64,000 nt of DNA, from contig OZ244048.1 in NCBI GenBank assembly GCA_965215265.1, forward strand, positions 2,112,001-2,176,000. Reading direction: 5' to 3'. Shown piece by piece: positions 1-64,000 of the stretch. The notes beneath the pieces were generated by a model. That model was not told where the DNA came from. It made no database searches and saw only the letters and a program-made list of their open reading frames with translations. Origin of the DNA: Candidatus Poribacteria bacterium. Lineage in GTDB: Bacteria > Poribacteria > WGA-4E > WGA-3G. Every line of letters begins with the position of its first letter. Position 1 is the stretch's first letter. The translations under genes were made by a program, and so were the position numbers.

Positions 1-819
1 TTTAAGCAAACAGTCAATCGACTCACAAGAGATAAACCTGACTTTAAAGAATCAACTTATCTCACCTGTCTAGCACGCTTGGGACATATTGATTTCGACC
101 CGACGGATTTATCCCATGTCGCTATTGGATCTGCATCTCTTGTTGAGACAGCCGTCGCGGATCGATATGTTCTTGTTGGCAGTCGAACACCCGATTTTCT
201 TAAGAAGACTCGAAAGTGTGTTGCTGAAATTGGGGGGAAATTCTGCTTACATCCGGAGAAATATGCACCAATGACCATCGTACTGAGTGGATTGCAAGAA
301 CCTGCCTTTTCTGCTCTTGAAAGTTTGGAGATTCACATCAGCAGGGCATTTTCGGCGAAAATGTCAAAAGTACTACCAAGGCCAAAACGCACCAGTTTCA
401 AGGAAAGCGAAATATTACTTCCAAATTCGATTAAAAAGTTTAACCCTGAAACCTTGAAATACGAGACACACACCGACTCATTGCAGAACTATGAGCTTTA
501 TGAAACGCCTCGATATGGCTCCGATGTTTATATCCTACGATCCGCCTTTGAACAGCGAAAAATGCCACGCGACTGGGGAGAATGGCTTGTACTTTCGATT
601 TCAGGCAAAACGACCGGACTGATTTCTTATGAAAAGAATTCTCAAATTTGGCGTGTCAAGCGCCCTTTGCTTGTACCACTAATTATTGATCGGTGCGCAA
701 CCCTCTGCTCTGGTTTTCCACCGAAAAATAAGAAAGGTTTTATGTGCTATTCCGACGTACCAGCCGGTATCGCATATCAATTAACTAAATCGCTTTACCA
801 AGATTGGGAGATTGTTTGA
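1..819 (+). CDS. 5'-truncated protein coupled to the DruE-like helicase (probable Druantia partner, DruD/G/H-like)
   Basis: Frame is open from base 1 to TGA 817-819, which overlaps the helicase ATG (TGATG). Motifs LGHIDF and RCATLCSGFPP..YSDVP resemble proteins that precede DruE-type helicases (recollection, not searched). Confidence 0.55.
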   Translation, partial: FKQTVNRLTRDKPDFKESTYLTCLARLGHIDFDPTDLSHVAIGSASLVETAVADRYVLVGSRTPDFLKKTRKCVAEIGGKFCLHPEKYAPMTIVLSGLQEPAFSALESLEIHISRAFSAKMSKVLPRPKRTSFKESEILLPNSIKKFNPETLKYETHTDSLQNYELYETPRYGSDVYILRSAFEQRKMPRDWGEWLVLSISGKTTGLISYEKNSQIWRVKRPLLVPLIIDRCATLCSGFPPKNKKGFMCYSDVPAGIAYQLTKSLYQDWEIV

Positions 820-3800
820 TGTCAGATCCATTTGAAACTTATAAAATCCTTTGTGATTCTTACATTCGTTACATACAAACAATTATGGGTTTCAATGACG
901 AGAAACTCGAAGAAGAACGTGACAAACTACTTCGGAAAAATGGACTGCTTTTCCAAGAACCTCGTTTCGAACCGATTTTTCCTTATCCATCTTCTGGAAA
1001 AACCTTATCCAAGTTGTGCTATGATGTGCAACTCCCCTCTGAACTCGGTCATTTTCTCGCACTCGGAGGCGACGATGGGCTTGCACCTAAAGATCGAAAT
1101 CTCTATCAACACCAAGCGGAAGCAATCAAAGCATCGGTTATTGAAGGAAAGGATGTCGTCGTTACGACTGGGACCGGTTCAGGAAAAACAGAATGCTTTT
1201 TGCTGCCGATCTTCAGTTATCTTATCAAGGAATCACAAAACTGGACTGATTACGGCAGCCGGAATCCCAACCACCCATGGTGGCGTGAACGTGAGAGTAT
1301 AACCGGTAAACGAGTTCCACAACGCCAAGGAGAAAAGCGTCCAGCTGCTATCCGTGCGTTGATTTTGTATCCTCTTAACGCGCTTGTTGAAGACCAACTG
1401 ATGCGGCTTCGGCGCACCTGTGACAGCCCAGGATCGCGCCTGTGGCTTGATAAAAACCGATTAAAGAATCGGTTTTACTTCGGTCGGTATACCGGTTTAA
1501 CCTCGGTTCCCGGCTACGAAAACGCAAGGAACCTCAAAAAACTTCGAGAACAACTTGATAAATTACATAAGCAAACTGAAAAAGTTCGTGATTCGGAGGA
1601 GAAGCGTTATTTCTTCCCTTCAACCGATGTTGATACGGCTGAGATGTGGTCACGGTGGGACATGCAAGAGCATCCACCGGACATTTTAATCACAAACTAT
1701 TCAATGTTGAACATCATGCTCATTCGTGACTTAGAACAACCAATCTTTGAAAAAACCAAAGCATGGCTCGAAAAAGAGGACAGTATTTTTCATCTTGTTG
1801 TTGATGAATTACACGCTTATCGCGGAACAGCAGGATCGGAGGTCGCTTATCTGCTTCGAACACTGTTCGATCGGCTAGGTCTTGAACCCGATTCTCCGAA
1901 AATACGTATCATTGCCTCAAGCGCGTCGCTTGATGGAAATGATGGACATAAGTACCTCCGACAATTTTTTGCCCGAAGTAAAGAATTTGAAATTATTGGT
2001 TCACCTCTGCATCCCGATCAAAGTGATAAACTCCGGGAGTGCCTCACGCACGCCGAACACTTTAATGCATTTGATTCCAATCGAGATTCTGTGCAGCTAG
2101 ATCAAATTCCGAAGGAACTTATCAAATCCGCTGTAGCACAACTGTGCAATCATCATGGAAAATTACACGCTTCAACGATTGGAGAGATGGTTGAAGCTGC
2201 AAATCAGGTTAATCCAACAAAAATCTCCGACGCTACTATCCGTGGGCTCATTCGCTATATAGTTCAGCAGAAGGATCCGGAAGCAACCGGGGCGCTGTTG
2301 CCCTTGCGCGTTCATTACTTTTTCAAAAACTTTGAGGGATTGTGGGCCTGTAGCAATCCAAAGTGTTGTGGCTCTACCCACGACGACACTTCTATTGGTA
2401 AACTGTACGCAACTCAGCGATTTTTGTGTGATGAATGCGGATCTCGAGTATTAGAACTATTAAGTTGTCAAACATGCGGGAACCTCTTTCTCGGAGGATA
2501 TAAACACCAAATCTCTGAGAATTCCCGCGGCTGGTACCTCAGCGGCGACTATCAAGAATTAGAAGGGTTACCCGAAAAAGGAATCAGAAATCGAAACTAT
2601 GAAACTTACGCTATCTTTTGGCAAAGAAAAGAAAAGCCAGATCGACCGCCGTGGCATAAAAATAAGAGACGTTGGGCGCGCGCCCAATTCTCTCCATTCC
2701 GTGGGACACTTATTCCGGACTCATCTGCTGCATACAATGGCCACTTTTACAAGATTGACGATCCTGATGAATCGTGTTCAGAAATTCCCAAGTATTGTCC
2801 CAATTGTGGTGATGCGTGGGATGTTTCTCGGAAAACAACTCTTGTCAATGGCAAAGAGCAAACGTATTCACCGATTCATTATATGGGCACAGGGTTGCAA
2901 AAAGTGATTCAGATCCTCACGCAAACCTTGCAAGCAACTGTCAAAGAGCAATCGAAACGGAAGACCGTCATCTTCTCTGATAGCCGACAGGACGCAGCAA
3001 AATATGCCACTGGAATTCAATGGTCACACTATCAAGATATGGTTCGACTCATCGCCGTTGAAGCAATGAAGGAACAAGAGGACTCCCCTGAATTTTCAAT
3101 TCTGCGTGATTTGCAAAATAAGACGGTTAATCGACTAGAATTCAAAGACTTCCTTATGCTTAGAAAAAAGTTTCCATACGATGAAACACTATTCGCTGAT
3201 CTCTATGAGGGAAAACCTTTGACATCCAGTCAGAAAAACCGACTTGCAGCACTTAGCAGCAATTATCAATTTACAGTTCTACAGAAGGCTTGCTTTGATA
3301 AATTTATCAATCTTGGTATGAATCCCGGAGGCTACGGTGACAAGGTTGATTCTTCTTCGACTCTTGCTAATAACGATAGGGAGGTCTTCCATAAATGGGA
3401 GGAACTCTGTAATTGGGAAACGGATCCTGTCACACTAAAGGAATTACGGTACCTTGAACGACATCAGGAACGCCTTATAGAAAATATTGAGGCTGAACTA
3501 AAAAAAGTGATTGCTGAACGAATCTTGTTCGCACGGAGAGATATGGGTTTAGAGGGACTTGGACTTGCATGGTGTGAACCCAACATGGATCCGGGCAAAT
3601 GGCCCATTGAAGGAATCGATTCTGCAGAAATGATGTCTGCCGTTACCCGAATCCTTGGCGAACGAAGATACACTAAGATTTACCGACCTGATGCTGAACA
3701 AAGGAGCATGCCAAAGTTTATGGATAATTACCTCGTAGATTCGGCAAAGAAAATTGGGTGCTCTCCGGAAAACCTCACAAGTGCAATTAGCAAACAGATT

Positions 3801-6251
3801 GAATCCTCTAATAGTTTTGACAATGACAACTACCTCATCCGCGTTGAAAACCTGAACCTTCGCTTATCTCAGGGAGACAGAATTTTCAGGTGTTCCCAAT
3901 GCAGACGCAAGCACCTTTATAAAGCAGGTGGGATTTGTACAAATACGATGTGCGGCGGCGAATTGGAGGAAATTGATAGCAAATCCGATAAACTAGAGCA
4001 ATATGGAGGCTACTATGCTTATCAAAACCGTCTAGAGCCAAACGGACTTGGAATTCAACCTTACCGTTTCCATTGCGAAGAGTTGACAGCACAAACCGAC
4101 TCGAAAGAACGGCCCAACCGTCAACGTTGGTTTCAAGGAGTTATCCTTGATAATGAAAATCAACGAACGAATGAGATAGATCTTCTCAGCGTAACAACAA
4201 CAATGGAGGCGGGGATTGACATCGGGGCACTCTCAATTGTGTTAATGGGTAATGTCCCTCCACAACGCTTCAACTACCAACAACGTGTTGGGCGCGCAGG
4301 AAGACGAGGCGAATCACTTGCGTATGCCCTCACACTTTGCCGACTGCGTACGCATGACGATCACTACTTTACTCACACAAGCGAGATTACAAACGCAGAA
4401 ACACCCCTGCCATATCTTGATATGCGGAACCAGGATATTCTCAAACGCGTTTTGGCAAAGGAAATTTTATACCACGCCTTCCGGGGCTCAGCAAATGCAG
4501 AAAACGCCAACGTAGAAAATGTCCACGGAAAATTCGGAAAGGTTTCCGATTGGAAAGTCAATCGAGAACAGCTCTCCGAATGGATTCAAGAGCGTTCTCA
4601 TCAAAGCAGAATTAAGCAAATCTTGCAGCTGCTCGCCGCACAGACGGAACCGGGAATCTCGGATAAAATGGAGGAACTGAGAATTTGGGTTATTAACAAC
4701 CTTGTGAAAGAGATTGATAATCGCGTCAAGGAACATCCATTTGAAGAAGACGAACTAAGTCAAGCACTTGCAGAATGCGGCTTGTTGCCAATGTTCGGTT
4801 TTCCTACCGGTGTACGCCTTTTGTACCATGAGCATCCAAAGATTTCAAAGTGGCCACCAACATCAGGTGTCATCGATCGAGATATTGAAATCGCCATTAG
4901 TCAATTTGCCCCCGGTTCAGAGACTATTAAGGATAAAAAGATTCATACCTCAATTGGCCTCGTCTCTTATAAACCGAGGAAAGGTCGTTTAGTCCCTGAA
5001 AACGGTATCGCGAATCGACTACGAATAGGGTTTTGTCGTAAATGCAAAGCAGTTTTCACAAACCTTGGTGAAAACCAAAATAACTGTAAAATCTGCGGAT
5101 CCGAAGAATTCAAGCAGATTGATGGAGTCGAACCTAAAGGTTTTCTTACCAATTTTAATCCAGAAGATGCTCATGAATCTTTTAGTTGGGCACCGAGGGC
5201 AACCTATTCTCGCTTACCTTCTGACTCACCTGTCAACTTGAACAAACACTTCAATTTCCGTTGGGGAACAGAAAGTAAGCTGCAACTGTTCTCAATCAAC
5301 ACCAATGCCGATCAATTATTTGAACTTCAAAAACTGGAAAAAAACGCAGCCCTTGTATCAACCAAAGTCTGTCAGGAGCTAGCTGCAAAAAATGATAGAT
5401 ACGCTTTCAATAAAGAAACGGACGTGACGGGGCCTACAGAGGAAGTAGCACTTTACGCTGCTCGGACGACAGATGTTCTATTAATTGATGTCGATGAAAT
5501 CCCTATCGGTGTTCTAACTGATCAGAGAACGGAATATTGGCGAGCTGCCCTTTATTCCTTTGGTTTTCTATTTCGTCAATTTGCAGCGAGTCAATTGGAC
5601 ATATCTCCTAATGAGCTGCGCGTTGAGATTCGACCAATCTCTTCGGGAGAGAACAGAATTCGTAAACAGCAAATATTTATTGCCGATTCATTAGCAAATG
5701 GGGCAGGATACTGTCGCTATTTAGGTGAACACCATAGTGATGGAAAACCGTTCCGACTGATTGAATTTTTACGCAAGATGATTAATCCAAACATGGATTT
5801 TGCAAAAGGGTTGATGACTCACAGCGGAGATTGTGATTCGTCCTGCTACAGCAAAGGTTGCATGCGGGACTACGCTAACATGCCCTATCATCCCTTTTTG
5901 GACTGGCGTTTAGGATTAGATGTAGCACACCTTTGCCTTGAAAAAGACTATCAGATAGATCTCCAAAAGAACCATTGGGACTCTCTGGTTGATCGAGTAG
6001 AGAAAAACTTCATGGAACTTCTCCCAGGACTTATGCGCAGAGATCGAGATGGTGTAGCTGTTTTTGAAGCACGAGCCCAGAAAAAGGCATTCATCTTGCA
6101 TCATCCTTTGGCATCTGCCGAAGAAGATCGGTTAGGACCTCATATTGCATCTGCTACAAAGGAACTTCATGAAACCGGGTTTAAGGTAGAATACATTAAC
6201 ATCTTTGATGCTATCCGTAGAGTGAGTATCGTGATGAATAAACTTAAATAG
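819..6251 (+). CDS. Large SF2 DEAD/DEAH helicase with C-terminal DUF1998/MrfA Zn domain (Druantia DruE-like), about 1810 aa
   Basis: Walker A TGTGSGKT, YPLNALVEDQ, VVDELH, SAS, QRVGRAGRR; several CxxC pairs; C-terminal DSLANGAGY..CDSSCYSKGC..LDWRLG. GGGAG RBS at 806-810 before ATG 819. Confidence 0.85.
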   Translation: MSDPFETYKILCDSYIRYIQTIMGFNDEKLEEERDKLLRKNGLLFQEPRFEPIFPYPSSGKTLSKLCYDVQLPSELGHFLALGGDDGLAPKDRNLYQHQAEAIKASVIEGKDVVVTTGTGSGKTECFLLPIFSYLIKESQNWTDYGSRNPNHPWWRERESITGKRVPQRQGEKRPAAIRALILYPLNALVEDQLMRLRRTCDSPGSRLWLDKNRLKNRFYFGRYTGLTSVPGYENARNLKKLREQLDKLHKQTEKVRDSEEKRYFFPSTDVDTAEMWSRWDMQEHPPDILITNYSMLNIMLIRDLEQPIFEKTKAWLEKEDSIFHLVVDELHAYRGTAGSEVAYLLRTLFDRLGLEPDSPKIRIIASSASLDGNDGHKYLRQFFARSKEFEIIGSPLHPDQSDKLRECLTHAEHFNAFDSNRDSVQLDQIPKELIKSAVAQLCNHHGKLHASTIGEMVEAANQVNPTKISDATIRGLIRYIVQQKDPEATGALLPLRVHYFFKNFEGLWACSNPKCCGSTHDDTSIGKLYATQRFLCDECGSRVLELLSCQTCGNLFLGGYKHQISENSRGWYLSGDYQELEGLPEKGIRNRNYETYAIFWQRKEKPDRPPWHKNKRRWARAQFSPFRGTLIPDSSAAYNGHFYKIDDPDESCSEIPKYCPNCGDAWDVSRKTTLVNGKEQTYSPIHYMGTGLQKVIQILTQTLQATVKEQSKRKTVIFSDSRQDAAKYATGIQWSHYQDMVRLIAVEAMKEQEDSPEFSILRDLQNKTVNRLEFKDFLMLRKKFPYDETLFADLYEGKPLTSSQKNRLAALSSNYQFTVLQKACFDKFINLGMNPGGYGDKVDSSSTLANNDREVFHKWEELCNWETDPVTLKELRYLERHQERLIENIEAELKKVIAERILFARRDMGLEGLGLAWCEPNMDPGKWPIEGIDSAEMMSAVTRILGERRYTKIYRPDAEQRSMPKFMDNYLVDSAKKIGCSPENLTSAISKQIESSNSFDNDNYLIRVENLNLRLSQGDRIFRCSQCRRKHLYKAGGICTNTMCGGELEEIDSKSDKLEQYGGYYAYQNRLEPNGLGIQPYRFHCEELTAQTDSKERPNRQRWFQGVILDNENQRTNEIDLLSVTTTMEAGIDIGALSIVLMGNVPPQRFNYQQRVGRAGRRGESLAYALTLCRLRTHDDHYFTHTSEITNAETPLPYLDMRNQDILKRVLAKEILYHAFRGSANAENANVENVHGKFGKVSDWKVNREQLSEWIQERSHQSRIKQILQLLAAQTEPGISDKMEELRIWVINNLVKEIDNRVKEHPFEEDELSQALAECGLLPMFGFPTGVRLLYHEHPKISKWPPTSGVIDRDIEIAISQFAPGSETIKDKKIHTSIGLVSYKPRKGRLVPENGIANRLRIGFCRKCKAVFTNLGENQNNCKICGSEEFKQIDGVEPKGFLTNFNPEDAHESFSWAPRATYSRLPSDSPVNLNKHFNFRWGTESKLQLFSINTNADQLFELQKLEKNAALVSTKVCQELAAKNDRYAFNKETDVTGPTEEVALYAARTTDVLLIDVDEIPIGVLTDQRTEYWRAALYSFGFLFRQFAASQLDISPNELRVEIRPISSGENRIRKQQIFIADSLANGAGYCRYLGEHHSDGKPFRLIEFLRKMINPNMDFAKGLMTHSGDCDSSCYSKGCMRDYANMPYHPFLDWRLGLDVAHLCLEKDYQIDLQKNHWDSLVDRVEKNFMELLPGLMRRDRDGVAVFEARAQKKAFILHHPLASAEEDRLGPHIASATKELHETGFKVEYINIFDAIRRVSIVMNKLK

Positions 6252-6442
6252 AAAAGTAATATGGAACTTCAACCACTCCCCAAACTGCAACCTATTACGA
6301 AATTATCACCTACAATGTACTTGTGCCAACTGTCTCAATCAAGAGGAAACGGATACAGACTTTACGAGATTGCTGACTGTCTTTTGCTGCTTTACTATAA
6401 ACGAGCGTGAGGTAGAACAGAATTTCGCTACTTTTTTGATGA

Positions 6443-7024
6443 ATGATGACTTTCAAATACCTGATTTGGCTCTGTTTTTCCTTCAAAGGGAGAATCAACC
6501 GCACAACCTACTAGGTCTCTATATTGAGCCTGCTACCTATTCTGACACTGCTTGGCGGCCTGAGTATGATTCTAGATGATTCTCTCACGCCCACCGTGGT
6601 TAGCGCTATCGTAGTATTGGTGGGTATAACCTTCTACTATGTATCTATCCCTATTTCCGTAAAAAGGTTCCACGACACTAACAGATCGGGCTGGAACGTG
6701 CTTTGGGGGCTTATCCCTATATTTGGCCCACTGTATATCATCATCGTCCTAGGATGCCTGAAAGGCACGGAGGGGCCAAACGCTTATGGCCCGCCTCCCA
6801 CAATGCTTCCACAAACAAAAAAAGCCATAAAATTCATTGGAGTCATTGTGCTGTCAGTAGTAGCTGCGTTAATAATTAGTTCAGGCCTGAATGATGGGGA
6901 TGATCCCACTCTGAATACAATTCCGATAGCGTTTCTGATATTCTGCATTATCCAGCACAAACTTGTATGGCAATTCGTACTGACTCGAGTTCGGGAATTG
7001 TCACGAGCTATTCGCGATGAATAG
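6443..7024 (+). pseudogene. DUF805 membrane protein with an in-frame TAG at 6512-6514
   Basis: From ATG 6443 it reads MMTFKYLIWLCFSFKGRINRTTY*VSILSLL... in frame with ORF 6524-7024, which has KRFHDTNRSGW and GPNAYGP. The stop replaces the expected Trp of FxGRxxRxxYW. Confidence 0.8.
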
Positions 7025-7057
7025 GGTATCTACCGGAACTTATCACGCTGGCACAAG

Positions 7058-7130
7058 CTAGCCTTGTACGCGACATCCACCGCATCGCCTCAAAAACTTA
7101 CAATCAATGCAACCATCGTCTTTTCTCAAA
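7058..7130 (-). pseudogene. Remnant of a radical-SAM SPASM domain C-terminus
   Basis: Reads LRKDDGCIDCKFLRRCGGCRVQG*, the Cx2Cx5Cx2CR pattern of SPASM ends; no upstream radical SAM domain. Confidence 0.5.
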
Positions 7131-7221
7131 GTCCCACTTCTCGCAACAACAAAGCATTGCTTGGATTTGCAGGGGAACCGGAGGAGTGCCATCGATGCAA
7201 ACTTATCGTCACACTCCCTTT

Positions 7222-7314
7222 GGGCATACGGATTGGGTCCATAGCGCATCGTTCAGCCCAGACGGCAGCACGTTCGCCACTGGGAGTAATGACGGCACCG
7301 TGCTGCTCTGGGAT
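7222..7314 (+). pseudogene. Single WD40-repeat remnant
   Basis: GHTDWVHSASFSPDGSTFATGSNDGTVLLWD is a textbook WD40 repeat; there is no credible start and upstream KLIVTL lies in another frame. Confidence 0.75.
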
Positions 7315-7330
7315 CTCCGCAGTTGTCTCT

Positions 7331-7588
7331 CTAAGTGTGCAAGGCTTGCAGGAACGCTTCAAAACTGGGTGTCTCAACGGCGATGAGATGCAGCTGCTTG
7401 AGCCGCACCAGGTCTGGTATGGCTTCAAGGTGCGGTTGAGTCGTCTGCACGTCGCTCTGCGGGAACCGTGCGGTGAGCACCGTGATGACGTTTTCTATCG
7501 CATTCCGGCGTGCACCTTGTTCAATGCCTTGCTCAATGCCTTGTTTGAGTCCTTGTTGCACCAGGACTTCTGCCATGGTTTCTGCCAT
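7331..7588 (-). CDS. Putative internally initiated small Rpn C-terminal protein (RpnS-like antitoxin), 85 aa
   Basis: In-frame ATG at 7588 (MAETMAEVL...) with GGAGGT (7601-7596) 7 nt upstream, inside the rpn gene just before the EQG repeats. Confidence 0.65.
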   Translation of the reverse strand: MAETMAEVLVQQGLKQGIEQGIEQGARRNAIENVITVLTARFPQSDVQTTQPHLEAIPDLVRLKQLHLIAVETPSFEAFLQALHT

Positions 7589-8428
7589 CTGTTTTACCTC
7601 CATCTTATCTTCTGCGAGTTGTTCCACTAATGTTACTAAGCCACTTTGTTCTGATAGCGGCCGACGATGCAAGATGAGTAGCAGGAAATAGACTATCGCC
7701 TCACGCCGCTGTTCGGCACCAACCGTATCAAACTCATCAAGGTGCGCTATCGCCGTGCGTAACGCATCCCGTATCTCCGCCTCGTCTGCTCTCTCTTTTT
7801 GCAGCACCGTCAAAAGCCACCCGAACGGATGATGCGTTTGAGTCAGTGTGGCGACATCGGTTTGCTTCACGCTCAAAAACAGCGTCTCAAAGGCAGGAAC
7901 GAACCGGGCGAGTTCAGCAGGGATGTCCATCAGTGCCTCAAGTGTCAGCGGGGTTTTCCACTCTCTCTCGCCGGTATAAAACACAATCGGCAGTATCGGG
8001 GGCAACCGCCGCGCCGGTTTGGGCACCTTGTCGTGTTCCCATTGCCTGCGATGTGCGTCCCAAATCAGCATCATATAAAACAGCACCCGAAACCCCATCG
8101 TCGCATCCACCGTCGATTGATGTTCCACGAGCAGATAGATGAGCAGCGCCTCGGTGGCTGTCTCGGTTCTAAACGGGACGCGGAACACGCTATCCGCTTC
8201 CTGCTCCCGCAGCACTTCCGGCAGCAGGCTTCTCGGGAGTGGAACGAGTTGGCTAAAATCTATGCGTTCTGCGATGTCAGCGGCGACGATTTCTAGCACA
8301 CCTCGGACGTTTTCGCCGTTTTGTAGCAAGCGCCGCACACTTCTGTCGGCGAAGTGTTCAACGCGTCCATCAAGCAGCGCGCGGATATGCTGCATCTGCG
8401 TATCCACGGCTTTGGTTTCTTGCGTCAT
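7331..8428 (-). CDS. Rpn family recombination-promoting nuclease / putative transposase (YhgA-like PD-(D/E)xK)
   Basis: EADSVFRV, YLLVEHQS, PILPIVFYTGEREW, C-terminal QQGLKQGIEQGIEQG repeats; GAGGAG RBS. Confidence 0.9.
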   Translation of the reverse strand: MTQETKAVDTQMQHIRALLDGRVEHFADRSVRRLLQNGENVRGVLEIVAADIAERIDFSQLVPLPRSLLPEVLREQEADSVFRVPFRTETATEALLIYLLVEHQSTVDATMGFRVLFYMMLIWDAHRRQWEHDKVPKPARRLPPILPIVFYTGEREWKTPLTLEALMDIPAELARFVPAFETLFLSVKQTDVATLTQTHHPFGWLLTVLQKERADEAEIRDALRTAIAHLDEFDTVGAEQRREAIVYFLLLILHRRPLSEQSGLVTLVEQLAEDKMEVKQMAETMAEVLVQQGLKQGIEQGIEQGARRNAIENVITVLTARFPQSDVQTTQPHLEAIPDLVRLKQLHLIAVETPSFEAFLQALHT

Positions 8429-8611
8429 TTCTCTCCTCAGTGCCGGGGGCCTGCCATTCGGGCAGCCCGCCGGTAAAAAGCGGTGAAGACTTAACTCAAA
8501 TTATACTACTTTTGGCAGTAAAGATGCCACCCTTTTTTTTCTGGCGATTTCGTTTTCGCTTCTGACAGCGGAGGTTGTGGACTAAAAAAAGCAAAAACCG
8601 CTCACTTTTCC

Positions 8612-8640
8612 TTGACAATACCTCAAAAATAATGTATAAT
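8612..8640 (+). promoter_or_regulatory. Consensus sigma70 promoter of mod
   Basis: TTGACA-17 nt-TATAAT, 37 nt before ATG 8678. Confidence 0.85.
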
Positions 8641-8677
8641 TAAAACAAAACAAACCAATAACCTGAAAACAACACTC

Positions 8678-11600
8678 ATGCGAACACCAAAACAGAAACT
8701 CCAAACGCTTCTCCAACAACTCTTCCGTACCGATGCCGCCGAACTCGACTTCGGCATCTACCGCATCATTAACTACCGCCGCAACCAAATCCAAAACTTT
8801 ATAGATACCGAGCTCCCCACCCTCATCAACGCCGCACTCCACGCAGACACACACGCAGAAAATGCACACCAACAGATAGAAACCCTCGCAAAACAGATAC
8901 AACAAACCCTCGGCGACACCGTCTTAGACGCAGACGGAAACCTGCTCAACGAGAACTTCAGACAAGCCCCACTTGTCCAGCAATACCTCACCGCAAAACA
9001 ACAACTCGGCACCCCCAGAACCCAAACCGAGCGCGCCGATGCCGTTTTCAATCACCTCTACACCTTTTTCTCACGCTACTACGAAAATGGCGACTTCCTC
9101 CCACGCAGACGCTACACGCAAACCCAACGATACGCCATCCCGTATAACGGCGAAGAAGTCTACCTCCACTGGGCAAACCGAGAACAATACTACGTCAAAA
9201 GCGGAGAACATTTCACCGGTTACACGTTCAAAGCCGAAGCGATTACCGTCACCTTCTCGCTCCGCACCATAGACATAGAAAAGGACAACGTCAAAGGCGC
9301 GAAACGCTTCTTTATTCCGCTCTCTGCCGAAACGCGGTATCACCCGGAAACCAAGCAGCTGGAGCTTCCGTTTGAACATCGTCCGCTCACTGATGCGGAA
9401 AAGAAGCGCTACGGCACGCAGAACCAGCAAGAGAAAATCCTTGATGCCGCTGAACCTGAAATCCTAGCAAACCTGAGCGCCCACTATGAAGTGCTGTCCG
9501 CCCTAGAGCGCCGCGCCGATGAACTAAGCCTGCTGAAGAAACACCTGCGCACCTACACACGCCGCAACACTGCGGACTTCTTCATCCACAAGGCGCTGAA
9601 GCGATTCCTGACGCGTGAGTTAGATGTATATCTAAAAAACGAGGTTATCCCTCTGTCTGGCTTTATACTTAACACATATCAAGGGGGGGGGCGGTACGGG
9701 CAAATGGAAACGGCCCCACGCCGCCACCTTGGCTTGAAACCGCACAACTCGTTCACCGCATCGCCACACAACTCATCCACTTCCTCGCAGACATAGAAGA
9801 ATTCCAGAAACGCCTCTGGCTCAAAAAGAAATTCGTCCTCTCTACCGACTACTGCCTCACGCTCGACCGGGTCCCGGAAGCGTTCTACCCCGAAATCGCT
9901 CACAACCGCGCACAACGCGAGGCGTGGCAGCACCTCTTCGCCATTGAGGATATCGCAGGCCACCTCATCAACACCCACTATTCTGAGCCGCTCACGGTGG
10001 AGTTCCTCAAGCAAAACCCGAACCTCGTTCTGGATACCTGCCACTTCGACGCAGACTTCAAAGACCGGCTGCTGGCACACTTCGACGAACTGGACGCCCA
10101 AACCGATGGACTGCTCATTCATGGAGAGAATTTCCAAGCGTTAAACCTCCTCACAGCGAAATACCGAGATGCCGTGAAAGCCATCTACATCGATCCGCCC
10201 TATAACACCAAAGGCTCCCCAATTTTGTATAAGAATGACTATAAAGATTCATCATGGATGTCCCTCATGGCTGACCGAATTGCTATTTCCCGGGAGTTAT
10301 TAACAAACAACGGTACCTTCTGTGCCGCCATTGATGACGTGGAAGCCCCTAACCTCCGGCACCTCCTCCAGCATCTCTTCGGCAAAGAGAACGAGCTCGG
10401 CATTGTTGCAGTCTGTTCCAATCCAGCGGGCAGACGAACTCCAACAGGCTTTGCTCCGGCCCACGAATATGCAATGTTTTTCAGTAAAACACAAAACTCG
10501 CGAATTAGTCCTTTGGAATATACAAAAGAACAACTCAATAGTTATAATCAAGTTGATGCCCAAGGACAAGTTTTCAAATGGGTGCCTCTTCTAAAAGGGA
10601 GCGACGCTGCTTCACGAAGAGAACTGCGGCCCCGATTGTTCTATCCAATCTTCGTCAGAGAAGATCAAATTAGAATTCCGCGCATGGAATGGGATGACGT
10701 TAGTCGACAATGGCAACTATTAGAATCTCCTCACCAAACTGAAACGGATGTCTGGCCAATTAATTCAAAAGGCGAAGAAATGAGATGGAAATACAAGGTT
10801 AAAACCTTACAAAAAAAGTTAGTTTCGTCTGAGCTTGCTGTGCATTTTGATCGAAATGACACTGTCAAAATTCAGATTAAATGGTACCTAAACAAAGAAG
10901 GTATACGACCTAAGACGTGGTGGGATAAAAAAGCATACTCAGCAACATCACATGGCTCCACTTTTTTAACAAGTATATTAGGCGATAATACAGCATTCCC
11001 GTTTCCCAAGTCTATCTATCTCGTAGAGGATTGCCTCCGCGTCTCTTCGCTGGGTAAAAACGATACTGTCTTAGACTACTTCGCAGGTTCTGGCACCACC
11101 GCCCACGCCACCATCAACCTGAACCGCCAAGACAACGGCAACAGGAAATATATTCTCGTTGAAATGGGACACCACTTCAACACCGCTCTCAAACCGCGAC
11201 TCCTCAAAGCCATATACGCACAAAACTGGAAACACGCAAAACCCACATCACGCCAAAGCACGCTCTCACACCTCTTCAAATACCAACGCATAGAATCCTA
11301 CGAAGACACTCTCAACAACATCCAGTTCAAAACACACCAAAATCCGCTCTTTGAAGAACCGATGCTACGCTACCTGTTAGGAAACGAAACCCATGAGAGC
11401 CCAACGCTGCTCAACATTGATAACCTCCAAACCCCGTTTCACTATCAACTCAACATCGTCACCGGGCTAAACACACAAACACAAACCATAGACATACCCG
11501 AAACCTTCACCTACCTGCTTGGACTCACCGTCAAAACCCGGCGCGTCTTCTACGATAAAGCCAGACGCTACCTCGTCTACCGTGGCACTCTCCAGACGAA

Positions 11601-11790
11601 GAGCGTCACGATTATCTGGCGAGAGACGCACGGCTGGCAACCGGAAGATTGGGAAAGAGACTCTCGTTTTATTCAACACCATAAACTCACGGAACACGCA
11701 GACACGCTCTATGTGAACACCGACAGCATCGTCCCCGAGGCAAAAGCGTTGGACGTGCTCTTCAAACAGTTAATGTTCAGCGAACCCTGA
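8678..11790 (+). CDS. mod: Type III R-M DNA methyltransferase (Mod), split by a 1-nt frameshift at a G9 tract
   Basis: The 5' ORF has LDFGIYRI and YNGEEVYLHWAN. The second frame is open from the tract on (FLADIEEFQKRLWLKKKFV), then has motif IV IYIDPPYN and motif I DYFAGSGTT. One extra G joins them into 1037 aa. Confidence 0.85.
9683..9691 (+). repeat. G9 homopolymer at the mod frameshift
   Basis: caaGGGGGGGGGcgg lies inside the only interval (9673-9796) where both frames are open. Confidence 0.9.
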
Positions 11791-11913
11791 ATTGGCAGAT
11801 GCGAAAATGTTACCGTTCCGCCTTTTTTTTTCTGGTGAATATGAGAGAAAACGCCTCTGCACCTATACAGGGCGTGCGTTCTCAACCAGATGCAACATGT
11901 TACCAAAAACAGC

Positions 11914-11939
11914 AAAACGTTACCAAACGGTAACGTTTT
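11914..11939. promoter_or_regulatory. Perfect inverted repeat (operator-like) just upstream of the RBS of the DUF2280-like gene
   Basis: AAAACGTTACC-aaac-GGTAACGTTTT; related half sites AAAATGTTACC (11804-11814) and AACATGTTACC (11894-11904). Confidence 0.6.
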
Positions 11940-11955
11940 AAGGAGAAATAAAAAG

Positions 11956-12693
11956 ATGAAATTTAAAGAAAAACACAAACAATTCGCCGTCAAATGCTAC
12001 GCACGATTTATGAAACGCTCTGATGTCCTTGCGGCATTCATGTCAGAATTTTTTGACGATGTATTGCAGCCACACCTCGAAGAAAGCCTTGAAGAGAACG
12101 CCTCGGTGGAGCTCATAGAAAAAGCGGCCGATTTATTCAAGGCATTAAACATGGAAATAGAAGCCACGGAGAAAAGAATGGAGTCGTGGAATCTCCCCCC
12201 AGAGTCGGATATCACCAGCGCCGACGTAATCACCAGCTTGGCATCCTATTTTGGAAACCCAGGACTGCCTAAGGAATTTATGATCACAGTCACCAACAAA
12301 CTCTCAGAGCAACTTCGCAGGTTCGACATTACCCATCGCCAATTTCCTAAAAAATACGAGACACTGTTTTACGAAACCCGCAGAGACTTTTGCGCCAGCT
12401 ACAACGATGCCAACCTGCAAAACGCAGATAACATCGCTACGGAATTGAACAACCGCTACGGCTACACCAAACAACTCGCCTTTCAAGAAGAAGAACCGGA
12501 AAAGGCCATAAAACACGTGAACCTCGCACACCAACTCCTCAAAACCCTGATTACCTACAAAGCACTCAACGCAGAGCAAAACCTCGTAGATGTCACCCCT
12601 GAAACTGCAAAAGACATCACGGAACCGCAGAAACATTTAACGCAACAATTAGAGGAAAACGCAGAAACAACAAACGGGAAACAACCGTCATGA
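11956..12693 (+). CDS. Hypothetical protein, weakly DUF2280-like (phage-associated)
   Basis: AGGAGA RBS at 11941-11946. KHKQFAVKCYARF..SDV and FDITHRQFPKKYETLFYETRRDF resemble the DUF2280 pattern with a central insertion. Confidence 0.5.
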   Translation: MKFKEKHKQFAVKCYARFMKRSDVLAAFMSEFFDDVLQPHLEESLEENASVELIEKAADLFKALNMEIEATEKRMESWNLPPESDITSADVITSLASYFGNPGLPKEFMITVTNKLSEQLRRFDITHRQFPKKYETLFYETRRDFCASYNDANLQNADNIATELNNRYGYTKQLAFQEEEPEKAIKHVNLAHQLLKTLITYKALNAEQNLVDVTPETAKDITEPQKHLTQQLEENAETTNGKQPS

Positions 12694-12757
12694 GTGTCCG
12701 AACAGCCCTTGTTGTCTTTCACTAAAGTAAATGTCTACTTTTCAAGGAATTCGCACT

Positions 12758-15700
12758 ATGTCAAAACCTCGCAACCTAGAAACCGAGCTCCTCCGCCATG
12801 CCTGGCTCAATCACAACTTCGGCTACAACACCACCGGCGAGCTGCTCCACGCCATGAAAAACGAAGCGGAACGCCTCAGCCAAGACGGAAACGCCGCCCT
12901 CACTGAAGCGCTCCGCGCACGCGCCACACCGCCAATCGCAGACGCACTCCCTACCTACGACGCAAACATCCAACGCCACCTCAATGCCATCAACCGCACC
13001 CGAACCCAACCCATCCGCCTCCGCTATTTCCAATACCTCGCACTCCTCTACACCGAAATCTGCCTCGATTGGACATTGAATAAACGCACCGCCTTCCTGC
13101 ACCACCTCAACGCCTTCGTCCAACAACGCAACGCCGACAAAGCCCCCGGCGAACCCCAACATGCCCGCTTCACCGACGCAGAACTAGATAAACTCGCCTT
13201 CTGGATGGCGACAGGCGCAGGCAAAACCCTCATTCTCCACATCAACTACCACCAGTTCCGACACTACTGCCAAACCCCGTTGGATGACATTCTGCTCATC
13301 ACGCCCAACGAGGCTTTGAGCGAACAACACCGGCGCGAACTCGCAAACTCTGACATCCCCGCAGAACGCTTCCAAATGCACCGAAACCGCATCGCACACA
13401 CACACAACGCCATACAGATACTCGAAATCACAAAACTCGTCATCCAAAAAACAGGAGAAGGCGACACCATACCCGTTGAGGCGTTTGAGGGCAACAACCT
13501 TATTTTCGTTGATGAGGGACACAAAGGCACCGGCGGAGATGTCTGGCGCCACCTTCGCCAACAACTCGCCCAGACAGGCTTCACCTTTGAATACAGCGCC
13601 ACCTTCGGACAAGCGCTCGCCGCCGCAAAAAACCGAGAACGCGTTGAGGAATACGGCAAAGCCATCGTCTTCGACTATTCATACCGCCACTTTTACGCAG
13701 ACGGCTACGGAAAAGACTTCCGCATCCTCAACCTCAAACACGACGAACACACCCAAACCGAGACGCTCCTCCTCGCCAATCTCCTCGCTTTTTACCAACA
13801 GCACCACTACTTCACACACAACCGAGACAGCGCACACACCTATGGATTAGACGCACCTCTCTGGGCGTTCGTCGGCAGCAAAGTCAACGCCGTCTATACC
13901 GAAAAGCACACAAAACGCTCCGATGTCCTCAAAGTCCTCCGATTCCTCCACCGATTCCTAAAAAACCCGCACAACTGGGCCATCCGCACCCTCGCCAAAA
14001 TCCTGAATGGAGAGAGCGGCCTCACCGATGAAAACGGCACCGATGTGTTCGCCAACCAATTCCTGCTGCTCTCTCAACTTCACAAAACCCCAGCCGACAT
14101 ATACACCGCCATCCTCACAGAAGTCTTCCATACCGATACCCGTGGCGCACTGCATCTCTCTCACATCCGAAACGCACCCGGCGAAATCGCACTCAAAACC
14201 ACACACGGCCGCCAGCACTTCGGACTGCTCTACATCGGCGATACCGCTTCCTTCAAAAAACTCGTTGAAACCGATGATGCCGCCATCGTCTTCGACACCG
14301 ATAATCTCATCACGGAGAGCCTTTTCACCCACATCAACACGCCCACGAGCCCCATCAATCTGCTCATCGGCGCCAAAAAGTTCATAGAGGGCTGGGACAG
14401 CTGGCGTGTCACCGCCATGGGACTGCTCAACATCGGCAGGCAAGAAGGCGCACAAATCATACAACTCTTCGGGCGCGGAGTGCGCCTGCGCGGCAAACAG
14501 ATGAACCTAAAACGCAGCAGCGCCCTCGACGGCGAACATCCACCCCATCTCCGGCTATTGGAAACCCTTAACATCTTCGCCGTCCGGGCAAACTTCATGG
14601 CACAATTCCGAGAATACCTCACCCGTGAAGGTATCCCTGCAGAAGAACCTGTCCACATAGAAATCCCCATCAAACCCAACAAAGATTGGCTACAGACACC
14701 GCTGTTTGTCCCAGAAGTCCCAGCCTACCGCGACACCGCAAAAGACACCTGCGTGCCCTTAGCCGTCAACCCAGGCATCTATATCACCCATCGCACCCAA
14801 ACCGTTGAAATCCTACAAAGTCGCAACACCGAAAGCATACAAGACAGCACCGCACAACCCGCCATAACCCACGCACACATCCCACACGACAGCCTCAACC
14901 TCCTCAACTGGGAAGCAATCTACCTCCAACTCATCGAATACAAACAGCAAAAGCAGTATCACAATCTCATCTTCGATACCCCCACCCTCAAACGCATCAT
15001 CGCCCCAGACGCTGGCACCTATCAACTCGCCATCAGAGACGAAACTGAAATCAGCCCCACGTCTCTCACAGAACTCGCCCGGGTAGAGCAGCTCGTCCTC
15101 ACACTGCTCCGCAAGTATCTCACCAAATTCTACGGCACCATCCAGAAACGGTGGAGTGAGCATCACATCCGCCTCCGCATCTTAGACGAAAAAGACACGA
15201 ACTTCACCAACTGGCGCGTCGCCATCTCCCAAAACAACGCACAGGAACTGGTGCCGCACCTCACAGCCCTCATAGAGGCTGGCACCATCTACGGCCCCGA
15301 CTTCACCGCGCTACCCACCGCCTATAACGAATGCCACCTCTACCAACCCCTCCTCGCCGAGGACAACCGCACCATAGAACGCACCACCCCACCCCCTTTG
15401 AACGCAAGCGAAAAAGCGTTTGTCGAAGATATGCACCGATACATCCGAAAACATCACAACAGAAAACAGATTGTCCTCTTACGCAACCACAGCCGAGGCA
15501 AAGGCATCGGATTCTACCAAAACCACGGATTCTACCCCGACTTCATCCTCTGGATACTTCACGACGGCAAACAACGCATCGTCTTCATTGAACCGCACGG
15601 CCTGATGCATGAAGCCATCAACCCACACAACGAGAAAATCATGCTATTCAAAACACTCCGCCACATCAGCAGCGATACACGGTTCCGCAGTCAGTCCGTC

Positions 15701-15850
15701 GAAATGGATGCCTATATCATCTCCCACACCGATTTCACACAGATGCAGAAAAAATGCGGGTTCGACAAACAGACGTTCGAGCAGTGGCATATCCTTTTCC
15801 CAAACCCTACCGATACCACATACCTCGAACCAATTTTCAGACAGACGTAA
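12758..15850 (+). CDS. res: Type III R-M restriction subunit (Res; SF2 ATPase plus PD-(D/E)xK nuclease)
   Basis: FWMATGAGKT, VDEGH, EYSATFGQ, FIEGWD, QLFGRGVRL and C-terminal FYPDFILW..FIEPHG; downstream of mod. Confidence 0.88.
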   Translation: MSKPRNLETELLRHAWLNHNFGYNTTGELLHAMKNEAERLSQDGNAALTEALRARATPPIADALPTYDANIQRHLNAINRTRTQPIRLRYFQYLALLYTEICLDWTLNKRTAFLHHLNAFVQQRNADKAPGEPQHARFTDAELDKLAFWMATGAGKTLILHINYHQFRHYCQTPLDDILLITPNEALSEQHRRELANSDIPAERFQMHRNRIAHTHNAIQILEITKLVIQKTGEGDTIPVEAFEGNNLIFVDEGHKGTGGDVWRHLRQQLAQTGFTFEYSATFGQALAAAKNRERVEEYGKAIVFDYSYRHFYADGYGKDFRILNLKHDEHTQTETLLLANLLAFYQQHHYFTHNRDSAHTYGLDAPLWAFVGSKVNAVYTEKHTKRSDVLKVLRFLHRFLKNPHNWAIRTLAKILNGESGLTDENGTDVFANQFLLLSQLHKTPADIYTAILTEVFHTDTRGALHLSHIRNAPGEIALKTTHGRQHFGLLYIGDTASFKKLVETDDAAIVFDTDNLITESLFTHINTPTSPINLLIGAKKFIEGWDSWRVTAMGLLNIGRQEGAQIIQLFGRGVRLRGKQMNLKRSSALDGEHPPHLRLLETLNIFAVRANFMAQFREYLTREGIPAEEPVHIEIPIKPNKDWLQTPLFVPEVPAYRDTAKDTCVPLAVNPGIYITHRTQTVEILQSRNTESIQDSTAQPAITHAHIPHDSLNLLNWEAIYLQLIEYKQQKQYHNLIFDTPTLKRIIAPDAGTYQLAIRDETEISPTSLTELARVEQLVLTLLRKYLTKFYGTIQKRWSEHHIRLRILDEKDTNFTNWRVAISQNNAQELVPHLTALIEAGTIYGPDFTALPTAYNECHLYQPLLAEDNRTIERTTPPPLNASEKAFVEDMHRYIRKHHNRKQIVLLRNHSRGKGIGFYQNHGFYPDFILWILHDGKQRIVFIEPHGLMHEAINPHNEKIMLFKTLRHISSDTRFRSQSVEMDAYIISHTDFTQMQKKCGFDKQTFEQWHILFPNPTDTTYLEPIFRQT

Positions 15851-15946
15851 AAAAACTTGCCAATTAACCCAAAAATCGATTATTATAAACATGATATCTT
15901 GAGGTTTTTAACTTGTTTAGAGAAACAGAAATCAGATTAGCAGCCA

Positions 15947-17119
15947 ATGAATGAACAGAACCTCCTTCAACAACTCACAGATTTTTGTCGCTTACTTCGG
16001 CAGATGGGTGTCAATGTCACCACCACGAATCAGCTCAGTTGGTGCAAAAGCGTTAACTTGATAGAGCTCAGTGAACGGGAGATTTTCTATCACACAGCAC
16101 GCACCAATCTCATCGCCGCCGAAGCCGATATAGAGACGTTCGACCTGGCGTTTAACCTATTTTGGCGGTATCCCAGACCTGAACTCCACACTCTCGAACC
16201 TGAAGCCGATCGCACAGAACCTTTAGCACTGCAAGATCTCGCCGACGACAACAGTCCCGGAGACGACACCCTCCAACAGTGGATAGACTACGATGAAAAA
16301 CAGCACGAAGAAGGCGATGATGACAACACCATCGCGTATAGTGACGAGGAGATACTCACCCAGAAGGATTTTAGCGACTTCACAGAAGAAGATATGGAAA
16401 AAGCACGCCAGATTATCGCGAAGTTGGCAGCACACCTAGCCACAAAACTTAGCCGACGAAAGGTGACCGGCCCCAACGGGCGCACCATCGATTTTCGACA
16501 AAGCTGGCGAAAAAACATCGCACACGGCGGAGAACCCCTCACATTAATCCGAAAACAGAAAAAAATTAAGAAAAACAAAATTCTACTACTCTGTGATGTC
16601 AGCGGCTCAATGGATTGCTACGCCAAATTCCTTATACAGTTTGTTTACGGCATGCAACAGACCTTTAACATGAACGGACGAGACGTTGAAGTCGCAGTCT
16701 TTAGTACCCACATGACCGACGTTACCGGGCTACTCCGCAGAAAAGGATTAGCAGATGGCTTAGAGGCATTGGCAACAGTTGTTACCGACTGGTCCGGAGG
16801 AACCAAAATCGGTGAAAGCCTCTTGGCGTTTTATCGGCAGTTCGCAGCCTCCTTCTCAGCCTACCGGACAGTCGTCATACTCATTAGCGACGGCTGGGAT
16901 CGAGGAGACACAGAGCTCCTCCAACGGGCTATGGAGATGTTGCATCGCCACGCATACCGGCTCATCTGGCTTAATCCTCTGCTCGGCAGCGATGGGTATC
17001 AGCCCATTTGCCGCGGCATCCGCACCGCATTACCGTACGTCGATTACTTCCTACCAGCGCACAATCTCGAAAGTTTAGCCCAGTTGACAAAGGTATTAAT
17101 GCCGCTCTGGGCACGATAA
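15947..17119 (+). CDS. VWA domain protein, CoxE-like
   Basis: CDVSGSM MIDAS, WSGGTKIG, ISDGWDRG, IWLNPL. Confidence 0.9.
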   Translation: MNEQNLLQQLTDFCRLLRQMGVNVTTTNQLSWCKSVNLIELSEREIFYHTARTNLIAAEADIETFDLAFNLFWRYPRPELHTLEPEADRTEPLALQDLADDNSPGDDTLQQWIDYDEKQHEEGDDDNTIAYSDEEILTQKDFSDFTEEDMEKARQIIAKLAAHLATKLSRRKVTGPNGRTIDFRQSWRKNIAHGGEPLTLIRKQKKIKKNKILLLCDVSGSMDCYAKFLIQFVYGMQQTFNMNGRDVEVAVFSTHMTDVTGLLRRKGLADGLEALATVVTDWSGGTKIGESLLAFYRQFAASFSAYRTVVILISDGWDRGDTELLQRAMEMLHRHAYRLIWLNPLLGSDGYQPICRGIRTALPYVDYFLPAHNLESLAQLTKVLMPLWAR

Positions 17120-17168
17120 ATTAAAGCAGCCAACCAGAGCTGACGCACAAAAATAAGGAATCATAACC

Positions 17169-18296
17169 ATGCAAGTCCAAGCAGCGCTGATGCTCCAACC
17201 AGGGCAGATAGAACTCCGCGAATTTGAGAAACCGAACCCAGAAACCGACGCACTCCTGCTACAAGTTGATTCAGTCGGAATCTGCGGCAGCGATAAGCAC
17301 ATGTACCTCGGACACACCAACTTGAAATTTCCAGTCATTCCGGGACATGAAGTCGTCGGAACCGTTGCTGAAATTGGCAGTCAGGCGAATGACGTTATGA
17401 ACGTCATCGGCGGACCCATCAAGGCCGGAGATCGCATCACCGTCGTCCCCGGTTCAAAGAACTGCGGAAGCTGTTATTACTGCTTGCGGGTGCCAGGACG
17501 CCCTACCCTCTGCACCAGTAGAACAATTTACGGATTCAGCAACAGCGAAACTCCACCCTATCTCACAGGTGAATTCTCCGAGTACACCTATATCCATGGA
17601 AACTCGTGGGTCTACAAGATACCTCACACCCTCCCAGAGGAAATTCCAGTTTTAACAGAGCCGGTCGCAGTCGCGACACGCACTGTTGAACGCGCCTTTG
17701 CACCAGGACTGCCCCATATCGGCGATGGAATGGGCATTGGCAGCCGAGTCGCCGTACTCGGATGCGGACCGATCGGGCTGCTCGTGATTGCAGTACTCCG
17801 CGATAGCGGCGCAGGCACAATCATCGCTACAGATCTGGTCGAGAGCCGCCTGGAAATGGCACAACGGATGGGCGCAGATCTGACCATCAACGCAGCAGAT
17901 ACCACACCCGAACAACGGATTGAACACATTCAGCAAATCACAGACGGTGTCGGCGTGGACATCGCTATTGAGTGCGCAGGAATACCGCAGGTCTTCTCTG
18001 AAGCCGTTGATGTTGTACGACGCGGCGGAAAACTCGTTGAAGTCGGACACTATACCGATTCAGGCAAAACGGCAATACGGCCACATCAAATTTGCAACAA
18101 AGACCTCGATATCTCCGGTGTCTGGGCATATCCGCAAATCCAATTTCAGACAGCCATAGAATTCCTACAGCGAACACGTGCACCCTTGGACGAACTCATA
18201 ACCCATCACCTCCCCTTGCACCAACTCGAAAACGGAATTGAGATGCTCGGGCAAGAAAACGTTTATAAAGTTGTAATCAAACCACACAGACTTTAA
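17169..18296 (+). CDS. Zinc-dependent alcohol/polyol dehydrogenase (MDR family)
   Basis: GICGSD, GHEVVG, structural Zn CGSCYYC..C, GCGPIG NAD-binding motif. Confidence 0.92.
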   Translation: MQVQAALMLQPGQIELREFEKPNPETDALLLQVDSVGICGSDKHMYLGHTNLKFPVIPGHEVVGTVAEIGSQANDVMNVIGGPIKAGDRITVVPGSKNCGSCYYCLRVPGRPTLCTSRTIYGFSNSETPPYLTGEFSEYTYIHGNSWVYKIPHTLPEEIPVLTEPVAVATRTVERAFAPGLPHIGDGMGIGSRVAVLGCGPIGLLVIAVLRDSGAGTIIATDLVESRLEMAQRMGADLTINAADTTPEQRIEHIQQITDGVGVDIAIECAGIPQVFSEAVDVVRRGGKLVEVGHYTDSGKTAIRPHQICNKDLDISGVWAYPQIQFQTAIEFLQRTRAPLDELITHHLPLHQLENGIEMLGQENVYKVVIKPHRL

Positions 18297-18306
18297 GGGG
18301 AAAACG

Positions 18307-19293
18307 ATGAAAAATTCCACACTCACATCCCGCAACTCGCAAAAATTTCACATCTGGTCCACCATAGCGTTAATCTTCTTTCTTTCGAACCCACAACTCT
18401 TTGCCGCTGACGCTACGGAGGAACCCTTACTCTACAAAACAATAGAAGGTACCAAGAAATACATTGTCGAACAGCAAAATCGCGACGGCGGCTGGCCACT
18501 ATTACCCGGGAACGAGAGCGAAGTCGAAACCACAGCGTTCGCAATTTGGGCGCTTATCGACGCAGGCTGGGGCACCGGCTCACAAGTCATCCGAATGGGC
18601 ATCGCATATCTCAGACACGCACAGCAGGACAACGGCAGCTGGAATAACAACACAGCACACACCGCATTCGCACTCATCGCATTGTCCACGGCTGAAACGG
18701 ACCCAGAGGCACGCTTTGAAGGACTACAATGGCTACGCAAAGCGCAGAACCCTGATGGCAGCTGGGCTAAACAGCCACGAAGTCCTAACAACATCCTTTA
18801 TACTGCCGCTGTACTAACTGCGTTCAAAAGACTCGGTTTCAAAGGAAACTTTGAACCAGTCTCTAAAGGCACCGATTGGCTCGCCGAACGGATTAATTTT
18901 GATGGCGGCTGGGCACACAATCGCGGGCAGCGATCCGACGTTTTTTTGACCGCCTGGGTCCTGCAAGCATTATCCACTGTCTACGATGTTGATACCCAAA
19001 TCGCATGGATAAAACAGATGCAGAACCTCGACGGCGGCTTCGGGCAATATAAGAATACCAATAGCGATGCAGAGGTGACTGCACTCGCAATTATGGCACT
19101 CGCCGCCGGCAATGACCCACTCAATACAAGACGCGTCGCAATCAACTATTTAACGCGCACCCAACAACCCGATGGCGGGTTTGTCAGCGATACACCCAGC
19201 GAACTCACCCAACCCACCGCAAACCTGCAGTCCACCTGTTTCGTACTCATCGCTATCTACACAAAAGGGGACGAGGAAACAACCCCAGAGTAA
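18307..19293 (+). CDS. Secreted prenyltransferase/squalene-oxidase (QW) repeat protein
   Basis: Signal peptide; repeats QNRDGGW, QQDNGSW, QNPDGSW, INFDGGW, QNLDGGF, QQPDGGF. Confidence 0.85.
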   Translation: MKNSTLTSRNSQKFHIWSTIALIFFLSNPQLFAADATEEPLLYKTIEGTKKYIVEQQNRDGGWPLLPGNESEVETTAFAIWALIDAGWGTGSQVIRMGIAYLRHAQQDNGSWNNNTAHTAFALIALSTAETDPEARFEGLQWLRKAQNPDGSWAKQPRSPNNILYTAAVLTAFKRLGFKGNFEPVSKGTDWLAERINFDGGWAHNRGQRSDVFLTAWVLQALSTVYDVDTQIAWIKQMQNLDGGFGQYKNTNSDAEVTALAIMALAAGNDPLNTRRVAINYLTRTQQPDGGFVSDTPSELTQPTANLQSTCFVLIAIYTKGDEETTPE

Positions 19294-19527
19294 CCGCACA
19301 TGCCTACCAGAGAAGTTACGCCACCGATGATATCCACACACCCACCGGCAAAACCACAGACTGCTATCGCTTTGCAAGCCGTGCACCCTTTTTCGCCCCC
19401 TCCGGCGTTGATTCATCCGTGACGAGCCGCAAAACCAATGCCCGTTCCCGAGACATCTCAGCCCTAGAACAGCCCCATAATCGCATCCAGTATCAGAAAC
19501 AGCCTCATCTCCTTCCCTTCTGAAAAA

Positions 19528-20583
19528 TCAGAATGAATACGATGTTGCCAAAGAAAACAAGCTGCCAATTTTAATCGCATCCCCTTCAGCGTAAAGCGTC
19601 GCTTGAGTTAACGGCAACATGACGTTAGCAGAAACGGAAATCTCATTGGGCATCGCCAAGGCGATACCGAGTGCTGCTACGCTATAACGCAGCCCGGTAT
19701 TGATATCACGCTCTCCAGCCCAAGCCGCTGAAGCTTGGTAAAATCCAAGGTAGTTCCCGGTCACTGAAAGCCACCTGAATGGGCGATACCTAACCCCTAT
19801 CGTATAAGTCAACTCTACTGGACCTCGATAAGTTTTGCTATTTTCATAGACAGGAAACGTGCCACGGCCGGAAGCAGTCAGCGCCATACCTCGATAGAGC
19901 GGGAGGCTGTACTCCAAATTCGCAATCGGGTTAAAGGTACCAGTACCAAACTGGATATGGAGGTGCCTCATACCAGCATCTCCCAGTTTCCAAGGGTTTT
20001 CCTCGGTTTTACCAATCGGAATCGTGGTACCCAACCGGGCAAACAAGATGTCATCCGTTTTAAACAGCCCAGAAATTCTATAGCCTAATAACAGATCCAA
20101 ATCCGAAAATCCGACGTAGGTCTCATTTCTATGATGGATATCTCCATTATCCAAAATAGCTTGCTCATCTTCAGCACTCACTGAACTAAAGAACTCAACA
20201 TGTGCATCTTGATTTTTAATCGCATACGGAACGTTTGCTCGTAACGTCCATTGATGGTTCAGCAAGTATTGTAAACCAACATCAATTCGGTACGTGCTCA
20301 TCTCGACATGGTGTCTATGCTCAGGAACGCGCACAACTTCTCCTGTTGGTGAAAGTCCTTTTTTTGAAAAATGTCCACCTTGTGCATTAGGGGACATCAA
20401 CATATTGACATTAAGGCGAAATTGCCTCATCTCTTTTGAAGTCAAACTGACTTCACCTATCCCGCTCGGCGGCAAGATAGGATTGCTTCATGCAGGGCAG
20501 CTTTCTTGGGTGAACCCAACAGAGATAAAAACCCAATTTAGCAGCATGATGTGTAGGAATAGACTCATTTTCATGTTACGCAT
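19528..20583 (-). CDS. Putative selenoprotein: outer-membrane beta-barrel with N-terminal CxxU motif (351 aa, Sec at codon 32)
   Basis: GGAGG RBS (20594-20590), ATG 20583, signal peptide, then ESCPA-TGA(20490-20488)-SNPILPP in frame with ORF 19528-20475. Amphipathic beta strands, His-rich motifs and a terminal SYSF. Confidence 0.8.
20456..20481 (-). promoter_or_regulatory. Bacterial SECIS-like stem-loop
   Basis: CCUAUCUUGC-CGCCGA-GCGGGAUAGG (10 bp including 2 GU) starts 6 nt after the UGA. The loop is 16 nt from the UGA with G at loop position 2. Confidence 0.7.
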
Positions 20584-20948
20584 TTTAGTCCTCCGAAAAG
20601 TACTTTAACATCAGTTTTATATAAACCGTAGGCATACAGGCTTGAACCGCTTGTGCGGTTGCATGCTGCCATCTCGTCACCACTCTGGAAGCGCACAAAC
20701 CTCCTCTTGAACCCGATGTCCAATTTTACAAAGAAGCACGTTCGCTATCCGGTGGATGCGGAAGGGCTAGCACATGTCACACTATTTTTATTCTTCACTA
20801 TAAATAGCCCTAATAGAACGACAAGCACTATTGCCACCAGACACAGCCCACAGAAAAGTTGCGGACAACGCTCGGCAGCATGCCCTATTTTGCTCGATTT
20901 TAAAATTTGAACCTGAACTCTGATATGAAACGCCACACGCCCAACGCG

Positions 20949-21356
20949 TTAAGAACTGGCGCACGGAGGACCCCGACGGGCTATGGTGTAACGGAGCGAA
21001 ACAGCAAATAGATGTGGAGGGTCAGGAAGAAGGGATGAACTCACAGACGCAGCCGACAAGCAGAACCTATCCTGCTTATACAATTCACCGACTGCAATCT
21101 GAAGAAATTTGGCTCGGGCGGTACTCTCATTTCGATAAATGCACTCAAACTTGGCAAAGCAGCATAACTCTTGACTCTCTGCAGGTACCTCAGATGCATC
21201 CGCGGCATTTCCGCAACACCTCTCGCGGTGTTCCACGCTCGAAGAAGCAGCACGACACAACTTCTGTTCTAAACCCGCACAAAGAAGCGGACATATTGAA
21301 TAGACATACACTATGCCTACAATTAGGATAAGAAACTGCCGGGATTTGGATAACAT
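20949..21356 (-). CDS. Cys-rich exported leader protein ending in RGPP (DUF2946/CruR/CutF-like), 135 aa
   Basis: Hydrophobic N-terminus, ICPLLC, RCC, LCC, Pro-rich segment and C-terminal ARRGPPCASS; upstream of and co-directional with the barrel gene. Confidence 0.7.
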   Translation of the reverse strand: MLSKSRQFLILIVGIVYVYSICPLLCAGLEQKLCRAASSSVEHRERCCGNAADASEVPAESQELCCFAKFECIYRNESTARAKFLQIAVGELYKQDRFCLSAASVSSSLLPDPPHLFAVSLRYTIARRGPPCASS

Positions 21357-21531
21357 CGCTATTAACTCGCGCAGCACGCAGTTTGAGTAAAAATATAAAA
21401 ACCTATAAAAACGTGTGATATTCTCACACCAACTTTGCACAAAAGTTCCATTGAAGATATATGATACCATAAAACACTAAAAGATTGTAAGCAAAAATCT
21501 TTGACAATTCGGCATCCTGTTCTCACAACGT

Positions 21532-21560
21532 TTGCACTTTTAATAAAAATGTAGTATAAT
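21532..21560 (+). promoter_or_regulatory. sigma70-like promoter of msrP
   Basis: TTGCAC-17 nt-TATAAT. Confidence 0.6.
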
Positions 21561-21629
21561 AACTGACAACATAAGTCTCCCAGGCGTATTTCACTCAAAA
21601 CAAGAAAACACACCACGGAGGAAAGTCTA

Positions 21630-22592
21630 ATGCCGTATCTCAAAATTCCCAAAAGATGGAACATACCCGAAAAACAGGTAACCCCCGAATCAGATTATAT
21701 CAACCGTCGAACATTTCTCAAAACACTCGGCATAACAAGCGCAGGCGCATTATCGTTGTTCGGCTCAAGCGCTTGTGCCCAAGGAAGTGGCGTTGAAAAA
21801 CAGTTAAAGCCATACCAAGCAGAGGTGCTCCCTGCTGAGAACAATCCGCAGTTTACGGTAAACCGCGCGATGACAGATGAACACGTCGCGGCGACTTACA
21901 ATAACTTCTATGAGTTTACTTCATCCAAATCCAGAGTCTGGAAAATGGTCGACCGGTTCCAAACCCGCCCGTGGGAAATTGAAGTATCCGGCCTCGTAGA
22001 CAAGCCGCAAACCTTCGACATCGACACACTTCTCAAACAGATGCCCCTGGAAGAGCGAATCTATCGGTTCCGATGCGTCGAAACCTGGGCGATGGTGGTA
22101 CCTTGGATCGGATTTCCCATGAGCGCACTGCTAGAGAAAGTGCAACCGACTTCCAAAGCCAAGTACGTCCGAATGGTCACGTTCTTCCGACCTGATGAGG
22201 CACCCGAACAGATGGATCCGCGTAGCCCGTGGCCCTACTATGAAGGATTGACGATCGAGGAAGCCATGAACAAACTCACCCTCATCGTTGTCGGTATCTA
22301 TGGGCACATACTGCCACCGCAGCACGGCGCACCGCTCCGGCTAATTGCACCCTGGAAATACGGTTTTAAAAGCATCAAATCAATCGTTAGCATTGAGTTG
22401 ACAGACCGGAAGCCGCGCACCTTTTGGAATACCATTTTTCCACGTGAATACGATTTTGAGGCAAACGTCAACCCCAACGTCCCCCATCCGCGCTGGTCAC
22501 AGGCACAGGAACGCATGATTGGCACAGGTGAAAGACATCCGACAGTCATTTACAACGGTTATGGGCCAGAAGTCGCACACCTTTACAAGTAG
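21630..22592 (+). CDS. msrP: Protein-methionine-sulfoxide reductase catalytic subunit MsrP
   Basis: Tat motif NRRTFLK, YNNFYEF, RFRCVETW, PWKYGFKSIKSIV, HPRWSQA, YNGY. Confidence 0.95.
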   Translation: MPYLKIPKRWNIPEKQVTPESDYINRRTFLKTLGITSAGALSLFGSSACAQGSGVEKQLKPYQAEVLPAENNPQFTVNRAMTDEHVAATYNNFYEFTSSKSRVWKMVDRFQTRPWEIEVSGLVDKPQTFDIDTLLKQMPLEERIYRFRCVETWAMVVPWIGFPMSALLEKVQPTSKAKYVRMVTFFRPDEAPEQMDPRSPWPYYEGLTIEEAMNKLTLIVVGIYGHILPPQHGAPLRLIAPWKYGFKSIKSIVSIELTDRKPRTFWNTIFPREYDFEANVNPNVPHPRWSQAQERMIGTGERHPTVIYNGYGPEVAHLYK

Positions 22593-23508
22593 CCTCACCA
22601 TTCTATCGTTCGCATTTAGCCTCTTGTCGCTTGTGGGTTCCGCTGCAGATGCCGCCTGGGAATCGGAGAGCAGCACGCATTTCCGCGTCTACTACCGGGA
22701 TGGCACCCTACAACCAGAGCACATCCTTGAAATCGCTGAAACTTTCTATACGGAGATGCAACGTCTAACCGCGCGCATCCCCGATGGCAAAATCGATATT
22801 TGGGTTTGCGGCACCGAATCAGATTTTCAGACAGCTGTTCACGCACCCATTCAAGATTGGGCTGTTGGATGTGCTTTCCCGCTGTCCCGCCGCATCGTCA
22901 TCCAAAATCCAACGCACATCCGTTTCAAGCAACTTCAGCTAGTGCAAGTACTACGCCACGAAATCGCCCATGTCCTCTTCGGACAGTACACACAAAAAAA
23001 TGTTAAAGAGATACCGTTGTGGTTTATTGAAGGAATCGCTATCTATTTTGCCGAAGAATGGGTACCCAGCCGGCACGAAATCCTGCTCAAGCATATTTTC
23101 TCACGTTCCGTGCTCCCACTGAGCACCCTTGCACAGCAATTCCCGAATTCACACGACGGTGCCGCACTCGCGTACGCAGAAAGTCACGATGCAATACAAT
23201 GGCTCGTGGAAACCAAGGGGAGTGAAACGCTATGGCACCTCATTCACCAACTACACACCGGCGAAAACTTCAATACCAGTTTTCAAACTGTAGTCGGGTA
23301 CGACTTAACCACCTACGATACCTTATGGCAGGCATCGCTCCGCGAACGCTACCATTGGGCAGCTCTCTTTTCCAATGCCTACCTATTGTGGGGCGGAATC
23401 GGCGGACTCACTCTCCTCGGATACCTCATCTGTCGTAACCGGAGACGACACCACCTCAAAAAACTCGCAGAACAGGAGGAAACAGTCGATGCCTTCTTTA
23501 GAACCTAA
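22561..23508 (+). CDS. Peptidase MA-like zinc metallopeptidase with C-terminal TM helix
   Basis: HEIAH..PLWFIEGIA motif, N-terminal signal, C-terminal TM; start inferred at ATG 22561. Confidence 0.8.
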   Translation: MGQKSHTFTSSLTILSFAFSLLSLVGSAADAAWESESSTHFRVYYRDGTLQPEHILEIAETFYTEMQRLTARIPDGKIDIWVCGTESDFQTAVHAPIQDWAVGCAFPLSRRIVIQNPTHIRFKQLQLVQVLRHEIAHVLFGQYTQKNVKEIPLWFIEGIAIYFAEEWVPSRHEILLKHIFSRSVLPLSTLAQQFPNSHDGAALAYAESHDAIQWLVETKGSETLWHLIHQLHTGENFNTSFQTVVGYDLTTYDTLWQASLRERYHWAALFSNAYLLWGGIGGLTLLGYLICRNRRRHHLKKLAEQEETVDAFFRT

Positions 23509-24478
23509 ACTTCAACTCCTTACTACTACTATGTGCATCGTCTCTCTGATTGCCTCTGCAGCTGAAACCAAACAGCTCGCGCACTACCCCAATCAGCCTA
23601 CGCGCGACGGCCACATCCTCGTACTACCCCCACACGGCACACTCTACATTGTCTCCGATTTACACGCACACTGGAATGATTTCAACGAGTGGTTAAAACA
23701 GACTCAACTCATTGAACGCATTCACGCCGGGGAAGATGTTTATGGACTTATCCTCGGGGACGCAATTGACTATAAGCCTGATGAACCCAGGCACCCACCT
23801 CATGGTGATATACAGATTATTGACACCATCATCCAACTACACCAGCAGCTCGGCAACCGCGCCACGCACCTCATCTATCTCAGAGGCAATCATGAATTCG
23901 CAGCAGCCGACGCTTACGCTATGCTCAAAAAGCAAGGCATGACAGATGCAAACCGGCCCCATTTTATTCGCGCACTTTACAACAGTCCAGTCGGTGCCTA
24001 TTATCAGCAATTCAATTTCATAGAAAGAATGACAGATGAACACTATCTGTTCTTAATGAATCTCCCCACAGTCGTCATCGGCAAAAACGGATTCGTTGGA
24101 ATCCACGCCGGGCCAGCCCGAGCGCCGATCGGCTTGGCTGACCTGGTCAATCCAGCGCCAAAAACGCTCGAAGAACTACTCTGGCACCGTCCAGAGGCCG
24201 CGCTCAGCGGCGGTTATACCATCGCCGAAACGCAGAATTTCCTCACTGCTATTGACGCTAATTTGCTTGTTGTTGGACATACCCCTATCAGTTATTTCCC
24301 TAAGGAAAATGTCAGGGACGGCATTGCCACGTTTGGGGATAACCAACTCATCTTTTCCACAGGCTACAGCGGAGCACCAGGCGTGCCCGCCTATATCGAA
24401 ATAGATCTCGGAAAAACATACGCCTCTGTCGACGCACTAAAATTAGGCGTTAATATCCATCATCTCTATCCTGACTAG
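23489..24478 (+). CDS. Calcineurin-like metallophosphoesterase
   Basis: VSDLHA, LGDAID, RGNHE, HAG, VGHTP; AGGAGG RBS before ATG 23489. Confidence 0.88.
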   Translation: MPSLEPKLQLLTTTMCIVSLIASAAETKQLAHYPNQPTRDGHILVLPPHGTLYIVSDLHAHWNDFNEWLKQTQLIERIHAGEDVYGLILGDAIDYKPDEPRHPPHGDIQIIDTIIQLHQQLGNRATHLIYLRGNHEFAAADAYAMLKKQGMTDANRPHFIRALYNSPVGAYYQQFNFIERMTDEHYLFLMNLPTVVIGKNGFVGIHAGPARAPIGLADLVNPAPKTLEELLWHRPEAALSGGYTIAETQNFLTAIDANLLVVGHTPISYFPKENVRDGIATFGDNQLIFSTGYSGAPGVPAYIEIDLGKTYASVDALKLGVNIHHLYPD

Positions 24479-24504
24479 CCCGACGTTATATCAGAGCACA
24501 CCCC

Positions 24505-25365
24505 ATGCGCCCACTTATTTACATCATGACCCCGGTACTCATGCTCGCTATTTTGTTCGCATCCCGGTTTGTAACCTGGGATTCAGTGAAAGGGGAAAAC
24601 CCGCACGCACGACAATATCTGAATGAAGGCACACGGTTCCTGAGGGCATGGAAGATGTCAGAGGCAATTGCAGCCTTCACCCGCGCCATTAATATCGACG
24701 CACGATATGCTGAAGCTTATGTGAAACGTGGACTCGCCTATTATCGCTCCGGTCAGTACGAAGCTGCCATCGCGGATTATAACAGGACGCTAACTCTCAA
24801 AAGGTATCATGCCGATGCCTATGCTAGCCGCGCCCACGCATATCGCGCACTGGGAAACCGACAGCGCGCTATCGTTGACTACACCGCATCCCTAAAAAAA
24901 AGATGGAACGCTCAGGTACTGCTGCAGCAAGCTGAAACTTACCGCGAACTCGGCAACCTTCACAACGCACTCACCGCTTATAATGACGTGATTGAGCGGC
25001 ACCCGAGCGCTACGGCTTACTACCTTCGCAGCAAAGCTTACACTCATAACCGGCAAGTAGAGAAAACACTCAAACTCGCTTTAGTTGACCTGGAGAAGGC
25101 GCTCTCTCTTGAACCACGTTTTGCCCACGCATACATCCGCCGCGCATACATTTATCAAAAATTAGGCGACAAGCCATTCGCAACCTCTGATTATTCAAAG
25201 GCGATCGAAACGCTCACCCAGCAGATTCAGGCCCGGCAAGGCACACCCGGTCCCCTTATCTGGCGCGCCTTTGCTTATCAAAAATTAGGAGAAATCGACA
25301 ACGCACGCACTGATGTCCGTGCAGCGAATAAAAAGATTTTTCGTTTTTTCCTTGAAAAATATTGA
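24505..25365 (+). CDS. Tetratricopeptide repeat protein
   Basis: Repeated AY..RG.AY..G.Y..AI.DY pattern; N-terminal hydrophobic anchor. Confidence 0.88.
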   Translation: MRPLIYIMTPVLMLAILFASRFVTWDSVKGENPHARQYLNEGTRFLRAWKMSEAIAAFTRAINIDARYAEAYVKRGLAYYRSGQYEAAIADYNRTLTLKRYHADAYASRAHAYRALGNRQRAIVDYTASLKKRWNAQVLLQQAETYRELGNLHNALTAYNDVIERHPSATAYYLRSKAYTHNRQVEKTLKLALVDLEKALSLEPRFAHAYIRRAYIYQKLGDKPFATSDYSKAIETLTQQIQARQGTPGPLIWRAFAYQKLGEIDNARTDVRAANKKIFRFFLEKY

Positions 25366-25380
25366 AATCTATGATATACT
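25352..25380 (+). promoter_or_regulatory. sigma70-like promoter of the BMC locus
   Basis: TTGAAA-17 nt-TATACT with TG extension. Confidence 0.55.
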
Positions 25381-25479
25381 TTATCTTAGCTAGTTAACGC
25401 GAATACAATCGCTAATATATCTGTCCTTGACAGCTTACATTTATCACCATTGATTCCATAGGAGGTTATTAGAATTAAT

Positions 25480-25755
25480 ATGACCGGAGATGCATTAGGT
25501 TTAGTTGAAACCCGAGGCTTAGTGGGAAGCATAGAAGCCGCTGATGCTATGGTAAAAGCCGCGAACGTGCGGCTCATCGGCTATGAGCAAGTCGGAGGCG
25601 GCTACGTAACCGTTATCGTCCGTGGCGATGTCGGCGCAGTAAAAGCCGCTACAGATATTGGGGCTGAAGCTGCAGCACGCGTCGGAGAAGTTGTATCTGT
25701 TCATGTCATCCCACGCCCGCACGCAGAAGTTGAAAACATATTACCCAACGACTAA
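25480..25755 (+). CDS. Bacterial microcompartment hexameric shell protein (BMC-H, EutM/PduA-like)
   Basis: [39 protein letters not shown]; AGGAGG RBS. Confidence 0.96.
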
Positions 25756-25790
25756 GCTCACTTAACGACTCTGAAAAAGGCAAATCAGAT

Positions 25791-26501
25791 ATGATAGACC
25801 GCTCCCTTATTGAACTGATTACGCGCAGGGTTGTTGACAGCGTTAACACCGCACAATCATGCAGCGGATGTGCCTTGCGCTCTTGCAACGCTGGACAACG
25901 TGCTTGTGATGCAGCCAGCCAGCACAATAAAATACCCATCGGAATCTCCGCACGACATGCCCACGTAACGCAAGAACACCTGGAAATCCTTTACGGCGAC
26001 GGACATCAACTCACTGTCTATGCACCGCTCTATCAGCCCGGCGCATTTGCAGCCAAAGAGACGCTCACTGTCGTCGGAAAAAGGATGCGGGCAATCGAGA
26101 ACGTCCGAATCCTCGGACCTGTCCGAGACTATTCACAAGTCGAAATCGCGAAAACAGAAGCAATCCGGCTCGGACTAACGCCACCCATTCGAGACTCAGG
26201 AGACCTCGCCGGGGCAGAACCTATCACACTTGTCGGACCCGCAGGAACTGTCTATTTAGAAGAAGGTGCCATCTGTGCAACACGGCATATACACATGACA
26301 CCAGCACAAGCAGAAGATCTCAGACTCGACGAAGACAGCCGACTAAAAATCCATTTCCCCGGTGAACGCGCACTCACACTTGAAAATGTCCGACCCAAAA
26401 TCTCTGAAACTTACGTCCTGCAAATGCACCTTGACACCGACGATGCTAACGCTGCCGGATTAAAAGGCGGGGAGGCCGTTGAAATCGAAACGTCGACATG
26501 A
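25791..26501 (+). CDS. pduL: PduL-type phosphate acyltransferase
   Basis: ISARHAH, VRILGP.R..SQVE, PIRDSG, RHIHM, MHLDTDDANA; N-terminal amphipathic encapsulation-like helix. Confidence 0.92.
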   Translation: MIDRSLIELITRRVVDSVNTAQSCSGCALRSCNAGQRACDAASQHNKIPIGISARHAHVTQEHLEILYGDGHQLTVYAPLYQPGAFAAKETLTVVGKRMRAIENVRILGPVRDYSQVEIAKTEAIRLGLTPPIRDSGDLAGAEPITLVGPAGTVYLEEGAICATRHIHMTPAQAEDLRLDEDSRLKIHFPGERALTLENVRPKISETYVLQMHLDTDDANAAGLKGGEAVEIETST

Positions 26502-27235
26502 ACAAGGAACTCATCGAGCACATTACAAAAATTACCCAAAAGGTATTAAGCGAACGCCTGACACAAGCCGAAACCCAAAAACAGGTGCTGGTTATCTTTG
26601 ATACTACACAAATTGAATTGGATATCCCACTACAGCAGCTTGAGCAGTGTAAACAAGCCGGCTATAAAATTAGAATAATTCTATCACAACTCGCAACTAT
26701 AACGATGCCCAGGCAGCGCTTCCTTCGCACTTTTACCGAACATGATATCTTACATGAACACCAAATAACGAATATACCAGATATGGTAGAGGCATACCAA
26801 CACTTTGTACTGCCCGCTTTCTCTTATCCGATGGCAGCAAAATTGGCGTTGAAAATCGTGGATACACCTTGCACATACTTAGTTTTTGAAGCACTCCGTA
26901 GAGGGAAACAGGTACTCGTCACCTCTGACGCACTCAATCAGGAACGTTCACACGCGGCATCTTTTCTACATAAACTTGAGGAGGAATATGTAAACATTTT
27001 ATCCGAATTGGGAGTTCAATGGATACAAGCAAGGCATATTGCCGAAACCCTCGCTAAGCCGAACAATCCGAGGCAAGCAACTGTAGACGCGGACGTTATT
27101 AGTGCATCTGTTATTGCCAGCCTCACCCACAATATCCAAGAGCTCCTCTACACAAATTCTGCAATTATTACACCCCTCGCACGGGAGATAGCAAAAAAGA
27201 GAGGCATTAAACTCATACCCAAACGGACAAACTGA
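26498..27235 (+). CDS. BMC-associated flavoprotein-like protein
   Basis: ATGA overlap with pduL; N-terminal encapsulation-like helix, AAKLALKIVDT flavoprotein-like motif, C-terminal IITPLAREIAKKRGI. Confidence 0.6.
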   Translation: MNKELIEHITKITQKVLSERLTQAETQKQVLVIFDTTQIELDIPLQQLEQCKQAGYKIRIILSQLATITMPRQRFLRTFTEHDILHEHQITNIPDMVEAYQHFVLPAFSYPMAAKLALKIVDTPCTYLVFEALRRGKQVLVTSDALNQERSHAASFLHKLEEEYVNILSELGVQWIQARHIAETLAKPNNPRQATVDADVISASVIASLTHNIQELLYTNSAIITPLAREIAKKRGIKLIPKRTN

Positions 27236-27284
27236 TAGGTTTACGAAATCCTGCACAAGTGTCGTACTAAAAATATTTAATTTC

Positions 27285-27313
27285 TTGATATTATCATAAA
27301 AAAAATGTATAAT
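27285..27313 (+). promoter_or_regulatory. sigma70-like promoter
   Basis: TTGATA-17 nt-TATAAT upstream of 27394. Confidence 0.6.
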
Positions 27314-27393
27314 TACTATATAATTACTGGAACACTCTTAATGACAGGGTGGAAGCCCTCCACCAAAACGGGTTAACTTAGGAGGATATTATC

Positions 27394-28950
27394 ATGATCA
27401 TCAGGGTTTTGAGTTTCACAATAGCTACCCTGCTTAGCTGCATCTTAACTGCAGGCATTTTGCCAGATGCTCATGCGGATTACGACTATTACGCGAACCG
27501 ACTGAGCCGCGAACATCGCGTTGCAAATGAGGTTGATGAATGGATAGAACGCGGCAGCGCCACAATTACCGCAAGCCCACGTTTTGAAGACGGCGTTCGG
27601 CTCACCGCATGGGAAAATAGTACACACACGCAAAAAGATTACGACTTTGCAATTGCCAGCGCAGTCTATCTTTTTGAAATTCCCAGAGGAACCCAGTACA
27701 TTGAAGTATTGATTCGCTACCGCGGCGAACCACACCAACTACAAATTGCAGATCATGATGAACCGATTGCCGGCCGCGTCTGGATTCGCAATACCAAACG
27801 GGAATTAACAAGCCGCGGCTATTACGACGAAAACGCCAAGGAGACTCGCTACGGCGACACCTTTGTACTTCGTGCAAATAAACGATCCGAACTCATCAAA
27901 ATCCCAGCAACAGGACACGTTAAAGATGGTTGGATGGAACTCCATATCGTCGCCGAAGGCGGCGAACAAATTGATGTGGAATATATCGAGGTGTCAACTT
28001 ACCATCGGCAGCCCAAAATTCGTGTGATTCAACGCTACACCCCAACCTACCGCTGGCGCCCGTGGCATCGATACACCTATCTCTACTTTTATGATGGGCC
28101 AATCTATTACGCAACTGACTACGATTACTACCTCCGGTGGAGTTACCCCATCTACGACCATCACTATCTGGCCATCAGGTCGTACTATGGCGGATATCTC
28201 GGCCGCTACCGCGGCTACTATCCGAGTGCCTATTACCGGTGTTATTCACCTTATTATCGCACCCACCGCGCAACACCTAAGGTACACCAGCGTAGAACGC
28301 AGCTCAATCGCTGGAGCAAGCAGCATGAAACTACCCGACGGCAATATAGCCGGAGCCGATTGGCCGTTAATAGTCGCGCCGAACGGACAACCGTTCGGAC
28401 TAATGTACGTACCGTACTTGAAAACCACCGGCGGCACGCACCCGCTAGAACCACGCGCACCACACGTGCAGCTATTATTGCACAGAAACAGCGAACTGCC
28501 GCAGCCACTACCGCCGTACAGCGCAGCCAAGCACGGCAGAGAAGCAACAACGTAAATACGTTGAACAAGCAGCGGCGATATTCTACAACTTCAACCTTTA
28601 ATGCCAACCGCTACAGAAACTCAACAAGGGCACAAAGCACACAGCCGCTTTACAGAAGTTCAACCTCTTCGTCACGTCGTTCAACAGCTTCTAACACGCG
28701 CAGCTACTCAAACAGCAAACAGCGAAATTCAACGCTGCGTTCATCAACACGCTCACGCTCGAGCATCACGCCGTCAACGTCGCGTACATCACGCACCGAG
28801 ACGAGAGCAACACGCTCGACATCCTCAACGTCACGGACGCGCCCAAAAACATCAACTTCATCACGTTCTACCACACGCCAGAGCGATGACGACGATGATA
28901 AAAATCGGAGCCGGAGCCGGACAACGCAACGAACGAAGCGGAGACGCTAA
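27394..28950 (+). CDS. Secreted hypothetical protein with a Tyr-rich segment and R/S/T-rich low-complexity tail
   Basis: AGGAGG RBS, signal peptide ending AHA-D, 518-aa ORF. Confidence 0.8.
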   Translation: MIIRVLSFTIATLLSCILTAGILPDAHADYDYYANRLSREHRVANEVDEWIERGSATITASPRFEDGVRLTAWENSTHTQKDYDFAIASAVYLFEIPRGTQYIEVLIRYRGEPHQLQIADHDEPIAGRVWIRNTKRELTSRGYYDENAKETRYGDTFVLRANKRSELIKIPATGHVKDGWMELHIVAEGGEQIDVEYIEVSTYHRQPKIRVIQRYTPTYRWRPWHRYTYLYFYDGPIYYATDYDYYLRWSYPIYDHHYLAIRSYYGGYLGRYRGYYPSAYYRCYSPYYRTHRATPKVHQRRTQLNRWSKQHETTRRQYSRSRLAVNSRAERTTVRTNVRTVLENHRRHAPARTTRTTRAAIIAQKQRTAAATTAVQRSQARQRSNNVNTLNKQRRYSTTSTFNANRYRNSTRAQSTQPLYRSSTSSSRRSTASNTRSYSNSKQRNSTLRSSTRSRSSITPSTSRTSRTETRATRSTSSTSRTRPKTSTSSRSTTRQSDDDDDKNRSRSRTTQRTKRRR

Positions 28951-28963
28951 CTAATTTCTTTAC

Positions 28964-29013
28964 AGTTAGGCTTTGCACAGTGCCACAGTGCCTCGCTTGT
29001 GTAAAGCCTAACT
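28964..29013 (+). terminator. Stem-loop after the 27394 gene
   Basis: AGTTAGGCTTTGCACA...TGTGTAAAGCCTAACT inverted repeat. Confidence 0.55.
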
Positions 29014-29032
29014 TTCTATATCTCTAATCACT

Positions 29033-29590
29033 ATGACAACACGGTTTTGGCCCATCATTTTATTTATACTGATAACTGTTCCGTACACGCACGCTGAAGA
29101 AGCAACAAACCCGCAAACTGCTCCAGATAAAGAACACGAGAAATTCGTCTCACCTATCGGAGCAATGGTTCGCTCAGGAGTGTTTCCAGGCTGGGGCCAG
29201 TTTTATAGCCGAAGCTACATCCGGGGCGGCCTCATTACCGCCGGTATCGCCGGTTCTGTGGTTGGCGCACTCTTAGCAGAAAAATCTTTTCGCAATCGCT
29301 ACAACGATTACGCCACACTTGCTAGCTTAGAACTTGATAATGAAGAAGAGATTTTCCAGAGCTACAATCACGCAAATCAAAGATACAAACTGAGAATGTT
29401 CTTTCTCTATGCAGGTGTCGGTATTTGGGTTTATAGTATTATTGATTCCTACGTCAGTGCAAATTTTTTCAACGCGAAAACCCAAATCCAATCCATTCAA
29501 CGAGATGCACTACAAATCGAAAATAAATTGGGGATAAAACTCGATGCCACCCCTACACACCTCTATTTAGGCATCGTTAAAACCTTTTGA
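29033..29590 (+). CDS. DUF5683-like exported/membrane protein
   Basis: Signal peptide; SPIGAMVRSGVFPGWGQFY and WVYSIIDSY motifs. Confidence 0.7.
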   Translation: MTTRFWPIILFILITVPYTHAEEATNPQTAPDKEHEKFVSPIGAMVRSGVFPGWGQFYSRSYIRGGLITAGIAGSVVGALLAEKSFRNRYNDYATLASLELDNEEEIFQSYNHANQRYKLRMFFLYAGVGIWVYSIIDSYVSANFFNAKTQIQSIQRDALQIENKLGIKLDATPTHLYLGIVKTF

Positions 29591-29606
29591 GATGGAGGAT
29601 ATGGCC

Positions 29607-30167
29607 ATGTTCTCGAATTTTACAAAAATTAGTAGTCTCTTAATTTTAACTATCTGTTTTATAGGATGCGGAGACGCTGATAAGGTTAATCAAGTACCGC
29701 CTGAAGAACTCCTTGAGATTAATCGCGTTTTGGAACGGTGGCGGGAAGGCTATCAATTAGAAGATGTTGATACCTACATGAGCGCATTCTGGGAAGAAGG
29801 ATTCCTTTACGTATCTGATATGGGAACAGACGGCGATAAAACGGATGACGTAGAATTTGACGATATTCGCCAAGAGCGCGATGCCGCAATTCGAGTCTTC
29901 TCACGGTTCCAAGACATCGAAATTGAACTCTCCCTGCCACCCGAGATAATTATTAACAGAGAAGGCAATCAAGCCGAAGTCCGGAATCACTATCGCATCC
30001 AACTGTTTATCGCCGATGGCGAAACCCTTGAAGGCGGATACTCCGGCGTCTACGCAGAGGGCGACAATCTCTTTCTCTTTGAGAAAAGAAAAGACGAATG
30101 GCGGATAGTTGAATGGCATGACGAAGCCTTTGATGACGAAGAAATTCGCATCGCCAATAATCTATAG
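29607..30167 (+). CDS. Lipoprotein with NTF2/SnoaL-like fold
   Basis: Lipobox FIGC, EDVDTYMSAF and EWRIVEW; GGAGG RBS. Confidence 0.65.
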   Translation: MFSNFTKISSLLILTICFIGCGDADKVNQVPPEELLEINRVLERWREGYQLEDVDTYMSAFWEEGFLYVSDMGTDGDKTDDVEFDDIRQERDAAIRVFSRFQDIEIELSLPPEIIINREGNQAEVRNHYRIQLFIADGETLEGGYSGVYAEGDNLFLFEKRKDEWRIVEWHDEAFDDEEIRIANNL

Positions 30168-30321
30168 CAGCACTTACACACAAGATTATTTTCCCTCGCA
30201 TGCTTTGTTGAACTTCAATATGGAAACATGAGTGGTCCGGAGCACTCCGCACCACTCTGTTTCTATAGATGACTCAGGTGAATCTGAACTTCAAACCCCA
30301 AAGCAGCGCTTTTTTATACTC

Positions 30322-31743
30322 ATGGCACAACAGGAAGAGTCCTTAAACGACTATCTACAACTCATCCGAAAACATGACTTTACCATCTGCCTGAGCCTTC
30401 TCCTAGTCTTAGGAACAGCCCTCGTTATTTCCCTTCGATTGCCTAAAACCTATGCAGCTTCAACACTCATGCTACTCGTACAACCCGCTACCACCCCGGC
30501 AATCTCATCAACAAACTTATTCCAAACGGTTTTATCGGGCAGCGGAGACTCGCGCGAATTGGAGACGATCACCACACGATTTACAACCGAGTCTATGCTG
30601 GCAGCAGCAATCGAAAATCTTGAAGAAAACGGGAACCGTCAAGCTGCATCCATACTTCCACCCATTGGCGCACTCAAACGCAAAGTAAAAGCACAAATAT
30701 ATCCAGATTCCTACTATATTGAATTAGCCTTGGAACTAACCGAAGCAGAAGGCGGAGCACGCAACGCCGCACTCCTCGTTAATCAACTAGCAGAAGATAT
30801 GCAGACGCTGAGAACTGAAGATGAAAAAACGAAACTTGTAAAACGAAAACAGTTCCTTGACCAAAAACAGAAAGAAATTACTTCCGAACTTGAGAAACAC
30901 TTAGAAGCCGTTCTCCAATTTGTCAGAGAAAACGGGAGCCCTGAAATATGGATACCTAAACTCACCAATTTGCTTGAACGACACGCGAATTTGCACGCAC
31001 AACTTGAGACAACCCAGCAGAACCTCCACCAAACCCAGGCACACATAGTATATTTACAAGAACGCATCCACTTGCTCCCTGAGGAGATACCACTTTCTCA
31101 GACTACCTCCTACAACCCTATTTGGCTTTTTCAACAAGAAAAGTTATTCACATTAGAAACACAACGCAGCGCTGATGAAAAAAAAGTTGGCAAGGATTCA
31201 TCCGAATTGAAAGGGCTCGATGCCCAAATTCAAGACATCACCGAAAGAAACCACAACACACCACAAAATGCTACCACCACGACATCCGGGATTTCTCCAT
31301 ATTATACCTATATCCAAAATCGCCTAACCGAATTAATTCCGATGCGCGCCCGCTATGAAAATGCTCAAGAACGGATTAAACATGAACTTCGCCGCCTAGA
31401 TACGCAATTGGAGCAGCTACTAAAACAAATCCCTGAAAACCATTCCGTTCTTACCCAATTAAAGGCACGAATTGATAAAATTAATGAATTGAATGAAGAA
31501 ATCGCAAAACGCGCACTCGACGCAGAAATTTTGAGTGCCGAATCAACAGTGACCTCTTCTCAAAATCGGCGCGGCGGCATCGAAATCATCGACCGGGCCG
31601 TACCCAGAAAAATACCTATTGCCCCACAACTCAAATTGATCGTTATCATTGCCGGCGCAGTGGGCTTAGCCTTAGGAACCGCCATTTCACTATTCATTGA
31701 TTTTACCAGTTCTTCTGATAATCTAAGTAAACGGAACAGATAA
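30322..31743 (+). CDS. Wzz/GumC-like polysaccharide chain-length determinant
   Basis: N-terminal TM followed by PKTYAAST, long coiled coil, IIDRAVP..PIAP and a C-terminal TM. Confidence 0.8.
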   Translation: MAQQEESLNDYLQLIRKHDFTICLSLLLVLGTALVISLRLPKTYAASTLMLLVQPATTPAISSTNLFQTVLSGSGDSRELETITTRFTTESMLAAAIENLEENGNRQAASILPPIGALKRKVKAQIYPDSYYIELALELTEAEGGARNAALLVNQLAEDMQTLRTEDEKTKLVKRKQFLDQKQKEITSELEKHLEAVLQFVRENGSPEIWIPKLTNLLERHANLHAQLETTQQNLHQTQAHIVYLQERIHLLPEEIPLSQTTSYNPIWLFQQEKLFTLETQRSADEKKVGKDSSELKGLDAQIQDITERNHNTPQNATTTTSGISPYYTYIQNRLTELIPMRARYENAQERIKHELRRLDTQLEQLLKQIPENHSVLTQLKARIDKINELNEEIAKRALDAEILSAESTVTSSQNRRGGIEIIDRAVPRKIPIAPQLKLIVIIAGAVGLALGTAISLFIDFTSSSDNLSKRNR

Positions 31744-31876
31744 ACTACTTACTTGCATCGAGATAAATAAAAAAATTTACAATTTATCTCAAAATATGGT
31801 ATAATATATAGAAATAAAAGAGTATTAACTTACAGATCGGTTTGTGCAAGTCTTCGCTTCACAGAAAGGCGAGCGC

Positions 31877-31942
31877 ATGCTATCTTGTCAAACATGTCAA
31901 AGTCCACACATGACGAAAAACGGGTTTGGCCAACTCACCTAA
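31877..31942 (+). mobile_element. IS1-family InsA N-terminal zinc-ribbon remnant (21 aa)
   Basis: MLSCQTCQSPHMTKNGFGQLT* matches CxxCxSxxxxKNG; RBS GAAAGG; promoter TTTACA-18-TATAAT at 31776-31805. Confidence 0.5.
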
Positions 31943-32563
31943 CATGTGGAGATAATTCTGTTCTTGGGGCTCGGCGCTTCATGCCCCAAACTGCCATCCC
32001 ACGCTCCGGCACCGGCCTGCTTCCCAGCAACGCCGCTTCGGGCGCGCATGCTAAGTGAATTGATGGCTCGCCGGCCCTTGTGCAAACACGGAGAAAGAAA
32101 ACCGGAAGCGGTACTGTTGCCCGCCCCTGAGCATCTTCACCACCGATAACCGTGTGTGCTCGAGAGAAGCCGTGTTATCAGTCGAAAAAAACAGAAACCG
32201 AATTTTTAAGCCTGTTTGGCATCAAAGCCGGCCACCCATCGCCGCGGAACGTGGCCGTCGTGATGTTCAATATACGGAACGCCGCGACACTGCCGCAGTT
32301 GTACACATATCCGTTTGATACCGATGAAGGGTGCGTTTCTGTGAGGACCGCCTACTTCGCGCATAACGGGTAACGTTAAAACGTTAAATTGTATTCACCG
32401 CGGATACGCTGCTACAGCGTAAGAGAATACAAGTTTTTTTCAATATCTGCATGCACGGTACCTTTAAGCAAACACCACATTTGGAAATATAGTGCATTTG
32501 TGGTATCATGCAATAATAAATTTTTCACATGTACGCGGAAAAAACTTTTTTTGATAAAAAAAG

Positions 32564-32592
32564 TTGACAGAAAATTGCCGTCGTGCTATATT
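32564..32592 (+). promoter_or_regulatory. Distal sigma70-like promoter of the large envelope gene
   Basis: TTGACA-17 nt-TATATT with TG extension. Confidence 0.6.
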
Positions 32593-32700
32593 TAAACACT
32601 AAGAACAGTTTTGTGAAAATTTTATCAATTTTGATACTGATTTTTCTCGAAACGAATCCTTAATTTAGTGGAAGAAACTCACTTTTTGTGCTCGCGCTAC

Positions 32701-32729
32701 TTGAGATTTTGCAGTATCCGGTATATAAT
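32701..32729 (+). promoter_or_regulatory. Proximal sigma70-like promoter of the large envelope gene
   Basis: TTGAGA-17 nt-TATAAT. Confidence 0.55.
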
Positions 32730-32936
32730 GGTTCATTAACACAAACGAGCACTCTTTATATTTAGTAACGAAACCTTAACGCTTTCCGTTTACATAATAT
32801 AGTGGTTTCCAACTATTTTTTAAGGTTTTTGTTGGAGTCGGAACTGTTGTGTTCGCAGCGATGCCCAGAATTTTCAGGCAGTCGCTTGCAGCTCACATAT
32901 CCGACTAAATTATTCCCAAGGAGGAAAAATAAAGTA

Positions 32937-35900
32937 ATGAATGAGTTAAGACAATCAATTAATGTTTTACTTGTCGTGACCTGTATCTTGAGTAGTTTTG
33001 TACTCTACGGTTGTGGGGCGCAAAGCCTAGGTCCGCAAGAACCGCTCTTACCAACTATTGAGGGTAGCTCTAAGTTCTCTGCCCGGTTCCAATTAGAAGA
33101 AGAACCGCAGTTCTTCTACGATCTATTTGGAAAAGAGCTGCTTGAAGGAAACGAAGTCTATAACTATCGCGAGCAAAAAGAATTCGACCAGAACGGTGAA
33201 TTGATTGTAGGTTGGACTGGACAGCTCGATAGTGAAAGATTTTCCGCACAGCTCGACCGGACGGTATTAACAGAAGATAGTTTCCGAGGGAGATACACGG
33301 AATTTGCTATTGGTGATGATATGCGGTTCAAGCCTGCTACGTTGTTCCCAAACCGGTACATTCTCTATAAAACAGAGTTTGACGGCTTCCGTTGGGACAT
33401 CTCTTTTTCGCAGGAGCGACATCTATTTACGTTGATTAACTCCCGTATCTCTAACCCAGCAAGATTAACTGATGCCGCAGCGAACCTCGCACCAACACTC
33501 GGCCGACGGAACGGGTTAAACGCGGATGCCGGCACTCGGCATATTGAAAACGCACGCTTGATCGGTTTCAGGGCACAGGGACTCTTAGGCGATATCTTCC
33601 GTGTTGGGTTCACCTATGTCAACCTACACAAAGAACACCCCGAACGCGTTGAGAACCCTCTCATGGGTACCGTCGCCAATACCCCACCTGAAGTCATCTC
33701 TGTTGTTTTTCGTGATGATTCTCCAGAAGATAATCACAACGTCGTTACCCAATTCTCTGGCTACGATGCTAACCTCCATGGAGATAACATCCAGGGCGGT
33801 GTCGGTGCTGCCTTCAAATCCATGAAAGCTACCGTCATAACACAAGCATTAGAAGAACTCACAGCCGAAGAAATTGAAGAAGGTGTCGAACCGGCAACTC
33901 AGCCCGAACAGACGCAAACAATCGATATTTTTGTTGACGACATCACGCCTATTGATGTCGGCGGACTTCCATCCGAAATTCGAGACTCCGTTGATGGTGA
34001 ATGGAAAATCGTAGACGGTTTCAATAAAATGAAATATGATCTGGTCTTTGCTGACCACGATATTGAACCGCGCACCGTCAAATCCGTGGTCTTTGAGATG
34101 ATAGTTGCAGGCGATTACAACATCGCTATCATCGGATTCAGTGACGCAAACAAAGCCGCTGAAGGCGCTGACCCCCTTGTCGAAGAGTGGATTAAAACCG
34201 AAGATGGACATATTGAAATGCCATACAGGGATGTCATTCAAGCACCCGGCAACTACGGACAATCTTCGGATTATGCCAGCAATCGGACAAGTCTTCTCGA
34301 TAATCCAAGCGACTGGGAAGGAGAAGGAAGACCCCGGAAAGTCCAATATCGTTACGGCGCAGCACGCGCAGCACTTCTCTACGGACTTGATCTCGAAGGA
34401 ACCATCGGGAATGTCTTCGTCCGAGCACATTATTCCATTAACGGGAAATATAAGCAGTATCCTACTTTGCCCAAAGACAAAGTCGGTTTTAGTCGGCTCA
34501 AAACCACAATTATCACGGACAATGGTGAAGAAGAAACCGGCATATCCATAGATCCGGCCACAGGACTGCCTCTAGACCGGAACGGCATACCGACCTACTC
34601 AGAAACCGAAGGCGAACGGTTTGAAGCAAGGTTGGGCGGAGACGGAAGCGATGAAACCGGCGATGGCGAACTCGGAAGAGAAACTGCCTGGTTCGTACAG
34701 CTTAAATCACGATTCGGTAAACTCTACCTTGAAGGTGTTTGGTACCATATTGACCCAGGATATACCACCACCTATCTCAACTTCGGTTCAAACACCGATA
34801 GAGACCAGACATATTCACTGGAACGGACACCTGAATCACAATCAGAAGAAGACCCCTGGGATGAAACCAATTACGCTCTCATTGAAGATGACGATGATGA
34901 TGACGACTGGCCCGATGACATCGACTTTGATGGAGTACTACCACGAGCCGATGACAGAGACCAGAACGGGATTTTGGACTTCCAAGAAGACTTCCTAATC
35001 TTTGATGCAGATCCGCCGGTCTTTACCGACCTGGTTGACTTGAACAACAACGGTACTATTGATTCCCTCGAAGATGACTTTGAACCACAATATGAATACG
35101 GAATTGACCGCGCCGGCTACCATGTCTTCGCCGAGTACGATCTACTCGACAACCTTTCTCTCAAAGTGGGGTGGCTCAACGAAGACGAAGTCTCCAGCCG
35201 ACGACAGAATGATTCCAAATATTTGCACGTCACTTACCAACGTGACATTCCAGATTTTGGAACGATCCTCTTCCAAAACCGATTCGTCCGGGTTAACGAC
35301 GATATTCCAGATTACACAATCACTCTCCGGGTCGGTGAATTGGACCCCGTTCAAATCTCTGACGAACTTGACTTCTACAACGCGCGGGTCAATACCACAA
35401 CTCTTCAGTTCCTCTATACCGCTATACCCAACTTAACCCTTGAAGCAAAGTTTCTCGTGGTTTTGCAACATCAGTACGAACAAGATGAGGAAGGCGCTAT
35501 CTTCCTCGATGTTGAGGGATCCGGTGATGAAAATGATCCGCTTAACGCAGATCAACGCGTTGACTTCATGGTACCTATCGAACAGGTTCGAGCCTCCGGC
35601 GAGAAACGGGAATATCCATTCTATCCTGACCACGGAATTAACGCCCTTGATCCGGAAGATCCCGGACTTATCTATGACTCCGAAAACTGGAAGAAACGAC
35701 GCTATCCAGAACGGGATATTCGCAACCAGCAGACTATTCTCAAAGCAAGATACGAAATCCCGCTCGGAGATCTACCCTTTGTTGATAAAATCGGTGAGGA
35801 CTTAACCCTCACCCCCATGGTTAAATATATTTGGGATCGTGCCTTTGACCGCGGGGCCGAAGAAATCCCGGAATCGCTTAACCCGCGTTTGTTCGTCCCT

Positions 35901-36263
35901 ACGGATGAAGAACCTGTTGGATACCTCCGATTCAATCGCCGAAGCCGGGAGGATGTCCTCGGTGTCCGCCTAGATTACCAGTTCACACAAAGAATGAACA
36001 TCCTCGGCGGATTCCAGTACCGGAAATTTACCAACCGAGACGATAACTTCAAAAACTATTTGGGGAACTTCCCGGAAGATGAAGACGTACCGATCCTCTT
36101 CCGCCCGGACCTGCGGACCCGAATCTTTGAAATCCAAGCCATCAACCGCGGCGAATGGCTCGGTTTTAACATTGTTATCCTCGCAGGTTACAGACGAACC
36201 ACCATCCTCCTTGAACATACAACCAGTAACACTACGTTTGTTCGAGCGATGATGGGTTTCTAA
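32937..36263 (+). CDS. Large acidic lipoprotein / probable outer-membrane beta-barrel (1108 aa)
   Basis: AAGGAGG RBS; lipobox LYGC; Ca-binding-like DRDQNGILD, DLNNNGTID, DDDDDDDWPDD; amphipathic strands at both ends; terminal Phe. Confidence 0.75.
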   Translation: MNELRQSINVLLVVTCILSSFVLYGCGAQSLGPQEPLLPTIEGSSKFSARFQLEEEPQFFYDLFGKELLEGNEVYNYREQKEFDQNGELIVGWTGQLDSERFSAQLDRTVLTEDSFRGRYTEFAIGDDMRFKPATLFPNRYILYKTEFDGFRWDISFSQERHLFTLINSRISNPARLTDAAANLAPTLGRRNGLNADAGTRHIENARLIGFRAQGLLGDIFRVGFTYVNLHKEHPERVENPLMGTVANTPPEVISVVFRDDSPEDNHNVVTQFSGYDANLHGDNIQGGVGAAFKSMKATVITQALEELTAEEIEEGVEPATQPEQTQTIDIFVDDITPIDVGGLPSEIRDSVDGEWKIVDGFNKMKYDLVFADHDIEPRTVKSVVFEMIVAGDYNIAIIGFSDANKAAEGADPLVEEWIKTEDGHIEMPYRDVIQAPGNYGQSSDYASNRTSLLDNPSDWEGEGRPRKVQYRYGAARAALLYGLDLEGTIGNVFVRAHYSINGKYKQYPTLPKDKVGFSRLKTTIITDNGEEETGISIDPATGLPLDRNGIPTYSETEGERFEARLGGDGSDETGDGELGRETAWFVQLKSRFGKLYLEGVWYHIDPGYTTTYLNFGSNTDRDQTYSLERTPESQSEEDPWDETNYALIEDDDDDDDWPDDIDFDGVLPRADDRDQNGILDFQEDFLIFDADPPVFTDLVDLNNNGTIDSLEDDFEPQYEYGIDRAGYHVFAEYDLLDNLSLKVGWLNEDEVSSRRQNDSKYLHVTYQRDIPDFGTILFQNRFVRVNDDIPDYTITLRVGELDPVQISDELDFYNARVNTTTLQFLYTAIPNLTLEAKFLVVLQHQYEQDEEGAIFLDVEGSGDENDPLNADQRVDFMVPIEQVRASGEKREYPFYPDHGINALDPEDPGLIYDSENWKKRRYPERDIRNQQTILKARYEIPLGDLPFVDKIGEDLTLTPMVKYIWDRAFDRGAEEIPESLNPRLFVPTDEEPVGYLRFNRRSREDVLGVRLDYQFTQRMNILGGFQYRKFTNRDDNFKNYLGNFPEDEDVPILFRPDLRTRIFEIQAINRGEWLGFNIVILAGYRRTTILLEHTTSNTTFVRAMMGF

Positions 36264-36271
36264 ACTGTTTG

Positions 36272-36310
36272 TGGTTTGCTAGACACGATTTCTTCGTGTC
36301 TAGCAAACCA
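36272..36310 (+). terminator. Perfect 17-bp stem-loop
   Basis: TGGTTTGCTAGACACGA-tttct-TCGTGTCTAGCAAACCA just after the stop codon. Confidence 0.75.
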
Positions 36311-36325
36311 GATTCTAAACAAAAC

Positions 36326-36352
36326 GCGTAACTTTCTTATACTAGTGGTGTT
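36326..36352 (+). promoter_or_regulatory. Putative ECF-sigma promoter, copy 1
   Basis: GCGTAACTT-N12-GGTGTT; same motif and spacing at 37228-37254. Confidence 0.5.
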
Positions 36353-36410
36353 CATATAGGTAAAGTTTGCTAACTAAACCTATCTCACGCTCAAAATGGA
36401 AATATAACAG

Positions 36411-37124
36411 ATGGTCCGGGCTTGTTTAGTTTTTTTCATTCTATTAACCGTCTCTTTGGGGATGTGGAACCTTATCGCACAAACCCAAGAAACACATGTT
36501 GAAAACGTTGAAAACGGAGTTGTGCGGGGTTACATTTCCGATATAACACGGCAACAATCACCGATTGCCAACGTTCACGTGACACTCACACGGCTTGAAC
36601 CAGACTTCGAGACGACAACCAACGCGAAGGGCGAATTTGAGCTCACCAATTTAGCACCCGGACGCTACGTTGTTACTCTGAGTAAAGATGACTACGACCG
36701 GGGGATTGTACAACTTGTAACCGTTGTGAATAGGGGAGAGCAGTATGTCACACTTAAAATGGGCCCAGAGGCGATAGAAAACGTCCCAATTCCGGAAAAG
36801 ATTCGCACGCCGGTACCAAAAAATGGCGGCACCGTCCGTGGGCAAATTGTGGATACATCAACCGCCCAAAACCCTATTCCTGACGTGCGTGTCGTCATTG
36901 CCAGCCAAGATGGCGAATATGAAGCGACAACAGATGCAAATGGCGAGTTTGAACGCACTGGTGTCCCCGCAGGACGCTACTTGATTAGTATCTATAGAGA
37001 AGGATACGGAGATCGCGAAGGCAAACCCGTAACCGTCGTGAATGGCGGCGAGCACTATATTCCACTCAAGATGACTCAAAAATTCTCTTTTTTCCAAAAA
37101 TTGGGAAAGGTCTTCGGTTTTTAA
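36411..37124 (+). CDS. Exported protein with two carboxypeptidase-regulatory-like (Ig-like) domains
   Basis: Signal peptide; two GxVRG.I.D...PI..V.V...TTNAKGEF..L.PGRY repeats. Confidence 0.85.
   Translation: MVRACLVFFILLTVSLGMWNLIAQTQETHVENVENGVVRGYISDITRQQSPIANVHVTLTRLEPDFETTTNAKGEFELTNLAPGRYVVTLSKDDYDRGIVQLVTVVNRGEQYVTLKMGPEAIENVPIPEKIRTPVPKNGGTVRGQIVDTSTAQNPIPDVRVVIASQDGEYEATTDANGEFERTGVPAGRYLISIYREGYGDREGKPVTVVNGGEHYIPLKMTQKFSFFQKLGKVFGF
36824..37075 (+). repeat. 252-bp direct repeat, copy 1
   Basis: Matches 37435-37686 with 4 mismatches. Confidence 0.95.
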
Positions 37125-37227
37125 CTTTAAATTACAGATAGTTGGACCTGTCTTGATAGGAGGGGCCACTACAATCTATTCTCCTACAATGGCGTGGGAG
37201 AACCTGAATAATCAACCCTGAAAAAAA

Positions 37228-37254
37228 GCGTAACTTCTTAGTGTCTCAGGTGTT
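37228..37254 (+). promoter_or_regulatory. Putative ECF-sigma promoter, copy 2
   Basis: GCGTAACTT-N12-GGTGTT upstream of exbB. Confidence 0.5.
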
Positions 37255-37345
37255 GATAGATACAAAACTTGTTAGGAATACGAGGGCATACTTGTCCGAT
37301 TCGAGAACTTTACTAACAAGTTACCTAAAGGAGGAAACAGTCCGA

Positions 37346-38341
37346 ATGAAACGTTTAAGTTTAATGTTAATGTTAGCTGCCTGTATCGGAATGTCCGCTG
37401 GAATCGTCTTTGCACAAGATGACATTGCCAGCAGTGGCGGCACCGTCCGTGGGCAAATTGTGGATACATCAACCGCCCAAAACCCTATTCCTGACGTGCG
37501 TGTCGTCATTGCCAGCCAAGATGGCGAATACGAAGCGACAACAGATGCAAATGGCGAGTTTGAACGCACTGGTGTCCCCGCAGGACGCTACTTGATTAGT
37601 ATCTATAGAGAAGGATACGGAGATCGCGAAGGCAAACCTGTAACCGTCGTGAATGGCGGTGACCACTATATTCCACTCAAGATGACCAAGAAAGACAATA
37701 TCGTCTCCTTCTTCATGAAGTTCGGTTTCGTCTTCTGGCCCTTGGCTCTTTGTTCCGTCACAGCACTCACCTTCATTATTGAACGGCTCTTCACGTTCGT
37801 CCGAAGCCGTTCACGTATCGGCACCGAACAGTTCATCGCAAACATCGCGGATTCTTTGCGGAAAGAGAATATCATGGAAGCCGTTTCAATCTGTGAAGAA
37901 GCAGGCGGACCCCTCGCCAACGTGCTTAAAGCAGGGCTCCTGCGTTACAGCCAAGCCCAGATTGAAGAACGCGACATTACCAAAGAGGAAATTCAGGAAG
38001 CGATTGAAGAAGCAAGCCTCCTTGAAATACCCGAATTGGAAAGAAATCTCCCTGTATTGGGAACAGTTGCAGTGGTTTCGCCCCTATTCGGTCTGCTCGG
38101 AACAGTCACTGGTATGATTAGTGCATTTACAACTATTGCACTTGAAGGTACGGGAGACCCGCAGCAGCTCGCCGGTGGTATCTCACAGGCTCTCCTCACG
38201 ACTGCTGCAGGCCTAACAGTCGCTATTCCATGCCTGATCTTCTTCCAACTCTTTGATAGCTGGGTTAACAGGCACATGGTTGAGATTTCTCAGGTCTCCA
38301 CTGAAATTGTTAACCAATTGGTTGTTGGTGAAGGGTCGTAA
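37346..38341 (+). CDS. exbB: MotA/TolQ/ExbB proton channel with N-terminal carboxypeptidase-regulatory-like domain
   Basis: AAGGAGG RBS, signal peptide, Ig-like domain, then SPLFGLLGTVTGMI and GGISQALLTTAAGLTVAIP. Confidence 0.9.
   Translation: MKRLSLMLMLAACIGMSAGIVFAQDDIASSGGTVRGQIVDTSTAQNPIPDVRVVIASQDGEYEATTDANGEFERTGVPAGRYLISIYREGYGDREGKPVTVVNGGDHYIPLKMTKKDNIVSFFMKFGFVFWPLALCSVTALTFIIERLFTFVRSRSRIGTEQFIANIADSLRKENIMEAVSICEEAGGPLANVLKAGLLRYSQAQIEERDITKEEIQEAIEEASLLEIPELERNLPVLGTVAVVSPLFGLLGTVTGMISAFTTIALEGTGDPQQLAGGISQALLTTAAGLTVAIPCLIFFQLFDSWVNRHMVEISQVSTEIVNQLVVGEGS
37435..37686 (+). repeat. 252-bp direct repeat, copy 2 (encodes the ExbB N-terminal domain)
   Basis: Matches 36824-37075 with 4 mismatches. 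Confidence 0.95.
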
Positions 38342-38356
38342 TGTCTATCCCTTGGA

Positions 38357-38384
38357 AGGGGCGAGTGGAAACCACTCGCCCTAC
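38357..38384. repeat. REP-like palindrome (GTAG-type on the minus strand)
   Basis: GGGCGAGTGG-aaa-CCACTCGCCC-TAC; related copy at 39558-39586. Confidence 0.5.
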
Positions 38385-38408
38385 CCTTAAACAAATGGAG
38401 ATTTTGAA

Positions 38409-38858
38409 ATGCAACAACTCGCTGAAGGCAAATTGAACATGCTTGCAAATAAAATTAAGGAACGCAAGGCACCAACCCTCAGCATGGCACCGATGATTGA
38501 TTGTGTCTTTCTACTCCTAATTTTCTTCATGGTTTCAACAACCTTCTCACCCATTCCAGGGCTCCGGGTACAGCTCCCACCGCCAGGGAAACCGTCTCCG
38601 GATAAACCGAAAGGGCTCACCGTCAGAATCGCTAACCCGGAACCAGGTGAGAGCAGAGGCACCATGGTCCTGAATGACGAGGTCGTTCAACTTGAGGAAA
38701 TGTTTACGCAATTCATCAACGCCCCAGAAGAAGCAACGAGCATGTTGATTATCCAATCTGAACGCGACGTACTTCATGAACAAATTGTACAAGTTATGGA
38801 TATTGCTAAACAAGCAGGTATTGATAAAATCGGTTTTGCTATTGTCGCCCGAGACTGA
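38409..38858 (+). CDS. exbD: Biopolymer transporter ExbD/TolR (1)
   Basis: MAPMIDCVFLLLIFFMV TM motif with conserved Asp; VMDIAKQAG. Start may be 38439. Confidence 0.92.
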   Translation: MQQLAEGKLNMLANKIKERKAPTLSMAPMIDCVFLLLIFFMVSTTFSPIPGLRVQLPPPGKPSPDKPKGLTVRIANPEPGESRGTMVLNDEVVQLEEMFTQFINAPEEATSMLIIQSERDVLHEQIVQVMDIAKQAGIDKIGFAIVARD

Positions 38859-38905
38859 ACCTATACACTCGGCGACACTGACACTTATAGGAAAGGAGAA
38901 TTCCA

Positions 38906-39328
38906 ATGGCTTTGAACATTTCCCGAAACCGGAATAAGGACGAAGATGAAGATATTCCGATGGCACCCATGATTGATTGTGTGTTCTTGCTATTAATTTT
39001 CTTCATGGTCTCTGCTATTATGCGGGTTCCCCCACCTTTCACGGTGACGCTCCCGGATTCCTCTACGCAACATGAATTCACGCGAAAGAAGTACAATCTT
39101 TTCATCAGCAGCGACGGCCGCGTCTCAATTGACGATCAGGAAATGCTCACCCTGGAGGACATGGAGATGTTCCTATCTGCCCATGAAAACCAGATCAGCA
39201 CCTTGATTATCAAGGCAGATAAACGTGCAAAACACGGCGTTGTCATTGACGTGGTTGAACGCGCGAAAATGCGCTCCAGTAAAACGGAGGGACTTGAAGT
39301 CGCTTTCGCAGTGTCTGAAGAAGATTGA
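38906..39328 (+). CDS. exbD: Biopolymer transporter ExbD/TolR (2)
   Basis: MAPMIDCVFLLLIFFMV; LIIKADKRAKHGVVIDV. Confidence 0.92.
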   Translation: MALNISRNRNKDEDEDIPMAPMIDCVFLLLIFFMVSAIMRVPPPFTVTLPDSSTQHEFTRKKYNLFISSDGRVSIDDQEMLTLEDMEMFLSAHENQISTLIIKADKRAKHGVVIDVVERAKMRSSKTEGLEVAFAVSEED

Positions 39329-39345
39329 ACGGCAAACTGAATCAG

Positions 39346-39375
39346 AAAAAGGCAGCATCGGCTGCCTTTTTTTTT
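39346..39375 (+). terminator. Rho-independent terminator
   Basis: AAAAA-GGCAGC-atcg-GCTGCC-TTTTTTTTT. Confidence 0.85.
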
Positions 39376-39428
39376 GCACGCTTGTGCCACCGAAAAAGGC
39401 GTAACCTGCTAAACACTAGATATGGTAA

Positions 39429-39542
39429 TTATTAATTATCGCCGCGGAACCAGATGTGTACCACGAACAGATTGTGCAGGTTATGGACATCGCCAAACAG
39501 GCTGGAATTGATAAGGTTGGGTTTGCTCTCGTAAAACAATGA
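39429..39542 (+). pseudogene. 3' fragment of a third exbD paralogue
   Basis: LLIIAAEPDVYHEQIVQVMDIAKQAGIDKVGFALVKQ*, similar to the ExbD1 C-terminus; preceded in frame by TAA with no start codon. Confidence 0.8.
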
Positions 39543-39557
39543 GTGCGGTACACAAAA

Positions 39558-39586
39558 TAGGGCGAGCACTTGTGTCTCGCCCATAC
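39558..39586. repeat. REP-like palindrome / hairpin between convergent units
   Basis: TAGGGCGAG-CACTTGTGT-CTCGCCC-ATAC, related to 38357-38384. Confidence 0.45.
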
Positions 39587-39596
39587 GCTCTCCTGA

Positions 39597-42500
39597 TTAC
39601 CGTTTCCGCCGTTTGCGCCGCGGATTTTTTCTCTCAAGCTGAGCCGGTGGAGGGCTCGGGGGTGGTGGTGCAACAACTTTTCGGAATTGCGGGAGAAAAA
39701 CGTCCCAATTGGCGATAATCTCTTGGGCGCGGCAGCTACCCGTTAATTCGGCATGCTCCCGAATTAGTGTACTAAGCGTTTCAATATCCGCTTTTGACGT
39801 GATATTTTCTAGCTTAATCAATTCCAAGTTGCATTTTGTTTGGAATTCTCCACTTCCATCAAGTACGTACGCGGTTCCACCGGTCATGCCAGCCCCAAAG
39901 TTGCGTCCCGTTTCTCCAAGAATCACGACAATTCCTGCTGTCATATACTCACAACCGTGGTCGCCGACACCTTCTACCACTGTCGTGGCCCCACTATTCC
40001 TGACACAGAATCGCTCACCCGCCCGTCCGGCGGCGTACAACTTCCCGCCTGTTGCCCCGTACAATACCGTATTCCCGATGATAGTATTTTCATGGCTCCG
40101 GAATTGCGCGGCTGCTGACGGTTTGATGACAATCTCCCCGCCTGCCATACCTTTTCCGACATAGTCATTCGCTTCACCGATAAGCGACAATTTCACCCCA
40201 TGGATACAGAATGCGCCGAAACTCTGACCTGCACTGCCAACGAAACTGCACTGAATTGTCGCATTAGGCAGCCCCTCGTCTCCATAAAACTTCGCGATTG
40301 TCCCAGATAACTTCGCTCCGACTGTACGGTGTATGTTACGAATTGCGTATGACAACTGAATCGGTTCTTTGTCTCTAATCGCCCTCTCTGCATCCATCAA
40401 AATTTGGTCATCAAGTGGCGTATCTTCCCGGTCATTCCGTGGCTGTAGGTGATACCGGGGCTGTTTCCCTGTCGGATCGGCAGGTGTCAGAATTTCGCTC
40501 AAATCAAGCATAGTGGCTTTCGGATACTCGGATAGATTCTTCCGTTCAAGCAATTCCGGTCTGCCGATAACCTCGTCCAGCGACCTGTACCCGAGATTCG
40601 CCAAAATTTCTCTCACTTCATTCGCGACACCGAGCATGAAGTTGACAACCATTTCCGGCGTGCCGGGGTACTTCGCACGAAGTCCCGGATCCTGCGTCGC
40701 GATACCTACCGGACATGTGTTTAGATGACACTGACGTGCCATAATGCAGCCTGTGGCTACCATCGCTATTGTGCCAAAACCGTACTCTTCGGCACCCAAC
40801 ATCGCCGCCATGACGATATCCCTACCGGAACGCATCCCGCCATCAACACGTAACACGACACGGTCACGCAGTTCGTTTGCAACCAGCGCACGTTGCGTTT
40901 CTGCCAGCCCGAGCTCCCACGGTGTACCCGCATTTTTGATCGAACTGAGCGGCGATGCACCGGTCCCCCCCTCATGCCCACTAATTTGAATCACATCGGC
41001 ATACCCCTTCGCTACCCCAGACGCAATCGTTCCAATTAAGAACTCAGAGACCAGCTTAACAGCAACTTTTGCATCTGGATTCGCCTGCTTCAAGTCATAG
41101 ATGAGCTGCGCCAGGTCCTCTATTGAATAGATATCGTGGTGCGGCGGAGGGGAAATCAGGGGTACGCCGGGAACCGAATGGCGGATCGCAGCGATTTCCT
41201 CTGTGACTTTATGCCCCGGAATCTGCCCACCTTCCCCAGGTTTTGAGCCTTGTGCCATTTTGATTTCTAGCTCTTTTGCTGATGCGAGATACGTCGGTGT
41301 TACGCCAAAACGTCCCGAGGCGACCTGCTTCAAGGCACTAGACGCAAGATCGCCGTTAGCCCTCACCTTATATCGCGCGCTATCTTCGCCACCCTCACCA
41401 CTTCCGGATTTCGCACCGAGACGGTTCATCGCTATAGCCAAGGTTTCGTGCGTTTCACGGCTCAGTGCACCAAAAGACATACTACCTGTCGTAAAACGGC
41501 GAACGAGCTGCTCTGCAGGTTCTACCTCTTCAATTGGAACCGGGGCACCCGGCTTAAAGTCAAGCAGCTCCCGTAAACTAGAAGGCTCCCCATTTTCAAC
41601 GGCAGCGACATATTTTTCATAATCTTCTGATTTGCCTGCTTTCACAAAGCGGTGGAGTGATTTAAACACTGTCGGATTATACGCATGGAATTCGCCATTC
41701 CTGCGGAAGCGGAAATGCCCGGCTTCTTCAAGGGAGTCAGTCCCATCATGGCCTGAAAACGCCTTCGTATGAAAATGGAGCGTTTCGGCAGCGATATGCT
41801 CAAAGCCTATACCGCTTAAGCGCGAGGCAGTCCCGGTAAAACACCTATCGATTACTTCCGGATGGATACCGATTGCCTCAAAAATTTGAGCACCGCGATA
41901 GCTTGACACAGTCGAGATACCCATCTTCGCCATAATTTTCAGAATCCCTTTTTCCACAGCTGCCTTATAATTGGCAACTGCTTCACCGGCTGTAAGTCCA
42001 TCCAGTTCATCGTTTTCCGAGAGCTCCGCAATCGTAGAAAAAGCAAGATACGGATTAATAGCATCTGCCCCATAACCGAGCAGTACAGCAAAATGGTGTT
42101 CTTCCCGCGGGTCCCCGGCTTCAGCTATCAGACTCGCTTGCATCCGTTTGCCTTCACGAATCAAGTGATGATGTACAGCACCCACGGCGAGTGCCATCGG
42201 AATCGGGGCAAGTGCTGCATCTACCGTTTTATCGCTCAGGACGAGGAGTACCTTACCAGCTCCAATTTCAGTTGACGCACGTTGACAGAGTTGCTCTAAC
42301 GCAGCTTCTAATCCTTGTATACCCGAGGCAACGGGGAAATGGATAGGTAAGGTGGCGACTTGAAATTCAGGTAAATTCTGCGTTCGCAACGCGTTTAATT
42401 CTTCGTTTCCCAACACCGGAGAGGAGAGACGAATTAAACGCGCGTGCTCTGCTGTTTCAGTCAGCAGACTGCCACGTCGCCCCATATAAGTCGTTAGCGA

Positions 42501-44099
42501 CATCACCAAACGTTCCCGCAGTGAATCAATCGCTGGATTCGTTACCTGAGCGAAACGTTGTTTAAAATAGCTATAGAGCATCCGTGGATGCCGGGAAATC
42601 GCCGCCGGCGGTGTATCATCACCCATAGAACCGACTGCCTCTTTCTTCAAAGCTATCATCGGTTTAATGAACCGTTCGACATCCTCTGTTGTGTAGCCAA
42701 ACGCTTTCTGCGATAGTGCCAGCCGGGCAGGCACGTCTTCTGATTGGATAGACGGGGCGGCTGCGTTTCGATCAAGCAATCTTTTCAGCGGAGTTATACC
42801 CTTCCGAACCCACTCCGTGTAGGGTTTTTGCTGCACGACGCTCGCTTTTATCTCTGAATCTGTCAACAATCTACCGTTAACGGTATCAACCGCAATCATC
42901 TGTCCAGGACCCAAACGTCCCTTCTTGACCACCTGTCTATCGTCTAATTCAATAATGCCTACCTCAGAACCCATCACTACAATATCATCGTCGGTTACCT
43001 TATACCGGGCTGGACGCAACCCATTTCTATCTAAACTAGCACCGACAACAACCCCATCTGTAAAAGCAACAGCTGCCGGACCATCCCACGGTTCGCTGAC
43101 ACAAGATAGGTACTCATAACATCCCTTCAACGTCTCAGGCATATCCGGAATCTGCTCGTATGCTTCTGGAATCAGACACATCATGGAATGGAGAATACTT
43201 CTACCAGAGTGCCGCAGGAGTTCTAACACGTTATCCAGACTCATAGAGTCACTTCCCTGTGGACTGATGACGGGTACCAATTTCCGTATCCGTTCTTTCC
43301 AGATAGGCGATTTCAGATCCGCTTCTCGTGCCCTCATCCAATTGCGATTCCCCATCAACGTGTTAATCTCACCGTTATGCGCCAGCATTCGGAACGGCTG
43401 TGCAAGATTCCAAGTCGATGAAGTATTTGTACTATAACGTTGATGGAAAACAGCTAATCCTGCCTCAAAGTCCGAGTTTTGTAAGTCCGGATAGAAGTGT
43501 GACAGCTGCGGGGCTACCAATAAGCCTTTGTAGACAATCGTTCGATGCGAAAAAGAGGCAACGTGAAATTCTTCTAATTCTGCTTCAGCGATGCGCTGCT
43601 CCAACTCTTTGCAGATAAGATAGAGCTCCTGTTCAAATACTTCAGCCGGGAGATGGTCAGGCCTTCCCATCAGCACCTGTTGAATATCGGGCAATGCTGC
43701 CAACGCTTTGTCGCCAATAGCATTAACGTTTATAGGGACTGAACGCCATCCAAGGTGTGGGATACGGTGCTTCTGTAATATTTTTTCAATGAGTGCACGT
43801 CCGTGTACTTGTGCATTCCGATCCTGCCCCGGTAGGAAAATCATCCCTACACCCAGATCCTTAATTGACTCAAGGTGTACACCCTGTTTTTCAATTTCTT
43901 TGCGAAATAGTTTATCCGGAATTTGGGTTAAGAGCCCGGCACCATCCCCGGTCTTGGCATCCGCTGCTACCGCCCCACGGTGCGTTAAATTTGTCACCGC
44001 TTGTATGGCCATCTTAATAATCTCGTGGCTCCGAGCTCCTGAGCGGTTTGCAACAAACCCTACGCCGCAGGCATCTTTTTCCTTTAAATCATTATACAT
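39597..44099 (-). CDS. gltB: Glutamate synthase large subunit
   Basis: DACGVG nucleophile, HQRYSTNT, EPWDGP, IKMAQGSKPGEGG, CIMARQCHLNTC, C-terminal GXGXG domain. Confidence 0.97.
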   Translation of the reverse strand: MYNDLKEKDACGVGFVANRSGARSHEIIKMAIQAVTNLTHRGAVAADAKTGDGAGLLTQIPDKLFRKEIEKQGVHLESIKDLGVGMIFLPGQDRNAQVHGRALIEKILQKHRIPHLGWRSVPINVNAIGDKALAALPDIQQVLMGRPDHLPAEVFEQELYLICKELEQRIAEAELEEFHVASFSHRTIVYKGLLVAPQLSHFYPDLQNSDFEAGLAVFHQRYSTNTSSTWNLAQPFRMLAHNGEINTLMGNRNWMRAREADLKSPIWKERIRKLVPVISPQGSDSMSLDNVLELLRHSGRSILHSMMCLIPEAYEQIPDMPETLKGCYEYLSCVSEPWDGPAAVAFTDGVVVGASLDRNGLRPARYKVTDDDIVVMGSEVGIIELDDRQVVKKGRLGPGQMIAVDTVNGRLLTDSEIKASVVQQKPYTEWVRKGITPLKRLLDRNAAAPSIQSEDVPARLALSQKAFGYTTEDVERFIKPMIALKKEAVGSMGDDTPPAAISRHPRMLYSYFKQRFAQVTNPAIDSLRERLVMSLTTYMGRRGSLLTETAEHARLIRLSSPVLGNEELNALRTQNLPEFQVATLPIHFPVASGIQGLEAALEQLCQRASTEIGAGKVLLVLSDKTVDAALAPIPMALAVGAVHHHLIREGKRMQASLIAEAGDPREEHHFAVLLGYGADAINPYLAFSTIAELSENDELDGLTAGEAVANYKAAVEKGILKIMAKMGISTVSSYRGAQIFEAIGIHPEVIDRCFTGTASRLSGIGFEHIAAETLHFHTKAFSGHDGTDSLEEAGHFRFRRNGEFHAYNPTVFKSLHRFVKAGKSEDYEKYVAAVENGEPSSLRELLDFKPGAPVPIEEVEPAEQLVRRFTTGSMSFGALSRETHETLAIAMNRLGAKSGSGEGGEDSARYKVRANGDLASSALKQVASGRFGVTPTYLASAKELEIKMAQGSKPGEGGQIPGHKVTEEIAAIRHSVPGVPLISPPPHHDIYSIEDLAQLIYDLKQANPDAKVAVKLVSEFLIGTIASGVAKGYADVIQISGHEGGTGASPLSSIKNAGTPWELGLAETQRALVANELRDRVVLRVDGGMRSGRDIVMAAMLGAEEYGFGTIAMVATGCIMARQCHLNTCPVGIATQDPGLRAKYPGTPEMVVNFMLGVANEVREILANLGYRSLDEVIGRPELLERKNLSEYPKATMLDLSEILTPADPTGKQPRYHLQPRNDREDTPLDDQILMDAERAIRDKEPIQLSYAIRNIHRTVGAKLSGTIAKFYGDEGLPNATIQCSFVGSAGQSFGAFCIHGVKLSLIGEANDYVGKGMAGGEIVIKPSAAAQFRSHENTIIGNTVLYGATGGKLYAAGRAGERFCVRNSGATTVVEGVGDHGCEYMTAGIVVILGETGRNFGAGMTGGTAYVLDGSGEFQTKCNLELIKLENITSKADIETLSTLIREHAELTGSCRAQEIIANWDVFLPQFRKVVAPPPPSPPPAQLERKNPRRKRRKR

Positions 44100-44355
44100 C
44101 TGTAAACTGATTCTCCATCCTTTCTTCAAATTTCTTTTTTTGTCTATTAAAGCGGTAAGGCGAGTTTTACGTGAAGTCTCCTGTGCCTATCTCACCAGAG
44201 CAGTTAAATCAAGGGGCGAATGTGCAGATCGCATCCCGCCGGCTTTTTGCTTAGTACGCCGTATGCTTATATCTTCATTCTCATCGCTTGGCAGGCTTGC
44301 ATGTTGGGGGACCGTTTTACGCGTGTGAATAGAGGCAAAATTATACTTTTTAAAT

Positions 44356-44384
44356 ATTATACCTTAATTTACACCAAAAGTCAA
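44356..44384 (-). promoter_or_regulatory. sigma70-like promoter of gltB
   Basis: TTGACT-17 nt-TATAAT on the minus strand, about 250 nt before the start. Confidence 0.6.
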
Positions 44385-44400
44385 GAACATTTCAATGCTT

Positions 44401-46011
44401 CTAATACCCGATCGCACAGCCATCTCGCCTCGGGTCAGAACCAGCGATAAGGGTGCCAAATTCCGGATGAACAAAAATCGCTTGTCCCCCGCCAAAGAAT
44501 GTATTGCCAGGCACGATGTGATGTCCTTTCCGTGCCAACGTCGCCTGTGCGTTCATCGGAATTCCATTTTCAAGCATAATCCCTGAACCATCAAGCACCC
44601 GAAAACGCGGTGCATCCAACGCAGATTGAACATCCATATTAAAATCAACCAGATTGCATACAAACTGTAAATGCCCTTGCGGCTGCATCTGCCCACCCAT
44701 CACCCCGAACGTCACTAAAGGCACTCCCTTGTGGGCAATCATGCCCGGGATAATCGTATGTAGTGCCCGCTTATGTGGCGCGATGCAATTCGCATGACTC
44801 GGATTGAGTGAGAAACCTGCACCCCGGTTTTGCAACATGATACCAGTCTCACCCGCAACCAATCCTGAACCGAATCCTGCGAAGAGACTATTAATGAATG
44901 AGACAACGTTACGTTCTCTATCAACAACCGAAACGTAGACCGTATCACTCCCAAGTGAAGGCGTACCAGCACTCGGTTCAACATTCGCCCGCTCAGCAGA
45001 GACGCGCCCCCTCTGACTTTGGGTGTACTCGTCACTGAGAAGTCCTGCAACTGGCACATCAACAAACTTTGGATCCGTCACATATTGATAAAGATCGGCA
45101 AAACCTAATTTCATCGCTTCAATTGCGTAGTGTAGATATTCAGGGCTATTATGCCCCATGGCACGTAGATCTAACCCTTCAACGATATTAAGTGCTAGGA
45201 GGGCGGCGATGCCTTGTCCATTCGGCGGTATCTCGTAAATGTCGTAACCTCGATAGTTTGTCGAAATCGGTTCCACCCAATCCGAGCGATGGTCTTTGAA
45301 GTCCTGTATTGTAAACAGCCCCCCGTTTTCATCGGAAAACTTGACGATGTTTTCCGCAATTTCGCCCCGGTAAAATGCGTCTGTGCCGCCCTCGGCTATG
45401 AGTCGAAACGTGCGTGCAAGGTTCGGTTGTCGAAAAATTTCGCCTGGCACAGGGGCTCTGCCATTATTGAGGTAGGTTCGTGCGCTGTCCGGATGTCGCG
45501 CTAACATCTCCGTGCTGCCCTGCCAAGCAAGTGAGATCTGCGGACTGACCGGAAACCCGTTTTCTGCATAGTCAATCGCCGGCTGAAGCACCTCTGCTAA
45601 GGACATCGTTCCATGTGCCTCAAGAAGCGTTGCCCATCCATCAACCGTACCCGGCACCGTCACTGGATAAAGACTCCCTGATGCAGGAATATGGGTTAGT
45701 CCTTGTTTGGTAAAGAACTCCGGTTCTGCAGCGTACGGAGCTCTGCCGCTTCCGTTTAAACCACGGATGCTCCCTTCTTTCGGCTGATAGACCAGCATAA
45801 AGGCATCTCCGCCAATACCCGTGGACATCGGTTCAACAATGTTAAGGACCGCACCTGTTGCAACTGCTGCATCAATTGCATTCCCGCCATCACGCAAGAT
45901 CTGTAAACCGCTTTGTGCAGCGAGAGGCTGGCTCGTCGCAACCGCACCGTGTTGGCATATAACCGCTGAACGCCCCGGCCCGAATCGGTTCGGGCGATAT
46001 TCATCAAACAC
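44401..46011 (-). CDS. ggt: Gamma-glutamyltransferase family protein (no signal peptide)
   Basis: GGNAIDAA, TGIGGDAF, VPGTVDGW, DTVY nucleophile, GVMGGQMQPQGH, GSDPRRDG; GTG start after GAGGAG. Confidence 0.95.
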   Translation of the reverse strand: MFDEYRPNRFGPGRSAVICQHGAVATSQPLAAQSGLQILRDGGNAIDAAVATGAVLNIVEPMSTGIGGDAFMLVYQPKEGSIRGLNGSGRAPYAAEPEFFTKQGLTHIPASGSLYPVTVPGTVDGWATLLEAHGTMSLAEVLQPAIDYAENGFPVSPQISLAWQGSTEMLARHPDSARTYLNNGRAPVPGEIFRQPNLARTFRLIAEGGTDAFYRGEIAENIVKFSDENGGLFTIQDFKDHRSDWVEPISTNYRGYDIYEIPPNGQGIAALLALNIVEGLDLRAMGHNSPEYLHYAIEAMKLGFADLYQYVTDPKFVDVPVAGLLSDEYTQSQRGRVSAERANVEPSAGTPSLGSDTVYVSVVDRERNVVSFINSLFAGFGSGLVAGETGIMLQNRGAGFSLNPSHANCIAPHKRALHTIIPGMIAHKGVPLVTFGVMGGQMQPQGHLQFVCNLVDFNMDVQSALDAPRFRVLDGSGIMLENGIPMNAQATLARKGHHIVPGNTFFGGGQAIFVHPEFGTLIAGSDPRRDGCAIGY

Positions 46012-46160
46012 CCTAACACTCCTCAGTTTAAATAATTTAAAACAGTATAGCACTCCCGCTCTTTTTTGTCAAATATGCGTTTATTATCCCTATATTGCCC
46101 CGTTAATTGCAGAGGAAATCCATCGCATTGATTTCCAAGCTGTCTGCGCCGTCTGTAGAC

Positions 46161-46189
46161 TTGCAATATGAGATGTTTTAGTATATAAT
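46161..46189 (+). promoter_or_regulatory. sigma70-like promoter of lpdA
   Basis: TTGCAA-17 nt-TATAAT. Confidence 0.6.
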
Positions 46190-46224
46190 GCATGATATGG
46201 AATTTCATCGAGACAGGAGCATTT

Positions 46225-47607
46225 ATGTCCACGTACGACGTTGGAATTATCGGAGGGGGTCCCGGCGGTTACGTCGCTGCGATTAAAGCGGCGCAGATGG
46301 GGGGCACAGTCTGCCTTATAGAAAAAGGAGCATGGGGTGGCACGTGTCTCAATCGGGGATGTATCCCGACTAAAACTCTCTTTTCGGTGGCTTCACTCGC
46401 CACCCATGTTCAGGAGGCCGCCGCTTTCGGGCTACAGATTAAGGAATCAGCAATTGATTACGCACAGGTACTCGCACACAAAGACGCTGTCGTCCAGCGG
46501 TTGACAGGAGGCATCGCGCAACTGCTGAAGGGCAATGAGGTTAATACTCTTAACGGCACCGCAACACTCACCGACAAAAACACGATTGCTGTTAATAAAC
46601 CAGACGGCACCACCGAAGAGGTGCATGCCAAAAATGTCATTATCGCTACAGGCTCCGACCCGGCTGAGCCGCCTGTTTTTGAAATTGATGAAACTCACGT
46701 CTTGACGACAACAGGCATTCTAAATCTTACTGCACTCCCTGAAAGCCTGATTATTGTTGGCGCTGGCGTTTCCGGGTGCGAATTTGCCTCTATCTTTAAC
46801 GCCCTCGGTTGCCGCGTCACTGTACTAGAACTCCTACCTACCATTCTGTCGACGGAAGATGTTCACGTTATTCGCCACATTCAACTTTTCATGAAACGAA
46901 AAGGAATTAATATCCACACGCAGGCGAAACTTGACCACGTTAAAAAAACAGAAACACGCGTTACCGCAGTACTTGAATCTGGAGAGGAATTAACCGCAGA
47001 AAAAATTCTTATCTCGATCGGACGGCATTTTAATACAACCGGTATCGGCTTAGAAAACGTTGGAATTCGGACAGATAACGGGAAAATTCGGGTGAATGCA
47101 CAGATGCAGACAACTCTTCCGGGTATCTACGCCGTTGGGGATGTCGCCAGTCGATACTTGTTAGCACACGTAGCATCGGCCGAGGGAAAGGTAGCAGCGC
47201 AAAACAGTTTGGGGAAAACCGCTACAATGGACTATCAGGTGATTCCATGGTGTGTTTTCACACTGCCCGAAATTGGACGGGTCGGCATGACAGAAAAAGA
47301 GGCAACTGATGAAGGCTATAAGGTGCAAGTCGGGAGATTTCCGTATACAGCAAACGGAATGGCGTTGGGGATGCGAGAGACTGATGGCTTTGTGAAAACC
47401 GTCGCCGATACTGATAGCGGAGATATTCTCGGTGTCCATATCGTCGGTGCACATGCCTCAATCCTTATCCATGAGGCAGCAGTAGCGATTCGTTCAGGCG
47501 CAACTGTGACAGACCTCGCAGATACTGTGCATGCCCACCCAACCCTCGCAGAATTGGTGATGGAATCGGCTGAGGCAGCCTACGGAAAAGCCATCCACAG
47601 CCTTTAA
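46225..47607 (+). CDS. lpdA: Dihydrolipoyl dehydrogenase
   Basis: GGGPGGY, GGTCLNRGCIPTK, HAHPTLAE. Confidence 0.96.
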   Translation: MSTYDVGIIGGGPGGYVAAIKAAQMGGTVCLIEKGAWGGTCLNRGCIPTKTLFSVASLATHVQEAAAFGLQIKESAIDYAQVLAHKDAVVQRLTGGIAQLLKGNEVNTLNGTATLTDKNTIAVNKPDGTTEEVHAKNVIIATGSDPAEPPVFEIDETHVLTTTGILNLTALPESLIIVGAGVSGCEFASIFNALGCRVTVLELLPTILSTEDVHVIRHIQLFMKRKGINIHTQAKLDHVKKTETRVTAVLESGEELTAEKILISIGRHFNTTGIGLENVGIRTDNGKIRVNAQMQTTLPGIYAVGDVASRYLLAHVASAEGKVAAQNSLGKTATMDYQVIPWCVFTLPEIGRVGMTEKEATDEGYKVQVGRFPYTANGMALGMRETDGFVKTVADTDSGDILGVHIVGAHASILIHEAAVAIRSGATVTDLADTVHAHPTLAELVMESAEAAYGKAIHSL

Positions 47608-48509
47608 AACCGGACCAATTCTTGCAGCTCTTCATACCGTGTCGATATTTCAGTAAACCGTACACGAGTTTGCCGGTTGATGCTGAAATCTTCTATGTTA
47701 AAAGAGGCAACAACGGTACCGTAAATCATCGCACGACGGATTGACTCTTCCGACGTATCGTCAGTCGCTGCGAGGTAACCTACAAACGCCCCCGCAAAAC
47801 TATCACCCGCCCCAGTCGGATCGACTACGTCCGTGATTGGATAAGCCGGTGCACTAAAAAACGATGAATCCGTGACGCTAATCGCCCCGTGCTCGCCTTT
47901 CTTAACAATAACCTGCTTCGGACCATAACCTAAAATCGTGCGTGCTGCACGCACTACATTGGAATCTCCCGTCAAGAGACGCGCCTCACTATCGTTCAAA
48001 ATTAGAATATCCACACGCGCTAACGTTGCCTCTAACGCCTCCCTCGCAGTGTTAATCCAAATATCCATCGTATCACAGACAACCAGTTTCGGCTGCGTTG
48101 CCTGTTCAATGATACGCAATTGCATTTCCGGTGGATTATTAGCGAGGAAGAGATAAGGAGTTTCCTTGTAAGTCTCAGGCAAAACCGGTTCAACGTCAGT
48201 CGCCACGTTTAATTCAGTAAACAACGTCTCCCGCACGTTAAAGTCTTCAGCATAACGGCCACCCCAACGAAAGGTTTTCCCACTTTCAACCTGCTGGACA
48301 CCTGCAAGGTCGATACCGCACCCCTGGAGCAATTCCGAATATGCAGACGGGAAATCGCCACCGACGGCTCCAACGAGGCGAACCGGATTATGAAAAAAAC
48401 TGGCTGCAACAGCAGCATACGTGCCGGAACCACCGAGTACATCGGCAACGCGTTGATCTGGAGTTTCTATTGTATCTAAGGTAGCGGACCCGTAAACTAA
48501 AACACCCAT
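47604..48509 (-). CDS. PfkB family carbohydrate/nucleoside kinase
   Basis: GGSGTY, LNDSEA, KKGEHGA, DPTGAGDSF. Confidence 0.92.
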   Translation of the reverse strand: MGVLVYGSATLDTIETPDQRVADVLGGSGTYAAVAASFFHNPVRLVGAVGGDFPSAYSELLQGCGIDLAGVQQVESGKTFRWGGRYAEDFNVRETLFTELNVATDVEPVLPETYKETPYLFLANNPPEMQLRIIEQATQPKLVVCDTMDIWINTAREALEATLARVDILILNDSEARLLTGDSNVVRAARTILGYGPKQVIVKKGEHGAISVTDSSFFSAPAYPITDVVDPTGAGDSFAGAFVGYLAATDDTSEESIRRAMIYGTVVASFNIEDFSINRQTRVRFTEISTRYEELQELVRF

Positions 48510-48559
48510 TTAATCAACCTATTGTTTCTCTTTCCTACCAAGCGTTCAGCTGGGGCACC

Positions 48560-48790
48560 TTAGAACGGGCCCGGTCTGTTCTTGTTATCGCGAATTGCAT
48601 GGATGATCCGGCGGACACGACGCACACAGATCACGCCAAGCACAACAACAACGGGGATCTGCAGGAATTTGAAAACCCTTAACAGCCCCCCCGGAAATAC
48701 TATCTGCTGAGAATGCGACAACCAGATCGGGAGCAATAGCACCGCCGATAAAAGGATAATCACACCTTCCCAGATTTCTATCTTTTTCAT
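48560..48790 (-). CDS. Small two-TM membrane protein (76 aa)
   Basis: Fills the ahcY-pfkB gap; two hydrophobic helices and a basic tail; purine-rich RBS. Confidence 0.6.
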   Translation of the reverse strand: MKKIEIWEGVIILLSAVLLLPIWLSHSQQIVFPGGLLRVFKFLQIPVVVVLGVICVRRVRRIIHAIRDNKNRPGPF

Positions 48791-48804
48791 AGGAGCCCTC
48801 TCAA

Positions 48805-50067
48805 TTAGGTACCCATCTCCCAAGAATTCAGGTATCTCTCTTGTTCATCGGTTAGGGCATCAATATCAACGCCAAACGCTTCCAATTTCAACCGTGCCAC
48901 GGTTTCATCGATCGCGGCGGGTACATCATAAACTCGATTTTCAAGTTTATCTGGGTTCTTCATGATATATTCCGTCACTAATGCTTGATTCGCAAAACTC
49001 ATGTCCATCACGCTTGCTGGATGCCCTTCGGCGGCAGCTAAGTTGACAAGTCGTCCTTCGCCGACAAGGAACAGTTTCTTTCCATCCGCTAATGTGTAGG
49101 CCTCAACAAATTCGCGTGCGTCGGATTTTGCGACACTGAGTTCTTCAAGTGCCGGAATGTCAATTTCGACGTTAAAATGTCCAGAATTCGCGATAATGGT
49201 GCCGTCCTTCATGGCCTCAAAATGTTCCTTCCGCAGGACATGAATATCCCCGGTTAGCGTAATCACCACGTCTGCTTCTTGAACGGCAGCTTTCATGGGC
49301 ATGACACGGAATCCGTCCATAACCGCTTCTAACGCTTTTAAGGCAGTAACCTCTGTCACAATGACGTTCGCCCCTAAGCCTCGTGCCCGACTTGCTACGC
49401 CTCTACCGCACCAGCCGTACCCTGCAATGACAACCGTTGTTCCAGCAATAAGGAGATTGGTTGCCCTGATAATCCCATCTAAAGTGCTTTGCCCGGTCCC
49501 GTACCGGTTATCAAAGAAATGTTTGGTTTGCGCATCGTTTACAGCGATAATCGGGTACTTCAGTACGCCTTCTGCTGCCATGCTTTTGAGCCGAATCACC
49601 CCGGTCGTTGTCTCTTCGGTGCCAGCAATGACCTGCTCGGCGAGCGCTGGGTTTGTATTTTCAGCATGGAGCCTTGATACCAGATCTGCGCCATCATCCA
49701 TGGTAATCATGGGTTGTAAATCCAGCGTCGCATCAATGTGTTGGTAATAGGTATCGGTATCTTCTCCATTAATCGCAAAAACGCCGATTTGCTCATCGGC
49801 AACGAGGGATGCAGCTACATCGTCCTGTGTACTAAGTGGATTTGACGCACACACAACTGCCTCAGCACCGCCTGCCTTCAACGTCTTCAGGAGATTCGCC
49901 GTTTCAGTTGTGACATGGAGACAAGCTGCAATCCGCAATCCATCCAATGGACGTTCTTTTGCAAACCGGGCGCGGATCGTTTCTAAAACCGGCATAAACC
50001 TGTTAGCCCAATCAATACGTTGTTTTCCGGTTGATGCCAAGTCCGTCGTTTTAATATCGTAGTTCAT
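48805..50067 (-). CDS. ahcY: Adenosylhomocysteinase
   Basis: [53 protein letters not shown]. Confidence 0.97.
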
Positions 50068-50237
50068 CAATTCTCCGTTCCAATGCAATTCTAAATTCTA
50101 CCTAAGACATAAGTTAAAAAATCTGTGAAACGTCATATCGAGAGGCGTTCATGCCAAACCTGTTTAACTGCCTCTTGCCCGCATCCGTGGCTGCAGGAAA
50201 GGCACAAAAAAATTTTTTTTGCTGTGTCAAAATGTCT

Positions 50238-51362
50238 TTATTGGAGTTTTTCAACGTAGTCCGTTTTTTCCCACGTAAACCCGGGCTCCTCACGACCGAA
50301 ATGTCCGTAAACTGCAGTGTTTCTATAAATAGGTTTTCGCAATTCCAACCTTTCAATGATACCGTTTGGGGTTAGATCGAAATGCTGATTGACCAGTTGT
50401 GCCGCGCGGGTGTCATCGCCGGTTCCAAAGGTATCCACCATAACGGATACGGGTGCTTTTCTGCCGATGACGTAAGAGAGCTGAATCTCACATCGTTCAG
50501 CTAATCCGGCGGCGACAAGGTTTTTGGCAGCGTGCCGTGCAGCGTAGGTTGCACTCCGGTCGACTTTGGTTGGATCTTTACCAGAGAAAGCCCCCCCACC
50601 GTGTCGTCCCATTCCGCCGTATGTATCAACAATGATTTTTCGACCCGTTAAGCCAGCATCTCCTTGCGGGCCACCTGTCACAAACCGTCCAGTTGGATTA
50701 ATGTGATATTCAATGTCCGGACCTCGGAGATGTTCAGGAATAATTTTTTTTATAACTTCTTCAATAATGGCTTCTTTCAGCGTAGTATCTTCAACATCCG
50801 GATCGTGTTGCGTCGAAACGACGACAGCCGTGACGGCTTTAGGCTTGTTGTCAACATATTGAACAGTTACTTGAGATTTTCCATCGGGCCGGATAAAATT
50901 CAGGATGCCATCTTTGCGGACTTCTGCCAATCGGCGAGTCAATTGGTGGGCAAGGGTGATGGGCAGGGGCATCAATTGCGGTGTTTCTCTACAAGCGTAT
51001 CCGAACATGATACCTTGGTCTCCGGCACCGCCCGGATTAACCCCAATTGCAATATCGGGGGACTGTCTGTCAATCAGGCTCAGCACCGCGCTATTCTTGG
51101 CATCAAAACCATAGGCGATATCCGTGTAACCAATATCAGCAAATACATCACGTGCAATCTGTTGTGCATCATACGAAGCATTCGTTGTGATTTCACCTGT
51201 GATGAGCGCAAGTCCGGTTGTTACTAAAGTTTCGCAAGCAACCCTGCCCATTTTATCGGATACGAATATCGCATCAAGGACCGCATCAGAGATCTGATCT
51301 GCGATTTTGTCCGGATGTCCTTCGGTGACAGATTCGGACGTAAAAAGAACGTTGTTGTTCAA
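50238..51362 (-). CDS. metK: Methionine adenosyltransferase
   Basis: [35 protein letters not shown]; TTG start after AGGAG (ATG 51383 is an alternative). Confidence 0.97.
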
Positions 51363-51430
51363 TTCCAAGCTCCTGCTCTGCATCTCTAATTATCTTGTTC
51401 TTGAATATAAGTTGCGGTGGGCAAACTAGA

Positions 51431-51481
51431 TATATAAATTCCCCTTCTCCGTCTACGTAAACGAGAAGGGGAATTTATATA
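51431..51481 (-). terminator. Long stem-loop after rpsA
   Basis: TATATAAATTCCCCTTCTC / GAGAAGGGGAATTTATATA 19-bp inverted repeat. Confidence 0.75.
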
Positions 51482-51499
51482 CCGTTAGATCCGTGGAAG

Positions 51500-53752
51500 T
51501 TACTCCTCGGAGTTAGCAGCGTTTGACTTCCCCATTTCCTCTTTGAGCAGTGCTCCCAGGGCGGTTACGGTTTTCTCAGGAACCTGTTTCGCACGTCTCG
51601 GTTCCCGCCGGGGTCTGGCGTGCTGCTCTCTCTGTTTTTCTTCCGTTTCTTCCGGAGCACGTACGGCTGCACGTTCTTGCTCAGCAATCGCTGCCTTCAA
51701 ACTGAGGCCGATTCGCCGGTCTCGCGGGGAAAGGTTAATGACCTTTAAGTCAAGTTCTTGCCCAACGGATACAATTTCGTGCGGGTTTTCAATGCGCCGG
51801 TCTGCCAATTCAGAGATGTGAATTAAACCTTCAATTCCTTCCTCCAATTTGGTAAATGCACCAAAACTCGTGATATTGACAATTTCACCACGCACAACGG
51901 AACCAACCTTATACTTCTCCGGGACGTTTTCCCACGGATCCGGCTGCGTCTGTTTCAGTCCAAGTGAAACCCGGCGTTCCTGCGCATCAATTTGCAGAAC
52001 AACCACCTCAATTTCGCTTCCTTCCTTCAAAGTTTCATGAGATTCTGCACCCCGTTTTGTCCAAGAGAGGTCTGAGGTATGGATTAATCCATCAATACCT
52101 TCTTCAATTTCAACAAATACACCGAAATTCGTCAAGTTTCGGATGCGACCTGTAATTCTAGCACCAACTGGATACTTTTGTTCCAACAGCTCCCACGGAT
52201 TCTGTTGCAACTGTTTGATACCGAGCGAAATCCGTTTGTCTGACTTAGAAATCTCAAGCACAACGGCTTCAACTTCCTGACCTTTACTCACAATACGGGA
52301 AGGTGCAACGTTCCGGCGGGTCCAGGACATTTCCGAGACATGAATTAATCCTTCAACCCCTTCTTCTAAATGAAGGAACGCGCCATAGTTAACGATATTC
52401 ACAACGCGCCCGCGCACGGTGGAACCGACTGGATACTTCTCTTCAACATTCTCCCACGGATCCGGTGTCTTCTGTTTCAAGCCCAACGAAATTTTCTCGC
52501 TGTCCTTGCCGATACCGATAACTAAGACTTCAATATGGTTACCAACGCCGACGACCTCAGACGGATGGTGAATCCTTCTCCAAGCCATATCTGTCTTGTG
52601 GAGTAAGCCATCAACACCACCTAGATCCACAAACGCGCCAAAGCTGGTTATATTTTTGACTTCACCGGTTACCAATTGTCCGACTTCCAGTCTACTCAGA
52701 ACCTCAGCCTTCTTTTTCGCTAATTCTTCCTCTAACCAAGCACGACGAGACAACACGATATTATGTCGCCGTTTGCTCAGGCTGATCACCTTCATTTCCA
52801 GGACCTGACCGACATAGTCTTCTAGATTCTGAACCGGCCGCATTTCAATTTGAGAGGCAGGGAGAAAGCCACGGAGTGAGCCAACGCTCACACGGAACCC
52901 CCCTTTAATCCTTTCTGTAATCCGGCCATCTACTGGCGTACCGCTCTCATGTGCACGCGTAATCTTATCCCAAATAAGCGTCTGGTCTGCTATGTTTTTT
53001 GAAAGAACTATCTGTCCTTCCGAATCTTCGCGACGGACAATGTAGACATCTATGACATCGCCTACCTGCACCGGCGGCATATCGCTTCTGCCGGCACCAA
53101 ATTCCGCTGCAGGGATATAGCCCTCTGATTTAAAGCCGATATCGATCATCACCTCATCGCGGTTGACATCTACAACGGTGCCTTTAACTATTTCACCATC
53201 CGTAAATGCCTTAATTGAATTATCATACGCCTCTTCAAGAGATTCCGGGCTCATTGGTTCTGGAGACGATTCCGGGGCATCCGCAGCAGCGGCAGCCTCA
53301 TCTGGAAACTCCACCGGCTGTTCAACTTCAGCCGTGTCCTCAGTTGTCTCCGATTCATCGGTAAGGACTGCTGCCTGTTCCGTTTCAGCGGAGCCTGACG
53401 TGCTAGCTGCCTCGGCATCTGAAGCAACCTGCACAACTTCAGGGGGCTCGTTTGCAGAACCCGCTTCTGTCTCTACTTCGGCGGTCTGTTCAATTGCCTC
53501 TTCACCGGTAAGAGAGGTACGTGCCTCAGATAGTGTTGCTGCTTGATCAGATTCTGAACTGTCAGAAACAAGAGGCTCCTCCTCGCCCGTCTGCGCTTCA
53601 TGCTCCTCAGGGGCATCCTCGGTTACCGGGGGCGAATTTTCAGTGTCCGGTGTTTCTGTCTCGCTTACTGCTTCCTTATTCACTTCAACTGTCTCATGCT
53701 TTTCTTCCACTTCAACAGCGGATGGATTAGTTGTTGACTGTACGTTATTCAT
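51500..53752 (-). CDS. rpsA: 30S ribosomal protein S1 with long acidic N-terminal extension
   Basis: Six S1 repeats (DIGFKSEG, FGAFVDLGG, EGLIHVSE..RISLGIKQ); about 170 aa E/T/A/S-rich N-terminus. Confidence 0.95.
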   Translation of the reverse strand: MNNVQSTTNPSAVEVEEKHETVEVNKEAVSETETPDTENSPPVTEDAPEEHEAQTGEEEPLVSDSSESDQAATLSEARTSLTGEEAIEQTAEVETEAGSANEPPEVVQVASDAEAASTSGSAETEQAAVLTDESETTEDTAEVEQPVEFPDEAAAAADAPESSPEPMSPESLEEAYDNSIKAFTDGEIVKGTVVDVNRDEVMIDIGFKSEGYIPAAEFGAGRSDMPPVQVGDVIDVYIVRREDSEGQIVLSKNIADQTLIWDKITRAHESGTPVDGRITERIKGGFRVSVGSLRGFLPASQIEMRPVQNLEDYVGQVLEMKVISLSKRRHNIVLSRRAWLEEELAKKKAEVLSRLEVGQLVTGEVKNITSFGAFVDLGGVDGLLHKTDMAWRRIHHPSEVVGVGNHIEVLVIGIGKDSEKISLGLKQKTPDPWENVEEKYPVGSTVRGRVVNIVNYGAFLHLEEGVEGLIHVSEMSWTRRNVAPSRIVSKGQEVEAVVLEISKSDKRISLGIKQLQQNPWELLEQKYPVGARITGRIRNLTNFGVFVEIEEGIDGLIHTSDLSWTKRGAESHETLKEGSEIEVVVLQIDAQERRVSLGLKQTQPDPWENVPEKYKVGSVVRGEIVNITSFGAFTKLEEGIEGLIHISELADRRIENPHEIVSVGQELDLKVINLSPRDRRIGLSLKAAIAEQERAAVRAPEETEEKQREQHARPRREPRRAKQVPEKTVTALGALLKEEMGKSNAANSEE

Positions 53753-53852
53753 TAAGATAACTGGTTCATCTACAAACGCGAAACTGCGTCGCTTTGCCAG
53801 TTCCTCCTTATATTCAAAGTGTTTTTAACACTTTGCAAATCGGTTACTTAAT

Positions 53853-53929
53853 AGTATATCATAAATCCAGATAAAAAAGCAAAGAAATTAAAAAAAATCT
53901 TTGACATTTTTCGGAATTTAAGATAAAAT
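53853..53929. promoter_or_regulatory. Divergent promoters of rpsA (-) and the STAS gene (+)
   Basis: Plus: TTGACA-17-TAAAAT at 53901-53929. Minus: TTGCTT-18-TATACT at 53882-53853. Confidence 0.6.
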
Positions 53930-53988
53930 CATTATCGGTTCTCAATAAGCATGCAGAATTTTTATGTAATGTATAGTAGGTGATTTTT

Positions 53989-54333
53989 ATGACTGCAACC
54001 GAATTGATGATGCTCCGGGACTATTCCGGAATCAAAATTATAAAAATAAAAACAGAACTCAGTAGTTATGCCGCATCCGATTTACGTAAAATGCTTGAGA
54101 GACTCTTAGAGCAAAAAGTTGATAAAATTATCGTTAATCTAAGTCAAGTCAATCATATCAACAGTACCGCTGTGGGTGCTCTCGTCGGCATTGCCAAGCG
54201 ATTACGCCAAAATGGAGGAGACCTTAAAATCTGCGAATTAGCCGATAATTTGACACGGACTTTTAATTTAATAGGCGCATCAAGCGTTATTGAAATCTAT
54301 GAGTCTGAAAACAGTGCGATTGCCGCCTTTTAA
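53989..54333 (+). CDS. STAS domain anti-sigma factor antagonist (RsbV/SpoIIAA-like)
   Basis: IIVNLSQVNHINSTAVGAL..GGDLKI. Confidence 0.88.
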   Translation: MTATELMMLRDYSGIKIIKIKTELSSYAASDLRKMLERLLEQKVDKIIVNLSQVNHINSTAVGALVGIAKRLRQNGGDLKICELADNLTRTFNLIGASSVIEIYESENSAIAAF

Positions 54334-54370
54334 ATACAGCGACTTTTGGAACAAAGCAGATCTGAAGCCC

Positions 54371-54796
54371 ATGGAGAAAGCGCATATTAAAATTAAGATT
54401 CCGAGCGACGTTTTTTATTTAGAACCGGTTCGGGCCTTTATAGGAAACTTAGCACAACACCTCGGATTCTCCAGAAAACGAATTGCCGATATTCAACTCG
54501 CGGTTGATGAAATCTGTAGCAACGCAGTGGATCACGGTTCCCTGAGTACCGAAGCCGAAATTAAATTGCAAATTTGCGGTAATTCGCAAGCACTTGAGAT
54601 TTTGGTGCAGGATGCTGGAACAGGAGTCGCTTGGTTAACGCCGGAAAGACTCGCCGAAATTGAGGCGAATCGCTCATCCAACAACGAGAGCGGGCACGGT
54701 ATTTTTCTCGCAAAATTGCTCTCTGATACTTACGATATACGATGCAATGCCGACGGCGGAACGGATGTTCATGTAATCTTTTACCAGAAGGATTAG
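54371..54796 (+). CDS. Anti-sigma factor Ser/Thr kinase (RsbW-like HATPase)
   Basis: LAVDEICSNAVDHG, VQDAGTG, ESGHGIFL, GGT. Confidence 0.88.
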   Translation: MEKAHIKIKIPSDVFYLEPVRAFIGNLAQHLGFSRKRIADIQLAVDEICSNAVDHGSLSTEAEIKLQICGNSQALEILVQDAGTGVAWLTPERLAEIEANRSSNNESGHGIFLAKLLSDTYDIRCNADGGTDVHVIFYQKD

Positions 54797-55289
54797 ATAT
54801 TTGGCGGAGCGGAGACATCTTTCTCAAAAATAAGTATACTGTTCTTATCACGTAGCGAAGACGTTTCCACAGATTTCCACCTGGGCAGCCGCCAAGCCAA
54901 ACGTTTGTGGATACACTATAAAGCATGATATACGAGTCCTTCTAATGATTTTTGGAGTTCAGGAATGATGAATTCAATATGGAAGATTAACAAGCAACGA
55001 GATGATCATCTGCTAATCATTGCTTCTTTTCTCCTAATACTTAGATGGATGCTGGATGAGCTCAAAGGAGATGTATTTGATGGGTTAGATTTGTTCCTGA
55101 TGATTAGCAGTTCCTGGGTGTACTTTTGGGTACTTCGGCATCGGAATAAACTCACAAAGGGAGGACTCCTTTTTTTTTCTAGGGGTAAATGTGTTTGTGA
55201 GTGTACTGGCAATTGGCGTTATCTTTTGGGGATGGCAGTTCAAATTGTATCCTGAAAACCTAGCTTTAGGTACGAAGAGGGGAGAAGCC

Positions 55290-56486
55290 CTAATGCTTCT
55301 CCCCTCTCTGTTGTAACTGTTGTGCAGCTGCCTCAATTGCAATGAGCGTCAGATCATCGTCTTTAGGACAGGTATCCGTGAACGCATCAATGATTTGGGA
55401 GACATTGTTAATGAGTAGAGAGACGGGTTGTTCAGTAGAGGCGTTGAGGAGTTTCAGGAGTCGTTCTGCTGTAAATTCTTCACCTTGCGGGTTTTTGGCT
55501 TCGTAAGTCCCATCGGTATAGAGAAATAGTCGGCTGGACTTGTCAAACGGATAATGGATAGTTTCATACGTCGATTCCCGCCAAATCCCTAATCCGTTCC
55601 CCGTGTTTTTATCGCCAATCGGATGATAGGTCTGCTGTTCGCTGCTATACAGAAACGGGAACGGGTGCCCCGCATTAGCGCAGATAAATTGGCCTTGAGA
55701 GATGTCAAGGACACCACAAAACGCGGTTGCAAACATGAAAAGGTGGGAACTAATCATATCGTTGAATCGAGTATTGAGGATTTTGAGGAGCCGACTCGGG
55801 TCATCTGGGATAAGGGGTTGGAATTCTGCCAAAACGGTTTTGATGAAAACTGTCACAAAAGCCGCTGAGACACCGTGTCCCATCACATCAGAGATAAAAA
55901 CGCCTAATCGATTCGGGGTAATCTCCCAGATATCAAAGAAATCCCCACCGACCGCCATTTCCGGGCGGCAATGCGAAGCAATGCTAAATCCCGATAATTC
56001 CTGAACGCCATCCTCAGGAAGCAGAATTTCCTGAATGCTTCGTGCCATTTGGAGTTCTTCTTCTAATCGCGCGTTATGGCTTTCAAGCGTGTCATGATAG
56101 TGTTTGATACGCAATAGCGACCGGACGCGTGCTAACACCTCAAGGCTATTAAACGGTTTTTCAATCAAATCATCTGCACCTGCATCGATTGCCTTAATCC
56201 GATTTTCGTATGTATCTCGCAGGGCTGTTATCATAACAATCGGGATAAATGCAGTCGCAGCATTCGCACGAAGGCGTTCAACAACTTTAAATCCGTCCAT
56301 CCGCGGCATGTTTATATCTAATAAGATCAGGTCCGGCATTTCGTTCTCTACAGCCTCTAAGGCTTCAAGTCCATCTATTGCACTGCAAACTGTGTACCCG
56401 CGTGCACTGAGATGAATTTGAAGAATTCTCACATTCTTCGGTTCATCATCAACTACGAGAATTTTGGCTGGAGTTTCGGAGTTCAT
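55290..56486 (-). CDS. Response regulator fused to PP2C/SpoIIE phosphatase (RsbU/RsbP-like)
   Basis: REC domain VVDD..LLDINMP..KP; VGGDFFD, DVMGHG, YTDG, DDLT. Confidence 0.93.
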   Translation of the reverse strand: MNSETPAKILVVDDEPKNVRILQIHLSARGYTVCSAIDGLEALEAVENEMPDLILLDINMPRMDGFKVVERLRANAATAFIPIVMITALRDTYENRIKAIDAGADDLIEKPFNSLEVLARVRSLLRIKHYHDTLESHNARLEEELQMARSIQEILLPEDGVQELSGFSIASHCRPEMAVGGDFFDIWEITPNRLGVFISDVMGHGVSAAFVTVFIKTVLAEFQPLIPDDPSRLLKILNTRFNDMISSHLFMFATAFCGVLDISQGQFICANAGHPFPFLYSSEQQTYHPIGDKNTGNGLGIWRESTYETIHYPFDKSSRLFLYTDGTYEAKNPQGEEFTAERLLKLLNASTEQPVSLLINNVSQIIDAFTDTCPKDDDLTLIAIEAAAQQLQQRGEKH

Positions 56487-56875
56487 TTACCGTTTCCTTT
56501 AATGTGAGCTTCTACGCGTTCCACCAGGACCTGGATATCAATCGGTTTGCTCAGATAATCGTCACAGCCTGCTTTTAAGATGCGTTCCTTGTCCCCAGAC
56601 ATCGCTGCAGCGGTTAAGGCGATGATTGGGATATCTGCCCATCTCAATTCCGATTTAATTTTGCGTACTAAATCCTCACCGCTCTCTCCAGGGAGGGCAA
56701 TATCCATCAGAATGAGTTGAGGCTTTGCCGCTTCTAAGCAGGCGATTGCTTCCACAGCGTCTGTCGCTTCAATAACAGTATATCCTTTTGACTGTAGCAC
56801 AATCCGCACCACTTTCCGGTTCAATTCCTGGTCTTCAATCACCAATATTCGCGGCAGTGAGTTTGTGGTGTTCAC
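56483..56875 (-). CDS. Single-domain response regulator (DivK-like)
   Basis: VIED, LMDIALP, IIALTA, GCDDYLSKP; GTG start. Confidence 0.92.
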   Translation of the reverse strand: MNTTNSLPRILVIEDQELNRKVVRIVLQSKGYTVIEATDAVEAIACLEAAKPQLILMDIALPGESGEDLVRKIKSELRWADIPIIALTAAAMSGDKERILKAGCDDYLSKPIDIQVLVERVEAHIKGNGK

Positions 56876-56929
56876 GGGTTGCCCTCAATTCAAGCGAAAG
56901 AATCTTATATTATCGACACGTTGCATGGA

Positions 56930-59239
56930 TTAATCTTTTCGCTGCGTCCGTGGAATTCTAAAACTGAAGTTACTTCCTTTGCCCACATTGCTGGTGATAC
57001 TGATGCCCCCCTGATGCAATTCAATTAAGCGATGGGTAAGAGCCAAACCGAGGCCTGTTCCACCGTAACGACGAGACTTCGAGGTATCAATCTGTGTAAA
57101 CGGAGCGAAGAGTTTCCCCAAATCTTCTTTAGTGATGCCTATACCGGTGTCAATTACCTCGGCCCGGAGTTCTGTCGAAGTCAGTTCCAATTCAGTTGTA
57201 ACCTTTCCGTTGTCCGGGGTGAACTTCACAGCGTTTGAGAGTAGATTATAAAAAATCTGCTTCAATTTAACACGGTCAGCTTCAATTGTTCCATTTTGAT
57301 TGTAGTTCAAGGTGATATGCAAATTCTTTTTTCCGGTGAGGGCTTTAATAATCGTGTTGACTTCCTCCACGGCTTCTACAATAGAGAAGGTTTCGAGTTG
57401 TAGCATCATTTTCCCAGCTTCAATTTTTGAAAGATCAAGGATGTCATTAATCATCTCTAACAGATGTTGCCCACTTGTATGAATGTCGTTCACACACTCC
57501 TTCTGCTCTGGATTGATGCTACCGACGAGCTCGTCTCGGAGAATTTCGGCGAATCCAATGATCGCGTTTAACGGTGTCCGAAGTTCGTGGCTCATGTTCG
57601 CGAGGAAGTCGCTCTTTGCACGACTTGCGTATTCAGCCGTCTCTTTCGCACGCTGCATCGTCTGCTGTGCCCGGATGCGTTCGGTTATATTCAGTGCCAT
57701 GCTAATACCGAGATTCCTTCCATCCGGTAGGATTCCCAATAAAGACGAACTAAATTCCCATATCTGTTTTTTACCGTGTTTGGTAACAATTTCATACTCG
57801 CCCTCAGCGACACGTTCTGTAGAACCATATAACTGTGCAAGATGGACTCTGATGTCATTCACTTTTCCGCCATCTGTTTGTTCCAACCATTTGGAAACCG
57901 TAGGAATGTCCTCAAGTTTATACCCTGTTAATTCTGTCCAGGCACGGCTAATCAGAATCACTTCTCCATCTTCAGCATGAATCATAACGGGGAGGGGCGC
58001 GTTAAGCACCGCTCTGCGAAAACGTGCCTCACTGTTCTGGAGCTCAATTTCTGCTTGTTTCCGGTCCGTGATATCCGTTGAAGTCATCACAAAACCGACT
58101 AATTCTCCATCTCGTTTAATGGGACCTAGACAAGAGGCGTACCAGTTTCCGCTCATTTGGCCTTGCACTTCGTACGTCGCCACCTCTCCAGTTTCAATAA
58201 CCTTTGAACAAGCTTTTCGGAATCTATCATGATGCTCGCTATTCAAGAATTCAAAAATGCTTTTTCCAACAACGTCTTTGGTTGTTAAGCTAAGTCCGGT
58301 AGGGATCCGGTTGAGGAACTCTAGCTGATAGGCAAGGTTCATTGTTGTAATCAGATCTGGCGCACTTTGAACGAGAGAACGCCATTTCGCTTCCGAATCC
58401 CGCAACGCTTGTTCCGCACGATAGTATTCAGTAATGTCCCGCGAAATACCACACGTTCCTTGAATTCGGCCATTTCTATCCCGAATTGGTACCTTGGTTG
58501 TCGAAACCCATGTATCTCGTCCATCCGGCCATGTCTCTTTTTCCTGTTTACCCTCAATTGGCTTACCCGATTCAATAATCGTTTTTTCGTCTTTGTACGC
58601 CTGCTGTGCATGTTCACGAGTAAAAAAATCAAAATCCGTTTTTTCGACAGCATCCGCAGGGTTTTTCAAACCGAACCGGTTTGCCAACGAACGGTTGATG
58701 CGGATAAACTTACTCTCTGTATCCTTGAAGTAGATCTGATCGGTGGAACTGTCCATAAGCGTATGCAACAGATCGCGTTCTTGCGTATGCACCGCCGCCA
58801 GTTTCTGATACCGCTTCTCACTCTCTTTCACTCTAGCTTTCAGATGCTTTGTCTGCGTTATATCTTTGACCACAACATAGCAGGTTTCTTGTGCTGATGG
58901 TTTATGAACTTGCCACCGCAGCCACTTGTAAGACGAATCTTTGCACAGATAGCGGTTCTCAAAGGAGACTATGACACATGCCCCGCATCTCAGCTTTTCG
59001 ATTTCGCTGAACGTATGCTCCATATCATCTGGATGTATCAGATCCAACCAGTGATGCCTCTGAAATTCTGCCTCGCTAAATCCGAGGACTTCCTCCCAGA
59101 CAGGATTTAATACCACAAGTGCCCCATCAAGTTTTAGAGAGCCGAACATCTCAGAGGACAGATGCAAAAAAGAGGCACTCTGATCGATTTCCCCTTCAGC
59201 TTGCAATATTGTCGTTCCAGTTAAACCCAAATGTGTCAT
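56930..59239 (-). CDS. Multi-PAS sensor histidine kinase
   Basis: Four PAS/PAC domains, MSHELRTPLN H-box, NLLSNAVKF, DTGIGI, GTGLGL. Confidence 0.94.
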   Translation of the reverse strand: MTHLGLTGTTILQAEGEIDQSASFLHLSSEMFGSLKLDGALVVLNPVWEEVLGFSEAEFQRHHWLDLIHPDDMEHTFSEIEKLRCGACVIVSFENRYLCKDSSYKWLRWQVHKPSAQETCYVVVKDITQTKHLKARVKESEKRYQKLAAVHTQERDLLHTLMDSSTDQIYFKDTESKFIRINRSLANRFGLKNPADAVEKTDFDFFTREHAQQAYKDEKTIIESGKPIEGKQEKETWPDGRDTWVSTTKVPIRDRNGRIQGTCGISRDITEYYRAEQALRDSEAKWRSLVQSAPDLITTMNLAYQLEFLNRIPTGLSLTTKDVVGKSIFEFLNSEHHDRFRKACSKVIETGEVATYEVQGQMSGNWYASCLGPIKRDGELVGFVMTSTDITDRKQAEIELQNSEARFRRAVLNAPLPVMIHAEDGEVILISRAWTELTGYKLEDIPTVSKWLEQTDGGKVNDIRVHLAQLYGSTERVAEGEYEIVTKHGKKQIWEFSSSLLGILPDGRNLGISMALNITERIRAQQTMQRAKETAEYASRAKSDFLANMSHELRTPLNAIIGFAEILRDELVGSINPEQKECVNDIHTSGQHLLEMINDILDLSKIEAGKMMLQLETFSIVEAVEEVNTIIKALTGKKNLHITLNYNQNGTIEADRVKLKQIFYNLLSNAVKFTPDNGKVTTELELTSTELRAEVIDTGIGITKEDLGKLFAPFTQIDTSKSRRYGGTGLGLALTHRLIELHQGGISITSNVGKGSNFSFRIPRTQRKD

Positions 59240-59263
59240 GAAGCACCTTTTGTTTACAGTGTG

Positions 59264-60025
59264 CTACTTCGTTACCAAAACAGCACGATTGGCCAATTTG
59301 ACGACGGTCTGCGTTGTACTTTGGAAGACGAGTTCGTACAATCTGCCGTGATGGCTAGCACTCAGTGCGATAAGGTCGCAATCTGTTGCCTCAGCGTTTT
59401 CTAAGATGTTCGTTACCGTAAAACCACGAGCCGTCAAAAATTCCGTCGTGACATCATAGTAATTCAGATACGCTTCCATCTGTTGCTTAATTTGCGTCGC
59501 TTCATATTGCGTATTTGAAAGGGCGAGCCCCAAAATACCGGCCTTTGTCAATTCGCCAATTTCAGCCACAAGACTTAAGACATGGTCCGAATAGATATCA
59601 CCGTGATGGACAGCTAAAATTTTGCGTAAAAGTGTACACTGTTCATGAACAATGATGATCGGTTTCGTAATATGCGCGAGGATATCATCAATCTGGCTCT
59701 GAATTAATTTTAACCCGCGAGTTCTTATGTCTTCCGGTAGCCCGACGACGACAAGATCTGCCGAACGTGCTTTTTGGCAAATCATCTGCTCCGGATTTCC
59801 AGCAACGGCTTCAACGTGGTAATCAAGAAAATCATACAGCGAGCATTCCGCTTCTGTCCGGCGCACCACAGTTTCTGCAACATCCGCACTCCCACCATGC
59901 TCACTATCCTGAAAAAATACACATGATAAATGTGTTCCTAAGAGCACCGCCAACTGACCTGCGTACTCAAAGGCATTTTTCTCATAATCTGTATCACCAA
60001 TAGCAACGAGAATGTTTTTTATCAT
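59264..60025 (-). CDS. Tandem-domain universal stress protein
   Basis: IKNILVA, ADLVVVG, CDLIAL..STTQTVV...VLV. Confidence 0.85.
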   Translation of the reverse strand: MIKNILVAIGDTDYEKNAFEYAGQLAVLLGTHLSCVFFQDSEHGGSADVAETVVRRTEAECSLYDFLDYHVEAVAGNPEQMICQKARSADLVVVGLPEDIRTRGLKLIQSQIDDILAHITKPIIIVHEQCTLLRKILAVHHGDIYSDHVLSLVAEIGELTKAGILGLALSNTQYEATQIKQQMEAYLNYYDVTTEFLTARGFTVTNILENAEATDCDLIALSASHHGRLYELVFQSTTQTVVKLANRAVLVTK

Positions 60026-60112
60026 TACCTCTCACCTTCCGGGTTTTTGTAGATTGATGTGTTATGTTAACTGCGCTTGAATTTATCGCCCCACGTTAAA
60101 GCGGGTCCGGAC

Positions 60113-60137
60113 GGGGATAATCAAGTAGATTATCCCC
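60113..60137 (-). terminator. Stem-loop after the STAS pair
   Basis: GGGGATAATC-aagta-GATTATCCCC. Confidence 0.6.
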
Positions 60138-60144
60138 AACCTTA

Positions 60145-60495
60145 CTATGAATGCTCCAACAAAGCCGCACAAGCCTCATCTTCAGTTTCAAAGTTTTTAA
60201 AAACGGTGATTAATCTCGCCATCACAATCAGGTTTTTCACATGTTTATTCACATTTATCACCGCTATTTTCCCCCCGCGTGGATGGATATCAGCGTAGAT
60301 TTTCATCATCGCACCGAGAGCGGAACTGTCCATGCCTGTTACTTCTTGAAAATCAAATACTAATTTCGGCGACCCTGTGAGCCCGGCGAGAGTACTTTCG
60401 ATAACATCCGTTACCGTTGTAATACCCGGGGCCATAATCCTACCGCTGAGTCTAAAAACAATAACCCCTTCTCTCTCAGACACGGTGATTGCCAT
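60145..60495 (-). CDS. STAS domain anti-sigma factor antagonist
   Basis: VFDFQEVTGMDSSALG; GGAGG RBS. Confidence 0.9.
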   Translation of the reverse strand: MAITVSEREGVIVFRLSGRIMAPGITTVTDVIESTLAGLTGSPKLVFDFQEVTGMDSSALGAMMKIYADIHPRGGKIAVINVNKHVKNLIVMARLITVFKNFETEDEACAALLEHS

Positions 60496-60553
60496 ATTTT
60501 CATCCTCCACGTTGTGCAGTGTGAAGTGAATTCAGTCAATCAAGTTGGCTGAA

Positions 60554-60901
60554 TCAGTTTTCGCTACCTAATTCTGAGACCGCAGCATCTTCCGTGTCAT
60601 AATGTTCAAAGATACTAACGAGCCGGCTTCGGACAATCAGGTTTTTGATGTTTTTCCCAACGTTGATAACCCCAATCCTTCCACCTTGTCGTTTTGCCGC
60701 CACATGCGCACCCATCAGTGTACCCAAACCAGAACTGTCCATCATTGTGACCCGGTTAAAATCTATCAGAATCCGTGGTGCCTCACTGTCATTGATCTGA
60801 GCTGTAATAGTTTCTCGTAACTCTGATACAGCAGCACCCATTATTTTCCCCGTGGGTTCCAGAATGGCGACACCATCCTTTTGACGAATTGTCGTTGACA
60901 T
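60554..60901 (-). CDS. STAS domain anti-sigma factor antagonist
   Basis: LIDFNRVTMMDSSGLG; AAGGAG RBS. Confidence 0.92.
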   Translation of the reverse strand: MSTTIRQKDGVAILEPTGKIMGAAVSELRETITAQINDSEAPRILIDFNRVTMMDSSGLGTLMGAHVAAKRQGGRIGVINVGKNIKNLIVRSRLVSIFEHYDTEDAAVSELGSEN

Positions 60902-61192
60902 GAATTGTCTCCTTGTTCGATAGCTGCGTCATGAATCAGTACCTGAAAATCTTGATGAAAGTGATATAACCTTTATTCAAGCATCAGCCATCGCGCTATT
61001 AAGTGATGTAACAAATTTGAAACTGAGAATCACTTCATCTTATCTCTTAATTTTACAAAGTTTTTTATTATTTGTCAAGATCTTTTTCAGTCTCATTTAC
61101 TCTCATTTTTTAGAACGCTTGTCGTCAAACAGAGTAATAAAAAAAGTCTGCAAACTCCAAAAAATAGCGGCCAATGAGTCCAGTTGATTTAG

Positions 61193-61221
61193 TTGACATA
61201 TTTTACAAATTCTGTTAATAT
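61193..61221 (+). promoter_or_regulatory. sigma70-like promoter
   Basis: TTGACA-17 nt-TAATAT with TG extension. Confidence 0.5.
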
Positions 61222-61287
61222 TTAATTACATAGTTTGCAAAGCGATATTACAACGCCAATTAATATGCATGTTTGGAGGAGAAACCG

Positions 61288-62526
61288 ATGAAAAAGTTCA
61301 TAATCGCAGAAATTTGTGTCATTGTTGCTCTAGGTGGTGGGTTTTGGCTCGGACGAATTACAAGCACTGACAACAGTCACTTGCAATATTACAAAAATGC
61401 TGACCAAGCATGGGCTGCAGTTCAAAAAATTGACAGCCCGCCGATCCCGCTAGATGAATCGGATCAAAGCCGCATCCTCAAAGCGCGTGCTGGATACCGC
61501 GCAGTTTTTGAGAAATACCCAGACAGCCTCTGGGCAGACGATGCCATGTATCAACTCGCCTCACGTTTCACACGAACGGATGAGGAAGCATTCGCTTTGT
61601 TGCGGCGGCTAATCAATGATTACCCAGACAGCGAGTGGACAGATGATTCAATGTACGCCATCGCTGTTGCTTACTATAGAATTGCAGAAGAACTAAAAAA
61701 GACAGACACCCTTGAGTCAATTGATGCATACTACGACAAGGCACTCGCCCTTTTCAATCAGTTAATCACCATCTTCCCCGGCAGCATATTCGAAGAACAG
61801 GCACATTTTAATACCGCGATGTGTTACTACGGGAAGGGTGATTTCAACACCGCCCTTGCTCAATTTGGAAATCTGAGCCAAGATTTGAGAAATAGCTCAC
61901 TCTTTTATCAGATTTTGTACGTCACCGGCGAAATTTATTTCAAAATGCAGGACTATGAGAAGGCACGCACTGAATTTACTAACATCGTAGATTCCGGTGA
62001 TCCGGACTTCGGACCGCTTGCCAGCTTTGGTATCCCACAAACCTACCTTGCCGAAGGGAAATATGAAGAAGCAATCGCCGGATACCAAAAAGTCATAGCT
62101 CTCTATCCAGATGCACAGGTCGGACAAGATGCACACTTCTACATCGGCTGGGCGTATGAAAAACTAGAAAAGTATGATAAAGCAATCGCACAGTTGGAGG
62201 AAGCTATCGACCGATATCCGCGAAACGAGAACGCTGCCAACTCCCAGATTTACATTGGACAAATTGCATACGCTAGTCAAGATATGCCCAGCGCGATTAG
62301 TGCTTATCAAAAAGTTGCCGATAACAGGATGTACAATTACGACAGCCGGCGACAAGCACAGTACTGGGTAGGGAAAATCTATGAGGAAATCGGCGATATA
62401 GCTCAAGCCGTCGTTTCCTACCGGAAATTAGTCGACAATTTCCAAGAACCGCATAGAGAGACATCGCACCCTTCAAATAGTATAGATGATACTTATATAC
62501 AGAATCTAAAAAGCGAACGACTCTAA
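61288..62526 (+). CDS. Membrane-anchored TPR protein (BamD/CpoB-like repeats)
   Basis: N-terminal TM and repeated YPDS.WADDAMY / A.F.IG..Y patterns; GGAGG RBS. Confidence 0.85.
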   Translation: MKKFIIAEICVIVALGGGFWLGRITSTDNSHLQYYKNADQAWAAVQKIDSPPIPLDESDQSRILKARAGYRAVFEKYPDSLWADDAMYQLASRFTRTDEEAFALLRRLINDYPDSEWTDDSMYAIAVAYYRIAEELKKTDTLESIDAYYDKALALFNQLITIFPGSIFEEQAHFNTAMCYYGKGDFNTALAQFGNLSQDLRNSSLFYQILYVTGEIYFKMQDYEKARTEFTNIVDSGDPDFGPLASFGIPQTYLAEGKYEEAIAGYQKVIALYPDAQVGQDAHFYIGWAYEKLEKYDKAIAQLEEAIDRYPRNENAANSQIYIGQIAYASQDMPSAISAYQKVADNRMYNYDSRRQAQYWVGKIYEEIGDIAQAVVSYRKLVDNFQEPHRETSHPSNSIDDTYIQNLKSERL

Positions 62527-63714
62527 CGCTTGACCCAAGTCGGCAATAATATCCTCGGCATCCTCTAAGCCAATTGACATTCTGACTAAACCGTCCGAAA
62601 TCCCGGTTTTTTCTCGAATGTCGTGCGGCACTTGTGAGTGTGTAGTGGAGGCAGGATGGCAAACTAACGTTCGTACATCCCCTAAACTGACTGCCAGCGA
62701 GCAGAGCTGAAGCTGGTTCACAAACTGCTCACCTGTCTCCTTACCCCCCAAACGTCCGGCTTTAAGTTCAAACGTTATAATGCCACCGAACCCACTCATC
62801 TGCTGCCTTGCAAGCTCATGTTGCGGATGACTTTGCAAACCAGGATAGCGAACCCAGGCAACACAAGGATGACCTTCAAGAAACACCGCAACGCGCACCG
62901 CATTTTCACAGTGCCGAACCCAACGAAGCGGCAAGGTTGGAATACCCAACAGCGTTAACCACGCGTTGAAAGGGCTAATGACTGCCCCAAAATTGCGCAA
63001 AATGTTTTTGTTGGCAAGCCCAATGAACTCCTTCTCTCCAACAATCGCACCCGCTATGACAGTGCCGTTCCCGCTCAGGTACTTCGTCATGCTATGAACG
63101 ACTACATCAATACCTAACGTAATCGGTTGCTGCCCGCAAGGTGTCGCGAACGTATTATCGATAATTGAGGTTAAACCGTGTCTTTTTGCTATCCCGGCAC
63201 AAGAACCGAGGTCTACAATTTTCAGTAAAGGATTTGTCGGACTTTCAAGGTAAAGAACTTTTGTATCAGGCCGAATTGCTTTTTCGATTTTATCCGTATC
63301 TGTTGCATCCACAAAGGTTGTCTCAATACCTAGTTGCCGGAGGTCTTGGGCTAGCAGGCGGTGTGTCGCAGAATAGAGCGTCTCCATGGCCACTACGTGC
63401 CCGCCGCTTCGGAGTGCAGTGAGTAACGCTGTACTAACTGCACCCATGCCAGACGCGGTTGCAAGGGCGGCTCCGCCTTCTTCCATAACAGCGAGTTTCT
63501 GTTCTAAGGCACACTGTGTTGGATTACCCCAGCGCGTGTAGACATAGCCACTTTCTTCATTGATAAACGCTGCGGCACACTCCTCTGCCGTTGTGAACCG
63601 AAACGTGCTATTCTGATAGATAGAAGGCAGTAACGGAATCCCACTCTTTTCTGAGGAGGAAGGCGGTTGTTCTCCAGCATGGATAGCACGGGTAGCTGTT
63701 CCTAATTTTTTCAC
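62506..63714 (-). CDS. PLP-dependent trans-sulfuration enzyme (methionine gamma-lyase-like)
   Basis: YTRWGNPT, ASGMGA, ESPTNP, DNTFATP, HSMTKYLSG, AVSLGD, HPASTTH; GTG start overlaps the ogt stop. Confidence 0.9.
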   Translation of the reverse strand: MKKLGTATRAIHAGEQPPSSSEKSGIPLLPSIYQNSTFRFTTAEECAAAFINEESGYVYTRWGNPTQCALEQKLAVMEEGGAALATASGMGAVSTALLTALRSGGHVVAMETLYSATHRLLAQDLRQLGIETTFVDATDTDKIEKAIRPDTKVLYLESPTNPLLKIVDLGSCAGIAKRHGLTSIIDNTFATPCGQQPITLGIDVVVHSMTKYLSGNGTVIAGAIVGEKEFIGLANKNILRNFGAVISPFNAWLTLLGIPTLPLRWVRHCENAVRVAVFLEGHPCVAWVRYPGLQSHPQHELARQQMSGFGGIITFELKAGRLGGKETGEQFVNQLQLCSLAVSLGDVRTLVCHPASTTHSQVPHDIREKTGISDGLVRMSIGLEDAEDIIADLGQALESFAF

Positions 63715-64000
63715 CAATACCACTCCCTCTCTATTTTTAATTTCTCAACCGGATAGCCTTCAAGCTCTAACAATTGACATTTGCGCCATACGCCACTGTT
63801 ATAACCACTTAATCTGCCGTTACTTCCGATGACCCGATGGCACGGAATGATAATGTTTAGCAGATTTCCAGCAACCGTATTGCCTATCGAACGTGCCGCG
63901 TTCGGCCTCCCAATCTGATTCGCAATCCATTTGTACGTCCGCACCTCACCATAAGGAATCTGACGAACTGTGTTCCAGACGGCATGCTGGAACTCTGTGC
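63711..64000 (-). CDS. ogt: Methylated-DNA-protein-cysteine methyltransferase (5' part outside the window)
   Basis: IPYGEVRTY, AARSIG, IPCHRV active site, LLELEG. Confidence 0.9.
   Translation of the reverse strand, partial: TEFQHAVWNTVRQIPYGEVRTYKWIANQIGRPNAARSIGNTVAGNLLNIIIPCHRVIGSNGRLSGYNSGVWRKCQLLELEGYPVEKLKIEREWYW

Follow-up and report, generated by a model that had tools for sequence, protein, structure and literature searches.

The gene on the minus strand of the window, a 64,000-nucleotide stretch of contig OZ244048.1 (positions 2,112,001 to 2,176,000) from a sponge-associated Candidatus Poribacteria bacterium, carries an in-frame TGA at codon 32 that is almost certainly, judging from sequence comparisons, a selenocysteine (Sec, U) codon in a secreted outer-membrane barrel protein. 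The explanation that is favored as a whole, and that we consider very probable, is a Sec-decoded outer-membrane barrel with an N-terminal tail that serves as a site for thiol-loving metals. The initial annotation had described a hidden, exported outer-membrane protein containing selenocysteine, and this description is supported by homologues with TGA or Cys at the same position, by the sel genes of the genome, and by a structural model of the barrel. The features of the gene and its surroundings are collected in Table 1.

Table 1. Features of the barrel gene, its RNA elements, and the conserved upstream gene, in window coordinates.
Feature	Positions	Strand	Description
Full CDS, selenoprotein precursor	19528..20583	-	351 residues and terminal TGA stop; codon 32 read as Sec
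GGAGG ribosome-binding site	20590..20594	-	6-nt spacer to ATG; read from the sequence
Putative signal peptide, residues 1-25	20509..20583	-	basic N-terminus, then a hydrophobic core; small residues precede Q-E-S
C-P-A-U motif	20488..20499	-	Cys29 at 20499-20497, Sec32 (TGA) at 20490-20488
Hairpin 1, probable SECIS	20456..20481	-	10 bp, 6-nt loop CGCCGA, starts 6 nt past the UGA
Hairpin 2	20437..20455	-	8 bp, 3-nt loop, directly after hairpin 1
Predicted 12-strand beta-barrel, residues 55-351	19531..20421	-	AlphaFold2 and Foldseek; ends in Phe
Conserved upstream gene	20949..21356	-	about 135 aa, one N-terminal membrane helix, Cys-rich part

The reading frame runs from an ATG at 20583-20581 to a terminal TGA at 19530-19528, and the only in-frame interruption between them is the TGA of codon 32. 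The ribosome-binding site, the start codon, and this single interruption were all found on the minus strand where the initial annotation had placed them. The N-terminus reads M-R-N-M-K, a hydrophobic stretch, and then G-F-T/Q-E-S-C-P-A-(TGA)-S-N-P, where the slash marks the putative cleavage site; the layout of the signal peptide and its cleavage site were read by eye from the sequence rather than predicted by a program. The C-P-A-U motif would thus occupy residues 4-7 of the mature protein, and the signal peptide is encoded solely upstream of the TGA. The table-11 ORF list begins the gene at a TTG (19528..20475, 315 aa), so that the signal peptide is lost, as had been pointed out before. The His clusters EHRHH, DIHHR, and RHLH and the C-terminal Phe are present in the translated sequence.

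Matches in relatives, obtained with tblastn and HMMER, cross the TGA and span residues 1-351. Codon 32 is TGA in all 25 first-round loci that take in the N-terminus and in 52/52 related genome loci, and codon 29 of the genome loci is Cys in 25 and TGA in 27, the latter being UxxU forms; the alternation of Cys and TGA at position 29 occurs within Poribacteria. In the metagenome set, 76 motif rows comprise 48 UxxU, 3 CxxU, and 25 CxxC forms, which gives TGA at codon 32 in 51 rows and Cys in the other 25. Relatives from Bacteroidota have Cys at both motif positions (CPAC), and distant full-length proteins read C-P-A-C-S-N-P. Positions 29 and 32 as well as A31, N34, and P35 are invariant in a 78-sequence alignment (A5). 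Among the 150 matches listed from the phylum, one to three in-frame TGA codons are present in each match that extends into the N-terminal region, and the two listed matches that have none begin at query residue 64 or 71. The reading frame is preserved across the upstream segment, the motif, and the TGA even where identity falls to 38-44%, and it is preserved in other phyla as well. A signal-peptide layout ending in G-F-A/Q-E-S is found in 50/50 loci listed. The homologues with Cys or TGA at position 32 and conservation on both flanks, which the initial annotation had named as the supporting result, are therefore at hand in genome and metagenome loci, and the counts of 52/52 and 51/76 place the in-frame TGA beyond chance. 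A pseudogene or sequencing-error reading of the TGA is ruled out by this conservation. The locus searches were made with single proteins and a narrower alignment, and the wide alignment of 48 sequences contains no stretch conserved enough to search with. A census of Bacteroidota found a relative in 3 of 301 sampled genomes; one genome that had been scored as having one TGA (G290) carries a plain CxxC form, and its TGA is a stop codon just 5' of the start of the barrel gene.

It is highly improbable that the TGA is a true stop, with the gene starting at TTG 20475 or later and the upstream 31-codon frame arising by chance or as a separate mini-ORF. The product of such a gene would be an outer-membrane barrel that has no signal peptide. 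Across 52/52 loci, those of other phyla among them, the upstream codons, the motif, and the TGA are kept in frame; additionally, the Cys relatives read on through the motif. The table-11 ORF list does favor this alternative, as do all 120 database proteins listed, which are N-truncated with at most 88% query coverage, but the truncated gene calls begin at varied, poorly conserved positions.

A second alternative is that the TGA is read as Trp, Cys, or Arg, either because the code is reassigned or through near-cognate suppression. The observation in its favor is a Trp at the motif in two database proteins, P0177 and P0184. The metagenome locus L093, which is nearly identical to P0184, has TGA at both motif positions of P0184 in its DNA, so the Trp letters in the two proteins are most likely TGA codons misread as Trp by a gene caller using a table-4-type code. 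Moreover, TGA is the terminator of 10/25 CxxU genes and 16/60 UxxU genes, directly after a conserved C-terminal residue; because TGA ends many genes of the family, including that of the window, it is not reassigned. The window genome contains the complete Sec machinery, with a tRNA-Sec (80 bits, anticodon TCA), selA (588.6 bits), selB (336.5 bits) adjoining the tRNA-Sec, and selD (359.6 bits) with an in-frame TGA of its own, so that selA, selB, selC, and selD, for which a search had been proposed, are all present above curated cut-offs. Among five genomes tested, the machinery goes with TGA forms and not with Cys forms: selA and tRNA-Sec both exceed their cut-offs in two Acidobacteriota genomes with UxxU forms, and no selA match was found in the three CxxC Bacteroidota genomes searched. 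The alternation with Cys at both motif positions is a classic signature of Sec. Decoding of the TGA as another residue is therefore very unlikely, and Sec is the reading that is retained.

Downstream of the UGA, the 10-bp hairpin described in the initial annotation was recovered as hairpin 1, in which 20481-20472 pairs with 20465-20456, the loop begins 16 nt past the UGA, and a G occupies loop position 2. It is followed by hairpin 2, in which 20455-20448 pairs with 20444-20437. A 71-nt stretch has a folding energy of -24.3 kcal/mol (z = -2.71), and 2 of 200 shuffled sequences fold as well. Every Sec form that was folded has a hairpin at the site of hairpin 1. The mean folding energies of the 60 nt past codon 32 are -20.3 kcal/mol for CxxU (n = 26), -21.0 kcal/mol for UxxU (n = 63), and -12.2 kcal/mol for CxxC forms (n = 17), a contrast that is confounded with lineage because the Cys forms all come from one clade of lower GC content. 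An uninterrupted stem of 6 bp or more that begins 4-20 nt farther 3' occurs in 75/89 Sec forms compared with about 24% of shuffles, and is also present in 7/17 Cys forms.

Hairpin 1 was assessed as named registers, the RNAalifold consensus over the Sec forms consisting of hairpin 2 alone. A 6-bp register of hairpin 1 that is shared by the Sec forms shows compensatory changes, and this register together with hairpin 2 has 94.4% of cells paired and compensatory changes in 8 of 14 pairs; none of 500 shuffles matches the two-hairpin pairing, and slid controls pair 28-53% of cells. Taken separately, hairpin 2 has compensatory changes in 5 of 8 pairs and 97.1% of cells paired. It is conserved in Poribacteria and Acidobacteriota and is missing from the folded sequences of several distant Sec-form clades. 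Hairpin 1 has no single register that is common to all members, and the 10-bp register of the window pairs 81.5% of cells in the alignment. On the basis of folding and covariation, hairpin 1 is the probable SECIS. Part of the complementarity may stem from the protein sequence, since the hairpin lies in Pro- and Gly-rich codons, which pair with each other. One distant clade has the UGA, 11 nt, an 8-bp stem, and a GGUC loop, an element that we take to resemble that of E. coli fdhF. Assuming the usual geometry of the fdhF SECIS, the family element shares with the E. coli fdhF type a hairpin directly 3' of the UGA. The family element differs in that it serves two UGA codons 9 nt apart in most members and in that Poribacteria and Acidobacteriota have another conserved hairpin behind it.

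The suggestion in the initial annotation of an outer-membrane beta-barrel agrees with the predicted structure, which is a 12-strand barrel of the FapF/COG4313 type. Two AlphaFold2 models gave pLDDT 88.1 with pTM 0.83 and pLDDT 87.3 with pTM 0.84, and the Foldseek matches are all outer-membrane barrels. The best structural match is the FapF amyloid-secretion barrel (PDB 5O65/5O67; E 7e-13, TM 0.55-0.66), and the COG4313 channel (PDB 4RL8) matches with E 6e-11; the sequence identity to these barrels, however, is 11-14%. No sequence relative of the barrel turned up when solved structures were searched with a profile. The match to PF13557 (Phenol_MetA_deg) at residues 213-311 has 19.7 bits and E 0.00098, which does not reach the gathering cut-off of 22, and a precomputed PF13557 match exists for 5 of the 120 relatives listed. 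Six His residues (H71, H91, H150, H151, H207, and H209) occupy invariant columns of the 78-sequence alignment and in the model lie either on long loops or close to an end of strand 1 or 2. The N-terminal tail with the C-P-A-U motif is disordered, with pLDDT below 50 in both models, and it stayed below 50 in the second run, which used the 78-sequence alignment with complete N-termini; the position of the tail relative to the His residues is thus not given by the models. COG4313 and FapF barrels are plugged by an N-terminal segment, whereas the N-terminal tail of the present protein is unplaced in the models. The side of the membrane that the tail would face we infer from the usual topology of such barrels.

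The gene neighborhood differs between the window and other phyla. The conserved Cys-rich gene upstream (Table 1) has the pattern C-P-x-L-C, C, CC, CC in its Cys-rich part and lies just 5' of the barrel gene in 22/26 loci examined with tblastn. It has no Pfam or NCBIfam match, and the encoded membrane protein is a possible partner of the barrel. The conserved divergent neighbor is the periplasmic repair enzyme MsrP, which scores 428.6 bits (cut-off 207) and occurs in at least 11 loci. Next to the barrel gene, the window has neither mer nor HMA or thioredoxin genes, and its genome has no MerA above cut-off (scores of 377.6 and 364.7 bits against 454). In other phyla the immediate upstream gene on the same strand, compared across 41 loci, encodes HMA plus thioredoxin domains at 19 loci, a thioredoxin domain only at 5, and MerT-HMA at 1, and the HMA-thioredoxin proteins have signal peptides. 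MerA above the NCBIfam cut-off is encoded upstream of the barrel gene in L075 and L112, a MerTP fusion occurs at L102, MerT-HMA at L078 and L106, and MerC at L136; these mer-gene neighbors belong to Cys relatives. CsoR-type and ArsR regulators and RND pumps are encoded near the barrel gene in other phyla, and fusions to an HMA, thioredoxin, or cupredoxin domain exist in some relatives, several of them with His-rich linkers. YHS-domain genes adjoin L080 and L088, in L080 after the barrel gene; none was found after the barrel gene of the window or elsewhere in its genome.

The HMA-thioredoxin and mer neighbors in other phyla point to metal handling at the outer membrane, of Hg(II) or another thiol-loving metal, and we infer from them that the tail is a putative binding site for Hg(II) or possibly Cu(I). 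The earlier suggestion of metal uptake or redox gating has indirect support: the mer-type neighbors of other phyla speak for a metal, but the window itself contributes no mer, HMA, or thioredoxin neighbor. It is unlikely that the selenoprotein instead has a redox job, as a scavenger of peroxide or hypochlorite or as a redox gate of the channel that is recycled by thioredoxin-like partners. CxxU and UxxU are motifs characteristic of selenoproteins with redox roles (PMC13188914), the family is accompanied by thioredoxin, either as separate genes or as fused domains, and MsrP is a conserved divergent neighbor in Poribacteria. However, the thioredoxin partner also has an HMA metal-binding domain in 19/24 cases, and the MsrP link is limited to close relatives, where a common gene order is expected. 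The recurrent neighbors are MerA, MerTP, MerC, metal-sensing regulators, and metal pumps; the HMA and cupredoxin fusions and the His-rich linkers likewise weigh against a redox job, and the six invariant His residues hint at a metal site. Possible but doubtful is a selenoprotein barrel for the uptake or export of a soft element other than mercury, such as copper, selenium, or tellurium species. The only neighbors identified at equivalog level are the mercury genes MerA and MerTP, although copper would fit the cupredoxin fusions, the YHS-domain neighbors, and the RND pumps, and the lack of a MerA above cut-off in the window genome favors it as well; the evidence here does not separate one metal from another.

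In the mechanism proposed for the favored reading, a Sec-decoded barrel with a metal-binding tail, the UGA of codon 32 is very probably decoded in the ordinary manner of bacteria, by SelB with Sec-tRNA(Sec), guided by the hairpin just downstream. Removal of the 25-residue signal peptide would leave a mature protein starting with Q-E-S-C-P-A-U-S-N-P, in which a flexible tail of about 28 residues with the Cys-x-x-Sec motif would precede the 12-strand barrel. The selenolate/thiolate pair would capture metal entering or meeting the barrel, and periplasmic Cys-rich partners would then receive it through ligand exchange. The HMA-thioredoxin protein would play this part in other phyla, besides maintaining the pair in its reduced state, and MerT/MerC and MerA would come next; a candidate for the role in Poribacteria is the small Cys-rich membrane protein of the gene immediately 5'. 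The window copy most likely originated by duplication of the UxxU form that persists in the genome and a subsequent change of the first Sec to Cys.

A broader proposal, to which we give less than even weight, is that the family is the missing outer-membrane part of mercury and soft-metal trafficking: with one or two Sec residues, the flexible tail of a small barrel would bind Hg(II) or Cu(I) first, and with very high affinity, when the metal arrives at the surface of the cell, and the metal would be handed to the HMA-thioredoxin or Cys-rich partners and then to MerT and MerA. In the figure legends of two reviews of mer systems, broken arrows stand for diffusion, and no outer-membrane protein is named in either. 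If the proposal is true, a selenium-based metal relay across the outer membrane would be in wide use among marine and sponge-associated bacteria, and it would have escaped notice through the habit of gene callers to cut the gene short at the TGA. The Cys relatives in merA and merTP operons are candidates for a dedicated outer-membrane step in mercury handling. Sec on an exported outer-membrane protein, often as two residues three positions apart, is unusual, and the UxxU, CxxU, and CxxC forms offer a natural series on the preference for selenium or sulfur at a metal or redox site.

The family is found in 140/176 genomes of the phylum, mostly as two copies per genome, and also in numerous contigs from marine metagenomes; the window genome still carries a UxxU paralogue. 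It would add to the bacterial selenoproteome a widespread family that annotation misses. NCBIfam assigns no family to the window protein at E ≤ 1, to its paralogue at E ≤ 1e-5, or to the Cys relative P0125 at E ≤ 0.001. The barrel family is not among the 119 selenoprotein families tabulated in a 2026 review (PMC13188914), and neither COG4313 nor FapF is among the selenoproteins tabulated there. These results agree with the view of the initial annotation that the family was not a characterized selenoprotein family, and it appears uncatalogued as such; it may sit under another name in BSepDB Table S2 or in the sources of the review.

Just two outer-membrane selenoprotein families are listed in the 2026 review, the GSU2204 / MtrB-PioB family barrel (NF041027) and the TonB-dependent receptor of FCYXU type (NF049945), of which the receptor also shares the CxxU motif (PMC13188914). 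Both are other protein families, and the window protein matches no NCBIfam model. The former is a far larger electron-conduit barrel and the latter a 22-strand receptor. The paired Cys/Sec-x-x-Cys/Sec motif of metal type and the company of mer genes are shared with the UxxU metal-binding (seleno)protein NF041115 and the HMA proteins MerP/MerT/CopZ, whose models match the neighbors of the barrel family weakly. Those proteins are small soluble ferredoxin-like domains or inner-membrane proteins, whereas the motif of the present family, which matches none of these models, is carried on the disordered tail of an outer-membrane barrel.

The barrel gene, which encodes the 351-residue precursor of a candidate outer-membrane selenoprotein, very probably is a real selenoprotein gene in which a TGA is decoded as Sec. 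The gene features a ribosome-binding site and an ATG from which the frame stays open to the terminal stop, and sequence reading identified a single break, a TGA in the context G-F-T-Q-E-S-C-P-A-[TGA]-S-N-P. In the mechanical ORF list the gene begins at a TTG instead, so that the hydrophobic N-terminus of the protein is lost. All of these details, together with the geometry of the hairpin behind the TGA, had been described in the initial annotation and were found to be correct on re-reading. The motif is referred to as CxxU, UxxU, or CxxC according to the residues at codons 29 and 32, where U is an in-frame TGA.

Features of the barrel locus and of the genome that carries it (plain positions are those of the window; G000 is the window's own genome)
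Feature	Position	Strand	Detail
Ribosome-binding site GGAGG	20594-20590	-	6 nt ahead of ATG
Start ATG	20583	-	frame open to terminal TGA 19530-19528
In-frame TGA	20490-20488	-	codon 32
Hairpin 1 (probable SECIS)	20456-20481	-	10 bp, begins 6 nt after TGA; loop CGCCGA starts 16 nt from UGA
TTG start of ORF list	20475	-	315 aa
Hairpin 2	20437-20455	-	8 bp, directly behind hairpin 1
Small Cys-rich gene	20949-21356	-	~135 aa, just upstream of barrel gene, same strand
MsrP, periplasmic protein-methionine-sulfoxide reductase catalytic subunit	21630-22592	+	428.6 bits (cut-off 207)
Pyridine nucleotide-disulfide oxidoreductase	46234-47574	+	MerA model 364.7 bits (cut-off 454)
selA	G000		588.6 bits
selB, tRNA-Sec directly behind (L001/L038)	G000:C1:2079562-2081610		selB 336.5 bits; tRNA-Sec 80 bits, ARAGORN SeC, anticodon TCA; ~30 kb before window
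selD (L046)	G000:C1:4044300-4045226		359.6 bits; own in-frame TGA
UxxU paralogue (L074:3696-4706)	G000:C1:1352758-1353768 (as locus L074, about 1352695-1353705)	-	two TGA, U-G-A-U motif; 54-57% identical
HMA frames with TGA (L164, L165, L166)	G000:C1:2909995-2910590 and 3280315-3280491		one in-frame TGA each; two in tandem

Comparison of related loci revealed that the TGA is conserved. In all 25 genome loci in which the N-terminus is covered, the frame can be followed upstream past a stop to a signal peptide, and this stop is TGA in 25/25. With paralogues and further families from the phylum included, codon 32 is TGA in 52/52 loci; at codon 29, 25 of these have TGY (Cys) and 27 have TGA. A census of the phylum found a match in 140 of 176 genomes (111/111 in the window's family), and most matching genomes, as does the window's own, have two copies, one ~70% identical with one TGA and one ~54% identical with two. 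The TGA is present in all listed census matches that extend to the N-terminal region; the two listed matches without it start at query residue 64 or 71. In its orthologous loci the UxxU paralogue is preceded by an aldo-keto reductase gene. In one UxxU paralogue (L067, G119:C5) a further in-frame TGA, its third, stands at a Trp position of relatives (M-M-R-[TGA]-F-D-A); a TGG-to-TGA mutation, an error in sequencing or decay of this copy may explain it.

Beyond the phylum, a metagenome scan returned 80 loci. The motif was seen in 76 rows of loci L075-L159, of which 48 are UxxU, 3 CxxU, and 25 CxxC; the other 9 rows lack it, some being visibly cut short and one (L078) lying on the opposite strand. 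Distant full-length proteins carry C-P-A-C-S-N-P or A-C-A-A-C-G-N-P immediately behind the signal peptide, and an alignment of 78 mature proteins shows no variation at the motif positions ([C/U]-x-A-[C/U]-x-N-P). Homologues with Cys or TGA at this position and conservation on both sides, which the initial annotation had proposed to look for, thus exist. Since 10/25 CxxU genes, 16/60 UxxU genes, and the window's own gene also end in TGA, this codon is not reassigned. Two database proteins have Trp at the motif; both match locus L093, where the DNA reads TGA, and they most likely are gene calls made under a table with TGA=Trp.

Public gene calls obscure the motif. A protein collection search found 548 relatives, and in all 120 of these that were listed the query coverage is at most 88%. 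Most of the 120 have a length of 310 aa, with a start right behind the TGA, and the start points vary and appear arbitrary. The source name is Candidatus Poribacteria for 3 of the 120.

The Sec machinery was searched for in the window's genome as the initial annotation had suggested, and selA, selB, selD, and the tRNA-Sec were all found; selD has its own in-frame TGA, so SelD is Sec-containing. In two Acidobacteriota genomes that carry the UxxU form, selA scores 550.5 and 536.8 bits, with tRNA-Sec hits of 72.9 and 71.6 bits. No selA match was obtained in three Bacteroidota genomes that carry the CxxC form, where the tRNA-Sec hit is at most borderline (47.6 bits vs a cut-off of 47).

The 71-nt hairpin stretch in the window folds with an energy of -24.3 kcal/mol (z = -2.71), and every Sec form folded singly has a hairpin beginning ~4-15 nt past the second UGA; the sequences vary widely from clade to clade. 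Over the 60 nt after codon 32, the mean energy is -20.3 kcal/mol (z -2.95, GC 0.50) for 26 CxxU forms, -21.0 kcal/mol (z -2.58, GC 0.54) for 63 UxxU forms, and -12.2 kcal/mol (z -1.29) for 17 CxxC forms, which come from one single clade of lower GC (0.45). An uninterrupted stem of 6 bp or more whose start lies 4-20 nt downstream was found in 18/26, 57/63, and 7/17 of these, respectively, vs 0.25, 0.23, and 0.15 in shuffles. In a 48-sequence alignment, RNAalifold recovered hairpin 2, whose compensatory changes include pair 57-63 (CG 39 and UA 8) and pair 58-62 (AU 39 and GC 6). The common 6-bp register of hairpin 1 together with hairpin 2 is paired in 94.4% of cells, with both-sided changes at 8/14 pairs, which 0/500 shuffles matched, and slid controls are 28-53% paired; these pairing statistics come from a coding region in which Pro and Gly codons are frequent. 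For the 10-bp register of hairpin 1 seen in the window, the paired share of cells is 81.5%. Poribacteria and Acidobacteriota preserve hairpin 2, with compensatory changes (columns 51-69 of A3, an alignment of relatives), but several distant Sec-form clades lack it. Hairpin 1 is found in all clades, and its loop is separated from the second UGA by ~12-22 nt and from the first by 21-31 nt; for these reasons it is the more probable SECIS of the two.

In a rapid maximum-likelihood tree built from 102 proteins (SH-aLRT support only, midpoint root), the CxxC forms fall in one clade (17 rows, support 100), and UxxU forms are dispersed across the remainder. CxxU has at least three origins inside UxxU groups, a direction of change that is inferred because the root is a midpoint only. 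The window's clade consists of 21 CxxU rows (support 100); its sister group is made up of UxxU paralogues from the window's bacterial family, and the two groups jointly comprise 45 rows (support 99).

In the window, unrelated genes on the plus strand flank the barrel gene, and the small gene upstream encodes one membrane helix followed by C-P-x-L-C, C, CC, and CC and a C-terminal R-G-P-P. This small gene holds the upstream position in 22/26 loci, in other clades look-alikes lie ahead of the barrel gene (L069, L086, L100, L122, L135, L141, and L154), and no Pfam or NCBIfam model matches its product. The MsrP gene diverges from the barrel locus and is retained there in close relatives (at least 11 loci); the gene downstream of it encodes a peptidase MA. 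No MerA above the cut-off was found in the window's genome, and the oxidoreductase listed in the table is probably a dihydrolipoyl dehydrogenase, not MerA. The genome has five HMA domains, and the three in frames with a TGA are probably further metal-binding selenoproteins.

In other phyla, the immediately upstream same-strand ORF in 41 loci encodes HMA plus thioredoxin (19), thioredoxin only (5), MerT-HMA (1), aldo-keto reductase (4), M56 peptidase (2), a small Cys-rich protein without family (8), or another product (2). The HMA-thioredoxin proteins feature a signal peptide, the HMA motif GM[ST]Cxx[CS], and the thioredoxin motif WCGPC. Near the barrel gene, MerA exceeds the equivalog cut-off of 454.45 in L075 and L112 (501.2 and 493.1 bits), L102 has a MerTP fusion (273.2 vs 180 bits), and L078 and L106 have MerT-HMA; CsoR-type and ArsR regulators, a ZIP transporter, and RND pumps also occur. 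Upstream of one UxxU barrel, the gene at L136:551-1312 joins an NF049942 'DF family (seleno)protein' domain (55 bits, cut-off 70) to a weak MerC match. Distant relatives carry C-terminal fusions to thioredoxin in nine cases, two of them also with cupredoxin (P0194, P0207, P0227, P0238, P0245, P0247, P0248, P0265, P0268), and to HMA in P0132. Several fused relatives have His-rich linkers; many lack a signal peptide at their start, and these too may be gene calls that are cut short.

Because of these HMA/thioredoxin and mer-type neighbours and fusions, handling of a thiol-loving metal is the best-supported function for the family, at roughly even odds; a redox role of the barrel protein is a live rival. 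Under metal handling, the Cys/Sec tail would be the first ligand of the metal and the thioredoxin module would keep the tail reduced. Mercury is the best documented metal and is favoured where mer genes adjoin. For the window's own copy metal handling is suggested by homology, and in Poribacteria the metal may be mercury or another.

The family to which the window protein belongs, small outer-membrane barrels that carry a [C/U]xx[C/U] tail, is widespread and uncatalogued. As the initial annotation had supposed, it appears not to be a characterised selenoprotein family: it is absent from the 119 families in Table 1 of a 2026 review of the prokaryotic selenoproteome (PMC13188914), and NCBIfam gave no match for the window protein, its paralogue, or one Cys relative. 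The main text of the BSepDB paper (111 families) lacks the terms 'outer membrane', 'barrel', and 'Poribacteria', and titles and abstracts on Poribacteria and selenoproteins hold nothing relevant. Among listed papers on selenoproteins, outer membrane, beta-barrel, SECIS, mercury, UxxU, and COG4313, including PMC9312934, PMC13188914, 10.1101/2022.07.06.499078, and PMC13326102, none has a title or abstract describing such a protein, and COG4313 is named in none of the 10 records listed for it; those on mer operons with outer membrane and beta-barrel likewise offer none. Figure legends in two mer reviews give broken arrows as diffusion and name no outer-membrane protein, and in the available portion of the Haft and Gwadz preprint the outer membrane appears solely within a general argument.

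The outer-membrane barrel that had been proposed is borne out by structure prediction. AlphaFold2 with 48 relatives predicts 12 strands and two short loop helices (pLDDT 88.1, pTM 0.83), with residues 21-50 under pLDDT 50; a separate run for the mature protein, based on 78 full-length relatives, reached 87.3 and 0.84, and its N-terminal 26 residues also had no placement. The six invariant histidines (H71, H91, H150, H151, H207, and H209 of the precursor) would, by strand parity in the secondary-structure string, lie on long loops or loop-side strand ends. Pfam's only match is PF13557, under threshold (19.7 vs 22 bits). Foldseek ranks FapF first (E 7e-13), followed by the COG4313 channel 4RL8 (E 6e-11) and FadL/TodX-type barrels. 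The only two outer-membrane entries in Table 1 of the 2026 review are the GSU2204/MtrB-PioB barrel and the FCYXU TonB-dependent receptor (PMC13188914), the latter also named in the accessible part of PMC9312934. Sec insertion here is by the ordinary mechanism; what is new is the protein family, its outer-membrane location, and its mer-type company.
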